From sequence record OR532817.1: a stretch of DNA of 64,000 bases. One strand, given 5' to 3'. Made by a program: the position numbers and the translations under genes. The notes beneath the pieces were generated by a model that ran no database searches, was not told where the DNA came from, and saw only the letters and a list, made by a program, of their open reading frames with translations. Positions 1 to 64,000 of this stretch are shown here, one piece after another; the stretch's first letter is position 1; every line of letters begins with the position of its first letter.

Positions 1-144
1 AAATCAGAAGATAATTTTTTTCAGGATTCACTAATTAATGATTACAATGATTTATCATTCGAAGATATTGACAAAATGATGAATATGTTCTATAATGTAA
101 AAAATACAAGTTTATCCCTATTTGGTGAAGATGATGAAATTTGA
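1..144 (+). CDS. partial ORF (5' end outside window), FQxS-motif paralog family
   Basis: Frame 1 reads KSEDNFFQDSLINDY...DEI*, carrying the family motif. Confidence 0.6.
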   Translation, partial: KSEDNFFQDSLINDYNDLSFEDIDKMMNMFYNVKNTSLSLFGEDDEI

Positions 145-571
145 TTTAGAAAAATTTCTGGATTTGGATTTAGATTCATTTTATATCAGAAAGTTTATTT
201 TTAAACCACACACAAATGTGGTTGATTATGCTGTGATTGAACTACATGAATCAGACTATACAATTTGGTACGATGTTGATGATTGTATTCAACTAAAGGA
301 ATGTGATGAATGTAAAGGTTATGTTCTGTTGTATGACCTCAATACAAATGAAATTACATTAAAAACTTCACATTATGATGAATACGGTATTATAACAAGG
401 CGTGAATGTATTGCATTTTCACATGATGATTATACAGAAGAATCATTTTTTATGATTAGTACCTTACATGATGTTGGGGAATTTACATTTGAAACTTTCG
501 ATAAATTTAATAAAATTTTGAAAAAGATTAAATCAATGATCAAGGAAATTGAAAATGAACAGTCCAAGTAA
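122..571 (+). CDS. hypothetical protein, FQxS-motif paralog family
   Basis: EESFFMISTLHD near C-terminus; likely start at ATG 131. Confidence 0.7.
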   Translation: MVKMMKFDLEKFLDLDLDSFYIRKFIFKPHTNVVDYAVIELHESDYTIWYDVDDCIQLKECDECKGYVLLYDLNTNEITLKTSHYDEYGIITRRECIAFSHDDYTEESFFMISTLHDVGEFTFETFDKFNKILKKIKSMIKEIENEQSK

Positions 572-968
572 ATGTTATATTGTTATTCGTAATGATTTGG
601 ATATGCCAGAAGGTAAATTTGGTGCACAAATCGGCCATGGCATCGACGCAGTATGGAAAGAGGTTTTGGTAGCCGGTACAATGGTGCGTGCTGCAAATAT
701 AGCCAATGAACAACCAAAAGAGCGTGATATCAAAATACAGGATGAAATTTCTAAATGGGTGAGTGACGGTAGTAGAAAGATTATTCTAAAAACAAAATCA
801 GAAGACGAATTACTGAAAATTTATAAAAAGGTATTGTCTGAAGGTTGTATTTGTACTAAAATTTATGATTATGGATTTAATTTTTTTGATGGTTTAACTT
901 TAACTGGTATTGTTGTACATCCATGTTCAGAAGAAATTAAAACATTAAAACGAGTACGCTTATGGTAA
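549..968 (+). CDS. peptidyl-tRNA hydrolase, PTH2 family
   Basis: YIVIRNDLDMPEGKFGAQIGH, W..DG.RKIILK..SEDELL, IYDYG and C-terminal RLW match the PTH2 pattern. Confidence 0.85.
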   Translation: MKMNSPSKCYIVIRNDLDMPEGKFGAQIGHGIDAVWKEVLVAGTMVRAANIANEQPKERDIKIQDEISKWVSDGSRKIILKTKSEDELLKIYKKVLSEGCICTKIYDYGFNFFDGLTLTGIVVHPCSEEIKTLKRVRLW

Positions 969-1336
969 ATGAACATTTAAAAGAATTATGTTCTTTATGG
1001 AAATCATCTGATGTAAGATTTGAACCTGTACCCAAAAATAAAGATAACTGGCATAATTCTATTGTTATGGGGTCTTGTGGTTTTTTTCTTTTACCTATGG
1101 TACTAAAAGATAAAAAAATAGGTATTGTTGTTTTATACAATGATCTTATATATTATTTTTTGTACGAAGATGAAATTCAGTACGTACATAATAATATGAC
1201 ACATACATACAAAAGAGATACCACACATGAAGAACTATTCCAACTAAGTACTTTATACGATGAAGTAATTCAGTACGAAAACTTAATAGAAGTTTTTAAC
1301 TTATATGATTCCGTAATGGAGGTAATTGAAAGATGA
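962..1336 (+). CDS. hypothetical protein, FQxS-motif family
   Basis: EELFQLSTLYD. Confidence 0.7.
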   Translation: MVNEHLKELCSLWKSSDVRFEPVPKNKDNWHNSIVMGSCGFFLLPMVLKDKKIGIVVLYNDLIYYFLYEDEIQYVHNNMTHTYKRDTTHEELFQLSTLYDEVIQYENLIEVFNLYDSVMEVIER

Positions 1337-1599
1337 TGAGTCATTGTAAATTCTGGCTTCCTGTTATGGTTGTTCTGTTTATTATTTTTACAGTAGTAAA
1401 CTATAAAATCCACAATTCTATCCCAAGACAGCCTACAGCAGAAGAATTAGCTATTCATCAAAATAGTGGTTTATATGCTGAAGTACTCAATAAAATCAAA
1501 AACAAATGTACTGGTATCAGTGATAATGAAAGGAATACATTCTATACATGTCAGGACGGTTCTAAAGTATCAGTGATTTACTGGAAAACGACAAGATAG
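1333..1599 (+). CDS. small protein with N-terminal membrane anchor
   Basis: FWLPVMVVLFIIFTVV; ATGA overlap with upstream gene. Confidence 0.6.
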   Translation: MMSHCKFWLPVMVVLFIIFTVVNYKIHNSIPRQPTAEELAIHQNSGLYAEVLNKIKNKCTGISDNERNTFYTCQDGSKVSVIYWKTTR

Positions 1600-1652
1600 A
1601 AGTGGGTATGTCACTCGTGATTTTGATAAAAATGGTAAATTAATTTCGATTT

Positions 1653-2117
1653 ATGGACACCCAGATGATATCTAAAGAACAACATAAATTTTTATTCAAA
1701 ATATTGAATTCTTATAAAGTTAATAAGTTCAGTACTAAACACGTTCACAATCCAAAAATTGTTATTAGCACAAGGCGATATATAGGAAATAACAATTTTG
1801 AAATATACTTATATAAAGGAACTATTTCATTAGAAATTCAAAGATATGGTATTATTTTATTATTAATTGAGTATAATCCAATTTCTGACAATATGACGTT
1901 ATTATTCAATGATAATGAACATTGTTCTGAAATCGTTTATCGTATAAACGATGTGTCGGAAATTCTTGAAGAAGATGGTTATTTTCAACAAAGTCTTGTA
2001 CAAAATCTTCCATTGGAATATAATGATTTTTGTAAAATGATGGATGATATCACAACCATCAAAAATTCAATGCTGGAACGTTTTGAGTTAACAGAGCAAG
2101 TGTGCGACAATGACTAA
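1653..2117 (+). CDS. hypothetical protein, FQxS-motif family
   Basis: EDGYFQQSLVQN. Confidence 0.65.
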   Translation: MDTQMISKEQHKFLFKILNSYKVNKFSTKHVHNPKIVISTRRYIGNNNFEIYLYKGTISLEIQRYGIILLLIEYNPISDNMTLLFNDNEHCSEIVYRINDVSEILEEDGYFQQSLVQNLPLEYNDFCKMMDDITTIKNSMLERFELTEQVCDND

Positions 2118-2425
2118 AGTAGTTAGAAAGCGTAGAGTACTTGATAATGATGAATTCAAATCATTAGAGATTCATCGTCAATTGTTTCACCGTCTTTGTG
2201 CTGGTGAGAAACAAATTGTAGTTACTGAAACATATGAAGAACCAGAAAATATTTTCGGTAACTATTTCCCTGTATTCAATTTGTATATTAAACGCGGTCT
2301 ATTGGAAGTAATTACAATAGATCAGTTACCGGAAGATGAACATGAATTTACTGTTATCAAATAAAGAACCATTAGATCGTGATGATGATTTTTATGATGA
2401 ACGTTATGGTGAATCGGAGGAATAA

Positions 2426-2980
2426 ATGGGATTAGATATCTATAAATGTAAAATTAGTTCTACTAAACAAGAACATGGTTTTATTACATGTTCACAAGAA
2501 GAGATTGATTCAAATAAATCAATTAAAGAACTATTCCAGAAATATAAAAATTATATCAATATCGGTACTGAAGAATACATTGATATTGAACAAAGTTTAA
2601 TCAAATTTAATCTTTCTGATGAATGGTTTTTATCTGGATATGAGTTCAATGAAGATGAGGATTCATATTATGCAGTATTTGATTGTACTCTACCATTGTT
2701 CGATTCCGTAAAAGTATTATATAATGAACTTATCACAAAAGATGAAAAAGTTTATACATTATATTACACAGAAATTGGCTATCAACGTAGAGATTATAAA
2801 CCTGGAATCTATGCTGATCTTTGGGGATGTGACCAGGACGATCATGACGGATATTACAGCTTAAATGTAGTAACAGATAATTCAGTACTTGAACTTGTTA
2901 AAATGTATGCGAATGAAAATTCTCCACTTAGTCAATGGGTACTAAACGATAATGATGAATTTATTATCTTCGATTATTGA
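2426..2980 (+). CDS. hypothetical phage protein (MGLD- N-terminus)
   Basis: GGAGG RBS upstream, 184-aa ORF. Confidence 0.7.
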   Translation: MGLDIYKCKISSTKQEHGFITCSQEEIDSNKSIKELFQKYKNYINIGTEEYIDIEQSLIKFNLSDEWFLSGYEFNEDEDSYYAVFDCTLPLFDSVKVLYNELITKDEKVYTLYYTEIGYQRRDYKPGIYADLWGCDQDDHDGYYSLNVVTDNSVLELVKMYANENSPLSQWVLNDNDEFIIFDY

Positions 2981-3010
2981 GATTTCTAAATAAAATAAAA
3001 CATAACAAGG

Positions 3011-3904
3011 ATGTTTATGAAACCTATTACAGTACTGTCATTATTCAATGGGATGAGTGTTGGGTATATGGCACTAAAGAATGCTGGAATTCCAGTACAG
3101 AAATATTACTCATCAGAAATTGATAAATTTGCTATTGCTGAATCACAAGCCAACTACCCTGATATTATTCAGTTAGGTGATATAACTAAATGGGAAGATT
3201 GGGATATCGACTGGGGTAGTATTGACCTACTTATTGGTGGAAGTCCTTGCACTGATGTAAGTTTTGCGGGAAAACAAGAGGGGTTAGTTAAACCAGATGA
3301 AAACGGTGATGGTGGAACACGAAGTGGTTTATTTTATATAATGATTGACATATTCAATCATATTAAATCGATAAATCCAGATTTAAATTTTTTATTTGAA
3401 AATGTCAAGATGAAAAAAGAACATCTTGAAGAATTTAATAATAATATAGGGGTTGATCCTGTTCTAATCAATTCTGAATTATATACTGCTCATTACAGAC
3501 AGAGATATTACTGGATTAGCTCAAATAAGCTAATTCTCAATCCCGCCTACAAAGCCCCAGTACTTCAAGATATTATTGTTAATGCATATGCTGACAGGAA
3601 TAAATCATATTGCATTGATGCCAATTACTGGAAAAAGGGGAATATCACACAGTACTTACGCAAATCAAGAAGACAGATTGTTTATCTAAGAGACGATCAT
3701 GATTTATTCAGTACTGAAGAAAAAATTAACACATTTAAACTCAATGTTGACTATAGACATTTAACAGTAGACGAAGTATGTTTATTACAGGGTGTACCTG
3801 TTGGATTTTTTAAAGTAAGTAGTGCAACACAAGCATACAAAATGCTAGGTAATGGATGGACATGTCCAGTTATTGAACATCTATTAAAGGAAATTTTCTT
3901 TTAA
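3011..3904 (+). CDS. DNA (cytosine-5) methyltransferase
   Basis: Motif I LSLFNG, catalytic GGSPC, FENV, RQRYYW, C-terminal LGNGW. Confidence 0.92.
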   Translation: MFMKPITVLSLFNGMSVGYMALKNAGIPVQKYYSSEIDKFAIAESQANYPDIIQLGDITKWEDWDIDWGSIDLLIGGSPCTDVSFAGKQEGLVKPDENGDGGTRSGLFYIMIDIFNHIKSINPDLNFLFENVKMKKEHLEEFNNNIGVDPVLINSELYTAHYRQRYYWISSNKLILNPAYKAPVLQDIIVNAYADRNKSYCIDANYWKKGNITQYLRKSRRQIVYLRDDHDLFSTEEKINTFKLNVDYRHLTVDEVCLLQGVPVGFFKVSSATQAYKMLGNGWTCPVIEHLLKEIFF

Positions 3905-4163
3905 TTAATAATTTAAAATGGAAAATAATATCAATGATTAGTAAAGTATACCTTGATGAAAATATTTCTAACGAAAAGACACAATATGCAGTTTATGATT
4001 CCTTGACTGATAAAGTACTAACAGAGAGTATTCATTCTTATAAAGCAGATGTTGAAGATTTTATGACACACAAATATGGTGCTGACTGGCGTACAACACA
4101 TGCATTATATAGTATTCGTGAAATTAAAATCGTAGTGTTATAAACATAAAAAATCCACCACAT

Positions 4164-4634
4164 GTGGATTTTTTTCTATTTGAGATTAAATTAAACATGC
4201 ACAATGAAGAAATAATTCATTTTCTTAAATTTTATTTAAAATGTATCAATGCTGTTCAAAAATTAATGGAATGTGAAATGATTAATGATTTTAATGATCA
4301 TTTTGGATATATAAGTACAGATTTATATCCCGTCCCTGTTCGTGTAAAATGGAATTATGATCAAGATGCATATGCAATGCAACTGGATTTTGATTTATTC
4401 GGACTTCCATCTAAATTTAATATAGGAACTATTTGTTTTGATAAAAATGATGGTTTGATTTTAATTTGTTATAACAATAAAACAGAAGTTGATTTAAAAT
4501 ACAGAGAATGGTTAACCGAAGAATCGTTTTTTCAGTCCTCGTTAATATATGATTTTGGTAGTACTGATTTACAGTACTGGAATAAATGCATTGATTTATT
4601 TGAAAAGATTGAAGGAGTAATGACAGGTGTTTAA
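4164..4634 (+). CDS. hypothetical protein, FQxS-motif family
   Basis: EESFFQSSLIYD followed by STDLQYWNKCI, shared with 14754..15263. Confidence 0.7.
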   Translation: MDFFLFEIKLNMHNEEIIHFLKFYLKCINAVQKLMECEMINDFNDHFGYISTDLYPVPVRVKWNYDQDAYAMQLDFDLFGLPSKFNIGTICFDKNDGLILICYNNKTEVDLKYREWLTEESFFQSSLIYDFGSTDLQYWNKCIDLFEKIEGVMTGV

Positions 4635-5998
4635 AATAAAACTAATTTATACCACTGGTAATACATTCGAAACATGTGAAGTAGAAAGATTTATTAATTG
4701 CGAATGGGATACAGAAGAGAAAGCTATTCATGAAATGAATAAAATCCGAGAGCACTGGATTTTCAATAAAAAAATTAGTTCTACTCGTGATAAAGACACA
4801 AAGAAGAAATTGGTATCACAAGCTATTATGCAATCATGGTATAAACCTGGTAATTCTGAATATACTATGTTGCTAGTTGATAATGATGGAAATTCTTTTG
4901 AAATGTATGCTGCATGGTTAGGGTATTTTGAAATTCTTCACAGTACTGAAGTAGTCAATGCAAACCAATTAGACAACTATATTGATTTCGATGAATTAAG
5001 ATCAAATATGGGATTGTGGTAATGGATGGTCCAACTGTACTAAAAATCCTTCGTAAATTTAAACACCCAATGTTGTTCGGACGTTGGAAATCGTTAAAAG
5101 AAAATAAAAATACCGACGATCAAAAAAATATCAATTATAGATGGTATTGGGATTATTCAAAAGATTATGGTGATTCACTTTGTATAAAAATTAAATTCAA
5201 TAATTATAATAAATGGTCTAGAGATAAAAAATACATATATTCATATGATATTCACTTATCAAAGGAACATGTATTTATTTTTCATAGAAGTTACAACAAA
5301 TTTTCATTGAAACATGATGTACTATTTTCTATAAATGAATTATATGAAGATTTAGAAAGTGTATTATTTCAGCAATCATTATTGACTTCTACTGGTATGG
5401 TGAGTACTCAAGAAATTGAAGTAATAAGAGAATTAAAAGATATATATTTTTCAAAGGAGAAATGATGGGTTACGGTATTCAATATAAATGTAATGATGGT
5501 AAGGACTATTATTGTACTAGTTCTTCATTTGTAACTTTTAGTGAAAATATTGAAAGTATAGCAGAATTTGCACAACAAAAAACTGCATTAAAAATAGCCA
5601 AAGGATTTACAAAATCAACTGATATGGAAGCTGAATTTGGTGAAGGTAAATTGTTTGTTATTAAAGTGGTGAAAGTTCCACTTCAAATAGAAGAAGTACA
5701 ATTAGTAAAATTAAAACCCGGCTACCGAATTTATTCTGAAGAGGAAGAAGAATATTACAAAGGTAGTAAAAAATCAACAAAACGTTTTGGATATCACAAT
5801 AATTTTGATGAATTACATTGCAGTACTGTGTTTAAAACAGAAAAAGAAGCACAAAAAACAATTGATGCAATTCTTGATGATTATCATAGTTATGCATATA
5901 AGTATGACCCTAGTGATAAACAGTATGAACAACATGTCAAATCTTATGAACCATATTATCTAATGGCAAAAAAATTAAAAATTGTTTATATTGAATAA
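4627..5998 (+). other. three translationally coupled hypothetical CDS (4627..5022, 5016..5465 FQxS family, 5462..5998)
   Basis: Overlapping start/stop codons; ESVLFQQSLL in the second. Confidence 0.65.
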
Positions 5999-5999
5999 A

Positions 6000-6035
6000 A
6001 AAAGCTTGACATATAAATTGACAATGATATAATAA
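6000..6035 (+). promoter_or_regulatory. sigma70-like promoter
   Basis: Tandem TTGACA hexamers followed by TGA-TATAAT. Confidence 0.7.
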
Positions 6036-6063
6036 TTGCAAATCAACCAAAGAGTAACTTTGT

Positions 6064-9990
<3,927 letters not shown>

Positions 9991-10000
9991 TATCAAATCC

Positions 10001-10024
10001 AGCCACTACATATATGTAGTGGCT
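10001..10024 (+). terminator. intrinsic terminator hairpin
   Basis: AGCCACTACA-TATA-TGTAGTGGCT then T-rich. Confidence 0.6.
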
Positions 10025-10069
10025 ATTATTTTAAGTACATGTTTAAGTACATTACAAAGGTGAATTATC

Positions 10070-10573
<504 letters not shown>

Positions 10574-10880
10574 TATTTTATAATAAAAAGGGATATTTTA
10601 TATGAATGAAAAAATTGTAAAACTAAACACTTTACTACAAGAAATTGTAGATCTAAGTTCTCACATGGATGATACACATATTCATATGGTTGAGGAATTA
10701 TGTTCATCTGTACTTGCAGTATTTGCTGATCATGATTATGTACCTATGGTACACGTAGAGGCACCTGAAGAAGACGGTGAAACTGAAATTTCTCCTGGTG
10801 TATTTGCTGTTCGCAAGGACAATAAAATTACGATTGTTAACAAATAATATTATGGAGACTACTAATAGTCTCCTTTATTT

Positions 10881-11779
<899 letters not shown>

Positions 11780-11998
11780 ATATGCATGTAAAAATTAACC
11801 CAGAAAAGAACTTTTATAATGAAGTATTCGGTTCTGAAGATTTAGTACGTCATTTTCCTGAATTAGAAACAACTGGCGTCGAAGTTTATTATGATGGTGA
11901 CTTGTATCATATCATTAAAGATGGTAAACTAGCTGGAGATTGCTGTTTCTTTGATGAAGAAGAAATGGAACATCTTACCATTCTATAAATAAAAAAAT

Positions 11999-12485
11999 GG
12001 AGGCGACTGTATTCAGTACTGAATCAATTGATCGTTGCGTAATCAGATTCAGTTAGCGTAGTATTAGCTGGGACGCGTACTTGTGAGCCGCAACCACAAT
12101 GTACTTAAAATCCAACGCGTGGAGGGTAAGCATTCTGTACTGAATAGCAGAAGGGCTACAAAAACTTATACTTCAAAAAGGTTCGGGAAGTATTCGTAAT
12201 AAACCGTTTAATCGTCTTATCAGTACTATGAACAACCAATATATTTGTGGTGGATATTATTGGACTCAAGTAGATGATATTATCTTTGTACGCTTTCTAA
12301 CCAAAAGGTCAGATAATAAAAATGTAAGAAAATTTCAGTACTGATAGCTGGAACCTTACTATAGCAAAAAGACCTGATATGACTCGCTTAGGTCTTTAAA
12401 TTATATAATGCGAGGGACGCTACGCCTTAGTTTAGGGCTAAATCGTAAGGATTGCGTACTAAACCGCCTTGAGAGTCCCAAGGCA
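11999..12485 (+). ncRNA. candidate ~490-nt structured ncRNA
   Basis: No ORF; about 10 helices (e.g. AAAGACCT/AGGTCTTT, CCAATA/TATTGG, ATACTTC/GAAGTAT, AGGCG/CGCCT). Confidence 0.55.
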
Positions 12486-12600
12486 ACTTTTAATTAAAAT
12501 AAATTTGGACAAAACACAAAAAGGTGATATAATGATTCTATCTGAAGAAGATTGGGGTGTTTATCCTAAAGACGAATTTGATGGATTTTAATAAAAAATC

Positions 12601-12630
12601 TTGAACAAAAACAAAATAATGTGATATAAT
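12601..12630 (+). promoter_or_regulatory. extended -10 promoter for ncRNA
   Basis: TTGAAC ... TG-A-TATAAT. Confidence 0.65.
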
Positions 12631-12634
12631 ATTA

Positions 12635-12772
12635 GTACTGAATGAGGATAGGTGCAGTTGGTGAGATACCGCATGAGAAATCATAGACACCATAGACACC
12701 GTAGAAAGCGAAGGGCTTGGTGAGCGACGGCAATAGACAAGCATAGTAGAGGCTTGAAGAACTCATTAGTAC
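12635..12772 (+). ncRNA. structured ncRNA, paralog A
   Basis: Closing stem GTACT(G)AATGAG/CTCATTAGTAC starts at the expected TSS and is followed by a T-run; core shared with 13373..13472. Confidence 0.65.
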
Positions 12773-12878
12773 TTTTTTTAATTTAAAGAATTATGCACTA
12801 GTTGTTTTAAATCAGTAAAACACCGAAGATGTAAGTACTATGTAGTATGTCAAAATCAAATACAATAAGAGTATACAT

Positions 12879-13352
12879 ATGAAAGTCGAATTGGGAAGTA
12901 CTATCAAAGCAGGTTATACTGTTTCAGTTACAACGTGGGAAAATGATGCAGATAATTATCAAACAAATGACATTGTAGGCTTATCTAAAGAAGATGCCAA
13001 AATGTTTATTGATACTTTACCCATTTTTAAATCCGTTTATAGTAAAAAGAAAGGTCTTGGAAACAAAGAACTTAATATTAACCAGTACTTGGGTAAGTTC
13101 GAAGACCTAATCAATAACAATATTATCACAGTGTCATTTGCTGAAAAATATTTTGGTTATATTAACCCAAATAGTGATTATGATGAAGATGAACAACAAG
13201 ACACGATTATTGAAGCATTGTCTGAAATTCTAGGATATCCAGTTGAATACGATTATGGTTTTATCAGAGTCGTTGAAAAAGTTCAAGTACTCTACTTCGA
13301 TGAAGATACTGTAATTCCTTCAGGTTCGAAAGTAGACACCAGTACTTTATAA
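12879..13352 (+). CDS. hypothetical phage protein
   Basis: 157-aa ORF, TWENDADNY motif. Confidence 0.65.
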   Translation: MKVELGSTIKAGYTVSVTTWENDADNYQTNDIVGLSKEDAKMFIDTLPIFKSVYSKKKGLGNKELNINQYLGKFEDLINNNIITVSFAEKYFGYINPNSDYDEDEQQDTIIEALSEILGYPVEYDYGFIRVVEKVQVLYFDEDTVIPSGSKVDTSTL

Positions 13353-13372
13353 CATATAAAATACAGAACAAA

Positions 13373-13472
13373 TACTGAATGAGGATAGGTCATTGTGACC
13401 GGATGAAGTGAAAGGCTTGGTGAGCGACGGCAAAACCCAACCGTAGTAGAAGCTCTAGGAACTCATTCAGTA
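13373..13472 (+). ncRNA. structured ncRNA, paralog B
   Basis: Perfect 11-bp closing stem TACTGAATGAG/CTCATTCAGTA; core GGCTTGGTGAGCGACGGCAA shared with paralog A. Confidence 0.65.
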
Positions 13473-13493
13473 CATTTTAATTTAAAGAATTAA

Positions 13494-13581
13494 GGCCGTA
13501 TGTCCAAATTGGTAAAGGAGACAGACTTAAAATCTGTTGGTGATATTCACCTTCTCGATTCGAGTTCGAGTGCGGCTACCA
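13494..13581 (+). tRNA. tRNA-Leu(UAA)
   Basis: Cloverleaf with long variable arm, ACAGA-CTTAAAA-TCTGT, TTCGAG T-loop, encoded CCA. Confidence 0.92.
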
Positions 13582-13610
13582 AATTTATAGTACTTCATTA
13601 GGTAAACAAT

Positions 13611-13934
13611 ATGTGTACTGAAGCAAGAAGATATGTTTATATTTTGGTTCGCAAAGATTTAGAACTAAAGGATATTATTGTTCAAACTGCTCATGCTTCA
13701 TATGAAAGTGCAAAAGAATTTAAAAATAATGCTGATAGAACATCTATTATAGTTTTAGAAGTCAAGGACTTATACAAACTAAATGATGCTAAAAGTTATT
13801 TAAATTCTAATGGCATTAATTGGACTGTGTATACTGAAAAATCTTTAGGATTTGGAGAAACTGCTATCAGTACTGAAGCACTCAATAACGAACAACGCAA
13901 AACTATGCGTAAGTTCCAATTATTGAAAATATAA
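13611..13934 (+). CDS. second PTH2-superfamily protein
   Basis: YILVRKDL..IIVQTAHASYE, IIVLEV, G.GETAIST, C-terminal FQLL. Confidence 0.7.
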   Translation: MCTEARRYVYILVRKDLELKDIIVQTAHASYESAKEFKNNADRTSIIVLEVKDLYKLNDAKSYLNSNGINWTVYTEKSLGFGETAISTEALNNEQRKTMRKFQLLKI

Positions 13935-13947
13935 ATATAATAACAAA

Positions 13948-14023
<76 letters not shown>

Positions 14024-14028
14024 AATTC

Positions 14029-14124
14029 AACAGGTAGTAACGCTCTTAGGTGTACATTAATATAGGAATAAGGGTTAACAGTACTGTACACAAACGAGTA
14101 ACCCCGAAAGACCCGAAACCTGTT
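14029..14124 (+). ncRNA. candidate pseudoknotted ncRNA
   Basis: AACAGG/CCTGTT closing stem, GTGTACA/TGTACAC stem, loop GGGTTA complementary to downstream TAACCC. Confidence 0.5.
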
Positions 14125-14134
14125 AAAGTTTTAC

Positions 14135-14184
14135 GGATGATTATAAATCTGAATTGACAGAAACAGCTAAAACTGTTATTATCC
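14135..14184 (+). ncRNA. 50-nt D-armless tRNA-like RNA, copy 1
   Basis: GGATGAT/ATTATCC; TCTG-AATTGA-CAGA; AACAG-CTAAAA-CTGTT. Confidence 0.7.
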
Positions 14185-14192
14185 TATTTTAT

Positions 14193-14377
14193 TCCACAAT
14201 CAGACGTATATGGTGTAAGTTACGTCGATGAAATCCAGAACAAGATCTCTGGTACTCTAGGAAGTGGTGAATGTTAACCTAGACGGGTTTGTTAATTGGA
14301 CGATAAGCAATTAATACTTGACTAGCAGGTTTAAACTAGAGGTGACTGTCCTTCACTAAACTGGAAAACCGGGTGGA
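14193..14377 (+). ncRNA. candidate ~185-nt multibranch ncRNA
   Basis: TCCAC/GTGGA closes six hairpins (GACGTA/TACGTC, CCAGA/TCTGG, CTAGG/CCTAG, TTAATTG/CAATTAA, CTAG/CTAG, GTGA/TCAC). Confidence 0.55.
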
Positions 14378-14395
14378 CTTTTAATTAAAAAAGTG

Positions 14396-14424
14396 TTGAA
14401 CAAAATGTTCAATAATGATATAAT
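14396..14424 (+). promoter_or_regulatory. repeated tRNA-island promoter with TTGAAC-N5-GTTCAA palindrome
   Basis: TTGAAC-17-TATAAT with TG extension; related copies at 15341, 15766, 15972, 16179. Confidence 0.7.
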
Positions 14425-14515
14425 AAGTATCAATGTAAGGCGTGGAACAATGTTTACAGAAGTTACTTAGTAGCCTGTACGCCCCACGTCAAGGTAGCCG
14501 AAAGGCAAGTTTAAT

Positions 14516-14565
14516 GGGTGGTTATAAATCTGAATTGACAGAGACTATTAAAACAGTCACCATCC
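14516..14565 (+). ncRNA. 50-nt D-armless tRNA-like RNA, copy 2
   Basis: GGGTGGT/ACCATCC; TCTG-AATTGA-CAGA; GACT-ATTAAAAC-AGTC. Confidence 0.7.
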
Positions 14566-14753
14566 AAATTTTAATTTAATAGTTTAGTATGAATAAAAAA
14601 CAAATACATAAACATTATGATGAAATTGCAGTGAAGGTTTTTCGTGGTGAATTAGGTTATAAACCATCTGTTAAATCTAAATATTCAAAATCTTCTTCAA
14701 TAAAGTTCAATCATAAAATAGAGTTTAAATAATACTGGACAATAATATATAAA

Positions 14754-15263
14754 ATGAATATCACTAATGTAAAAGATTTTTTAGAATATTTTATTAAGAA
14801 TACTCGTGCCCGTGATGAATTAGAAAAAAATGGATTCGTTGATGGTTACGATTGCACTAATTTCTTTTATACTATTGATAAACATGAATATTATGTCGAT
14901 GCAACTTTAAGTGATGATCCATATTATATAAAAGATGGGTATTGCATTGGATTTACGTTCGAAGATAAATCACTAGATGCACCAATAAACTTTTATACAT
15001 TATATTATAATAAAAAAGATAATATTTTGAAATTAGGATTTACTTGGGATGATGAAGAAGATGTTGTATTCAATTGTAATACATGGTTAGAACATGATTC
15101 ATTCTTTCAAAGTACATTAATTCATGACTTTATGACAACAGATTTAGAGTACTGGAAAAACTGCATAGAATTACTTAATGTAATTTATAATGAACAAGTT
15201 AAAAAATTTGACAATAGTTTACACAATGATGACATTTATAATAAAAACTTTATGGGACGATAA
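14754..15263 (+). CDS. hypothetical protein, FQxS-motif family
   Basis: HDSFFQSTLIHD..TTDLEYWKNCI. Confidence 0.7.
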   Translation: MNITNVKDFLEYFIKNTRARDELEKNGFVDGYDCTNFFYTIDKHEYYVDATLSDDPYYIKDGYCIGFTFEDKSLDAPINFYTLYYNKKDNILKLGFTWDDEEDVVFNCNTWLEHDSFFQSTLIHDFMTTDLEYWKNCIELLNVIYNEQVKKFDNSLHNDDIYNKNFMGR

Positions 15264-15371
15264 TCGTAGGACGGGTCAGCATTTGGTAGTATGTTCGGCT
15301 GAATAAAGTATAAACGTCATCACCAAATTTAAAAAAAGTGTTGAACAAAATCATCAATACTGATATAATAA

Positions 15372-15608
15372 ATGAAATTTTTTTTAAGGTCATATGATAT
15401 GTTGACAGATACTAATAAAAAGATGTTTATTCAAATAGGTTTTTTTACTCTTCAAGATATCATTGATAAGGCACATGAAAAATGGCCTAATGTAAAACTT
15501 GAAGATATTCATATTGAAATAGAATGTATAGAAGAAAATAATACTTCATATCATGGTCTGAAAAACGTAAAAGTTTGCACTGAATATTACGTATTAAGTA
15601 TTGAATAA
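15372..15608 (+). CDS. hypothetical protein
   Basis: ORF directly after promoter at 15341..15369. Confidence 0.55.
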   Translation: MKFFLRSYDMLTDTNKKMFIQIGFFTLQDIIDKAHEKWPNVKLEDIHIEIECIEENNTSYHGLKNVKVCTEYYVLSIE

Positions 15609-15635
15609 TTCAGTACTGTATAATTGACTTACTAC

Positions 15636-15709
15636 GTCCCCTTAGTTCAGTTGGATAGAACAACTGCCTTCTAAGCAGTAGGTCACTGGTTCGAGTCCAG
15701 TAGGGGATA
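15636..15709 (+). tRNA. tRNA-Arg(UCU)
   Basis: Cloverleaf, CTGC-CTTCTAA-GCAG, TTCGAG T-loop; ACCA lies 2 nt downstream rather than directly after the discriminator. Confidence 0.9.
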
Positions 15710-15858
15710 TACCATACAATATGGGAATAGTTAGAAGATATTCCCAATTTTAATTTAAAAAAGTGTTGAACAAAAAGTTCAATAATGATATAATGGTATT
15801 ATAAAAGGTTGTAATACTTAATATTAACTTTTAAGAAGATAATTAGTTATCATACACA

Positions 15859-15950
<92 letters not shown>

Positions 15951-16008
15951 TAAAATTCAATTAAAAAAGTGTTGAACAAAAAGTTCAATGCTGATATAAT
16001 AAAAGAAT

Positions 16009-16099
<91 letters not shown>

Positions 16100-16107
16100 G
16101 ATTTTAT

Positions 16108-16157
16108 GGATAGTTATAAAGTTGAATTAACAGCGACACTTAAAATTGTCACTATCC
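16108..16157 (+). ncRNA. 50-nt D-armless tRNA-like RNA, copy 3
   Basis: GGATAGT/ACTATCC; GTTG-AATTAA-CAGC; GACA-CTTAAAAT-TGTC. Confidence 0.7.
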
Positions 16158-16217
16158 AAATTTTAATTTAAATAGTACTTGACAAAAATGTTCAGTACTG
16201 ATACAATAAAGAATATT

Positions 16218-16528
16218 GGCCCCTTAGCTCACGCTTTGGTTAGAGCAGACGACTCATCGATAAATGGTGACTTTCACAAGTAATTGTGATTGAAAAACTG
16301 GATGAATTCAGGGAAACCTTAACACATAATGGTGATGGCAATCCTGAGCCAAGCCCAATAAGCGTATTGGGAAGGTGCAGAGACTAGGTGGTTCAGCACG
16401 ATCTTGCTGTGTAATACACCAATAGCGTCCGGCATCCTTATAGGATGATGATATAGTCCTTTCTATAATGAAAATTATAGGTAAAAAGAATCGTTTGGTA
16501 CTGTGTTCGACTCACAGAGGGGCCACCA
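16218..16528 (+). tRNA. tRNA-Ile2(CAU), intron-containing (exons 16218..16257 and 16489..16528)
   Basis: Joined exons give GGCCCCTTAGCTC...GACGA-CTCATAA-TCGTT...AGGGGCCACCA, closely resembling E. coli ileX. Confidence 0.9.
16258..16488 (+). mobile_element. group I intron (IC3-like), 231 nt, no ORF
   Basis: Core AATTCAGGGAAAC, AATCCTGAGCCAA, GTGCAGAGACT, GATATAGTCC; 5' exon ends in U, intron ends in G; GUGA can pair with exon UCAU giving the U.G splice-site wobble. Confidence 0.92.
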
Positions 16529-16532
16529 CACA

Positions 16533-16606
16533 TTGTACTCTTCTCCCGTAAGGAGAATGACAAAAAGCTATCCGAAAGATAGAAAGCCTGAATTAACAGG
16601 GTGCAA
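16533..16606 (+). ncRNA. candidate 74-nt four-way-junction RNA
   Basis: TTGTAC/GTGCAA closing; TTCTCC/GGAGAA, CTATC/GATAG and CCTG-AATTAA-CAGG hairpins. Confidence 0.55.
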
Positions 16607-16618
16607 TTAAAATACATT

Positions 16619-16693
16619 GGTTCGTTGGCCTATTGGTCGGCCAGCAAACTGTTAATTTGCCTCAAACTAGTTCAATTCTAGTACGAACCGCCA
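16619..16693 (+). tRNA. tRNA-Asn(GUU)
   Basis: GGTTCGT/ACGAACC, GCAAA-CTGTTAA-TTTGC, encoded CCA. Confidence 0.9.
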
Positions 16694-16737
16694 TTTTTAA
16701 TCCGAATGAACTGTAGTTCGATAAATAACATTAATAT

Positions 16738-17307
16738 ATGTTATTAAAGGACTACATTTTCATGGGAAGAAAACAATCAGAAGAAACAAAAAATAGAATT
16801 TCACAAGCTTTAAAAAATAAATCAATATCTCTTCCAGTCGAAGAAGTTATTGAAAAATATAAAAGTGGAATATCTATTGTAAAATTATCACAGTACTATA
16901 AATGCAGTAAGTCAAAAATAAGTTCTATACTAAACGATAATAATATAAAATCAAATAGAATTTTAAATAAGAACAAGTTATGTGATAAACATAACATTGA
17001 ACATATACAACAACCAAATGGCAAATGGGTATGTTCACAATGTAATACTGAAAGAGTTTCTGAAAGACGTAGACAATTAAAAATCTTGGCAGTAGAATAT
17101 AAAGGTGGATGTTGTGAAAAATGTGGATATAATAAATGCATAGCTGCGTTAGAATTTCATCACTTAGATCCTTCACAAAAAGATTTTTCTATTAGTAAAG
17201 AAGGAGTCACTCGTTCTTTTGATAAAATTAAAACAGAACTTGATAAATGTATTATGGTTTGTGCTAATTGTCATCGTGAAATTCATGATGATGAAAGAAA
17301 AGAATAA
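16738..17307 (+). CDS. HNH homing endonuclease with N-terminal NUMOD3-like/HTH segment
   Basis: RKQSEETKNRIS; CEKCG...LEFHHLDP...CANCHREIH. Confidence 0.85.
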   Translation: MLLKDYIFMGRKQSEETKNRISQALKNKSISLPVEEVIEKYKSGISIVKLSQYYKCSKSKISSILNDNNIKSNRILNKNKLCDKHNIEHIQQPNGKWVCSQCNTERVSERRRQLKILAVEYKGGCCEKCGYNKCIAALEFHHLDPSQKDFSISKEGVTRSFDKIKTELDKCIMVCANCHREIHDDERKE

Positions 17308-17308
17308 T

Positions 17309-17503
<195 letters not shown>

Positions 17504-17529
17504 AATTAATTTAAATGGAGTACTGAATA

Positions 17530-17935
17530 ATGTCCAAATATGTTAATCGACAAAAACGAAAAGCACGTTCCAAGGATGAAATTCTTCAATTGATTCAAGA
17601 AAATAAAAAAGATGTAGTGATTGATGAATATATTTTTCAGTATGGTAATCAACGAGGAATGGTACAAGAAAGTAATGGTAAGTATCATTCTGAGCATTAC
17701 GATCTTATTAAAAGAATTCTATTGAAATAAGGAGAATTACATGTTTTGGAATCTAGTTTGTTTATTTGGTCGTACATTTGTATTAGCTGTTATTCATTCT
17801 CCTGGTATTAAAAACTTTGTTTCATACGAATTCAAAGAATCGTATCACAATAATACTGAAAAGCGTTCAGTTCAAATGTGCAAAGACTTTGGCATTGAGA
17901 TGAAAGAGCCATTCAAAAAATATAGTGATGAATAA
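17530..17935 (+). other. two small hypothetical CDS (17530..17730, 17741..17935)
   Basis: GGAG RBS before each. Confidence 0.55.
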
Positions 17936-18097
17936 AGAAAGTAATCAATAATACCTATCATCTAATATCAGTACTGATGCGTATCAGCAGATGGCTTGAT
18001 GGGCAGTACTGACAGGATACATCGTTCGCCGGGTGCGGGTTCGGTGGATATACGTAAAGTCGTATTGGGTATGCCAAATATAATAATAAAAATATGT

Positions 18098-18176
18098 AAT
18101 AATGTGATAGCTCAAATAGGTAGAGCGGGAGGCCATAGTGCTGACTGGTTTGTGAGTTCAATTCTCACCCATTATT
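18098..18176 (+). pseudogene. degenerate tRNA (possible CAU anticodon)
   Basis: Intact D arm GCTC/GAGC and T arm GTGAG-TTCAATT-CTCAC; irregular acceptor and anticodon stems; no CCA. Confidence 0.55.
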
Positions 18177-18187
18177 AATAAAATTGT

Positions 18188-18218
18188 AAGCTACCCTGTT
18201 ATTTGGGTAGCTTTTTTC
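18188..18218 (+). terminator. intrinsic terminator at end of tRNA island
   Basis: AAGCTACCC/GGGTAGCTT + T-run. Confidence 0.7.
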
Positions 18219-18658
18219 TTTTTATAACAAGAGAGATTATCATGAGTAATGTTACTTTACTGAATATTTTACAAGAATGCTATGAAAAACTTGAAAATTC
18301 CAATCCAAGTGTCATATTCAACTCATCATTTGATAATTATTCTACTATAAATTATAGAGTAAAAATTTTAGTATATAATCACTTTGATTTATCATCATTA
18401 AGTGATTGTAGTAACATTTACTTGCACATTAGTGATTATGATGGTGTGGGTGAATATACTATGTCGATTGATATTTACAAAGGATATTTCTATTATAAAA
18501 ACAAAAAATTTGACAATTTTGAAAATTTATTCCCGTTGACTGAAGATACAATGTTTCAGTACTCAACTCTTTATGACACATCCTCCTTGACAATGGATGA
18601 GTTAAATTTTATAATGTCTATTAGTTTGGATATTCCAATTTATGAAGCAGCATTATAA
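18203..18658 (+). CDS. hypothetical protein, FQxS-motif family
   Basis: EDTMFQYSTLYD; probable start ATG 18242. Confidence 0.65.
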   Translation: MGSFFLFITREIIMSNVTLLNILQECYEKLENSNPSVIFNSSFDNYSTINYRVKILVYNHFDLSSLSDCSNIYLHISDYDGVGEYTMSIDIYKGYFYYKNKKFDNFENLFPLTEDTMFQYSTLYDTSSLTMDELNFIMSISLDIPIYEAAL

Positions 18659-18675
18659 AATCTTGGAGCATTTTT

Positions 18676-18834
18676 ATGAAAATTAAGTGTTGTGTATGTG
18701 ATTGTGAAATTGATGAAAAGCATGTATATGGCGAATGGGATGATTACTGCTCCGATTGCTGGGAATCTGAAGGACGTGATGCAGAACGATGGGAAGATGA
18801 GAGTGAGTGGGATGAGGATGAGGATGAAGAATAA
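18676..18834 (+). CDS. 52-aa very acidic Cys-rich microprotein (not in ORF track)
   Basis: GGAG RBS; MKIKCCVCDC...YCSDCW...WDEDEDEE; 23/52 Asp/Glu. Confidence 0.65.
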   Translation: MKIKCCVCDCEIDEKHVYGEWDDYCSDCWESEGRDAERWEDESEWDEDEDEE

Positions 18835-18930
18835 ACGTATGTTTAAAGTACTGTTTCTTCATGCGTTTTAATTTATAGAGGCTGATTCATTGAATCGGCC
18901 ATTTTCTTTGTTAAAAAAAGAGATAAAAAT

Positions 18931-20118
18931 ATGAAAAAATTTCTTTCAAAAGAACACGAAGAAAATATTCTTAATGCATTGAGTGTATTTCCAGAGAGTG
19001 TTATAAGTAATAATAAGAATTCTACATATTATTATGGTAAAGGTAATTGGTTTTATTTTAGCGACAGTTCATATATGTGTGTATTAAATCTATGTACTGA
19101 AGAATATTCTTATTGTTTGAGGATCGATCCTCGTTATAAATTAATCCTACTATGCGAAAAGAATGATGAATTTTATGAAAGTGAGATAGATGATACCGAT
19201 TCATATATTAGTAATTTTTATCTCGAAGAAGATGTTTATTTTATGGATAGTACTGTGAATGAAATTACTATTCCTTTTAGTATAATGAAACGTTCACATG
19301 AATTTCTAAAATACAGCAGAGAAAAATTTCATGACTGATATAAATGAAGTTATCGAGCATTTTTATAATTGGGTACTAACGGATCCAATAAAAACTGGAT
19401 TAATTGAAAAATATAACTGCTCTATGTATTCTTATTGTTCAAATAAAGCTACGATGTATAGTAAGGATGTTGATAATTATTTACTAATCTCTGACGATGT
19501 AGTTTATGATGTATTTGACAATGAAATTGTCATTGATGGTGGTGATGTTGATATTGTAAAATTACATGATATGGATTTCTCATGTACTGAATCAGCGGCG
19601 TTTCAATTAAGCACATTATATGATTTCCGATGCAGTACTGAAAGTATTGTATTATTATTGAAAATAGTACATATTTTAAGAAAAAAGAGAATGGTATTAT
19701 AATGGTGGAATTTAATGTTCAAGATTTTTATGATTTTGTAATGAAAGCCGAAAAGAATAATCGTACATATATTAAAACAATTGGGGATAATATACATGAA
19801 CACTTCTGTTATTCTTTAACGGAGGGAATGTCTGCATTTACAAATTCAACCATGGATAATGTATTATATAATTTATTAATGCATAATTGTCAGTATGTAT
19901 TTGATATTTACAGTGATCAAATAATTTATAAAATTATATTTTTTGATAAAAAACAAATTGAAAATACAATTAATTTGGATTGTTATGATTCTGAATCAAA
20001 AGAAGGATTTGCTTTTCAGTTATCAGTTTCATATGATTTCCCATTTAGTACTGAAGATTATATTTTAATGTTAAAGATTGTTGATAAATTAAGACTAAAC
20101 GAAAGGAATTTCAAATGA
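18931..20118 (+). other. three tandem FQxS-motif family CDS (18931..19338, 19331..19702, 19702..20118)
   Basis: EDVYFMDSTV; ESAAFQLSTLYD; EGFAFQLSVSYD. Confidence 0.65.
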
Positions 20119-21678
20119 ACATTACTAGTGTTAAACTAATTTTTGAAAACTGTGAAGCAATAGACATTCCTTTTAATGATGTATTGTTTTTGCATATAGG
20201 GAAAGAATACAAAAAAACACATAGAACTTTTAATTCTTTGTCTATAGAAACAGTTTTAAAAGAATTTGCTATTGCACTTAATAAGGATATTGAATGTAAT
20301 TTCTGGAATAACCAGAGCATCGAAGAAAGACTTGCTATGCGTGATATAACATGGGTAGAACTGTGCAATAATAATGAGAAAGTATCATATTATATTGAAT
20401 GGCCTGAATACGATGAACATTATAGTACTGCACAACGTTTGCAGTACACACCAGATGGTAATTTAATTTTCACCAGTTCTACTCAATCATTCATCAAAAT
20501 CGAAACTGATGATATCGATCATATTGCTAAATCAATTGGGATATACGGACATGAAAAATGATAACGATGGGGATTTTATAAAAATTCATTTAAAAAGAAC
20601 CTGGACAAATGTTTCATCAGGTGATATAATGAACGTAGAATATAGCACAGAAAAGATTTTAGTTAAAAACCAACTTAATGCAAATGATGAAGCAAATGAT
20701 TTCATTGAAAGAAATGTTGGCGTTTATGTTCTTGATGGAATAGAATATAAAACTGAACTCATCGAAAAAGATGTTATGCAAGATAAACAGGTCTTTTTAA
20801 CTAAAGAACAAATGTTCGATTTTATTCTCAATAATACCGTGACGATCATTCCAGATAACACCATCTGGACTGATGAAGATGGAAATAAAGTCAAAAAGAA
20901 ATATACGGTATCGATTAATTCAACATCAATGTGTGGGTTTGACTTAGAAGATGCTATTAATTACTACGTAAACAATAGGAGTTCAATGAAATGATATTCA
21001 TCATTGTAGCAGTTATTTGTTGTGTTACGGTTATTATCTGTAAATCAATTCAGGTAAAAAGTTATCATAAAGCACTGGAGATGGAAAAGAATTTATATAG
21101 TACTGAAATTCTTTGTGAAGACCCTAATGCGAAAAAATCACCATATTCACTAACAAGAGAACTCCATGTAGAATCAGAAACATGGGGATGGACTGTAAAC
21201 AGAAACGGTGAAAAAGTCAAAAGTTCAAATGGTTATTATCAAATTCTCAACTTAGATAAAGCACAAGAACTGATGAATACTATGGAAAAAATTGATGGAT
21301 ACAAAATAACCAAATTTTAATCCAGGAGAAAATATATATATGGATATTAGTAGTACTATAAAATTCTTGGCAGAGAATTTTGAAAAGATTATCACAAGGG
21401 GTGGTTTAATAGTTCACCCCAATACGAATATTATGTATCAAATTAGGTTTGACACTCAGTCTTACGATCAAGTACTTGTATTTTCCAAGTTCAATGATTA
21501 TAAAGAAGTAGTGATGTTTTGTTGTACAGAATTTGGTGTATATATCAAAGATACTGAAACTCAAACAATTTCCCATTACTTTTACCATACATTAATGGGC
21601 ACTGATTTATTTGGTCTTAAATTTAATGATTTGGCTAATTTGCATTACATGTTCAAACACTATCCACACACTAACTAA
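20115..21678 (+). other. four hypothetical CDS (20115..20561, ~20551..20994, 20991..21320, 21340..21678)
   Basis: Coupled same-strand ORFs. Confidence 0.55.
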
Positions 21679-21687
21679 GGAAGTACA

Positions 21688-22524
21688 ATGAAAAATATTA
21701 TTTTTAAAAACATTGCGTTTGTAAAAGATCTATACACTGGTGCATATGTATCTGGTAATAAACTAATTATCTCTGCTGGTAATGATTATGAAGTGCAATT
21801 TGAGTCCAGTGATAAGGCATTTGAAGGTTTAACTGAACTAGATAGTCTGTTGAATGCAGAAGAACATACCAAATCACCAAAAGCAAATACTGTTTCTGAT
21901 GAAATTACTTCTCTCTTGAACGGTATTAAAAACGGTTCAGTACTGAATACTATTAACGGCATTAATGATAAACTTCGTAATAAAGTAAGTTCATTTAAAA
22001 ACGATGCACAAGAAAAAGCAATGGAAATCGCATTTGAAAAACTATTTAAAGAAGGTTCACTTGCTATCGATAAAGCTATTTCTGATCTGGACAACGCTTT
22101 CAACGTTCTGTTCCCTGAAGATGAAACAGAAACACCAAAACAACAAAATACAACTAGCACAAAACCCACTGAAAGCACTGAAAGCACAGAAAATGTTAAA
22201 TCCAAAAAATTTAACATTGATGATATTTTTAGTACTCTAAATGTTGGTCAGGATCAAAGTGTACTAACTTTTGATAAAATCATGGCTTCTGATAAGATCA
22301 TTGATGATATGACAAGTACTGAACTTCGTCGTATTATTGAGATTTTCATTGATGAAATTGTGAATTCCGAAAAAGGTAAAGAGATGATTGATTCAATCAA
22401 AACCAATTTTGGTACAGCAGAAGTTGATGCCGCGATCCAGAAAATCAAAGATACTGCATATCAGGTTTGTATTGAAAATTCAAATCTAACATTTGCTGAT
22501 GTGATGCAAAAATACTTCTTTTAA
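21688..22524 (+). CDS. hypothetical helical protein with low-complexity linker
   Basis: 278 aa, followed by terminator AAAGCCTCC/GGAGGCTTT (22547..22572). Confidence 0.7.
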   Translation: MKNIIFKNIAFVKDLYTGAYVSGNKLIISAGNDYEVQFESSDKAFEGLTELDSLLNAEEHTKSPKANTVSDEITSLLNGIKNGSVLNTINGINDKLRNKVSSFKNDAQEKAMEIAFEKLFKEGSLAIDKAISDLDNAFNVLFPEDETETPKQQNTTSTKPTESTESTENVKSKKFNIDDIFSTLNVGQDQSVLTFDKIMASDKIIDDMTSTELRRIIEIFIDEIVNSEKGKEMIDSIKTNFGTAEVDAAIQKIKDTAYQVCIENSNLTFADVMQKYFF

Positions 22525-22662
22525 TGTATAAAATTTGATATAATAAAAGCCTCCCTTCGTGGAGGCTTTTTTCGTTCTTTTTTAATTTAAATTGAGTCTT
22601 GACAAATAATACATTTTTATGTATAATAATCCTAATAATTAGAAAAGTATCAGGTGTGATTT

Positions 22663-23247
22663 ATGTTAAGTACTTTTAAGCGAGTCTATTTAAGAAACAA
22701 CAAAATGCAAGTTCGTTTACACAAAGACGAAGCCGATTCGTTTATGGCTAAAGCTATTGTTAAATCTGAATTGTACAAACGCCTTTCACCAAAAGAAAGC
22801 TCGCCATATGGATTTAATCACCCGCACAGCCATTATGTTGGATTGGTGTGTGAACACGCTGCTTATGTGTTGTTCACGGAACTGGAAGAAATGACTGGCA
22901 TCAAATACGATATCGATCCAGCATTCCAGAATAGTAAAAGAGATGGTGAATGTGATTTAATTGTTAACAATCTACGTATAGAAGTGAAGGGTATTAAGTA
23001 CAAATCATGGACTAATTATGGTCCGTGTATCAGTACAAGACAATTAAAGAATATTGAGAAAAAAGCAGATATCATTCTGTGGGTTTTGTATAATGAAAAA
23101 CGTCATGAATTTTCGTTTGAAGGTTTTAATTATGTAAAAGATGTACATACTGTACCAGTTAAAATTACTGGTGCTAAAGGTAAACCACAAATTAAAAATC
23201 ATCCAGTTATTGATATTATTAAACCATTACAGGAATTACCAATATGA
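22663..23247 (+). CDS. putative PD-(D/E)XK nuclease
   Basis: GLVCEHAA ... CDLIVNNLRIEVKG; own promoter TTGACA..TATAAT at ~22599-22627. Confidence 0.6.
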   Translation: MLSTFKRVYLRNNKMQVRLHKDEADSFMAKAIVKSELYKRLSPKESSPYGFNHPHSHYVGLVCEHAAYVLFTELEEMTGIKYDIDPAFQNSKRDGECDLIVNNLRIEVKGIKYKSWTNYGPCISTRQLKNIEKKADIILWVLYNEKRHEFSFEGFNYVKDVHTVPVKITGAKGKPQIKNHPVIDIIKPLQELPI

Positions 23248-26200
23248 TCAAATGTAATATCGTAGTGTATAATTATGAGATTAATTCACGCGATGGAAGT
23301 GAAGAATTAGTGAATTCATATTTAGAATATGTAGTTAATTTTCCAGTACTGCCAGCGATTGGTTCTGAATTGAAAATTTATACATACAATGAAAAAGTAT
23401 ATGTAGTACTGGATATCGAATACAGAACACGTATTATGGACTGTCATAATGTTGACAATCCAAGTACTATGGAAATTAATATCATTGTTAAGGAAGTATA
23501 ATGAACCAACAATACATGATTAAAGTGGTTTTATACAAAAATGATAATCAGAGAACTAAAATTTGTTCTTCTTATGTTCAGTCATTACCAAGAACAGGAG
23601 AACTTATTACAGTACTTAATGATAAATTCATTGTTGAACAGATTGAACACACACTGTATCCAATTAGTACAACCGATACTGTTTCGTGGAATATGAATCA
23701 ACATTCTGAATCTGGTATTGCTATTATTTGTACAAAAACATAAGGTACCACATATGATGTATTTTATATTTCTGTACTTAATATGTCACCTTGTTATTGT
23801 TACTATTATGGACAGACATTCACACTTTGGATATAGTTATAAAGTTGCTAAGATTTATGGTTTTAAATCTTATTTTGTTGCACTATTTTATAGTTATATA
23901 CTCGATCCAAAGTATATGATATTGTCTCTTATACTACAAAAAGAAGCAAACATTGATACTATTTCTAAAATAGAATTCGTATGTAGACGATTTCTTAATT
24001 CAGATGATAAATGTTCAGTTAAATTTCATTCGGATAAAGTTATTTTTGTATATAACAACGTATTCACTTGTGGTATTGAATTAAATCAGGTATTAGGTAT
24101 AGTTGATATTTCATGGAATCATAACGTCATTATGCATCCAAGAACTATCAAGCTAATAGAAGCATGTAAAATAAAAGTTGACAGTGACACAAAGAGATGA
24201 TATTATATAGAATAAACATATTAAAGAGGTGTATATGGATGCTTTAGCTACTCTATTCAAACTGAATACTTCAGAAAAAGAAGGTTATTTGAGTATCAGT
24301 GATCTTGAAAATACAAGTGAATATATTTTCAAAAATACAATCAAAATTAAAGCGAATAAGGATAAAAGCAATACACATTTCACAAAATGGATTGCTTATT
24401 GGGAGGGTGTTGATTTCGCAGTTGAAATGACAGTTCTACCAAAAGTATTAAGTACCGGATTTGTTAAAGTTGTTATTATTGATAAAAATCTTCGACCAAT
24501 TTCAGAAATTGGTGAATACCCGGTTAAGGGTACTAAAGTTTTTGGTACAATGATCAATAATAAGTTCATGATCGAAAAAACAAAAACTCAATACATCAAT
24601 CAGGTTATTTCTGAATTCGAGAACAAACCTAAACCAAAAACTAAATCAGAAACCAATGAAGAATATGTTAATAAAATTAAAGAAGCATGGGGATTGAAAT
24701 AATGTTAACTTTAAAAAATCTAAAGTACTTAATTATGATTAGTATTATCCTATTCATCTCCAATGTACCTATGGATATTTTTAAATTTGGTGACACACGA
24801 TTGGGTGCATTCATTGGTGTATATAGTTTAATATTCTGCATCATAACATTTGTGGTTGCGTTTGTTATGTTCATTGAAGATATGTATGATGATAAAGACT
24901 TTTATTTCGAATTTCTCGGAAAAGATAGTTATTCATTTATCTGGACATTCTCTATTTTACCAGCATTAATTTATGCATTCTTTATCGCAGAGAATGGTAT
25001 CATTTATGGAGTTATGGGTATCTTCTTATTTCTCTTCTGGGAAAGAATCAGAACTATTCAAAACCGATATGCCCAAGAATATCGTGATGAAGAACTAAAA
25101 AATGAAGCAATGCGTAAGAACTATCCACCCGAAGAGGTAGAAATTAAATGAGTACTTATTTGAAAATTACACTATTTGTTTTTATTGTATTTCTTATTCA
25201 GTTATATGGTATTCTTGTACATAACTACAATTTACCTTCATTTCTGAATGAATCTTGGTATATTGGTTCTTTTTGGGTTGCTGGAGCATTGGGTGTACTT
25301 GGGGTAATTCTGTCAATTGCAATAATCAGTACTACAGATAACGATGCAGATAAAGAGACTACTATTAAAATGTTCGGATTTGATGAACTTAGTCCGTGGA
25401 TTTATAGTAGACCATTCCTTTTATTGGCTATCGTATTTGTACAGCTAGGTTCTCTATGGGTTGCTGTTTTCTGTTTTAGTGTGTGGTCTTACCAGACTCT
25501 TCAGATTGGTGAACACCGCGACTATTTGATTGAAAAGCTAACAAAAGAGGCAGAAAAAGGCACCAAAAATCATTAATCATTGACAAGCGTGCCTCACATG
25601 AGGTAATATCATTACCTCATTTTAATTCAAAAGAAGGAATGCAACCATGAAAGATATTCTCATTGCAGTTGATGGTAGTGCTAAAACAATATCAAAAGGT
25701 ATGCGTCTCTCCGTAGCCAAAACCCTTAGTAATGTATGCCCTGATTCTAAAATTTTATTTTGTCAAATTACAGACAAAAATATTATCGAATTAGATATTG
25801 ATTTATTCTTTAAGTATGATCATCTTTTGTGTGGCACAAAAGCAAATATTGATCTGATATATTTAATTGATGATTTTGATCATAAATTCCTTATCACAGA
25901 TAACAGTAATATTGAAAGTTCTGAAAACCTCAATGTAGTACTTTACTAATCAACTGGAGATGTATTATAATGCAAAAACTCAATGCATGGGTAGAGAATA
26001 CCAGGATTTATCCACCTTCTGAAATGTTTTATCAGGCTGATTCAAAACAAGCAAAGGCCGAGAAACGCATTGTAAGCATCTGTGAAGAGCTTTATGTTTT
26101 TACCTGTACTACCCTAAGCGATATGAGAGCGGCCTACACAGAGCTTTCTATGGCGGTTAAAATGGGTATTTCGGATATGCGTCAGGTTTATGTTGAAGAA

Positions 26201-26425
26201 ATTTGTGGAAAGACTGCATTTCATATTGATAATGCAGTAAAAGCATTAGACACTATGCATAAACGAGATCCACTTCTACAGGCTTATTATAAAGAATGGT
26301 CATGTAAATCAAAGGATTTAAAAGATGAAATTAAATCCACATTAATCAATGCTTTTCCTGATGTTGACAAATCTTTACTTTTATCAAACTTACAGTACTG
26401 GTACGATAAAGAGAGTGAAAAATGA
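23244..26425 (+). other. hypothetical CDS run incl. paralog pair 23244..23501/23501..23743 and membrane proteins 24702..25151, 25148..25576
   Basis: Shared LP..GE/S(L)I motif in the pair; multiple hydrophobic helices in the membrane proteins. Confidence 0.55.
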
Positions 26426-26934
26426 CAACTGTTTACATCGATAAACGTTGTGGATTAGCAATGACAGATTCAAGAGTTACATCTACAATAGAACGTGCTT
26501 TTCTTGGTATCTTTCCATTGCAATCAAAAAATCAATACAATAAAGTACTACAAAAATCAATGTACATCCACGACCGATTATTTTTAAGTTGTGGTACAGT
26601 ATCTGAGATTAACAAGGTACTAAGGTATTTGGTTGAACAAAAACCAATAGTACCAAGTAGAAAAGATGGATGCCACTGTCTTTTACTTGATAAAGAGTAT
26701 TGTATTAATTTTGTAATTCACAATGGTGTACTGAAAAAGTTTGTACAATTCATTGATAAAAATTATGTATTCAGTATGGGTAGTGGTTCTTCTCATATGA
26801 GAAATACCTTTAATGATATCGGTTCATTAAAATTAAATAATATGTCATTATCGGAATACGTTATTGATGAATTCAGTAAAGTATCAGAAAAAGATATATA
26901 TACTGATAATAATATTAATTTATACAAAATTTGA
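26422..26934 (+). CDS. HslV/proteasome-beta-like Ntn peptidase
   Basis: N-terminal (M)TT, A.TDSRVT, later SMGSGS. Confidence 0.6.
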   Translation: MTTVYIDKRCGLAMTDSRVTSTIERAFLGIFPLQSKNQYNKVLQKSMYIHDRLFLSCGTVSEINKVLRYLVEQKPIVPSRKDGCHCLLLDKEYCINFVIHNGVLKKFVQFIDKNYVFSMGSGSSHMRNTFNDIGSLKLNNMSLSEYVIDEFSKVSEKDIYTDNNINLYKI

Positions 26935-26996
26935 TTAATTTAAAGACCAAATTGAATTTGGTCTTTTTTGTTTTATTACTATAAAAAGGATGAATA

Positions 26997-27893
26997 ATGA
27001 AAGAAGTTGATCTAAATGAACTAAGTGCTGAAATCATGGAAACATTATTTGATGAATCTGATATTGAGCAATCAAAAAATATTAAGAGTACAAAAGATAA
27101 TATCAGTCTCAAACATCCAACTGGTGTTACAAATGAAATGCTGTTAAATGAAATACATAATGGTATTAATGTAAAACAAAATCGTGAATTACTTATCCGT
27201 TATAATTATCCACTAGCAGTCAGTATTGCTAAACGTTGTAAATGTTATATTCCAGAAGAAGATAAAATTTCTTATGCAGTAGAGGGTCTTTTGAATTCAA
27301 TTCATAATTTTGATGTTACAAAAGGTGTATTATTCAGTACTTATGCCAGTGCTTCCATTTACATGACAGTGATGAACATGAGTAATGAACATAATAATTT
27401 AGTTTATATCCCACGCCATGTAAGTGTACATAATGTTAATATTCGTAAATTTGCAAATGAATACGAAAAGAAACACGGCAAAAAATGCAAACCTGAACTT
27501 ATTTCAAAAGAACTCGGAATTAATGTTGATACTGTTGAGTTGTGTTTGTCTTTCCAGGAAACCACATCTCTTGATACTCCAACTTCTGATGATAGTACTG
27601 CACTAATTGATACCATTGCCAGTGATTGTAACGTAGAACAAAATGACGTTGATAGTATTGTTCTGGAATTGATGAATGAACTAGAACCAAAAGAAAAGGA
27701 AATCCTTTCCAGAATTTATGGTTTGAATGGATATGCACCAGAAACCTATGATAGCTTGATTAGTACTGGATTTTATGATAAAAAGGGTAAACGTATTACT
27801 GTTCGCGGAACTTTACATTACAAATTCAGTACTGCACTTGAGAAACTAAAGCGTTTGGTTCGTCTAAAAGGATTAACTGCCAAAGATGTTTAA
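26997..27893 (+). CDS. RNA polymerase sigma70-family factor (divergent)
   Basis: Region 2 EGLLNSIHNFDVTKGVLFSTYA, region 3 ELISKELG..SLDTP, region 4 ELEPKEKEILSRIYGL. Confidence 0.85.
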   Translation: MKEVDLNELSAEIMETLFDESDIEQSKNIKSTKDNISLKHPTGVTNEMLLNEIHNGINVKQNRELLIRYNYPLAVSIAKRCKCYIPEEDKISYAVEGLLNSIHNFDVTKGVLFSTYASASIYMTVMNMSNEHNNLVYIPRHVSVHNVNIRKFANEYEKKHGKKCKPELISKELGINVDTVELCLSFQETTSLDTPTSDDSTALIDTIASDCNVEQNDVDSIVLELMNELEPKEKEILSRIYGLNGYAPETYDSLISTGFYDKKGKRITVRGTLHYKFSTALEKLKRLVRLKGLTAKDV

Positions 27894-27919
27894 ATTGATA
27901 TTTTTTCTTTATTAAATAC

Positions 27920-27948
27920 TTGAACAAAATTTTTTACAGTGATATAAT
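27920..27948 (+). promoter_or_regulatory. extended -10 promoter driving large ncRNA
   Basis: TTGAAC-17-TATAAT with TG extension. Confidence 0.7.
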
Positions 27949-27957
27949 GTTTGTAAT

Positions 27958-28580
27958 ACATGGATGTTGGACATTCTTTTTGAAAAGAACGTATGGATAA
28001 AAACCCGATTAGCCGAAAATGTAACGCTACGGATGAGTATAACCAACATATACGAGATGCAGAGGATACCCGAAAGGCGAGACGGCATCTAAAAGGATAG
28101 GAAATAGCACTGCCTATCCCAAGCTTACATTAGGCTTGATAGATCGCAAATCTGGTTGAGTCCAGACAAATAAAGAGTGTAAGGGAGATTATTTTCTTTT
28201 AGATATTTTGGAAATAATCACAGTATTGAATTGCTTGAATAGTTCGGTACTGAAGTGCAAGTATGTTTAAACTTGTGACCGTTGCATGTGACTGCGATAG
28301 GACGAAACAGGGCAACCCGCGTTCGTGTACCAAAAGGTATAATTCGCAATTCAAGGAATTTCGACAGCTACGAGCTTCAAGGCTTAGCTTTTTTATTTCT
28401 CTTCCCCTCCCTGTGGGGGGATGAAAATATCTCGTGCAAACGCCTTCAAGTATTGAAATTCACGAAGTGAATTGAAATTACTTGTTCTGTAGTCGAACGA
28501 CAGTGAGACGTGAGAACAAGTAATTTCTGCATGTATCAACGAAGTGCAAACGGAGTTGATACATAGCACTTTAAAACATT
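27958..28580 (+). ncRNA. candidate ~620-nt ornate structured RNA
   Basis: No credible ORF; helices AGATGC/GCATCT, GGATAGG/CCTATCC, TCTGG/CCAGA, long-range TTGAATTGC/GCAATTCAA, AATTACTTGTTCT/AGAACAAGTAATT, TGTATCAAC/GTTGATACA. Confidence 0.65.
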
Positions 28581-28612
28581 ATTGAATTCAATAATTAATA
28601 TTATTATGGTTA

Positions 28613-31241
28613 TTGAAGAAATCAAATCGGAGTACTGAAATGAACACTATTATTTTTTTGATTATACTGAGTACTGGAACAACTACTACGGTAATTAAAG
28701 AAATGCCTTCTTTGGTACAATGTAAAGTAATTATGAATTCCGTTTATACACAACAAAAAGAAAAGCAAAAAGAAACAAGTAAAACGGATTACTATTGTTT
28801 GAATTCAACAACCAACACTAAGTACTATCCAGATGAGTGAGTTCACATTTCTTTGTACTTTTTATTATTATACTTCTGCTACTTCAAAGAAGTATGTAAA
28901 AGAAGAAATAAACGTATATACCAGTTCAGTACAAAAAGCTATTTGCGAGATACATTTGTACTTAGTTTGTTGTGAAGTAATTGATATAGAATACATACCG
29001 TACAGGAATAAATCTAATGACTTTAAGACTAATTACTGAAGTAGATAAATCAGTAAGTGAATTATCAACTGAAGAATTGAATAAGTTGGACTGGAGTTCA
29101 GTCCCAAAATCACAACTTCTTTCTATTTCAGATGATCGTTTGATGAAATGTCCCATCGACATTTTAACCCAAAGTTATTCTTGTGATAACTATAGCAATG
29201 ATTTGTGTTTATATATACTCACTTCTAAAATAAAGAAGTGCAAAGATTTTCGAAATGGTTATGCATTATATCATCTATTAAGTAATTTTTTTAATCCAGA
29301 TTTTATCAAGAATAATAAAAAAGAAATTCTTGAAATGTTAAAACGACATGAAGAGATTCATAGTACTGTTACGTTTCCATCAGTTATTCAATACTTGATG
29401 AAACATGGAATCATTTCATTTTTTGATTTAAATATGACATTTGAAACAATCAATGACACATGGGATGCCTTGGAATCCGATATTCCACAAGAAGATTGGA
29501 TTAAATTAATCACACGTACAAATTACCTGTACTCAACACTCACTGAACACCATTCAATACAGAATAATGTAATACCATTAAGTACTGAAAACTTATGGAA
29601 ATGTGGGATTAAAATTAATCCAGTTGTTGATCTGTCGTGGGTTAAAAATGGCACATATGAATGTGATGATGATTATGTAGACATTTTACTGGAAGATTTA
29701 ATAGAACAATTAAATTGTACTTCAATCACATGGGATGAAGTGCTAGAAAAATTCAATACATATAAACTTGATAGGGACAACAATCCCCCTTATGGTGTTA
29801 ATTTTATCAGTACTGTATGGGAACATCACATAATTGACACAAAGTTTGAATTGAACAGAGATGATTTTTTCAAGAAAAATTTACATCTTTACAAAACTAT
29901 TGGATAAAAAGTCTTGACATGGAGTACTATTTGAGTAATAATACTCCTATCTTAATTTAATGAGGAAACACTGATGAAAACTCTATTACTTATTGTAGTC
30001 GTGGCTTTTGGTGCATGGTGGTTTTCTGAAAATTTCAGTATAACTTCAAAAAATGAACCACAACCTGTTCCACAAGAAGTACATACAGATTCTATTGGAA
30101 CTAAGGTTGATAAAATAATTAAAGTAATCACGGAATAAATGTTATGGGATTAGATGTAACTGAAGCTCAAAGAATATTAGAAAACCTCAGAGAAATTAAT
30201 TCAAAATTTGAACGTAATAATCTCTGTACTGAATGGGATAAAAAACTACCCAATAGATTTAGTGAAATCACTAATGAAATTTTATTCAGTACTGGTTTAG
30301 TTTGGATTGAACATACTTCTCTGTATAATGTTACATATCGCCATGAAGGTTATGTTGTTGAATACAATGAATATCTAGATCAGGGTATGAAAGTACTCAA
30401 AATGTGGAGTACTGTTTATAACGAGCTAGTAATTATCTGGATTAATGACAGTAATGGTGTTGACTTTGGTGATTTAGAAGAAAGCACTACTAAGGTAGCA
30501 CCGATTTTCGTTGGTTTGTCTGATAATATCATGTAAGTATTAAAAGAAAGGTTTTGACAATGAATGAAAAATTGGCTTTAATTTGGAAAAGTGGTTATGA
30601 CTTTAAAGTAACACCAAAGGAACTTAGAGTATTTCGTACTGAATACTGTGAGTATCTTGATTTAGACCAGTATAATACCATTGTTCGTATTGAACACAAT
30701 GGTGATGTTGAAGGTCATATCAGTGAAGTACTTGATAAAGCTATTTCAATTATTGGGGTAAAATGATGATTAGTTTTTATTTGGCAGTGATACTTATTAA
30801 TGGTAATATCGAACGAACACTAGGAAATGGGTTTTATAAAACCCCTGAAGAATGCTATACGGCGACAAATTGGCCTCGTGATAGTGAAACTCGTGAAGAA
30901 TTCAAATGCATCAAAGCTACTGGTGATTTTGTAAATTTCAAAGTGATTGAGGTAAAAAAATGATTCTTTCAAAAGAAGAACGTGATATTGTACTACACGC
31001 TTTATATTTTCTTGAGAATGAAAGTATGCATACGGATGCTTCTATGGCGTTGATTGAACGTCTTCAGAAAGAAGAAATGCCAAAGATTTATCGTATCCGT
31101 TATCTTGATGGGGCTGGTGGTGATCGTATTGCCATTGCTGAATCACGAGAAGAAGCAGAACAAATCTTCACTGATAATTATTTGAATCCTTTTTTGATGG
31201 AAGAAGTTTGTGAAGTGAAAAATGGTACATTTATTGGTTGA
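28613..31241 (+). other. hypothetical CDS run (28631..28840, 28833..29039, 29017..29907, 29974..30138, 30144..30536, 30554..30766, 30763..30963, 30960..31241)
   Basis: Coupled ORFs; 29974..30138 is a small membrane protein missing from the track. Confidence 0.55.
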
Positions 31242-31274
31242 CAGATAATAAAAATACGGTATAATGTTTATATC

Positions 31275-31337
31275 AAGACAAGAATGGTTCTATGTGTATC
31301 TGTGAATAAGCGGCAGTTCGATTCCCCTTCTTGTCTT
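31275..31337 (+). ncRNA. candidate promoter-proximal hairpin sRNA
   Basis: After TTGACA..TATAAT; AAGACAAGAA/TTCTTGTCTT; contains GTTCGATTCC; T-run follows. Confidence 0.45.
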
Positions 31338-31687
31338 GTCCTTTTTTAATTTAACAAAGTAACTATGTTTACTCCACATAATCAATCAGTTGTTATTGAG
31401 GTGCAGAAATGATTCTTTCTAATGAAGAACGTAAAATTGTTTTGCAAGCAATGAGTCTTGTGCATTTAACTACTGAACAAGAGAGAGATTTGTTTGCTCG
31501 TCTTAAAGTCGGCAATGATTTAATTGAACGCAAAAAAGCCAGTGCTGCTCGCCATAGTCGTTTCAAAGAGCATATGCATACATTATATGGTCCTCTGTCA
31601 CATTTACATAATCATGAATATTATGATTTTTGTAAAAAGAATGAATTTTGAGTGATAGTACCGAATCATTGAGATAGAATCTGTATC

Positions 31688-31768
31688 AAGACGGTAGCTC
31701 AAGGGAGAGCAGCAGGCAATAACGATAAGTTCACCTGTCAGCGTGGATTAAAACACCACCCGTCGTCA
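31688..31768 (+). ncRNA. tRNA-like RNA with 17-nt anticodon loop
   Basis: GACGG/CCGTC, D arm GCTC-AAGGGA-GAGC, GCAGG/CCTGT, GTGG/CCAC T-like arm. Confidence 0.55.
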
Positions 31769-32241
31769 TTTAATTTAATGAGGTATATTATGTTTACTCC
31801 AAACACATCAAATGTAGGTAAGCGTGTAGTACTGTTAGAAGATGTATCAACACTTCGTGGGACTTTCAGTAAAGGTCACGAGATGACCATCATCGGAGAA
31901 ACGTCACGTGGTTGGGATCTCGAAGATGATGATGGTAATCGCATTTTAGAAGCTGGGATGTTTGGTCATAAAGAATTTAAACTACTTGACTAAATTATTC
32001 AGTACTGAAGTATAATTTTGTTGTCTTAACGTGAGGAAATAAAATATGATTAAAGCTGGTGTATTTGCACTCGGTGTTATGGTTGGTGGTTTTGCTCATA
32101 TGCTTTATGTTGATCATAAAGCACCTGAACCTGCACCATTTGTTGAAGTACAAAAGTGATCTGTCGGTAAATAAAAATTAAATCATCAAGGTAATATACA
32201 TAGTGATTGACAAATAATAGCAGTGCTGCTAATATAAGAAC

Positions 32242-32309
32242 AAGACGGGGTGATAAATTAACATTAACCTTAATCGATCAACAGGTGGCTGCGGTTATCA
32301 TCCCGTCTT
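32242..32309 (+). ncRNA. candidate promoter-proximal hairpin sRNA
   Basis: AAGACGGGGTGATAA/TTATCATCCCGTCTT, then CCTTTTT. Confidence 0.45.
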
Positions 32310-32528
32310 TCCTTTTTAACAATGAGGTTTATCATGAGTAAAGATGTTCACGTTCCAGTACAAAATGGTATGTCAGCATGTGGTAAACGCGTGGATTTAA
32401 CTGGTTGGGTACGTTCAATGATCACTTGCAAAAAATGCAAAAAATCTCAAGAATATCTTGAACTACCTAAGTAAGTGAAGTATAATGTTTAACAAGTGGT
32501 GAGCTTTAGTGATACATCTATTGACGAT

Positions 32529-32618
32529 GCGGGTGTGAGGGTGGCTACCTCAGCAGTGGTGAATTATGTAGCAACTGTGCTGAAAGATGCTAAGACAGTT
32601 CGATTCTGTCCACCCGCC
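32529..32618 (+). ncRNA. tRNA-like RNA with 16-nt anticodon loop
   Basis: GCGGGTG/CACCCGC acceptor, TGAGG/CCTCA D-like arm, GCAGT/ACTGT, T arm GACAG-TTCGATT-CTGTC. Confidence 0.6.
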
Positions 32619-33020
32619 GCACTAAAGGTAGGGTACTAAGTACCAGAAACTAACACGAGGCAGTCGGAATATACGCCTACACCACAATTACTTTTAATTT
32701 AATTGAGGAACAAAACATGTCAAAATCACTTGTAAATAAAAACTCTCAAGGATTTGTAATTATTGATCTGAATCTTAACAGCGGGAGAATGTTCCAAAGT
32801 ACTGATGCATGTATGCAATTTGACTTCCTCGGTTATGAAATTAGTGTTAGTACTGGTAGCTCGGTACTACAAGGCGGTTTGCTTCAGGAAATTATGGTTA
32901 CTGATCCAGAAGAACGTCCTCACTTCATTCAGGGTTCGGTGCAGGATGCTATTATGTTTGTTATTCAGCGTGAACAAAATAGAAACTTTAATGAATTTAC
33001 CAATGCAATGAGTACTAAGA

Positions 33021-34111
33021 TTGAAGAAGTTTAAAGTTTATGTTAAGTACTTCACATTCTATAGTTTAGATCCAAATGATTTTCATCCAGGCTTTTATGA
33101 ATGTACTCTAATCAGGGATAACGAATGTGAAGTATTATATTTTATATATAAAATGTATAACAGAATAACTGTTTACAATCAAAGAACAAGAAATAGATAT
33201 CCAGGAGAATCCTTTTATTTCAACCAAACAATTATTGACTCATACAGTATAATTTGTACTGGTGAATATGATGAATAATATGTATTATCATTTTGAATTG
33301 AAATATATACTTCCCATATCAGACGATGATACAGAATGTGTCGCATATATACAAACTTGGGCATGTAATCCAACAGACGCAGTAATTAAAATTATAGAAG
33401 CTAATATTTTACCATGTAAAAATTCAAATTTTATATTAATAACATCAATTAAGTTAACTTAAAAAAAATGTCAGATTGTAAAAAATATATCATATCTGGA
33501 ACATATTCAATAAATTTCAAAGGTCTAAAAGAACAACAACAACAAAAAACATTCAATGTCATATTTTGTTCAACTAATCCTATTGAAGCATTGAATCAAT
33601 TAATTACGCAATACTATCTATACAGTACTCCATTTTATATATATATTATTGAATCTTATAAAATTGTGGAAATATAAAAATGAATTATTATACTTTTGCA
33701 TTGAAATATATTTCGGCATATTCTCCTAGTGTAGAAGGTAAATGTATTATAAAAGCACAAGGAACTAACCCAATTGAAGCCATTATGAAAATAATATCTA
33801 CTAATTCATTCCCTGATAAAAATTCAACGTTTGTACTAATTACTTCAATTGTCATTCAATGATAATTTGGATATAGTATGAATATATATACAGTAACTGG
33901 AATTCATATGGCTCAATTTACAGGAACATTTCCATTGATTGGTGGTGTTCCTGTAAATACAATTCCTAAAAAATTTAAATTCCGAATTTCAGCAGATAAT
34001 GAAGTACATGCGTATTATAAAGTTATAGAAAAATATAATGTTTATAATACCTGCAATTCTTTTTATATGATTTATGATGTTAAAGTTGACATTCATTATG
34101 CCATAGGATAG
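33021..34111 (+). repeat. tandem array of five 60-85 aa paralogous CDS
   Basis: 33262..33462 and 33680..33862 clearly homologous (F.LKYI...NP.(D/E)A..KII..N..P.KNS.F.LITSI); others share NP/NE..A. Confidence 0.65.
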
Positions 34112-34150
34112 AATAACCTCATTATATCTTAATCTAAAAGAGAAAATAAA

Positions 34151-34819
34151 ATGCTTGCTAATCTGAAATACATGGTCAGTACTGAAGCACGTGATGAAAA
34201 AGGTTGCTACATTAAATCCGAAACCAAAACATTTGATGATCTTGGTATGAGTGGTGTTTTTCATGAATGTCATTTCGATCCATATCACCCATTTTGGTCT
34301 AAACATCAGGAACCAGAGAAAGTACAAAATACTCGAATTTTTTGTGCATTACAAACAAATACACCTGGCATCATTGCGTCGTATAATGCGGATGATGTAA
34401 TCGACCACATGACGAATTATGAAGTAATCGATGAGCACCCAATGATTAGTCCAAGGGGTGAAGTTTATACACATCAAGATTTCTATTCAATGTTTAATGA
34501 AATGGAGAGGATCATTCTTCCCAGTGGTAAACAACGACCTGAATATATGAACTTGGTTGATTCTTATGGTGTAGCCGATAACATTGAGCAAATTCTTCGT
34601 AAGTATAAATCATTGTTAAATAGTCCAGATGAAGTTGTATTAACTATCCATCCAGTACTGAAAAAGGATCAACCAGAAAGTGGTGGCTGGCGTTGGCATA
34701 AATGGGGGTCATATATCGGCAATCACAAGATTAAGTGTGAATATTTGTATGATGAAGTTGGCATTGATAAAGTTTTGTGTTATAATTGGATCTACGTAAA
34801 ACCCAAAAAAGGAATCTAA
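34151..34819 (+). CDS. hypothetical protein, GWRWHKWG family
   Basis: SYGVADNIEQI...GWRWHKWGSYIG; paralog 47307..47939. Confidence 0.75.
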   Translation: MLANLKYMVSTEARDEKGCYIKSETKTFDDLGMSGVFHECHFDPYHPFWSKHQEPEKVQNTRIFCALQTNTPGIIASYNADDVIDHMTNYEVIDEHPMISPRGEVYTHQDFYSMFNEMERIILPSGKQRPEYMNLVDSYGVADNIEQILRKYKSLLNSPDEVVLTIHPVLKKDQPESGGWRWHKWGSYIGNHKIKCEYLYDEVGIDKVLCYNWIYVKPKKGI

Positions 34820-35104
34820 AAATGATTAATGTATTAGCATTGGTACTTATTTTGCTCTTTATTATGTTACCAACACTTATTTCTGTTACACGCAATACAG
34901 TAGAAACTTCACTACGTGTATTTTTACTTAACTTTATGTTATTGGTTACTTCAATCATTGTTCCTTACAGTGAATCACTTATTGATGGTATCAGTAACAT
35001 TTTACTTGTTTGGTCTTATTTGATTATGTTATCTTATATTCCAGACGAATCAGATCCAAAAGATTTAAGAAATGTTGTAAGATACGTGTGATTAAGGATT
35101 AATT

Positions 35105-35365
35105 GTGGCAAGTGGGTTTGTTGATGATGATGGTATAAACAATACCATAGAAAGCACAGTACTTAATGCTATTGATTTTGCAAGAAGTAATTTATATTCA
35201 GGTGAATCATTTAAGTACTGTACTGACTGCGGTGATGAAATACCAGAAAAACGTCGGTCAGTTCTTAATGGTGTAAAACGTTGTGTGAAATGTCAATCTA
35301 AGGTAGACAATTCATATAAAGAGTATTATAATAGACGTGGGTCAAAAGATTCACAATTACGTTAA
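35105..35365 (+). CDS. ybiI: DksA/TraR family C4 zinc-finger protein, YbiI-like
   Basis: MASGF..DD, C..CGDEIPE.RR....GV.RC..CQ, C-terminal YNRRGSKDSQLR. Confidence 0.9.
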   Translation: MASGFVDDDGINNTIESTVLNAIDFARSNLYSGESFKYCTDCGDEIPEKRRSVLNGVKRCVKCQSKVDNSYKEYYNRRGSKDSQLR

Positions 35366-35376
35366 AAGGAAACAAA

Positions 35377-36835
35377 ATGATTGGATTAATTTCGGTTGTA
35401 CTTACTATCCCATATATTATTATTGTGTGGGCGATGGTTTGCAGTTTGTTACAGGAAAATGGTTCACTGAAGGGGAGTAGATTTAATTATAAAGAAGATT
35501 TTCTATTAGATTCTAATACAGTGTCCTTACTATACAAAATCGTTTGGATTTGGTTAGGAGCTACAGTACTGAACTTCTTTTTCCCTGTATTTGGAATTGT
35601 ACTATATATTATTAATATTGTTATTATTCTGGTATCATTGTATTGGTTGTACGAATGTTACAAAGCTGGAAAATTCAAAGTTTGGTTTAATAAAAAATAA
35701 AAATTATAAATACCTTTGTATACTACCTACAAAGGTATTTTCTTTTTAGAGGATTTATTATGCATATAATACTAAGTTTAGTACTTAGTACTATTTTGCT
35801 ATCCTTTCTACCTGCCAGTGTATCAGCTAACAATGGTTCATTGTGCTTGTCTAATGATGGTGAATGGTACGAAGTACGTTCCGATCCTGATAATCCAAAT
35901 AACCTCACCATTGATGGTGAAGTCTTTTACATTCTACAACAACAAACCCACCTTAATAAAAAAGTCTTGACATTTAAAAGTACCAGTGGTACACTGGCAT
36001 TGTTAGTTCTGGTTGGTAATCCAGAAACTAAAAAGGTTTCAATTGACATGTTCCTCACATCTGAGATAAAATCAGTTAAAATTCAATGTAAATAAGGTAT
36101 AACAATGCTAGACAAAATTTTTGATATTTTGTTTTTAATTCCAGTTGTATCAACTGCTATTGTAGTTTTTACAATGCTTAGTTCAGTACTGATTGGTATC
36201 CTTTGTTTGGTAATGGGTAGTGATTCTGTATTGAGATTTAGTTCTAAATATTTTGTTTGGGGAGACGTGCCAGCATTTAATGCTACATTCGTCTCCTTTT
36301 TTCTTTTTATTTGTTCTCTCATGTTACATGAATTTGAATTGCTGAGTTCGATTTATATCGTAAGCTTCTATTCAATTTTTAGTATGTGTTGTCTGTGGTA
36401 CATGATCTACAGTATTGATGTTTGGTATACAAATTATGTTGAATATAAACACAAAAAAATGAGAATAAAAATATGAAAACTATTATATTCTTTGTATTAA
36501 TGATGATTTGTAGTATCAGTGCACGTGCAGAACTTATTGTTGATATGGTATGTGTTAGTAATGATGGGGAATATCATACTTATAAGGTAGACAGAGATAA
36601 CTTATTAACAATATTAATTGATAACATTCCATATGATTATGAAAAAAATACAACTATTGGTGATACTGATATTTCGAAATACACAAATACGAATAATAAA
36701 TCCGAATTGGCTTATATTTCAGTTGATGTATATGAAGATATGCGTACTAAACAACAATTTCCAGAAATTAAATTAGTACTAATGGAAAATGGTGCTAAAG
36801 TTGCTAAATTTGGAGGATTATGTCATGATAATTAA
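35377..36835 (+). other. alternating membrane proteins (35377..35700, 36105..36476) and signal-peptide paralogs (35760..36095, 36473..36835)
   Basis: C(L/V)SNDGE(W/Y) shared by the two exported proteins. Confidence 0.6.
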
Positions 36836-37107
36836 TTTATCAATTATGTATGACTCTTTTAATTTAGGAAAAAGTACTGAAAACATTTATTATTCTGGTG
36901 GTGCACATTTATTTTTTGAAGATCATAAAATACCATATAAATTAATTGAAATTAATAATACTGATCGTATTCAATATCATGAAGATAATAGTAAAGTTTG
37001 TGTTGAAATTAATACATTAGAAGAATTAATTAAATTCATGAAAAAATATAATTGTACTATTGAATTAAAATTTGATTATGGTATAATTCATTTCAAGTGA
37101 GATCCAA

Positions 37108-37638
37108 ATGAAGCACTGGTCATATAAAAAAAGGTTAAAGAAGAATAAATGGTATCCAAGATATGAATATATACCGTGGGTATTGAGTTTTGCTAGATTA
37201 TCTGCTTTATCTAAAAAATGTACTATTAATAAATTTCAAGTAAGTGATATAAGTACTAAAGGCGTATATAAAGTAAAAGTTAATCCAAATGATGAAATTG
37301 GTATTTGTTTATTGAATTATAATGAATTTAGTATTAACTATATATCTTCTGCGGTGAAATATTTAAATATACTAAGTACTAATTATGAATTTTCAGATTT
37401 TTTTACTGGAGGCCGCCGACGTATAATTTGTACTAAATCTTACGAAACTATTTCTAATGATATAGATTTTTCAAATTTAACTGAAGAGGAATATTTTCAG
37501 TACAGTACGTTATATGATAATCTTGATGATTTAGTTAAACTTAATACATTGTTTAAATGTATTGAAGAAAAAACCAAAGACAAATTTACATTAATGAATT
37601 TTCTACGTGGAATTCAGAAATTTGAGGCTGAACAATGA
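37108..37638 (+). CDS. hypothetical protein, FQxS-motif family
   Basis: EEEYFQYSTLYD. Confidence 0.7.
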   Translation: MKHWSYKKRLKKNKWYPRYEYIPWVLSFARLSALSKKCTINKFQVSDISTKGVYKVKVNPNDEIGICLLNYNEFSINYISSAVKYLNILSTNYEFSDFFTGGRRRIICTKSYETISNDIDFSNLTEEEYFQYSTLYDNLDDLVKLNTLFKCIEEKTKDKFTLMNFLRGIQKFEAEQ

Positions 37639-39202
37639 AAACGGTACTCGTTTATCGAGTTGAACTGTGTTTTACTGCTATCAGTATTAGTGGTATGAAT
37701 TATGCTCAACAAGGACCATATACTACATATGATGCATGGATGAGTAAGGACAATGGATATACACCGTGTTTAGTTTCATATGATCCAATAAATCAGCCTG
37801 AACCTGAAAATGATGGATTAGAACATACATTTGCAGTAATTTATGGATTTCGTGATAAAAACCAAATGTTTGATTGGTTTTGTTGTGATATTGTCTCTTT
37901 ACATTATGCTGGATTTGTGTTAAGCGTATATGAAGTACCAATTGAAGATGTAAATTATGGTAGAAAACAGTTGAATTTTTATCCAAATGAGAGTAGACTT
38001 ATCTCTGTTGAATCGTTGTTGGACATTGCAGAGGATTATTAATGAAAACTGTGACAATCAAAGAAATCCAAAATAATTGGCAAGATTTAATTGAATTTAA
38101 TTATTCATATGATGATTTCAAAAAAGATACCGTAGTACGAAATGCTTTAAATTCAGCATTTGGTTGTAAGTTAAAAGCAGCATTTAGTACTGTATATCCT
38201 GCTGTGACAGTTGATAAAACAGGCATCGATTTTGGTGCAGCACGTATTATTTTCATTACAGAGAAAGGTGATGTAAGAATGATCTCTTCTTCTGAATGGG
38301 GTGGTATCAGTACTAAATTAAATTAAAGGTATATTCCCATGAAACCAAATAATGTTATTGTTAATGTTCCTGAATTCCATAATGTCGTTGTGCAAGGAAA
38401 GGATTATATGACATTGGGATGTTGTGGATATGAATTGTTTACAGTACTAAAAGACCATAAACAAGATGATCGTCATCATGTTATTGTACAAAATACTGGA
38501 TATCTTTGTACTATTGATAATAGTCCAAATATGCTAGCAGAGAATCCAACAACAATTCAAAAATACTTAATTGAAAATCATGGTAATGACGCTGGTTTAT
38601 TCTCTTTCAGTGACATGACCGAAGAAGAAGCAAATGACTTTATTCCCCTTGATAAAAATAAAAATACACCTGTAGTATTTTTATACGAAGATGATGCATT
38701 CATTTATCGTGACAAACTTTATATTCTCATCAATGGAGAAGAAAAGTCTTTTCATGAAATCAGTGCTGATAAGAAATATGTTTTTACTGTAGTACTCAAT
38801 CGTATTAATGAAGTACTGATGGATTGATATTAAAAATGGTTGACATAAAGTCAACCATTTTGTTATTATACGCAATTAAGTCAATAAGGATTTATTTTAA
38901 TGAAAAATAAATTAGTGCTTACTATCATTTTTTTAATTCCATCAATCCCTTCATATGCAGGTAAATTGAGTGAGCCAGTTTGTGAAGTACGAGTATGTAA
39001 TAAAATTTCTCGTTTTTCTTTAGATATTATGTCACATATTAAAGATAAAATGGGTGAGAAATGTGATACGGTATTATTACCTAAATCAGAATCATATGTT
39101 GGTAATGTATTATCATCGGAAAGTCGTTGGTATCAAGGTAGTTCGATCAATCCGACAAAGAAATCTGTGACGAAAGTTGTAGAAGTGCTTGAATGTCAAT
39201 GA
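37635..39202 (+). other. hypothetical CDS (37635..38042, 38042..38326, 38339..38827, 38900..39202 exported, Cys-containing)
   Basis: Coupled ORFs with RBS. Confidence 0.55.
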
Positions 39203-39246
39203 TTAATAATTAAAGCCATTAAAAAGGTTGACTTCGGTCAGCCTTT

Positions 39247-40677
39247 TTGCTATTGGTAAATATTAATGATAACAAAGAATCAAGGATGATTTTTATGGCA
39301 AAGAAAATTACACAGAAGGAAGCTGAAGAACGAGTAAAACAAAAGTGCTTGGAGAAAGGATATACGTGTGGAGAATTCGTTTATATTGGAAATGATAAAA
39401 CTTTTTTACCTCTAACGTGTGATAAAAATCATTTTTGGAATACCACACATTATAATAACTTTATGATGAAAAATAAAGGATTATGTCCAATATGTTTGGG
39501 TAGATATAAAACTACTGAAAGTTTTATTCAAGAAGCAAAACAAAAAAGAACTGATTTGAATTTTGATTATAGTAAAACTGAATATGTAGATAGTAAAACA
39601 AAAGTTTGTATAATAGATCCAGATTATGGTGAATTTTGGATTACTCCTGGTAATTTTTTATATGGTTATGGAAATAAACAAAGAGCTATAGATAGAGTTC
39701 ATGATAAACAACGTCACGGTACTGAAGATTTTTTAATTAAAGTTAAAGAAAAGAATTTCAATATTAATTATGATTTTAGTAAAACTGAATATGTTGATTC
39801 AAAAACTAAATTATGTATAATTGATCCTGAATATGGTGAATTTTGGATTACCCCGCATAGTTTTTTGAATGGCAATTGTCACAAAGAACGAGGTAAGCAA
39901 AAGAGTAGAGAACTATTTGCTTTTAGTACTGAAGAATTTATTATAAAAGCAAAAGAGAAATTTCCTGATATAGAATATAATTATAGTAAAGTTATATATA
40001 AAAATAACAGTACTAAAATTATAATTATAGATCCAGATTATGGTGAATTTAAAGTTACACCTGCCAGCTTTTTTAATGGTTCGTGCCATCCAATAAAAAG
40101 AAAAGAAATAAGAAGAAAAGCTAAGATTAAATCATCAGAACAGTTTATAAATGATTGTAAAAATAGATTTCCTGATATTAATTATGATTATAGTAAAGTT
40201 GATTACAAAACTGCAAGAACAAAAGTTACTATAATAGATCCAGAATACGGGGAATTCAATATTACTCCTAATAAATTTTTAAGTGGTCAAAAACATCCAA
40301 ATCATTCTATAACTGGATATAATCAATATTCATCTGGATATTTTTATATCAATAAGATCATATATGATAATAATATATATTATAAATTTGGTATAAGTAA
40401 TAATTATGAAAAAAGATTTAAACAATATAATACAAATTATTTAGAATCATTAAAATATAAATGTTTTTATCATGAAGATGGTTCTATTATTTTTAATATA
40501 GAATCAATTATTAAAAAGAACAAAAAGATAAAAAGAAAAGCTTTACCTAAAAATATTTTTAATGATGGTTATACTGAAACCATACATGAATCAAATTTAA
40601 ATGATATTCTTGATATTATAAAAAAATATTCATTAATAGAAGTACCAATATATGTTGACAATGAGAAATCTATATGA
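39247..40677 (+). CDS. putative free-standing homing endonuclease: four ~65-aa repeats plus C-terminal GIY-YIG/T5orf172-like domain
   Basis: Repeats DYSK.EY....TK..IIDP(D/E)YGEF.ITP; C-terminal YFYINK...YKFGISN..EKRF; probable start ATG 39295. Confidence 0.7.
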   Translation: MLLVNINDNKESRMIFMAKKITQKEAEERVKQKCLEKGYTCGEFVYIGNDKTFLPLTCDKNHFWNTTHYNNFMMKNKGLCPICLGRYKTTESFIQEAKQKRTDLNFDYSKTEYVDSKTKVCIIDPDYGEFWITPGNFLYGYGNKQRAIDRVHDKQRHGTEDFLIKVKEKNFNINYDFSKTEYVDSKTKLCIIDPEYGEFWITPHSFLNGNCHKERGKQKSRELFAFSTEEFIIKAKEKFPDIEYNYSKVIYKNNSTKIIIIDPDYGEFKVTPASFFNGSCHPIKRKEIRRKAKIKSSEQFINDCKNRFPDINYDYSKVDYKTARTKVTIIDPEYGEFNITPNKFLSGQKHPNHSITGYNQYSSGYFYINKIIYDNNIYYKFGISNNYEKRFKQYNTNYLESLKYKCFYHEDGSIIFNIESIIKKNKKIKRKALPKNIFNDGYTETIHESNLNDILDIIKKYSLIEVPIYVDNEKSI

Positions 40678-40719
40678 TATAAATATGTACATATAGATTA
40701 AACTATAAGGAATTTAGTA

Positions 40720-42390
40720 ATGCCAAATGATAATGGAGATATGAAACACAGGAATGGTGCATTAGTGCAGCATTCCAGTAAATGGGCTAATGATCGTAGA
40801 CCCAAAAATTCATACGCAGCAGGATCTGGAAGCAAAGCCAGTCGTAATCAGGGTTATGGTCAACAAGGTATTGATAATACAAAACCATCCGATGAAATAG
40901 ATACAACAAAAATGTCACCTGACCAAAAATTAAAGTATTTTCAAAAACTCGGCTTATTAAAACCCGATGAACCGAAGGAACAACCCAAACAAAACACACA
41001 ATCAGAACCAAAACAACCAGAAGTACAAGAACAACCTAAATCTAATCCAGTAAAAGAATTATCTGATAAATTGGGTAAAATTTTCGCTAATAAACCACAA
41101 TTAATTCAAGGTATCGTGAAAGCATTGCAATCTGTACCAAAAGAACAATTAAAAGACAAAGCACAAGCTGTACTGAAAGCTATGAATAACAATACCAGTA
41201 CTGAACCAACTGAAGTATTCAATACTGTAATGCAAGCAATTGAAGGTTCTCCTGAAAAGGATGAAGATGATATTGATTTCGATGAAAAAGAACCAGTTAA
41301 ATCTGAACCAGAAGAAGGTTCTATTGACTGGATTCGTAAAATACATAAGTTTGTTTTTGATAAGTATTTTAATCAAGACTTTGATAGTTATAAATCTTAT
41401 AGGGATTTACTAAAAAATAAACACGATGCTAATATTTTTCAGGATTATCTTGAAAAAATGGAAAAAAATCCAAAAATCAAACCATTGTATGATCTAGCTA
41501 TGCATAAATTAAATGACTTCGATCCAGAAGAAGGTGAAGATTCTAAATTCATTAACATTGGTGACGCAGTATTCAGTATCATCAAAGATGGTGAAAATGT
41601 ACAGCAAAGCTCCGGTACTGAAGAAAGTGATAAGTACGCTCAAGACTATGAAAGAGAAGAAGAAAAAAGTCGTGATCTAGAACGTCAGTACAGTACTATG
41701 TCAGAGAATGATTTTAGAAAAGATTTTCATTTCTTAGATAGTAAAGATGTAGAAGCATTAATTAAACAAGCTAAGCAATTCAAAAATTATCAATCAGCAC
41801 TATCAGCTATTGCTTCGGGTGTTGATAATAGTACAGATGGTGATAACAATGAAATTCTATCTTCCATGTATGCTATCGCTGATGATTTAGGTAGTATGGG
41901 TTTTGAATTGAAAGATAACGATAACAGTACTTCAAATAATAGTGAACACGGTTTTGTTATGTCTCCAGAAGAATTATCACCTACTGGAAAACATAGTTAC
42001 AATAATGATCCAGAAGTATATCAACAACCAACATTGGATGATGCCTTAGTACTTGCACGTAAACATGCAGCGGATGCACGTAAAGAAGATTTTGATAAAT
42101 TCTTGAAATATGTAGCTGATGGTATGAAAGAACAGGGTACTAAACCAGCAATTATTAACAGAACTCTTAGTCATTATATGCATGAACTAAAAAATAATGG
42201 TTTTAAATTCCAGTCTGCACTAAATTCTATGGTAGATAACGCCGAGGCTTATGATCCAGATGATGATTATGGTACTGAATTTGACCACAACATAGCTTCA
42301 TTTGAAGGTGGGATGGAAAACTACGATAAAGATCAATCAAAATATGAAGATCAAATAATTCACGTTTACAATCAATTACACGGAAAATAA
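40720..42390 (+). CDS. large acidic low-complexity hypothetical protein
   Basis: 556 aa, Q/P/E-rich linkers, D/E-rich. Confidence 0.75.
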   Translation: MPNDNGDMKHRNGALVQHSSKWANDRRPKNSYAAGSGSKASRNQGYGQQGIDNTKPSDEIDTTKMSPDQKLKYFQKLGLLKPDEPKEQPKQNTQSEPKQPEVQEQPKSNPVKELSDKLGKIFANKPQLIQGIVKALQSVPKEQLKDKAQAVLKAMNNNTSTEPTEVFNTVMQAIEGSPEKDEDDIDFDEKEPVKSEPEEGSIDWIRKIHKFVFDKYFNQDFDSYKSYRDLLKNKHDANIFQDYLEKMEKNPKIKPLYDLAMHKLNDFDPEEGEDSKFINIGDAVFSIIKDGENVQQSSGTEESDKYAQDYEREEEKSRDLERQYSTMSENDFRKDFHFLDSKDVEALIKQAKQFKNYQSALSAIASGVDNSTDGDNNEILSSMYAIADDLGSMGFELKDNDNSTSNNSEHGFVMSPEELSPTGKHSYNNDPEVYQQPTLDDALVLARKHAADARKEDFDKFLKYVADGMKEQGTKPAIINRTLSHYMHELKNNGFKFQSALNSMVDNAEAYDPDDDYGTEFDHNIASFEGGMENYDKDQSKYEDQIIHVYNQLHGK

Positions 42391-42458
42391 TAAAAAGGGT
42401 TGACTTCGGTCAGCCCTTTTGTTATTATATATACATCCAAACAAAATAGGAATACTAC

Positions 42459-45400
42459 AATGTCTTTAATTAAATTGGAAACTCATATCGCTGCTATCGA
42501 ATCCATGATGAAACAACTGGATGTTCTTGAACTGACAACTGATAGTCCAGTACTGAATCACTGTCTCAGCCTTGAAGATATGGGTGAATTGGGTAATGGT
42601 ATTGAAGCCATCCGCCGTAATCTGATTAATGCTAAAGAATGGGCTGTTGAGCAATATAATACACAAGTGTTACAATTATCATACACTACTAACAAAGGTG
42701 ATTTTGCTCGTTTCCACGGTACTAAAGATGAACTTCGTAAATTCTGGAATTCATCAAAAGATAATATGAAGTACGTTGAAATCTATTACAATTATTCTCG
42801 TGCTCCAATATGTGGTGATAAAGCTGTTGGAATATTTTTATCCACAAATTAATTAAAAAGGGTTGATTTCGGTCAGCCCTTTTGTTATCATATCAGTACT
42901 GAATAGTTAATTTAAAAGGATATCACATCATGATCGTATCTGTACAGCCATTTGTGCATGGAACTTTTGTTCTTAAAATTGAAAGTGGATACAAAATGGG
43001 TCAATTCGTTAGTAAACCAAAGCTTAAAGATACTGATATCGAATTTCCAGTAACATTCGGCACTGAAGCGTCTGCATTAAAATGGGCAATTGAAACTGGA
43101 TATCAAATTTTCAAATACCATGATGAAGTTCTTCCTACTGAAGAAAAGAAAAAACTAGATACTAATGATTATAAAATCTTACACGCCGCCTTACAAAAAA
43201 TAATGGAAGGCGAACGCAATGAAGATTATGGCATTTGTTATAATCTACAATCTAAAGTACTAAACTGTATTGAAAAACGATTCATTTATCAATTCCTCCA
43301 AGAATCACTAAAAAGTATTCTTGGTGGTAAATGTGGTCAATATCCAATTGAAGGGTCGTATGAAGATTTCAAACGAAACAATGAAAAATGGAATACATTT
43401 ACTGAATTCGGATTTAAGCGTTTAAATCTACTTAAATCAATGATTGAGCGTACTGAAAAACTTTCTTTGGGAGAAAAATAATGTCCAACTGTCCACATTG
43501 TAATACAGAATTAAAAATTGACTACTGTGTATATATGAATGTAGAGACTTATGGTAAATCCGCATTAGCAACATCTAAATGTTGTGGTCGTGCTGTGGTG
43601 GTTTCTCGTGTAGTCAACTTTGGTATTAGTGCTTATAATGGTGAACGAACTGAAGATGATTGGGGTAACTGTATTCTTCAAACAACTCCAGTATCACAAA
43701 GTTGTATCAATGATGAATTGGCTATTAATGTCACTGAACTTTTAAAAGCAGATAGACTATATGAAGCATTGGAAATTATTCGTGGTATTAAAAATCCACT
43801 GACTGCTGGTTGGTTAGTACAAGAAGTATTAAATGAATTAAATGTTCCAAGTCGTACACAAACAAAAAACTGGCTAATTAATGCTCTTTATAATGGTAAA
43901 TGATTATGTTTGAATTATACAGATTCGCTGGAATTGCTATTGTTTTATCTGGATTTGTGTATATTTTAATTTGTGGAATGCTTTTATTCTTTAAGCACAG
44001 TACATTATTAAATAAAATAACTCCAGAAATAGAAGATGAAGCATTTAAAGATACCTTTATTATCTTCTTTGTTGTTTTTGGAATTGGTGTATTAATACTT
44101 GATATTGGTATACCAACCGCATGTGCTAGTGCATTATTTTCTTCTATTATACTAGCCGCCGTAATTATGTGCAAAATAATTGATATACTAATTAAAATTC
44201 GTAATAAATTACCACAGAGGTAATATTTGACCAAATAGAACCTAAAAGTTCTATTTTTTATAAAAAGGACTATAATTTTATGCTTATTAAAGAAACTGGC
44301 AGTAAAGTTAATTTTATTGATGTAAACGATGTATACGTAGGATATGATATTAGTCAGTCCTGTTGTGAACACGCTGGTTGGTTTATTCATCCAATGCAAT
44401 GTGAATCACCATATATTGAGGAATATGGTGATTCATACAGTGGTATTGTTAATAAAGAATTTGATTTAAATGGATTTGTATTTGATACTAAGTTTGTTGA
44501 ATACTCAACCAAAGATACAGATTCTGGTGCAATGGTTATTTTCCGCATGGTGAAAGGTAATAATCAATTGTTTTTGCATCTATTCAATGTCCACAACGGT
44601 TACTATGGTCATGGTTTTGATACCAATCTTCCATGTGGTAATGGTTGTCTATGAAAAATAACAGCAATTTGTGAATTATCCGATCAAGATTGTGGTATTA
44701 AAGATGCACGCATCATTGATAATAGTACTGAATCAATGCAAACATATGAAGATGGGTGGGAATATAAAATGTGGGGATTTGGATATCGTATATACTTTTA
44801 TGACGCCATCTATCCTCGTCAAGATGAATATGAAGACAAACGTTATGCATATGATTGGATGAATTATAATAGAGATAAAGAAATTGATTATTTTGTCAAC
44901 CTTTTTACTATGATATATGTAATTTAATAGTACCTAAGATTGATGGATATGGGATTTCAAATTATCTAAATTAATTAATTGGAGTGGGTATAAAATGAAA
45001 TTAACATTAGCAGTATTGAAACATGTTGGGGCTTGTAAAAGTGGTATTGATTTTTTTGTTCGTAATAATTTGGAAGGTTTTCCAATTGATAAAATACATG
45101 AAGTTAAAGGTTCATATAGCAATTATCTCACTTGGATTAATGAAAAAATTGATGATATTATTTCTTCACAAAATGTAGAAAGTAATATTCAATATACACT
45201 TCTTCCACATAAGAAAAATTCAAAGAATTGTATCCGTGTATATGATTCACATGGGAACTGCACTAAATTTTCTTATACTGTCCCAGAAGAAAAAGAAGAT
45301 GAACATGGGAATATTACGATTGTTGAACGTACTTATATTGAAGAACGTGAATATACATATATCAATAATGTTCTCAGTACTATTAAAGATGCAGAAACAA

Positions 45401-47350
45401 ACGAAATACTTCTTAGCATTCCACAATTTTAATAAAAATAAGGGTTGACTTCGGTCAACCTTTTTGCTATTATGTAATTACAATTGTATACCGAGGTTAT
45501 TTAATATGTTCGCATTGCAAAATAAAAATACTAAACAGATAATGAAAGTATCTTATTATTTCACGAATAGTGATGCAGGGGTGGAATTTGATTCACATGG
45601 TGATTATTTTTATTTAGAAAATGATCGTGAAGAACTGGAAAAACTACTTGAATTCTATCGTGAAGAAGGTAAAATAACACAGTTTGATGATTATCCAGAA
45701 TGTGGGGTAGGAGAGTTGGATGGTTACGAAATAGTTGAAATTGAATTGGTAGTTAAATGAAAACACATTAGGAATTATATCATGAAAAACATCATCAAAA
45801 AAGATTCAGGCGGTTATTCTGTAGTATTGAATGGTATCGTTATTGGCGACGCAACAACTATGAAAGAAGCACGTAATATGATTGCTCAATACAAACGCAA
45901 TCTTAAACACTCAAATTTAGTTCATAAGTATACTAAATTTTCTAATGATTTTAAGTCGAAATAAAAATATGAAAATTCAATTAAGTACTACACTACAAGA
46001 CACAGAAAACAAAGATGATGTTGAGGTACAGGTTTCTGTTGATGTTACAAAACCAGATTCAGTACTGATTAATATTGATGGTAAAACTTTTAAGTTAACA
46101 GATATTGAACGTATCATTGATTGTGCTGATAAATTAGTCAATTTAAGTACTGAATTCAATGAAGAAAACAGTGAAGAAGTATCTGATTTAAAATATTTTG
46201 ATATTGATTTCTTTAATCAACAGGGTGAACACAATAAAGTAACACTTTTAGCAAAAGATCCAGCACAAGCTGTGATATCTTTCTATGGTTCTGCTCATGC
46301 GGAACTCCACCCAAACTCTACAATCGTCAGTGTAATGCTGAAAAAATATTGAAAGTGTGGTTTTCTTTTGCTATTATGTATACATGTTGAGTGAATAGAG
46401 GATTTAATCATGCATGGTGTATTGACTTCACAAAGTATGAAAGTTGTATTCAAAGGTGAAGATGAAATCAGTTTAGAATCTGAGATTGTTCAAGAATGTC
46501 GCAGCTTTTCTGAGTTTAAAGACTTAGACATTCATACGCATGGTGATTATTTTCATCACTATACAATTCAATACAATACTAAAAGCATTGAACCAAAAAA
46601 TTACGCACCACAAATTATGAAAGCAGCACTGTTATTGATTTCAATTGCAACAAAACGTGGATTGGTACTAGTTAATTTATAATAGTGTTTGACAAATCTT
46701 AATGACTGCGGTACTATATCTATGTACCGCAAAACAACAAATTTTAATCTAAGGATATAAACATGAACGTTACTTTCCATAAAACTGCTAACCACAAACA
46801 TGAAATCCACATCAATGGTTTTAAAGCTGGTCTTATTCAACTTCTATCACATCATCCTGATCATAAAGTTAATGATGAACAGCGTATGGATTGGCGTGTA
46901 TTCTTTTGGGGAAAATATCAACAATTCCAAATGAATTATCGTGCAGTAGGTATCTGGCCTCAGACTCGCGGTTGCAATAGTGATATCTCTCTAAATCAAA
47001 TGAAAAAAGATTTGGAATTTCTTTTGCAAAATAATATCGACATTGTGCTTCCTAAAAAGTATTTTGAAGATAAAGGATATGTATTCGCCCATTTCAATGA
47101 TGGTGATATCTATACTATTGATACTGAATATCAAGATAAATGGACAGAATATTTCCATATCGGAGGAAAACATCATTTGTTTGCATCTGAACAAGAACTG
47201 ACTGAACGCGTACAAAAACTGTTTGATTATGAAAAACGTAATTACGCTGGTAAAACCCACTTATTGAGTGAAAATAAAATCCTGGATATTGAATATCGTA
47301 TGGTAAATGCAATGTTCGATACTTCTTATTATAATAGCATTAAGGATTAA
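42459..47350 (+). other. cassettes of small hypothetical CDS (42459..42852, 42930..43481, 43481..43903 Zn-ribbon, 43900..44223 membrane, 44280..44654 CCE/HNGYYG, 44995..45432, 45506..45760, 45782..45964, 45969..46352, 46410..46682, 46763..47350)
   Basis: Each cassette starts at a sigma70-like promoter or hybrid repeat. Confidence 0.55.
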
Positions 47351-47939
47351 CATGTTAGTTAAACTACATTTTGATTTAGAAAAAATGAATGCTGAAGGTG
47401 TCAGAAATGGCACCTCTTATGAAGTAATCGATCACGATGGAAAGTATGCACATATTGTGAAAGTAGATTATTCTCATTCATTGTGGGATGGTTTCGATGC
47501 AGAAGGTGTACAGGATGTTGATTTCTTAATTGAACATCAACCTGGTGTATATGAAACTCTAAGTGCAAACTTTCATTTAGAGATCGAAGAAACACAAATG
47601 AAAATTTGTGATAAGGATAACATTACCACAAACGGTGAAGTACTTGGATACGATGAATATGAACCGTATAGTACTGAATTCTTACCAAGTTATGGTGTAT
47701 GTGATAACATCGAACAAGTATTAGAACTCTATAAACCTTGTATTGACCATAGTACTAATAAATTTGTTATTTCATTAACACCAATATATAAAAATACACA
47801 ACCAGAATTACATGGCTGGCGTTGGCATAAATGGGGTGAGTATATTGGTACTCAAGAAATTACAACCGAATACATTGCTGATGAACCACTAATTGAAATG
47901 GTATATTGCTTCCATATCTATTGTGTAGAAGAAAAATAA
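47351..47939 (+). CDS. hypothetical protein, GWRWHKWG family
   Basis: SYGVCDNIEQV...GWRWHKWGEYIG; probable start ATG ~47352. Confidence 0.7.
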
Positions 47940-48422
47940 TAAAAAGGGTTGACATAAGTCAACCCTTTTTGCTATAATAAAATCACATTAATTAAAAGTG
48001 ATAATCAATTATGTCAAAATATCGTTCAGTACTTAAAGTAAAGAAAGAAGAAATTAAACCAGAAATGTTTGAAAATAAGAAAAGTTATGAATACTTTATG
48101 ACTTTGTATTATGAATTTCGTTGGTTGGAATTATTACGTAAACAAGGTGCAATCATCTTTATGGATGGTGAACCTATGGATAAAAAAGAATTTTTCTCTT
48201 TCGGTATTGATGATGATGGAACTATGCCACGTCTTGGAACCAGTACTACTAATAATAGTATGACTGTGTATTGTGGTTTTACTTATGGTAACAAACCAAA
48301 TACAGTATTCGTTTATAAGAAAGAGATCAATGAAGCATTGAAAAATATCACTTACGTAGAAAAGAAAGATATTAAAAAATTCACTACACAAAAATATTCA
48401 TTTCAATAAAGGAATAGAAAAT

Positions 48423-48853
48423 ATGTTCCAAAAAGAAACAGTACTTAAAAAATTAGATGAATGTATTGATACTCTTCAATATCATATTTCTGAATCGAAC
48501 AGTAGTACTGAAATTTTAGATCATACTTCAATACTTAATAAAAAAAGAAAAAGAATTATAAATTGATTCTTTCTGCTCTTGAAGAAATTAAAAGTGGGAA
48601 CAGAAATGAACTTCATGGTATTTGTAACAACTTGTACTTTAAAGTGGACAATACCGATATGGTAGAGGAATTTATTAAGTATTATTTTAATAGCATTTAT
48701 GGAAGTAATCATGATTATCCAGTTGAGGGTTCTCGATTTCACTATCAAATGAATAAAAACAAATGGGACGAATCAACAGTACACGGTAAAAATCGATTAA
48801 ATCTTTTGGACTCGATGATTCAGTACTGTAAATGTCGATTGCTTTCTATTTAA
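48423..48853 (+). pseudogene. gene split by 1-nt frameshift in an A-run (paralog of C-terminal half of 42930..43481)
   Basis: RBS+ATG 48423; one extra A in A7 at 48540-48546 fuses the frames; GIC.NL, YP.EGS, RLNLL.SMI shared with paralog. Confidence 0.55.
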
Positions 48854-48914
48854 AAATATTAAAATATATGTATCCTCTTTAAATTCTAAATATATTAAAA
48901 AGGGGATACATTAA

Positions 48915-49595
48915 ATGGTTAAATTATTAAAAACATTAGTTCTTATTACAATATTTTATATTCCATTTGCATTTGGTGATATTAATTGCAGTGATAAGTT
49001 TCTTAATTCAACTATACCTGATGTTAAATACGATCAACAAGTTTGTTATACTAAATTTGCAGTACTATACAATTACAATTATAAAATCCCAATGGTGAGT
49101 GCTGAATACTTAACGCCAGATGATATCAACGCATCAAGTAAATTGAAGAGAAAAGATGCATTCCATTCAGATAAATCCATTCCACCAGAATTTAATCAAA
49201 CCGTGGCTATGTATAAAGGCACTGGATATGATAAAGGTCACATGACACCAGCAGGTGATATGGATAATGCTTTTGATCAATCAGAAAGTTTTAGCTTAGC
49301 AAATATGACTCCACAGACTAAAAAGTTAAATGAAATAGTATGGAGAGGAATTGAAGAAAAAGTACGAAATTCTATATTATCTGATGGTGCCGCCTATGTT
49401 ATTACTGGTAGTATAGTTCAGAATGGTTCAAATAGACTTAATACTATTGTCATACCAGATTATATCTATAAAGCAGTATACTTTGTTAATACAAAAAAAT
49501 CCATTGTATATGTAGCAAAAAATGATAATTCAGGTGCAGAAGAGGAATTATCAGAAAAGGATTTTGAAGTGAAATATAAAATTAAACTTTTTTAA
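48915..49595 (+). CDS. exported DNA/RNA non-specific endonuclease (NucA/Serratia nuclease family)
   Basis: Signal peptide; YDKGHMTPA, SFSLANMTPQ...LN..VWRGIE, IP..IYKAV. Confidence 0.88.
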   Translation: MVKLLKTLVLITIFYIPFAFGDINCSDKFLNSTIPDVKYDQQVCYTKFAVLYNYNYKIPMVSAEYLTPDDINASSKLKRKDAFHSDKSIPPEFNQTVAMYKGTGYDKGHMTPAGDMDNAFDQSESFSLANMTPQTKKLNEIVWRGIEEKVRNSILSDGAAYVITGSIVQNGSNRLNTIVIPDYIYKAVYFVNTKKSIVYVAKNDNSGAEEELSEKDFEVKYKIKLF

Positions 49596-49661
49596 TAAAA
49601 TGGGTTGACTTCGGTCAGCCCTTTTTGCTATAATCAATGAATCAATTAAAGGAGATACACA

Positions 49662-50105
49662 ATGACTCGTATTAATTTAGTACATGTTAAAGAACTCGCT
49701 GATCAACATTTGATGGCTGAATACAGAGAACTTCCTCGTGTGTTTGGTGCAGTTCGTAAACATGTACAAGATGGCAAACGTGTTTCTGATTTCAAAATCA
49801 ACCGTACTTACATCTTAGGTACAGGACATGTGACATTCTTCTATAACAAATTATTGTACTTGCAGAAGCGTCACATTGATATTGTAAATGAATGTTTACG
49901 CCGTGGAATGAAGATTCAAAACACCGACATAAACGACCTCAGTGGTATTCCTACAGCTTTCTGTAATGATTATAACCCATTACCTCATGAGATCGATGTA
50001 TCTCGTTCCAGATTGATTGAGAAGATTCAGATGAAGCCTACCTGGTATAAGTTTACCAATGTGGAGTTTCCATCTTATTATATTACTATGTTGGATAAGT
50101 ACTAA
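49662..50105 (+). CDS. denV: pyrimidine-dimer DNA glycosylase (endonuclease V)
   Basis: MTRINL...[18 protein letters not shown]...[10 protein letters not shown]...KPTWYK. Confidence 0.95.
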
Positions 50106-50145
50106 TATAGTGTTTGAATAAAATAAATTAGGTGGTTTTTATACT

Positions 50146-53100
50146 ATGAAATTTAAAAAATTTAATGGTACTGTCTATTCGTGTGACGATATATACTGTA
50201 ATCCGTCTTATCATGATGGATTTTTCATCAAAACAAAAGATCATGAAGTACTGAAAGTTTCCTTACAGTGGGAAGAGGGTAGAACAAATAACTATAGATT
50301 TGTTCGCGGTGATAAATTTTCATACACACCAAAGGATATAATTTGGCCGGATAGTGTAGTTGAAATAGAAATTAAATAAGGTGGAAATTATTATGCCATT
50401 TCTCTTTATGATACTGTACTATTTGATTGTTGTTCCATCTTATAAGATTGGTGATTTAGTAGAATCCAGATTTGGTAATAAAGTTGGTACCGAGATTAAA
50501 TGGATAGTAGTACATCTTATTGTTCATTTAATAATCTTTTCGTTATTCATCGCATTACCATTATGGTTGTTTGGTGTAAAAATATTAATAATTGCAATTA
50601 TTTTTTTAGTTCTGGAAGTAATATGTTTCTATCTTATTCATAAACATAATTCAAAAAAATGAAAAAAGGGTTGACGAAAGTCAGCCCTTTTGCTATTATA
50701 TATACATCCAAACGAAACAGGAATTTAATTTAATGAAACTTCAATTCGACGCAATCAGTGCTGGTTCTAAAACAATCACAATCAACTGTGGTTCTATGAC
50801 TCGTGAGTTTCTTGAAGAACATAATATCCCATATAAGATGCATTATGACGATATCAAACTTGATATCAATACAGAAGTAGAAGTTGATATTCGTTCTTTT
50901 GAAGATATCAAGCACTTCTGTAAAAAGTATTGTGCAAACATTACATTCGGTAATGGTACTCCTGATATCACATTCTATTCTTTACACGAAGAAGATCTAC
51001 CAGTGCATTGTGCATGGGATTATAAAGATATACCAGTTCAGCAATTACGTTCAATGTATGCTGCTTTTATTCAGGAATGCAGTGAAATCAATGGAAGTAC
51101 CGAAATGAATGAAGATGAAAAAGAACAAATGAAACTCTTCGAAGAAACCATTGAATGGGTAAAAGGTCGAAATAAATGAAAGATTCAGTACTGAAATGTT
51201 CAGAAGGTGCTGATTGGTTAGTTGACAGAATACCAAATGCAGAGTATAATGCAATGAAATCTGAGATTGAATTGTGCGTTCATGCTATCTTCCAGAAATA
51301 TGGATATGGTAAAGAATTGCAAGATGCATTCAATGAATCTATTCCAGTTAAATTAGAAAGAAGGAAATGACAATGAATAAGGCACAAGAACTGAAACTCT
51401 GTATTCAACAACTTTGTACACTTCGTTGTGAAAACCTTCGTGCTATCTATGAAGGGGTGAATACAATTGAATTGTCACGTTGTGAAACTGCAATCAAAGC
51501 AAAAGAATTTGAAGTCAACCGCTTAATTGATGAACTTTGTGGAGAAAAGAAATGAACGTATTTAAGTTAAAATTTTATGCAAATGATACCCGCCCATTAG
51601 GAAAGAAAGTAGATTACGATCTGTACTTTAATAGTACTGAACTGGCATTAGAATACCTCAATACTAAGATGCCAGGACACAAAGAAATCACAGAAGAAGT
51701 TGTTAAGCCGTGGTTCACTAATTACAATACTCGTACTTTTACATGGGAAGGTAAGCGTTATGATGAAAACGGTGAATGGGATTATCCAGTAGAATTCACG
51801 GTTGAACTCGACAAAATTGAAGTAATTCAAACATTAGAGGAATAGTATGTGGTTGCTAATTTTTCCTGTACTGACTGTTTTACTGACACTTTATTATTTT
51901 GTTCCACAATTAGCAGCAACGATATTTGTATTCGTTTTTTGTGGAACTATCTATAATATGTTGTTGGTACTATTATGGTTAATTGGTATTCATATTATAC
52001 CACAAAAATATGAAAACCATTTTGCTGTTGCAATAATTGCTTTATTTGTAGTACTGAATGGTGTATGGATCTGGGCTATCTGGTTTTAGTAAAAAAGTTC
52101 AGTTAAGAAATTACTTATCAAAGATAAGAAGAATATTTCTATCCAGATGTGTAATTTTTTTACTATATGACATAGGATAATATATAAAATGTATGTTACT
52201 GTTCAAACTAATGATAGAACTCAAGTGTATACTAAAGAGTTTTTAAATAAAGTGGGGATTGTTGAACTAACTCGTATAGCTTTTGAGCATTATAATGCAC
52301 AAGAACAATATGATAATGTTCCACAAAATTATAAGAAAAAAATCAACCTCTTTACTGGTCTTGTAGTAGGTGAAATAGTATGAAAGGAATCAAAGCTAAA
52401 AATAGTGTCTTATTTTCTTTGATTGATGGAAAATATACATATGAAGTAATGTATGGAACTACTAGATCTGTAGTATTATATATTGATGATGTATTATCAT
52501 TATCTATGAATAAAACTACTATGAATTGTATGACAAATCGTGCTGTTCCATTTTCAGTACTGGAACGTATGCAATCATTTGTCAATAAAGTATAGTCTAT
52601 TCTATTACATTAATATTTCTATTATGGAACTATAAATGTGGTGGTTACACCAGAAAAAGAACTGAAAAAAGGGTTGACGAAAGTCAGCCTTTTTGCTAAT
52701 ATAATAATCATCTGGAAAAACCATTTTAATTTGAGGTATATTATGTCACGTAAAGTTCTTATCAATCGTTTAGCTGAAGCCCTGAATTGCAAGCCGCATG
52801 AGATTCCTCATGTTAATGAACTGACCAGTAATCAAATATACTGGATGATTCAACATGAACGTATGCATAAACGCTATGGTGATTTATATCGTTCAAAATG
52901 ATCATATAAAAGGGTTGACTTTGGTCAACCCTTTTGCTATTATATTTGTATATTAAGTCAATGAGGTGTTGTATTATGATTCGTTATGCTCTGCGTCATA
53001 GAACTTCCAAACAGTACGTTGGATTTCGTACTGTTCAATGGGAATTCGGTACTGATGTTCATTTAGATTTCGATGAAGATGATATTTGGTTGAAAGCAGA

Positions 53101-54266
53101 TCGCACATTAATGGATACACTTATTGAAAATAGAAAGTCAAGTGATGCATCGTTACAATTGAGTGATTCAGTACTGAAGGCATTGAAAGATTATAAATTA
53201 GAAGTGATGGAAATTAATTTCCCAGATACTGATTGGTGGGATGATTATTGATTGTGAAAATACAATCTTAATTTTATGAACTAAATTATCTAAAGGTGAA
53301 ATAATGCAATACTCTATCTATGCTCGTATGGGAGTTGATTATGAATGGAACAGACTTCGTACAGTTTACAATGAAGAGAAAGCAATTGAACTGAAAGAGT
53401 ATTACGAACAAACATGGCGTGTCGTTGAAATTCGCAATGAAAGCAAATAAGTGTTGACAACATATATCAGTACTGTATAATATAATACAATCTTAATTGA
53501 AAAGGTAAAAACATAAATGAAAGTTACTCTGACTGGTGGTACAATTAATGTAGCAACAATCAAATCAGTACTGGAAAATAATAGTCAAGTATATATTTCA
53601 CTTCCGATTAATGATGTTTGTGAAATTTTAGTGACTCGTTCGGCATCGCATTTTAACGGGTATATTAAACAAGATAGTATTGAAGTTAAATACGCCGAAC
53701 GAGATTGTGGTGAAATCCAGTGCATGGCAACAGAATACTTCAACATCAATATGATGGAAAAAGCTGCAATGGCTGCCGTTGAGCGATATAATTCAGAAGA
53801 TCCATGTGAATTTTCTAATTATTCAGTGGCGTTTGAAAATACATTTATTAAAGAATAATAAAATAAAGTCATACCTTTTCCTATAATATAGTATTAATAA
53901 AATAGAGAATATTGTATGAAACTTGATTATGAATTAATAAGCAAAACGTTTAAATTAATATATTTTATTTTTGGTTATAGTAAAAATTCTAATTTTTTTC
54001 CAATATTATTTGACCTTGATGAAAATGATATTCACCAAGAATACAATAAAATATTGAATAGAGAGTTACATTTATCAATTAAAGAATTAGTAATTAATAA
54101 GTATATTCATTATAAAAATAAAAATTTTGATGGATATTTGCGAATTATTGGATATGATTTTGATACATCGAAATTAATAGTAAAGGCACCCAATAATACA
54201 GGAATTTTCCAAATAACTTGGGTGAATTTAAAAATTTTTGACAGTATACCATCAAAAAAGGGTTGA
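50146..54266 (+). other. cassettes of small hypothetical CDS (about 14 ORFs, several membrane)
   Basis: Coupled ORFs after hybrid repeats at 50662, 52665, 52908 and promoter 53455..53482. Confidence 0.5.
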
Positions 54267-54320
54267 CGAAAGTCAGCCTTTTTTGCTATAATGTGTTTAT
54301 TAAGAAAGGAGAAATAAAAA

Positions 54321-55091
54321 ATGCATCCTCGTTTAGTTAGAAGTCAGAAAATCCAGAAAAACTTCGATTCGATGCTCGCAGTACTGGAAAGTATGCTTAA
54401 ACCAAATAGCCCTATTAATAGCATGATTGTAAGTGGTGCTCCGGGTATTGGTAAAACATACTCACTCTCTAACCGACTCAATAAAGCACATTCTAATGCT
54501 GAATGTAATGTAACTACCGTTAGCGGTAAAATGACTACCCTAGCACTCTTCGAAGTACTGTACAAAAACCGGTTCAGTACTAATATCATTGTACTTGATG
54601 ATATGGACAGTATTTTTGATTCAGAAGATGGTATGAATCTGCTCAAAGCAGTACTTGATACTTCAAAACGTACAGTATCATATATGTCATCTTCTAAGTA
54701 CTTAAAAGATAATGGTATCCCAAGTACTTTTGATTTTTTTGGTAAAATTGTATTCATTACAAATAAAGATTTAACACGTATTGCTGCATCTAAAAGCAAA
54801 CAAGCACCACATTGTCAAGCATTGATTTCTCGTTCAGTGTATATTGATCTTGAAATTCAAAGCAAAGAAGATATCATGATCCATATCGAAAATGTTATGC
54901 TCAGTACTAACATTCTAGAAAAATACAATGTGAATCAAAATGGTAGTAACATGATTCTTAATTGGATGCTGAAACACCAGGAACGTCTACAGTCTCCATC
55001 ATTACGTACACCTGTGCTTATTAGTGCTCTGTATAATTCCAATCCATATGATTGGGAAGAAATTTGCGAAAATGTTTATCTGGAGAAATAA
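54321..55091 (+). CDS. AAA+ ATPase
   Basis: Walker A GAPGIGKT, Walker B IIVLDD, IVFITN sensor, SRS arginine finger. Confidence 0.85.
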   Translation: MHPRLVRSQKIQKNFDSMLAVLESMLKPNSPINSMIVSGAPGIGKTYSLSNRLNKAHSNAECNVTTVSGKMTTLALFEVLYKNRFSTNIIVLDDMDSIFDSEDGMNLLKAVLDTSKRTVSYMSSSKYLKDNGIPSTFDFFGKIVFITNKDLTRIAASKSKQAPHCQALISRSVYIDLEIQSKEDIMIHIENVMLSTNILEKYNVNQNGSNMILNWMLKHQERLQSPSLRTPVLISALYNSNPYDWEEICENVYLEK

Positions 55092-55405
55092 TGAAATACA
55101 AATGTACGGTGTATAAAGAAGGAATTGTATTCATTGAAGTCTATGTAGATGATGATATTTGGTTTGAAGTTGATGAATGTTTTGATACAAATGTATACGT
55201 ATCAAAAAATGGATATATCTATGAATATAATTTAAATAACGATTTTGGTTCAATGCAAGATGATGAATTATTTCAATTGAGTACTGTAAGTCCGATTCCT
55301 TTTGACTTAAAAATCATTAGAGAAGCCCATAAACAATTCAGTACTATTATAAAAGAAAATTCATCATTATTGTATCATTATATATTAGTAACAGAGGACG
55401 AATAA
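55090..55405 (+). CDS. hypothetical protein, FQxS-motif family
   Basis: DDELFQLSTVSP. Confidence 0.6.
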
Positions 55406-55535
55406 TGAAACCAGAACAATGGATCATCGATGATATGCGTGCTATGCGTAAGATTGAAAATAAATCATACGAAGAACAAGCATACTTAGATCTTCTTCAA
55501 TGGTATGTTAAAGTAATCCAATCAAAGGAATAATT

Positions 55536-58311
55536 ATGTTAGACTTTATGCTAAAAAGTGAACTATCTCATACTATTGGATATAGTATTGCAGTACTGAT
55601 CGTATTCAGCTTTCTGTTTGAAAAAATCAATTGGCTATTCAAAACCAATATCTATAAAAAATGTTATAAAGTTAAAAGTTTTGACAGACAATTCTTTTTG
55701 GGTGTAATGTATACATTAACATTATATTGTAGTGTATTTGAAATTGGATTTGTACTGGCTGATTCACCATTAACATTATATCTTTCATTGTATACACTTT
55801 TTGTTATACCATTTTCTTTGTATATTTTTTGTACTAAAGTGTTCGATAAAATTATTGAATTCCGAAATAAACTACCAGACTGATATGGAGTAATATAAAT
55901 GATTGAGTTTATATTCAAAAGTGATTTCGCATATAGTGTTGGGTATTGTATCTTTATTGCTATTATTTTTAATTACTTATTTGAGAAAATTAACCATTAT
56001 TTTAAGACAAATATTTACAAAAAGTATTATCTAAACAAGAGCAGTAAAAGAAAAAACATTGAATTCACTCTGTATATTAGTACTATATATCTGGTAGCAA
56101 TTGAACTTCCTTCAGTACTAACTGATAAAAATGTAACAATGCTATTTTGTGTATATAGTGCAGTGATTATCTTCTTTTGGGTATATTATACAATCAAAGC
56201 ATTGAATCAAAAATTAACTGAATTCCATAATAAACTACCGGATTAATTAAAAATGAATGAATTTCTACGAAGTGAACTATTGTGCTCAGTACTACAATGC
56301 TTTTTGTTGTTATTCATTGTGTACCATTTGTATATTTTAGTACTATGGTACTTTAAACGTAAATCGTATTTGACATTATGGCAAAACAATAAGTTAGCAG
56401 TTCCATTTCTTACTACTACAACAATAGCTTATGCTCTTTCCGGGATTTTCCTGTTTCCGGTAGATGATCCTGTAATGCAAGAAAGTGGGATAGCAATTGC
56501 TAATCTTATTAGATCACTGTTCATTAGTGCATGGTTTTTCTTTGTATTAATCAGGTACTTAGTGCGTTTACGTACTAAAATCGAAGGGGCATTCTAAAAT
56601 GCTGGAGTACATTAATCTGTTTGATACATCATTTGTTATAGTTAGTACTTATTATATTTGTAGTACTATATTCTACTTTCTGATGTGGTTCTTTAAACGT
56701 AAACTGGATAACTTCATTAAGCAATATTCGTTACAACTGGCATTACAATTGTATTACTGGATTGGATTTGGTTTAATGTATTTGCATTACTATTTTGTAT
56801 TATATAATATCCGTGAAAATGGTACATTTATGCTTTATATGCTACAAATTATCGGTACTACAATCTATGTAGGTTATCTAATGTCGATTGTATTGTCAAA
56901 GTTAAGAAACAAAATCCCTGATATGAGGAATTAAAAAAATGACATATATTTTTATTGCATTAGCAATGTATTACTGGATTTCGTGGACTGGATATCTCTT
57001 TGCATTAAAATCTTTTGATTATTTCAGTGCTTCCTGTAAAGAAAGTTGGGGATGGCATGTAATGGCAACTTCGTCAGTAACATACTGTGCTTATGAAAGC
57101 ATCACTGATAAGACATTCAATGATATTGTATTGAGTACAGTACTGATGTATTTGTGGGGTTTTGCATTTATTGTTCATATTTCACCTTTAATTATAGATA
57201 AAATTGTAAAATTTCATAATAAACAAAAGGAAAAACGTACATGATCCTTACATTAAATTTACTGACATTTTTTAGTGTATTAACGTGTTTAATCTTTATT
57301 GGAAAATTCTTTTGTGTTAAAATAGCAGAAAAGATTTATGATTCATGGGAAAACGAAATGTCTTTATGGGTTCCTATATTCTGGACTGTTAGTAATGTAT
57401 TTTTAATTCCAGCCTGGATTGGTGCAACAAAGGAAATCTTCCCACTTTTTTTATTCAGTGCAATGTTCAGTGCTGGTTTTTGTTTTATGTATATGGCATT
57501 TGAATTGATTGTTGTACTAAATGCTGTATTAGTACCTGCATTAAAGAATGTGCATGTAAAAATTAAACTCAAGAAATCACAGGGCAAATTATGACTTACA
57601 GAGATTATTTTTGTATATTCGAAGTACTGGTTTTCACTTCAGGTAGTTTAGTATTGTTATTGCATTATTTTTGTGTTGAGCCTTTTTACAAATTATTAAA
57701 ACCAAAAACCGAAATGGGTGTATTTTGTTTATTTCAGTTTTTGTATTACTATTTTCTGTCTATTCTTTCTGTTGTTGTAGAAGTAATTTTCGGAGGATTT
57801 GTTAATGCAGACAAAATGCCGTCATACGAGTTGTTTACAATCTTCAATGTACTTATGATTGCGTTAATAGTGTTCGTTTCAATTCTTGCTGGAATTTACA
57901 AATTTTTCGTATTCCTTGGTAACAAACACAATGATATAGTACTAAAACGAAAAGGAACCCTGACAAATGAGCGTAATTGAAATAATTGTAATTGCATACC
58001 ACATTTTAGCTGGACTTCTTGTTTTATCTGTTCTTGTGGATTATGCATTAGGATTTGATAAACTTAAATTTATCTATCAGTACTTTGATGATAATTTCGA
58101 TAGTGATAATCCAGTACACGTATTTCTTGGATTAGAATTTATGTGCTTAATTCTTGTACTGTTTATTCCCATTATCGGTACTGGAACATCTCTTTTCTTC
58201 ATTACTGCAATTACATTATTGTACTTCGTAGTAATAGTTCTTATTTTAGTACTATATTCTGTTGCATATGGAATAGAAAAAATTAGAAATAAACGCCTAA
58301 CAAAAAAATAA
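55536..58311 (+). repeat. tandem array of eight ~100-130 aa multi-TM membrane CDS
   Basis: First two share LFEKIN..FKTNIYKK and EF.NKLPD; others end in RTKI, RNKIPD, FHNKQ, IRNKR. Confidence 0.75.
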
Positions 58312-58384
58312 AAAAATAGTTCCTGAACTTGACAATGCTGGAATTATTATATATAATAACATAATAAAATAAAAGAGGCACAAA

Positions 58385-58972
58385 ATGAAACGCATAACTC
58401 GCAGCAAAAATGTGATCAGGGATAGATTTCGCAAGGTAAACATTATTAAGTACAGTACTATTGCATTAGCATTAAGTACTACATTTGTACTCACTGCATG
58501 TGATGAACCAACAAATGTAGACGTATACAAATCATTAGAACAATGCAAAACTTCTGGAAAAAATCCAGCACAATGCGAAGAAGATTACAAAAATGCACTA
58601 AAGCAAAGTGTCAGTACTGCACCGCATTATAAATCACAAAGCGAATGCTACGCAGACTTTGATACAGTATGTCAGGAAGGACATTACAGTACTGGTGGTA
58701 TGTTCTTCTATCCTATGATGACCGGATTCCATAGTTCAGGACAAGGATATCATTCACAACCTTTATATAGTCATAAAGGTAATTACGTTGATGCTGGTGG
58801 AAATAATTACGGATCAACTTACAGTACCACTACTAACAGAACTGTACCAAGATCCGGTCTGACACAAAAAGCACCAACCAGTACTATAACCAGAAGTGGA
58901 TTTGGTAGTACTGTTTCAAGTCGCAGCTTTTCAAGTTCTCATAGTTCATCAAGCCATTCATTTGGTGGTTAA
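58385..58972 (+). CDS. DUF1190 (YgiB-like) lipoprotein
   Basis: Lipobox FVLTAC; VY.S...C...C...Y..AL...AP.Y.S..EC.A.F; Ser/Thr-rich tail ending FGG. Confidence 0.8.
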   Translation: MKRITRSKNVIRDRFRKVNIIKYSTIALALSTTFVLTACDEPTNVDVYKSLEQCKTSGKNPAQCEEDYKNALKQSVSTAPHYKSQSECYADFDTVCQEGHYSTGGMFFYPMMTGFHSSGQGYHSQPLYSHKGNYVDAGGNNYGSTYSTTTNRTVPRSGLTQKAPTSTITRSGFGSTVSSRSFSSSHSSSSHSFGG

Positions 58973-58989
58973 ACAATAAAGGAAAATAA

Positions 58990-59622
58990 ATGAAATATTC
59001 AAGCCTGAATCTTTATAATAATCCAGCAGTCGCTACTCATGCAATCACTGGTAGTATCAATGATTCTTCTTATAAAGAATTCCGTGAGTTCATCAAGGCA
59101 GTACTGGAAAATAATCAGAAAATCTCCGACGAAGAACGTATCCATAAAGAGAAAGAAGAATTCAATAAAATTCATAACCCAGAAGCTAAACCAGAATTCT
59201 TTAGCCCTAAAACTAAAGTACAACGTATTAATCTTATCGTAGATTCATATGGCGGTCAATGTTCTTCTATGACCAGTATTGTTGCACTAATGAATAGTTC
59301 TCCTATTCCTATTGATACATATTGCTTCGGTGCTGCCATGTCAGCAGGATTTATGATTTTTATTCATGGAAAAAATCGTTATGTAGGTAATGCAGCAGAC
59401 CTTATGATGCATAGTTTAAGTACTGGTGTATATGATCACGCACCTGGTATTAAATCAAAAGCCGAACACCTGCTGAAAATTAATACAGTCTATCAACAAA
59501 TGGTAGCAAATAAAACTGGTCTTACAATGGAATGGCTTAAAGAGCACGAAGAAAAGGATATGCACTTCCTTGCAGATGATTGTATTGAATACAAAATTGC
59601 AGATGCAATCATTGAGGAATAA
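58990..59622 (+). CDS. clpP: ClpP-family protease subunit
   Basis: IVDSYGG, TYCFGAAMSAG (Ser), LMMH (His), DMHFLA (Asp), IADAII. Confidence 0.85.
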   Translation: MKYSSLNLYNNPAVATHAITGSINDSSYKEFREFIKAVLENNQKISDEERIHKEKEEFNKIHNPEAKPEFFSPKTKVQRINLIVDSYGGQCSSMTSIVALMNSSPIPIDTYCFGAAMSAGFMIFIHGKNRYVGNAADLMMHSLSTGVYDHAPGIKSKAEHLLKINTVYQQMVANKTGLTMEWLKEHEEKDMHFLADDCIEYKIADAIIEE

Positions 59623-59841
59623 TATATGACAATATTATTCAGTACTAAAGATCCGGTAGGCGATTCTAGTAATGTAGTTAGTAACTTCTACAATCATGTT
59701 CGTCGTAAGACACATCATGGTTCATGGGGTGCTGATAAACATGCACGTAAGCTATTCCCGAGGGGAAAGGCGTATGATCGTCTGTTTGAATTACAATTGG
59801 ATTGTTGGAAAAACCGCTACGATTATTTCTAAGAGAATACT

Positions 59842-60231
59842 ATGACTACACAACTAACCGATGATGGTCCGATTACTGTACAAGTACTGTTTTCTTTTGT
59901 ACAAGCTACCAAAGATGAACTACCAGCACTCTTTGTTTGCACTGCGGAGTACTTAGAAGCTAACGAAGAGACTGACAATGACATTACGCCAGATCAATTC
60001 CCTGATATCTTTGAAGCTGGTGAACCAAAAGATGAAGATGATTGCATCTTCTACTACGTCAAAGGTTCTACACGCTTCCGCTTCTATGACATGGGCTATG
60101 GTACATGGGGAATTGAAGAATTGAAAGATGGTGAGTATGATTGTGTAGGTGCGGTTGATGAGAAAGCATTGATGGCTCTACTCGGACAAGCTGGCCTCGT
60201 AAAAGATGATTCATTGATCCAGTACTTCTAA
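59842..60231 (+). CDS. acidic hypothetical protein
   Basis: 129 aa, strongly D/E-rich. Confidence 0.65.
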   Translation: MTTQLTDDGPITVQVLFSFVQATKDELPALFVCTAEYLEANEETDNDITPDQFPDIFEAGEPKDEDDCIFYYVKGSTRFRFYDMGYGTWGIEELKDGEYDCVGAVDEKALMALLGQAGLVKDDSLIQYF

Positions 60232-60300
60232 AATAAAGGGTTGACTTCGGTCAGCCTTTTTTGTTATTATATCAGTACTATATCAAAGAGGTAATTAATA

Positions 60301-60900
60301 ATGAAAAAAGTCAAAAAATTATACAAAGATTGGTACAACAAAATTAAACAACAACATTTAAAAGAAAAACGCAACCCGCAATCTACTTATGTGTTTAGAT
60401 GGACTTTCAAATCTTCAGATAGTATGAAAAAGATTAAACCGGGTGCTACATTTAAAATTGCTAAAGTACTAAAAATATTTCTCAGAGCTAATAATATCCA
60501 TCTCAATGAAGTAGGGTGGAATAATAGAGGGAAAATTACTTGTACTAATAAAATTAAATCAGCAACCTTTGATGTATATATCAAAAATATTCCATGCTCA
60601 ATTATGGTATCCGCCACAGGAGCATTTATACTCACCAATTATCATAAACATAAAAAAAATAATACATTAGAAAATTGCATTGTATATAATTCACATAATG
60701 ATCTCTTTCTTCAGGGTCGTCAAATACTTGAAGAATTAAACATCGATTACAATAACTTAACAGAAGAAGAAATATTTCAACTAAGTACTATATTCGATGT
60801 GTATTTCTATAAAACCGTCAAAAATATAGGAATAGAATTACACAATACCAAAAACCTAAACTGTAATAAACTCGTAGCAGTACTAAACAAATACAAATAA
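60301..60900 (+). CDS. hypothetical protein, FQxS-motif family
   Basis: EEEIFQLSTIFD. Confidence 0.65.
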   Translation: MKKVKKLYKDWYNKIKQQHLKEKRNPQSTYVFRWTFKSSDSMKKIKPGATFKIAKVLKIFLRANNIHLNEVGWNNRGKITCTNKIKSATFDVYIKNIPCSIMVSATGAFILTNYHKHKKNNTLENCIVYNSHNDLFLQGRQILEELNIDYNNLTEEEIFQLSTIFDVYFYKTVKNIGIELHNTKNLNCNKLVAVLNKYK

Positions 60901-60922
60901 AACCAATGAAGGATTTAAGTAA

Positions 60923-61456
60923 ATGATCATCCAAATCAATAGCTATAAAACAAAAGAAGAACTGACCACCCTTATTATTAAAGCTATTCAAAAAGGGGAA
61001 AGTTATATCAAAATTCCATTAGATAAAACAAGCAATCGTAATATGGTTATTTCCCAAATTGATAAAGATTTTGATATCAATATATGCTATATGGAAGAAA
61101 CCAGTACAGATATCATCTACTCAGGTACTGAATCATTTAATCCAGACCAAATCGTTACAGCAGCGGATAATTGCGTCCAACGTTATTTCAGTACTGAACC
61201 AAATAAAACAATCAGAGAACAACAAAAAGTAGAAAAACATAGCAAAAACTTCCCCGGTGGTATGACCGTTAAAGAACTAAAAGAATTAATTAAAGATTGG
61301 CCTGAAACCAATCAGTACGGAGAAGATACTTTAGTATATATCAGTACTGAATCAGATACGGATTGTACTGTACATTCTTCGTGGTGTTCATCAGTAAGAA
61401 CTAATGATAATGGTACACTTGTGTATGACTTGACTCTTGATACAGAACAAAGATAA
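60923..61456 (+). CDS. hypothetical protein
   Basis: 177 aa; followed by terminator-like ACTCCCCGTA/TACGGGGAGT. Confidence 0.65.
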   Translation: MIIQINSYKTKEELTTLIIKAIQKGESYIKIPLDKTSNRNMVISQIDKDFDINICYMEETSTDIIYSGTESFNPDQIVTAADNCVQRYFSTEPNKTIREQQKVEKHSKNFPGGMTVKELKELIKDWPETNQYGEDTLVYISTESDTDCTVHSSWCSSVRTNDNGTLVYDLTLDTEQR

Positions 61457-61959
61457 TTAAAAAGACTCCCCGTAAAACTCGATCAAACGGATTCTACGGG
61501 GAGTATACTATATTGGACGATATGGTCATTATAGTAGACAATTTAATGGATATAGGTGATTCAGTACTGATAATAATGAATATAAATGAATAAGAATAGT
61601 ATAGTACTAATAATAATGAATAGGAATTGATAAGAATGATTCAGTACTATTAAGAATGATTAAGTACTATTCAGTACTATTCAGTACTGATATGCCACTA
61701 AGTCCGTTTATAAAGTCGCACCCAGTGGGCTACATTTGTAACTATTCAGTACTTAATAATTCAACTCATCAATTATTACAAACCTAACTATTTCAAATCT
61801 AATTACCCCATTAACTAAATCCCCAAATTATATATTAGCAAAAATCCCAGTACTAAATCAAGAAAAATCTGGATTGTCGATGAGAAAAAATCTGGATTTT
61901 AAAAATTTTGAAATGTCGTTCATAGTTCAGGAAAAAAATGAAATCATAACAAGAAAAGT

Positions 61960-61990
61960 GTTGACACGGACATACTGCCATTATATAATG
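61960..61990 (+). promoter_or_regulatory. sigma70-like promoter upstream of ~500 bp of non-coding DNA
   Basis: GTGTTGACA...TATAAT; no ORF downstream. Confidence 0.6.
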
Positions 61991-63228
61991 TAATCCTCAA
62001 GACGAGAGAATGTTCTCTCATAGAAATGCGAAGAAGCCGAGTTTATCTGTCCCTGCGTGAGTGGGCTAACATTTGAATAGGACAATACGTAGATGAATGA
62101 AAAAGGTTTAAAGGGAAGTATTTGATTCCCTGTAGTATAGTTAATGAGTTAGTACTGATTTAGATGTAATCATTGAGTAGTACTACTGTCGCAAAGGGAA
62201 ACCTTTGGCTTCCATGGGGAGTGATGACAGAAGGGCATTATCCTCCATATAGAGTTACTGCTAATAACTCCGTAAGTTGGGTTGTGGCAAACCTCCTAAA
62301 ATAAGTAATAACAGTACTACTGCTTGATGGATTTGTTACCCGTAGGTAGTACTGATTTTAATTTAAAGAATACCCTCCGCCAAGAAAGGTGCATGTAACT
62401 TGAACATGTGAACTACGGGAACAGTACTGAACCATTCAGTACTGATTCCTCTCCAAATTTTGGATACAATAATGCTAGGCTTCAGTTAGTACTGAGTGAG
62501 AATGATAATGATTCTCATTTGAATTGGATGAGAACGATTCTCATTTACTATTGCAAATGATAATAGATTGCATTTACGAATGGTTCTCATTCGCAGATGA
62601 TAATGATTCTTATTCAAAATTGATTTTTCCGATTTTTTCCATTAGTCCCCCTTCAGCGTAGGGTTAATTTTTCCCCTGCCGAATCGGTTTTATATTTTCA
62701 AAATCTGGATTAATCATATCAGTACTAACCCAGATAAACAATACCCCTTTACAAATCTTTACAAAAAGATTCTAAATGCGAATACAAATGATAATGATTC
62801 TCATTTACAGTACTGAATACTTTTCCCCACGCTCTGGCGTCTCCGGTTCCTCCCGTCTATATAAACATTATACAGTACTGAAATATTAAGTCAATACTAT
62901 TTTTTCAAAAAGATTAAAATAAAATACTTGCAATCCTGATATTATTATATTATAATGTTTACAGTACTGAGAAAGTGCTTTTGCCCGCTAGGGTGCGGGG
63001 GAGTATGCGTTAAATGAGAATGATAATCATTTACAGTACTGGACGGATTTTCCCACCCTCGGGGGTCTCTTTTTGTCTATGTGGTAATTATACAGTACTG
63101 GAATACTATATCAAGTCTCTTTACAAATCTTTACAATCCACCCGGGGAGATTTATCTTTACAATAAAAGTACTTGCATAATTCTTTCAGTACTGCTATTA
63201 TATATTCATACCAAACAGGAGAACTACC

Positions 63229-63399
63229 ATGAAATACGCGTACTCTTATTTTATTGTAAACGGTGAACGTTTGACCATCGGCCAGGCAGCGGTAAAGCAT
63301 GAAATCATTTGCGATGATCTGGCAAAGATGCTACCAGGTGAAACGCAAGAGTTTTACAAGGGCTTTCAGAAAGTCACTGTAACACGTTGTGAAGATTGA
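63229..63399 (+). CDS. 56-aa early hypothetical protein (not in ORF track)
   Basis: Own promoter, AGGAG RBS, MKYAYSYF...RCED. Confidence 0.6.
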   Translation: MKYAYSYFIVNGERLTIGQAAVKHEIICDDLAKMLPGETQEFYKGFQKVTVTRCED

Positions 63400-63464
63400 T
63401 CCAGTATTAGGGGTAGGAATACCCCTAAAACGTCCTGTAACGCATTATAAGAGGTTTTTATAAT

Positions 63465-63692
63465 ATGGCTATAGAAGTTAACGCTGGGGATATAAAGGCG
63501 GCTGTACTGCGTACCCTGAAAGCATACGGCAGAAAGCTGAATGATCGCAACGTTCCCTATTATTTCCTTGCTGCTACTCATAAAATGGCAATCGCTGAGG
63601 CTCGCGGGTGGCTGAATGATCGCAGTACTGTAAAGAGTACCAGAACAAGAAACGCAATTGAGCGATGGATAAAAGAATTAAATCATTTCTAA
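63465..63692 (+). CDS. 75-aa hypothetical protein
   Basis: GAGG RBS, higher-GC coding sequence. Confidence 0.6.
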   Translation: MAIEVNAGDIKAAVLRTLKAYGRKLNDRNVPYYFLAATHKMAIAEARGWLNDRSTVKSTRTRNAIERWIKELNHF

Positions 63693-64000
63693 TAGTTCAG
63701 TTATGGAATCAGTACTGATTCCCTGTTTAGTACTGAAATTATAAGGGGAGTTAATTAATTCCCCTTTACAAATCTTTACAAAAGAATGGTTGACATAGTA
63801 TCCCAGTACTGGTATTATGTATTCATAGACAGAACAAGTCTTTGGCCCACCGGGTGCGGAGGAGTATCTATTAGATTGAATGATAATGATAATGATTCTC
63901 ATTTACTGTACTGAATATATTTCCGCACCCTTTTGGGCTTTTCGATTACTTTCTACTTGTTAATAAGTATACCATAATCAGTACTGAATGCAATGGTCTT

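Follow-up and report, generated by a model that had tools for sequence, protein, structure and literature searches.

Clustered Fur-type operator sequences in the terminal-repeat leader of a lytic Klebsiella jumbo phage

Layout of the terminal-repeat leader

The window analyzed here, a stretch of 64,000 nucleotides from sequence record OR532817.1, matches the Klebsiella jumbo phage RCIP0023 (genus Alcyoneusvirus, about 350 kb) at 100% identity, and aligns to the Alcyoneusvirus genomes RaK2, K64-1, and Muenster at 93-95% identity. The Muenster record, which has been reopened at a PhageTerm-predicted direct terminal repeat of 20,030 bp, begins at the equivalent of window position ~61701, and by homology to this record we place the predicted left physical end of a ~20-kb direct terminal repeat of RCIP0023 at 61690..61710. 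From the end of the last upstream ORF (61456) to the start of the first small ORF (63229), the DNA is non-coding. An array of Fur-type sites (62494-63904) is located within the repeat, 0.8-2.2 kb from its predicted left end, in a segment with a G+C content of 32% that, like the repeat regions of T5-type phages, is untranslated, conserved, and repeat-rich DNA within a long direct terminal repeat. Scans of the array region for tRNAs and Rfam families returned nothing relevant. One of the proteins encoded by the terminal repeat contains an H-NS N-terminal domain.

The first promoter after the terminus, with promoters called throughout as sigma-70 consensus matches, is a perfect one on the plus strand (TTGACA-17 nt-TATAAT, 61961..61989, 12/12 match), an equivalent of which is present in the Erwinia jumbo phage Hallingskeid. 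It is followed on the same strand by an untranslated leader (61996..62490), possibly a non-coding RNA, in which we found no credible ORF and no Rfam match; between 62000 and 62300, this leader is 95-100% identical among six Alcyoneusvirus genomes. The densest group of Fur-type sites, hereafter cluster I (62494..62615), comes next and includes five primary sites (62500, 62526, 62555, 62572, and 62595) and an overlapping partner at 62494. The preliminary description of this DNA had correctly noted a tight packing of sites at 62498-62615, with four sites there where we count five. Cluster I ends in a T-rich tail, has neither flanking arms nor a hairpin, and is 99% conserved across columns 62450-62600.

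Downstream of cluster I, Fur-type sites are found in three further units, each ~55-70 bp downstream of a predicted transcription start. The first of these sites (62786-62806, with an overlapping partner at 62780; 62780..62806) lacks an upstream arm and is approached from the right by a promoter-like element on the minus strand (TTGACT-16 nt-TATAAT, 62867..62894, 11/12). A candidate plus-strand promoter upstream of the same site was rejected by eye because its spacing was wrong. The second, hairpin unit B (plus strand, 62983..63075), consists of G+C-rich arms around a site at 63012-63032 and its partner at 63018, with a T-run terminator at 63050-63075 and a fold z-score of -1.8. This site is flanked on both sides by promoters that point into the unit, one rightward (TTGCAA-17 nt-TATAAT, plus strand, 62928..62956, 10/12) and one promoter-like element leftward (TTGATA-16 nt-TATAAT, minus strand, 63114 to 63087, 11/12). 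The first two small early ORFs, of 56 and 75 aa and with no Pfam match, then occupy 63229..63692 on the plus strand, after which a promoter with a TG motif (TTGACA-17 nt-TATTAT, plus strand, 63790..63818, 11/12) leads into hairpin unit C (plus strand, 63844..63939). Unit C is a long imperfect palindrome with a U-rich tail (minimum free energy -40.2 kcal/mol, z = -4.5), the apex of which is formed by two overlapping Fur-type sites at 63878 and 63884. Units B and C thus share one design, i.e., a Fur box at the apex of a long imperfect palindrome whose arms are G+C-rich and whose tail is U-rich.

A consensus promoter scan revealed no overlap between Fur-type sites and the -35 or -10 elements of predicted promoters; sites are either ~55-70 bp beyond a predicted start or separated from any promoter by more than 500 bp. 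A second repeated element, the direct repeat TTTAC-N5-TTTAC, is interspersed with these units on the plus strand, with one copy at 62748..62762, one 5' of the promoter of the first ORF (63120..63134), and one centered ~50 bp upstream of the next transcription start (63765..63779). Three copies occur in the window compared to 0.5 expected, and six in the repeat region compared to 0.27 expected. The element resembles a CpxR box, an assignment we take only as a lead. DnaA-type boxes are absent from 61400-64000, and LexA boxes are likewise absent from the array. As had been described earlier, no iron genes are nearby: the neighboring ORFs include no iron-related domain or annotation based on Pfam and existing annotations, and no evident target gene for an action in cis was found among them. 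In related genomes, small "hypothetical" ORFs have been drawn over the boxes (e.g., RaK2 ORF323 and Muenster gp001); the DNA beneath them probably has a control function, and such ORFs may not be real genes.

Identity and conservation of the Fur-type sites

Altogether, nine primary Fur-type sites and four partners shifted by 6 bp were identified between 62494 and 63904. A search of the 64-kb window with the 19-mer from the preliminary description, allowing up to 3 mismatches, yielded 7 matches that all fall within 62504-63906 (0.19 expected), while the 19-mer E. coli Fur consensus yielded 6, all within 62498-63906 (0.11 expected). The identities of 15/19 and 16/19 to the Fur consensus given earlier were correct on recount, although a better register for these sites is a 21-bp palindromic frame, AAATGAnAATnATTnTCATTT, which includes a 13/14 match to the 7-1-7 Fur motif. 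The extra hexamers previously pointed out next to some sites correspond to the partners, which form four overlapping pairs with a 6-bp offset (62494/62500, 62780/62786, 63012/63018, and 63878/63884). The same spacing of overlapping sites is the natural pattern of Fur clusters in Chen et al. (PMC2189734).

We learned a Fur matrix de novo by applying a palindromic Gibbs sampler to eight intergenic regions under Fur control in E. coli K-12 (fepA-fes, fepD-entS, fepB-entC, fhuA, fecI, fecA, ryhB, and cirA). The sampler converged on AAATGATAATAATTATCATTT, with training sites scoring 22-26 bits and a matrix maximum of 32 bits. Across five held-out K-12 loci (42 kb), the top match always fell within the region known to be under Fur control (fur, tonB, exbB, fiu, and fhuF; 9.5-23.7 bits). 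In the phage, the strongest sites reach 30.0 (62786), 29.8 (63884), 28.4 (62500), and 26.3 bits (63012), so that four phage sites stand at 26-30 bits vs. 9.5-26 bits for the E. coli operators tested. The other primary sites score 21.5 (63878), 20.7 (62555), 20.3 (62595), 17.6 (62526), and 15.1 bits (62572), and the partner at 62494 scores 12.9 bits. Only 0.003 sites of at least 26 bits would be expected per 64 kb based on Markov-2 simulations, compared to the 4 observed. At a lower threshold of 15 bits, the window includes 24 matches, 9 of which fall inside the 1.4-kb array, and the 24 kb after the array include no further site save one within a coding region.

Two additional lines of evidence bear on which protein these sequences resemble a target for. 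The exact 19-mer was detected in 91 stretches of bacterial genomes, mostly from beta- and gammaproteobacteria, and the ten genes sampled just 3' of these included three TonB-dependent receptors and one TonB, i.e., the identical sequence does precede TonB-system genes in bacteria. Meanwhile, a tblastn search with E. coli Fur against 50,697 phage records detected no Fur homolog in Alcyoneusvirus, T5-like phages, or Phapecoctavirus, hence the binding protein would most simply be that of the host. Matrix scores, held-out validation, TonB-system context, and the lack of a phage Fur together strongly support the identification of these sequences as Fur boxes, well beyond the 15-16/19 identities on which it had originally been based, and the proposed Fur-box-like array of about seven sites in a lytic phage turns out to be larger and stronger than claimed. 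Judging from established Fur biochemistry, sites this close to the consensus are very probably occupied by Fe-Fur in iron-replete cells.

The Fur sites are also better conserved than their surroundings. Most are retained in Muenster, RaK2, K64-1, KP13-7, and OU509535, with a few substituted; KP13-7 is missing two. The 21-mer of the 62786 site is identical in Muenster, RaK2, K64-1, and OU509535, while KP13-7 has no site at the equivalent position. Across six genomes, box columns are 97.2% identical vs. 89.8% in the remaining leader, and 87% of box columns are fully conserved vs. 69% in the rest of the leader (Fisher p = 1e-6). Hallingskeid has almost no alignable DNA in this region, yet it encodes six sites of 18-25 bits in units of the same order as in RCIP0023 (promoter, arm, Fur box, arm, converging promoter), with one Fur box placed between a promoter and a start codon. 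The plus-strand hairpins of Hallingskeid fold with z-scores of -5.6 and -6.3.

These hairpins appear to be constrained in their own right. In an alignment of 11 units, 5 of the 24 consensus pairs display compensatory changes, and G-U pairs are found on the plus strand, which suggests that selection at the RNA level is also present around three sites; for the hairpin units, it could even be the main one. However, pairs inside the Fur box are identical in 11 of 11 cases while the stems covary, so that the box is not accounted for by the hairpin, and both elements are likely constrained. The combination of promoter, hairpin, covariation, and U-tract is a feature of units B and C, as opposed to cluster I. 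A gapped pattern combining arm and box matched 82 stretches of viral contigs, nearly all by chance; in that scan, boxes framed by G+C-rich arms were confined to RaK2 and one further contig (L225).

Fur-type sites in other phages and in the T5 injection-stop region

Beyond these jumbo phages, IMG/VR includes 37 stretches with the exact 19-mer and at least 120 with the degenerate palindrome. The matches listed include 148 loci, which grouped into 70 sequence clusters with a locus G+C of 31-58%. At least 14 unrelated viral clusters, spanning a G+C range of 32-54%, have no fewer than three primary sites in a 400-bp span, and at least 34 clusters have two or more, while many phage lineages have only one to three sites among the matches listed. 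Since these loci were picked by motif search, the associated statistics tell where sites lie rather than how frequent they are. Strong sites from the matches listed were outside of ORFs of at least 100 aa in 93% of cases, though such ORFs represent 67% of the DNA, and viral matches were enriched near contig ends (14/33, p = 0.003). Within 400 bp of strong viral sites, DnaA boxes were enriched 7-fold and LexA-like palindromes 13-fold, with many of these loci being interrelated. Phages with such arrays include Phapecoctavirus, with three sites of 26-30 bits between converging genes, and the Autographiviridae phage CRP-143, with three sites in the terminal 400 bp of its record, in both cases without hairpins. 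In the few loci checked in other contigs, no shared function was seen for the genes flanking the arrays; these genes included the GP88 family (twice), NADAR, an HNH endonuclease, and a terminase.

T5-like phages are likewise among the clusters with arrays, and in phage T5 (AY587007), Fur-type sites are found at 9472, 9576, and 9611 (23.3, 30.0, and 24.3 bits, respectively). These sites (9472-9637) coincide with what has been annotated as palindromes E, G, and I and direct repeats C. The 7.9% nick (9661-9668) follows immediately to their right, and the shear point calculated for the first step of transfer (9618) falls among them. Davison proposed Repeat Region 3, for which DnaA boxes were described, as the T5 injection stop signal, with the shear point at 9618 (10.1101/866236). 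The stop does not depend on newly made proteins and is not seen in proteoliposomes (10.1101/866236), which fits a pre-existing cytoplasmic host factor. Fur is not named in connection with the T5 stop signal in that study, in a 2026 PNAS discussion, or in the results of targeted literature searches, and Fur sites in the T5 stop region thus appear to be unreported. Similarly, targeted literature searches retrieved nothing on arrays of Fur boxes in lytic phages. Operators for host regulators are an already known kind of element in phage genomes, whereas a dense array of consensus-strength Fur sites in the terminal-repeat leader of a lytic phage, with no iron gene, appears to be unreported.

Possible functions and comparison with known systems

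In the reading we favor, with a probability of about 0.45, host Fur would assemble on the phage DNA that enters first and exert an effect in cis on early transcription or on DNA entry. What we infer for Fur occupancy, for such a cis action, and for its output would proceed as follows. The array would provide operators of consensus strength for the host's own Fur repressor, on an untranslated terminal-repeat leader that probably enters the cell first. In an iron-replete host, Fe-Fur dimers would load ~13 overlapping, phased sites once the DNA is inside, and build a multi-dimer nucleoprotein block working in cis. Located between converging strong early promoters for the host polymerase, and at the apex of terminator hairpins, this block would clamp or insulate short early transcription units, and possibly also secure the first DNA to arrive. 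Under iron starvation, Fur would be in its apo form and the early units would stay open, so that the earliest program of the phage would read the iron state of the host. Titration of Fur late in infection would then be a physical by-product instead of the selected function. Three observations lead us to favor a block in cis, namely the restriction of the sites to the terminal-repeat leader, the converging promoters and terminator hairpins around them, and the recurrence of such sites in terminal or leader DNA of unrelated phages. On the other side stand the absence of any overlap with -35 or -10 elements, the signs of RNA-level selection on the hairpins, and the lack of an evident target gene. 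Two ideas put forward in the preliminary description, that early transcription is coupled to iron status and that a host protein coats incoming DNA, remain viable and come close to this explanation. A different role in cis may be to shield this DNA, with its 32% G+C, from silencing by H-NS.

The context is least favorable to the third idea initially proposed, a Fur sponge in which replicating genomes titrate host Fur in trans and derepress iron uptake and RyhB, which would yield iron for phage enzymes such as ribonucleotide reductase. Sites are many, the strongest ones score above host operators, no target gene is evident in cis, and the principle would be the same as in the Fur titration assay (PMC2189734). 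The terminal repeat would further double the dose per virion genome, at ~13 dimer sites per repeat copy. Given the usual abundance of Fur dimers in the cell, we estimate that some hundreds of genome copies would bring the number of sites close to that of Fur dimers. A sponge could sit anywhere, however, whereas these sites keep to the repeat leader, amid early promoters, and comparable arrays occur in terminal or leader DNA of unrelated phages. Most lytic phages also curtail host transcription, and T5-like phages degrade host DNA within the first minutes, so that host derepression cannot explain the arrays of the latter; in many lineages, moreover, one to three sites are too few for early titration. 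We thus consider a sponge unlikely, although it would be physically plausible at late stages of infection. We regard as quite unlikely that the array serves as a checkpoint on DNA entry or end processing as in T5, whereby the Fur-bound array would pause or anchor transfer until early proteins act or, in a variant, would mark the repeat boundary for the terminase until then. The Fur sites of T5 fall within its proposed stop-signal region beside the DnaA boxes, the T5 stop fits a host factor already in the cytoplasm, the RCIP0023 array is within 0.8-2.2 kb of a predicted end, and the enrichment of viral matches near contig ends points in the same direction. Nevertheless, two-step injection is not known from Alcyoneusvirus, the array is at the start of the 20-kb repeat and not at an inner boundary, it has no DnaA or LexA boxes, and a protein on already-entered DNA would be needed to halt further entry. 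We also know of no report of T5 failing on fur mutants.

Two other alternatives would dispense with Fur altogether. A phage-encoded protein, or a host protein other than Fur, could bind these sites, their Fur likeness being convergent or incidental: many early proteins have no known function, and A+T-rich palindromes are often recognized by phage regulators. This would leave the same 21-bp frame in at least 14 unrelated phage clusters and in bacterial iron-uptake promoters to be explained, a distribution that instead argues for a conserved host protein; in addition, no gene common to these phages was seen in the few loci checked, and 30 of 32 bits with a matrix derived from E. coli is near the maximum. 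Such a binder is improbable. Finally, the sites at 63012 and 63884 could be nothing but apices of small-RNA or terminator hairpins, with the palindrome kept for RNA structure. The long plus-strand hairpins of RCIP0023 and Hallingskeid, the compensatory changes and G-U pairs in their stems, and the promoters upstream and U-rich tails downstream are all consistent with functional RNAs. Yet an invariant apex with covarying stems is the opposite of what structure-only selection would produce, the five sites of cluster I lack both arms and a hairpin, hairpin-free boxes are found in T5, Phapecoctavirus, and CRP-143, and no Rfam family was matched. As an explanation for the boxes, RNA structure by itself is very improbable.

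If Fur does load onto this array, strictly lytic phages would read or exploit the metal sensor of their host via their own non-coding DNA, a level of phage-host coupling of which we found no description in the literature searched. This would bear on Klebsiella phage infection under the iron limitation typical of infected tissue, and thus on phage therapy, and would also provide a candidate host factor for a 60-year-old puzzle, the halt of T5 DNA after 8% entry. A broader generalization, speculative and on balance doubtful, would be that Fur arrays, along with the DnaA and LexA boxes of T5-like and other phages, represent a general host-state checkpoint, assembled from sites for host sensor-regulators, on the first-delivered DNA of virulent phages, with the T5 stop signal being at least in part a Fur-bound nucleoprotein plug and the early program of the Klebsiella jumbo phage being gated by host iron.

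Among known systems, the enterobacterial Fur operators (e.g., fepB-entC, fhuF, ryhB, fecI, fhuA, and cirA) share a common 21-bp palindromic frame with the phage sites, and also include overlapping sites with a 6-bp offset and site clusters (PMC2189734). The phage array differs by its nine primary sites in 1.4 kb of viral DNA, by sites nearer the consensus than any host site tested, and by the absence of adjoining iron genes. Furthermore, classical Fur operators overlap -35 or -10 elements, whereas the phage sites do not. Phages are known to carry sites for other host regulators, including LexA boxes in temperate phages and PhoB and NtcA sites in cyanophages. For Fur itself, a Fur-controlled promoter is found in the Stx1 prophage (PMC2189734). 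All these cases resemble the present one in having an operator for a host sensor-regulator in the phage's own control DNA, but they usually involve a single operator at one promoter of a specific gene, while RCIP0023 is strictly lytic and has a dense array with no evident target gene.

We know of no natural Fur decoy array. A close analog is the plasmid of the Fur titration assay, which works through titration by multicopy Fur sites (PMC2189734) and, as the phage genome may do, combines many high-affinity Fur sites with a replicon reaching high copy number. That assay is a laboratory artifact, however, and the placement of the RCIP0023 array argues for an action in cis. Repeat Region 3 of T5, which belongs to the left terminal repeat, offers another parallel. 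The T5 array is at the inner end of a 10-kb repeat and the RCIP0023 array at the outer end of a 20-kb repeat, and T5 has paired DnaA boxes, a LexA-like palindrome, and nine DRD repeats, whereas the RCIP0023 array has none of these. Both phages are virulent and make early use of the host polymerase, and in both, an untranslated, highly conserved, and repeat-rich part of a long terminal repeat includes an array of Fur-type sites, scoring 23-30 bits in T5, followed by a hairpin.

Predicted terminus, leader and a doubtful reading frame

Tandem units of 20-40 bp, made up of AGTACT plus ATAATAATGAATA-like sequence, occupy window 61540-61700, directly ahead of the predicted left end of the terminal repeat, and could mark the site of terminase recognition. 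From this predicted terminus, 260 bp separate a sigma-70 promoter of perfect consensus, downstream of which lies about 0.5 kb of ORF-free DNA (window 61961-62490). Conservation across relatives is 95-100% in window 62000-62300, and the 61961-62490 leader may be produced as an abundant early non-coding RNA.

Further downstream, a 50-aa ORF (window 63014-63166) is annotated as RaK2 ORF323 and Muenster gp001. This ORF is probably not a gene, because its start falls within a Fur box and its path runs through a hairpin, a terminator, and a minus-strand promoter. Past the window end, the terminal repeat also encodes an early protein of 166 aa (L002:7554-8054, on the stretch continuing the window) that has an H-NS N-terminal (oligomerisation) domain and may act as an H-NS antagonist. 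Elsewhere in the window, a cluster of six tRNA genes (13494-16693) contains a group I intron at 16232-16480 (104 bits).

Short repeated elements around Fur sites and promoters

Across the whole window, the 8-bp palindrome CAGTACTG occurs at 61 sites, against 0.47 expected, with peak density at 61500-64000. Early promoters incorporate it, in the arrangement AGTACTTGAC ... CAGTACTG-TATAAT, and it stands immediately 3' of three Fur sites; the palindrome is likewise abundant in Erwinia phage Hallingskeid. The short element AAATCTGGA, found six times in the window versus 1.05 expected, is common to the surroundings of the Fur arrays in RCIP0023 (window 61865-61873, 61888-61896, and 62701-62709), a Phapecoctavirus-like contig (L024:3300-3320), and Hallingskeid (L162:3448-3456 and 4174-4182).

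Four copies of the direct repeat TTTACAAATCTTTAC were identified in the array region (window 62748-62762, 63120-63134, 63765-63779, and 63999-64013, the last being L002:4000-4014), most of them directly 5' of early promoters, and six were counted over 28 kb where 0.27 would be expected. The repeat is CpxR-box-like, matching the form GTAAA-N5-GTAAA. In Phapecoctavirus, a TTTAC-N5-TTTAC element adjoins the Fur array (L161:3212-3226).

DnaA and LexA-like boxes beside Fur sites in other phages

Seven to eight predicted Fur boxes, interleaved with DnaA boxes of consensus sequence, occupy the non-coding stretch that separates the terminase gene from the first early genes in T7-like contigs from uncultured phages (L018:1245-1310 and L022 around 6700). 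LexA-like palindromes were 13-fold enriched close to strong Fur sites among viral loci that were themselves selected by Fur motif, many being related to one another. In T5, the annotated "palindrome D" (AY587007 9330-9349, L160:3531-3550), located beside DnaA boxes in the injection-stop region, appears to be an almost perfect match to the LexA-box consensus.
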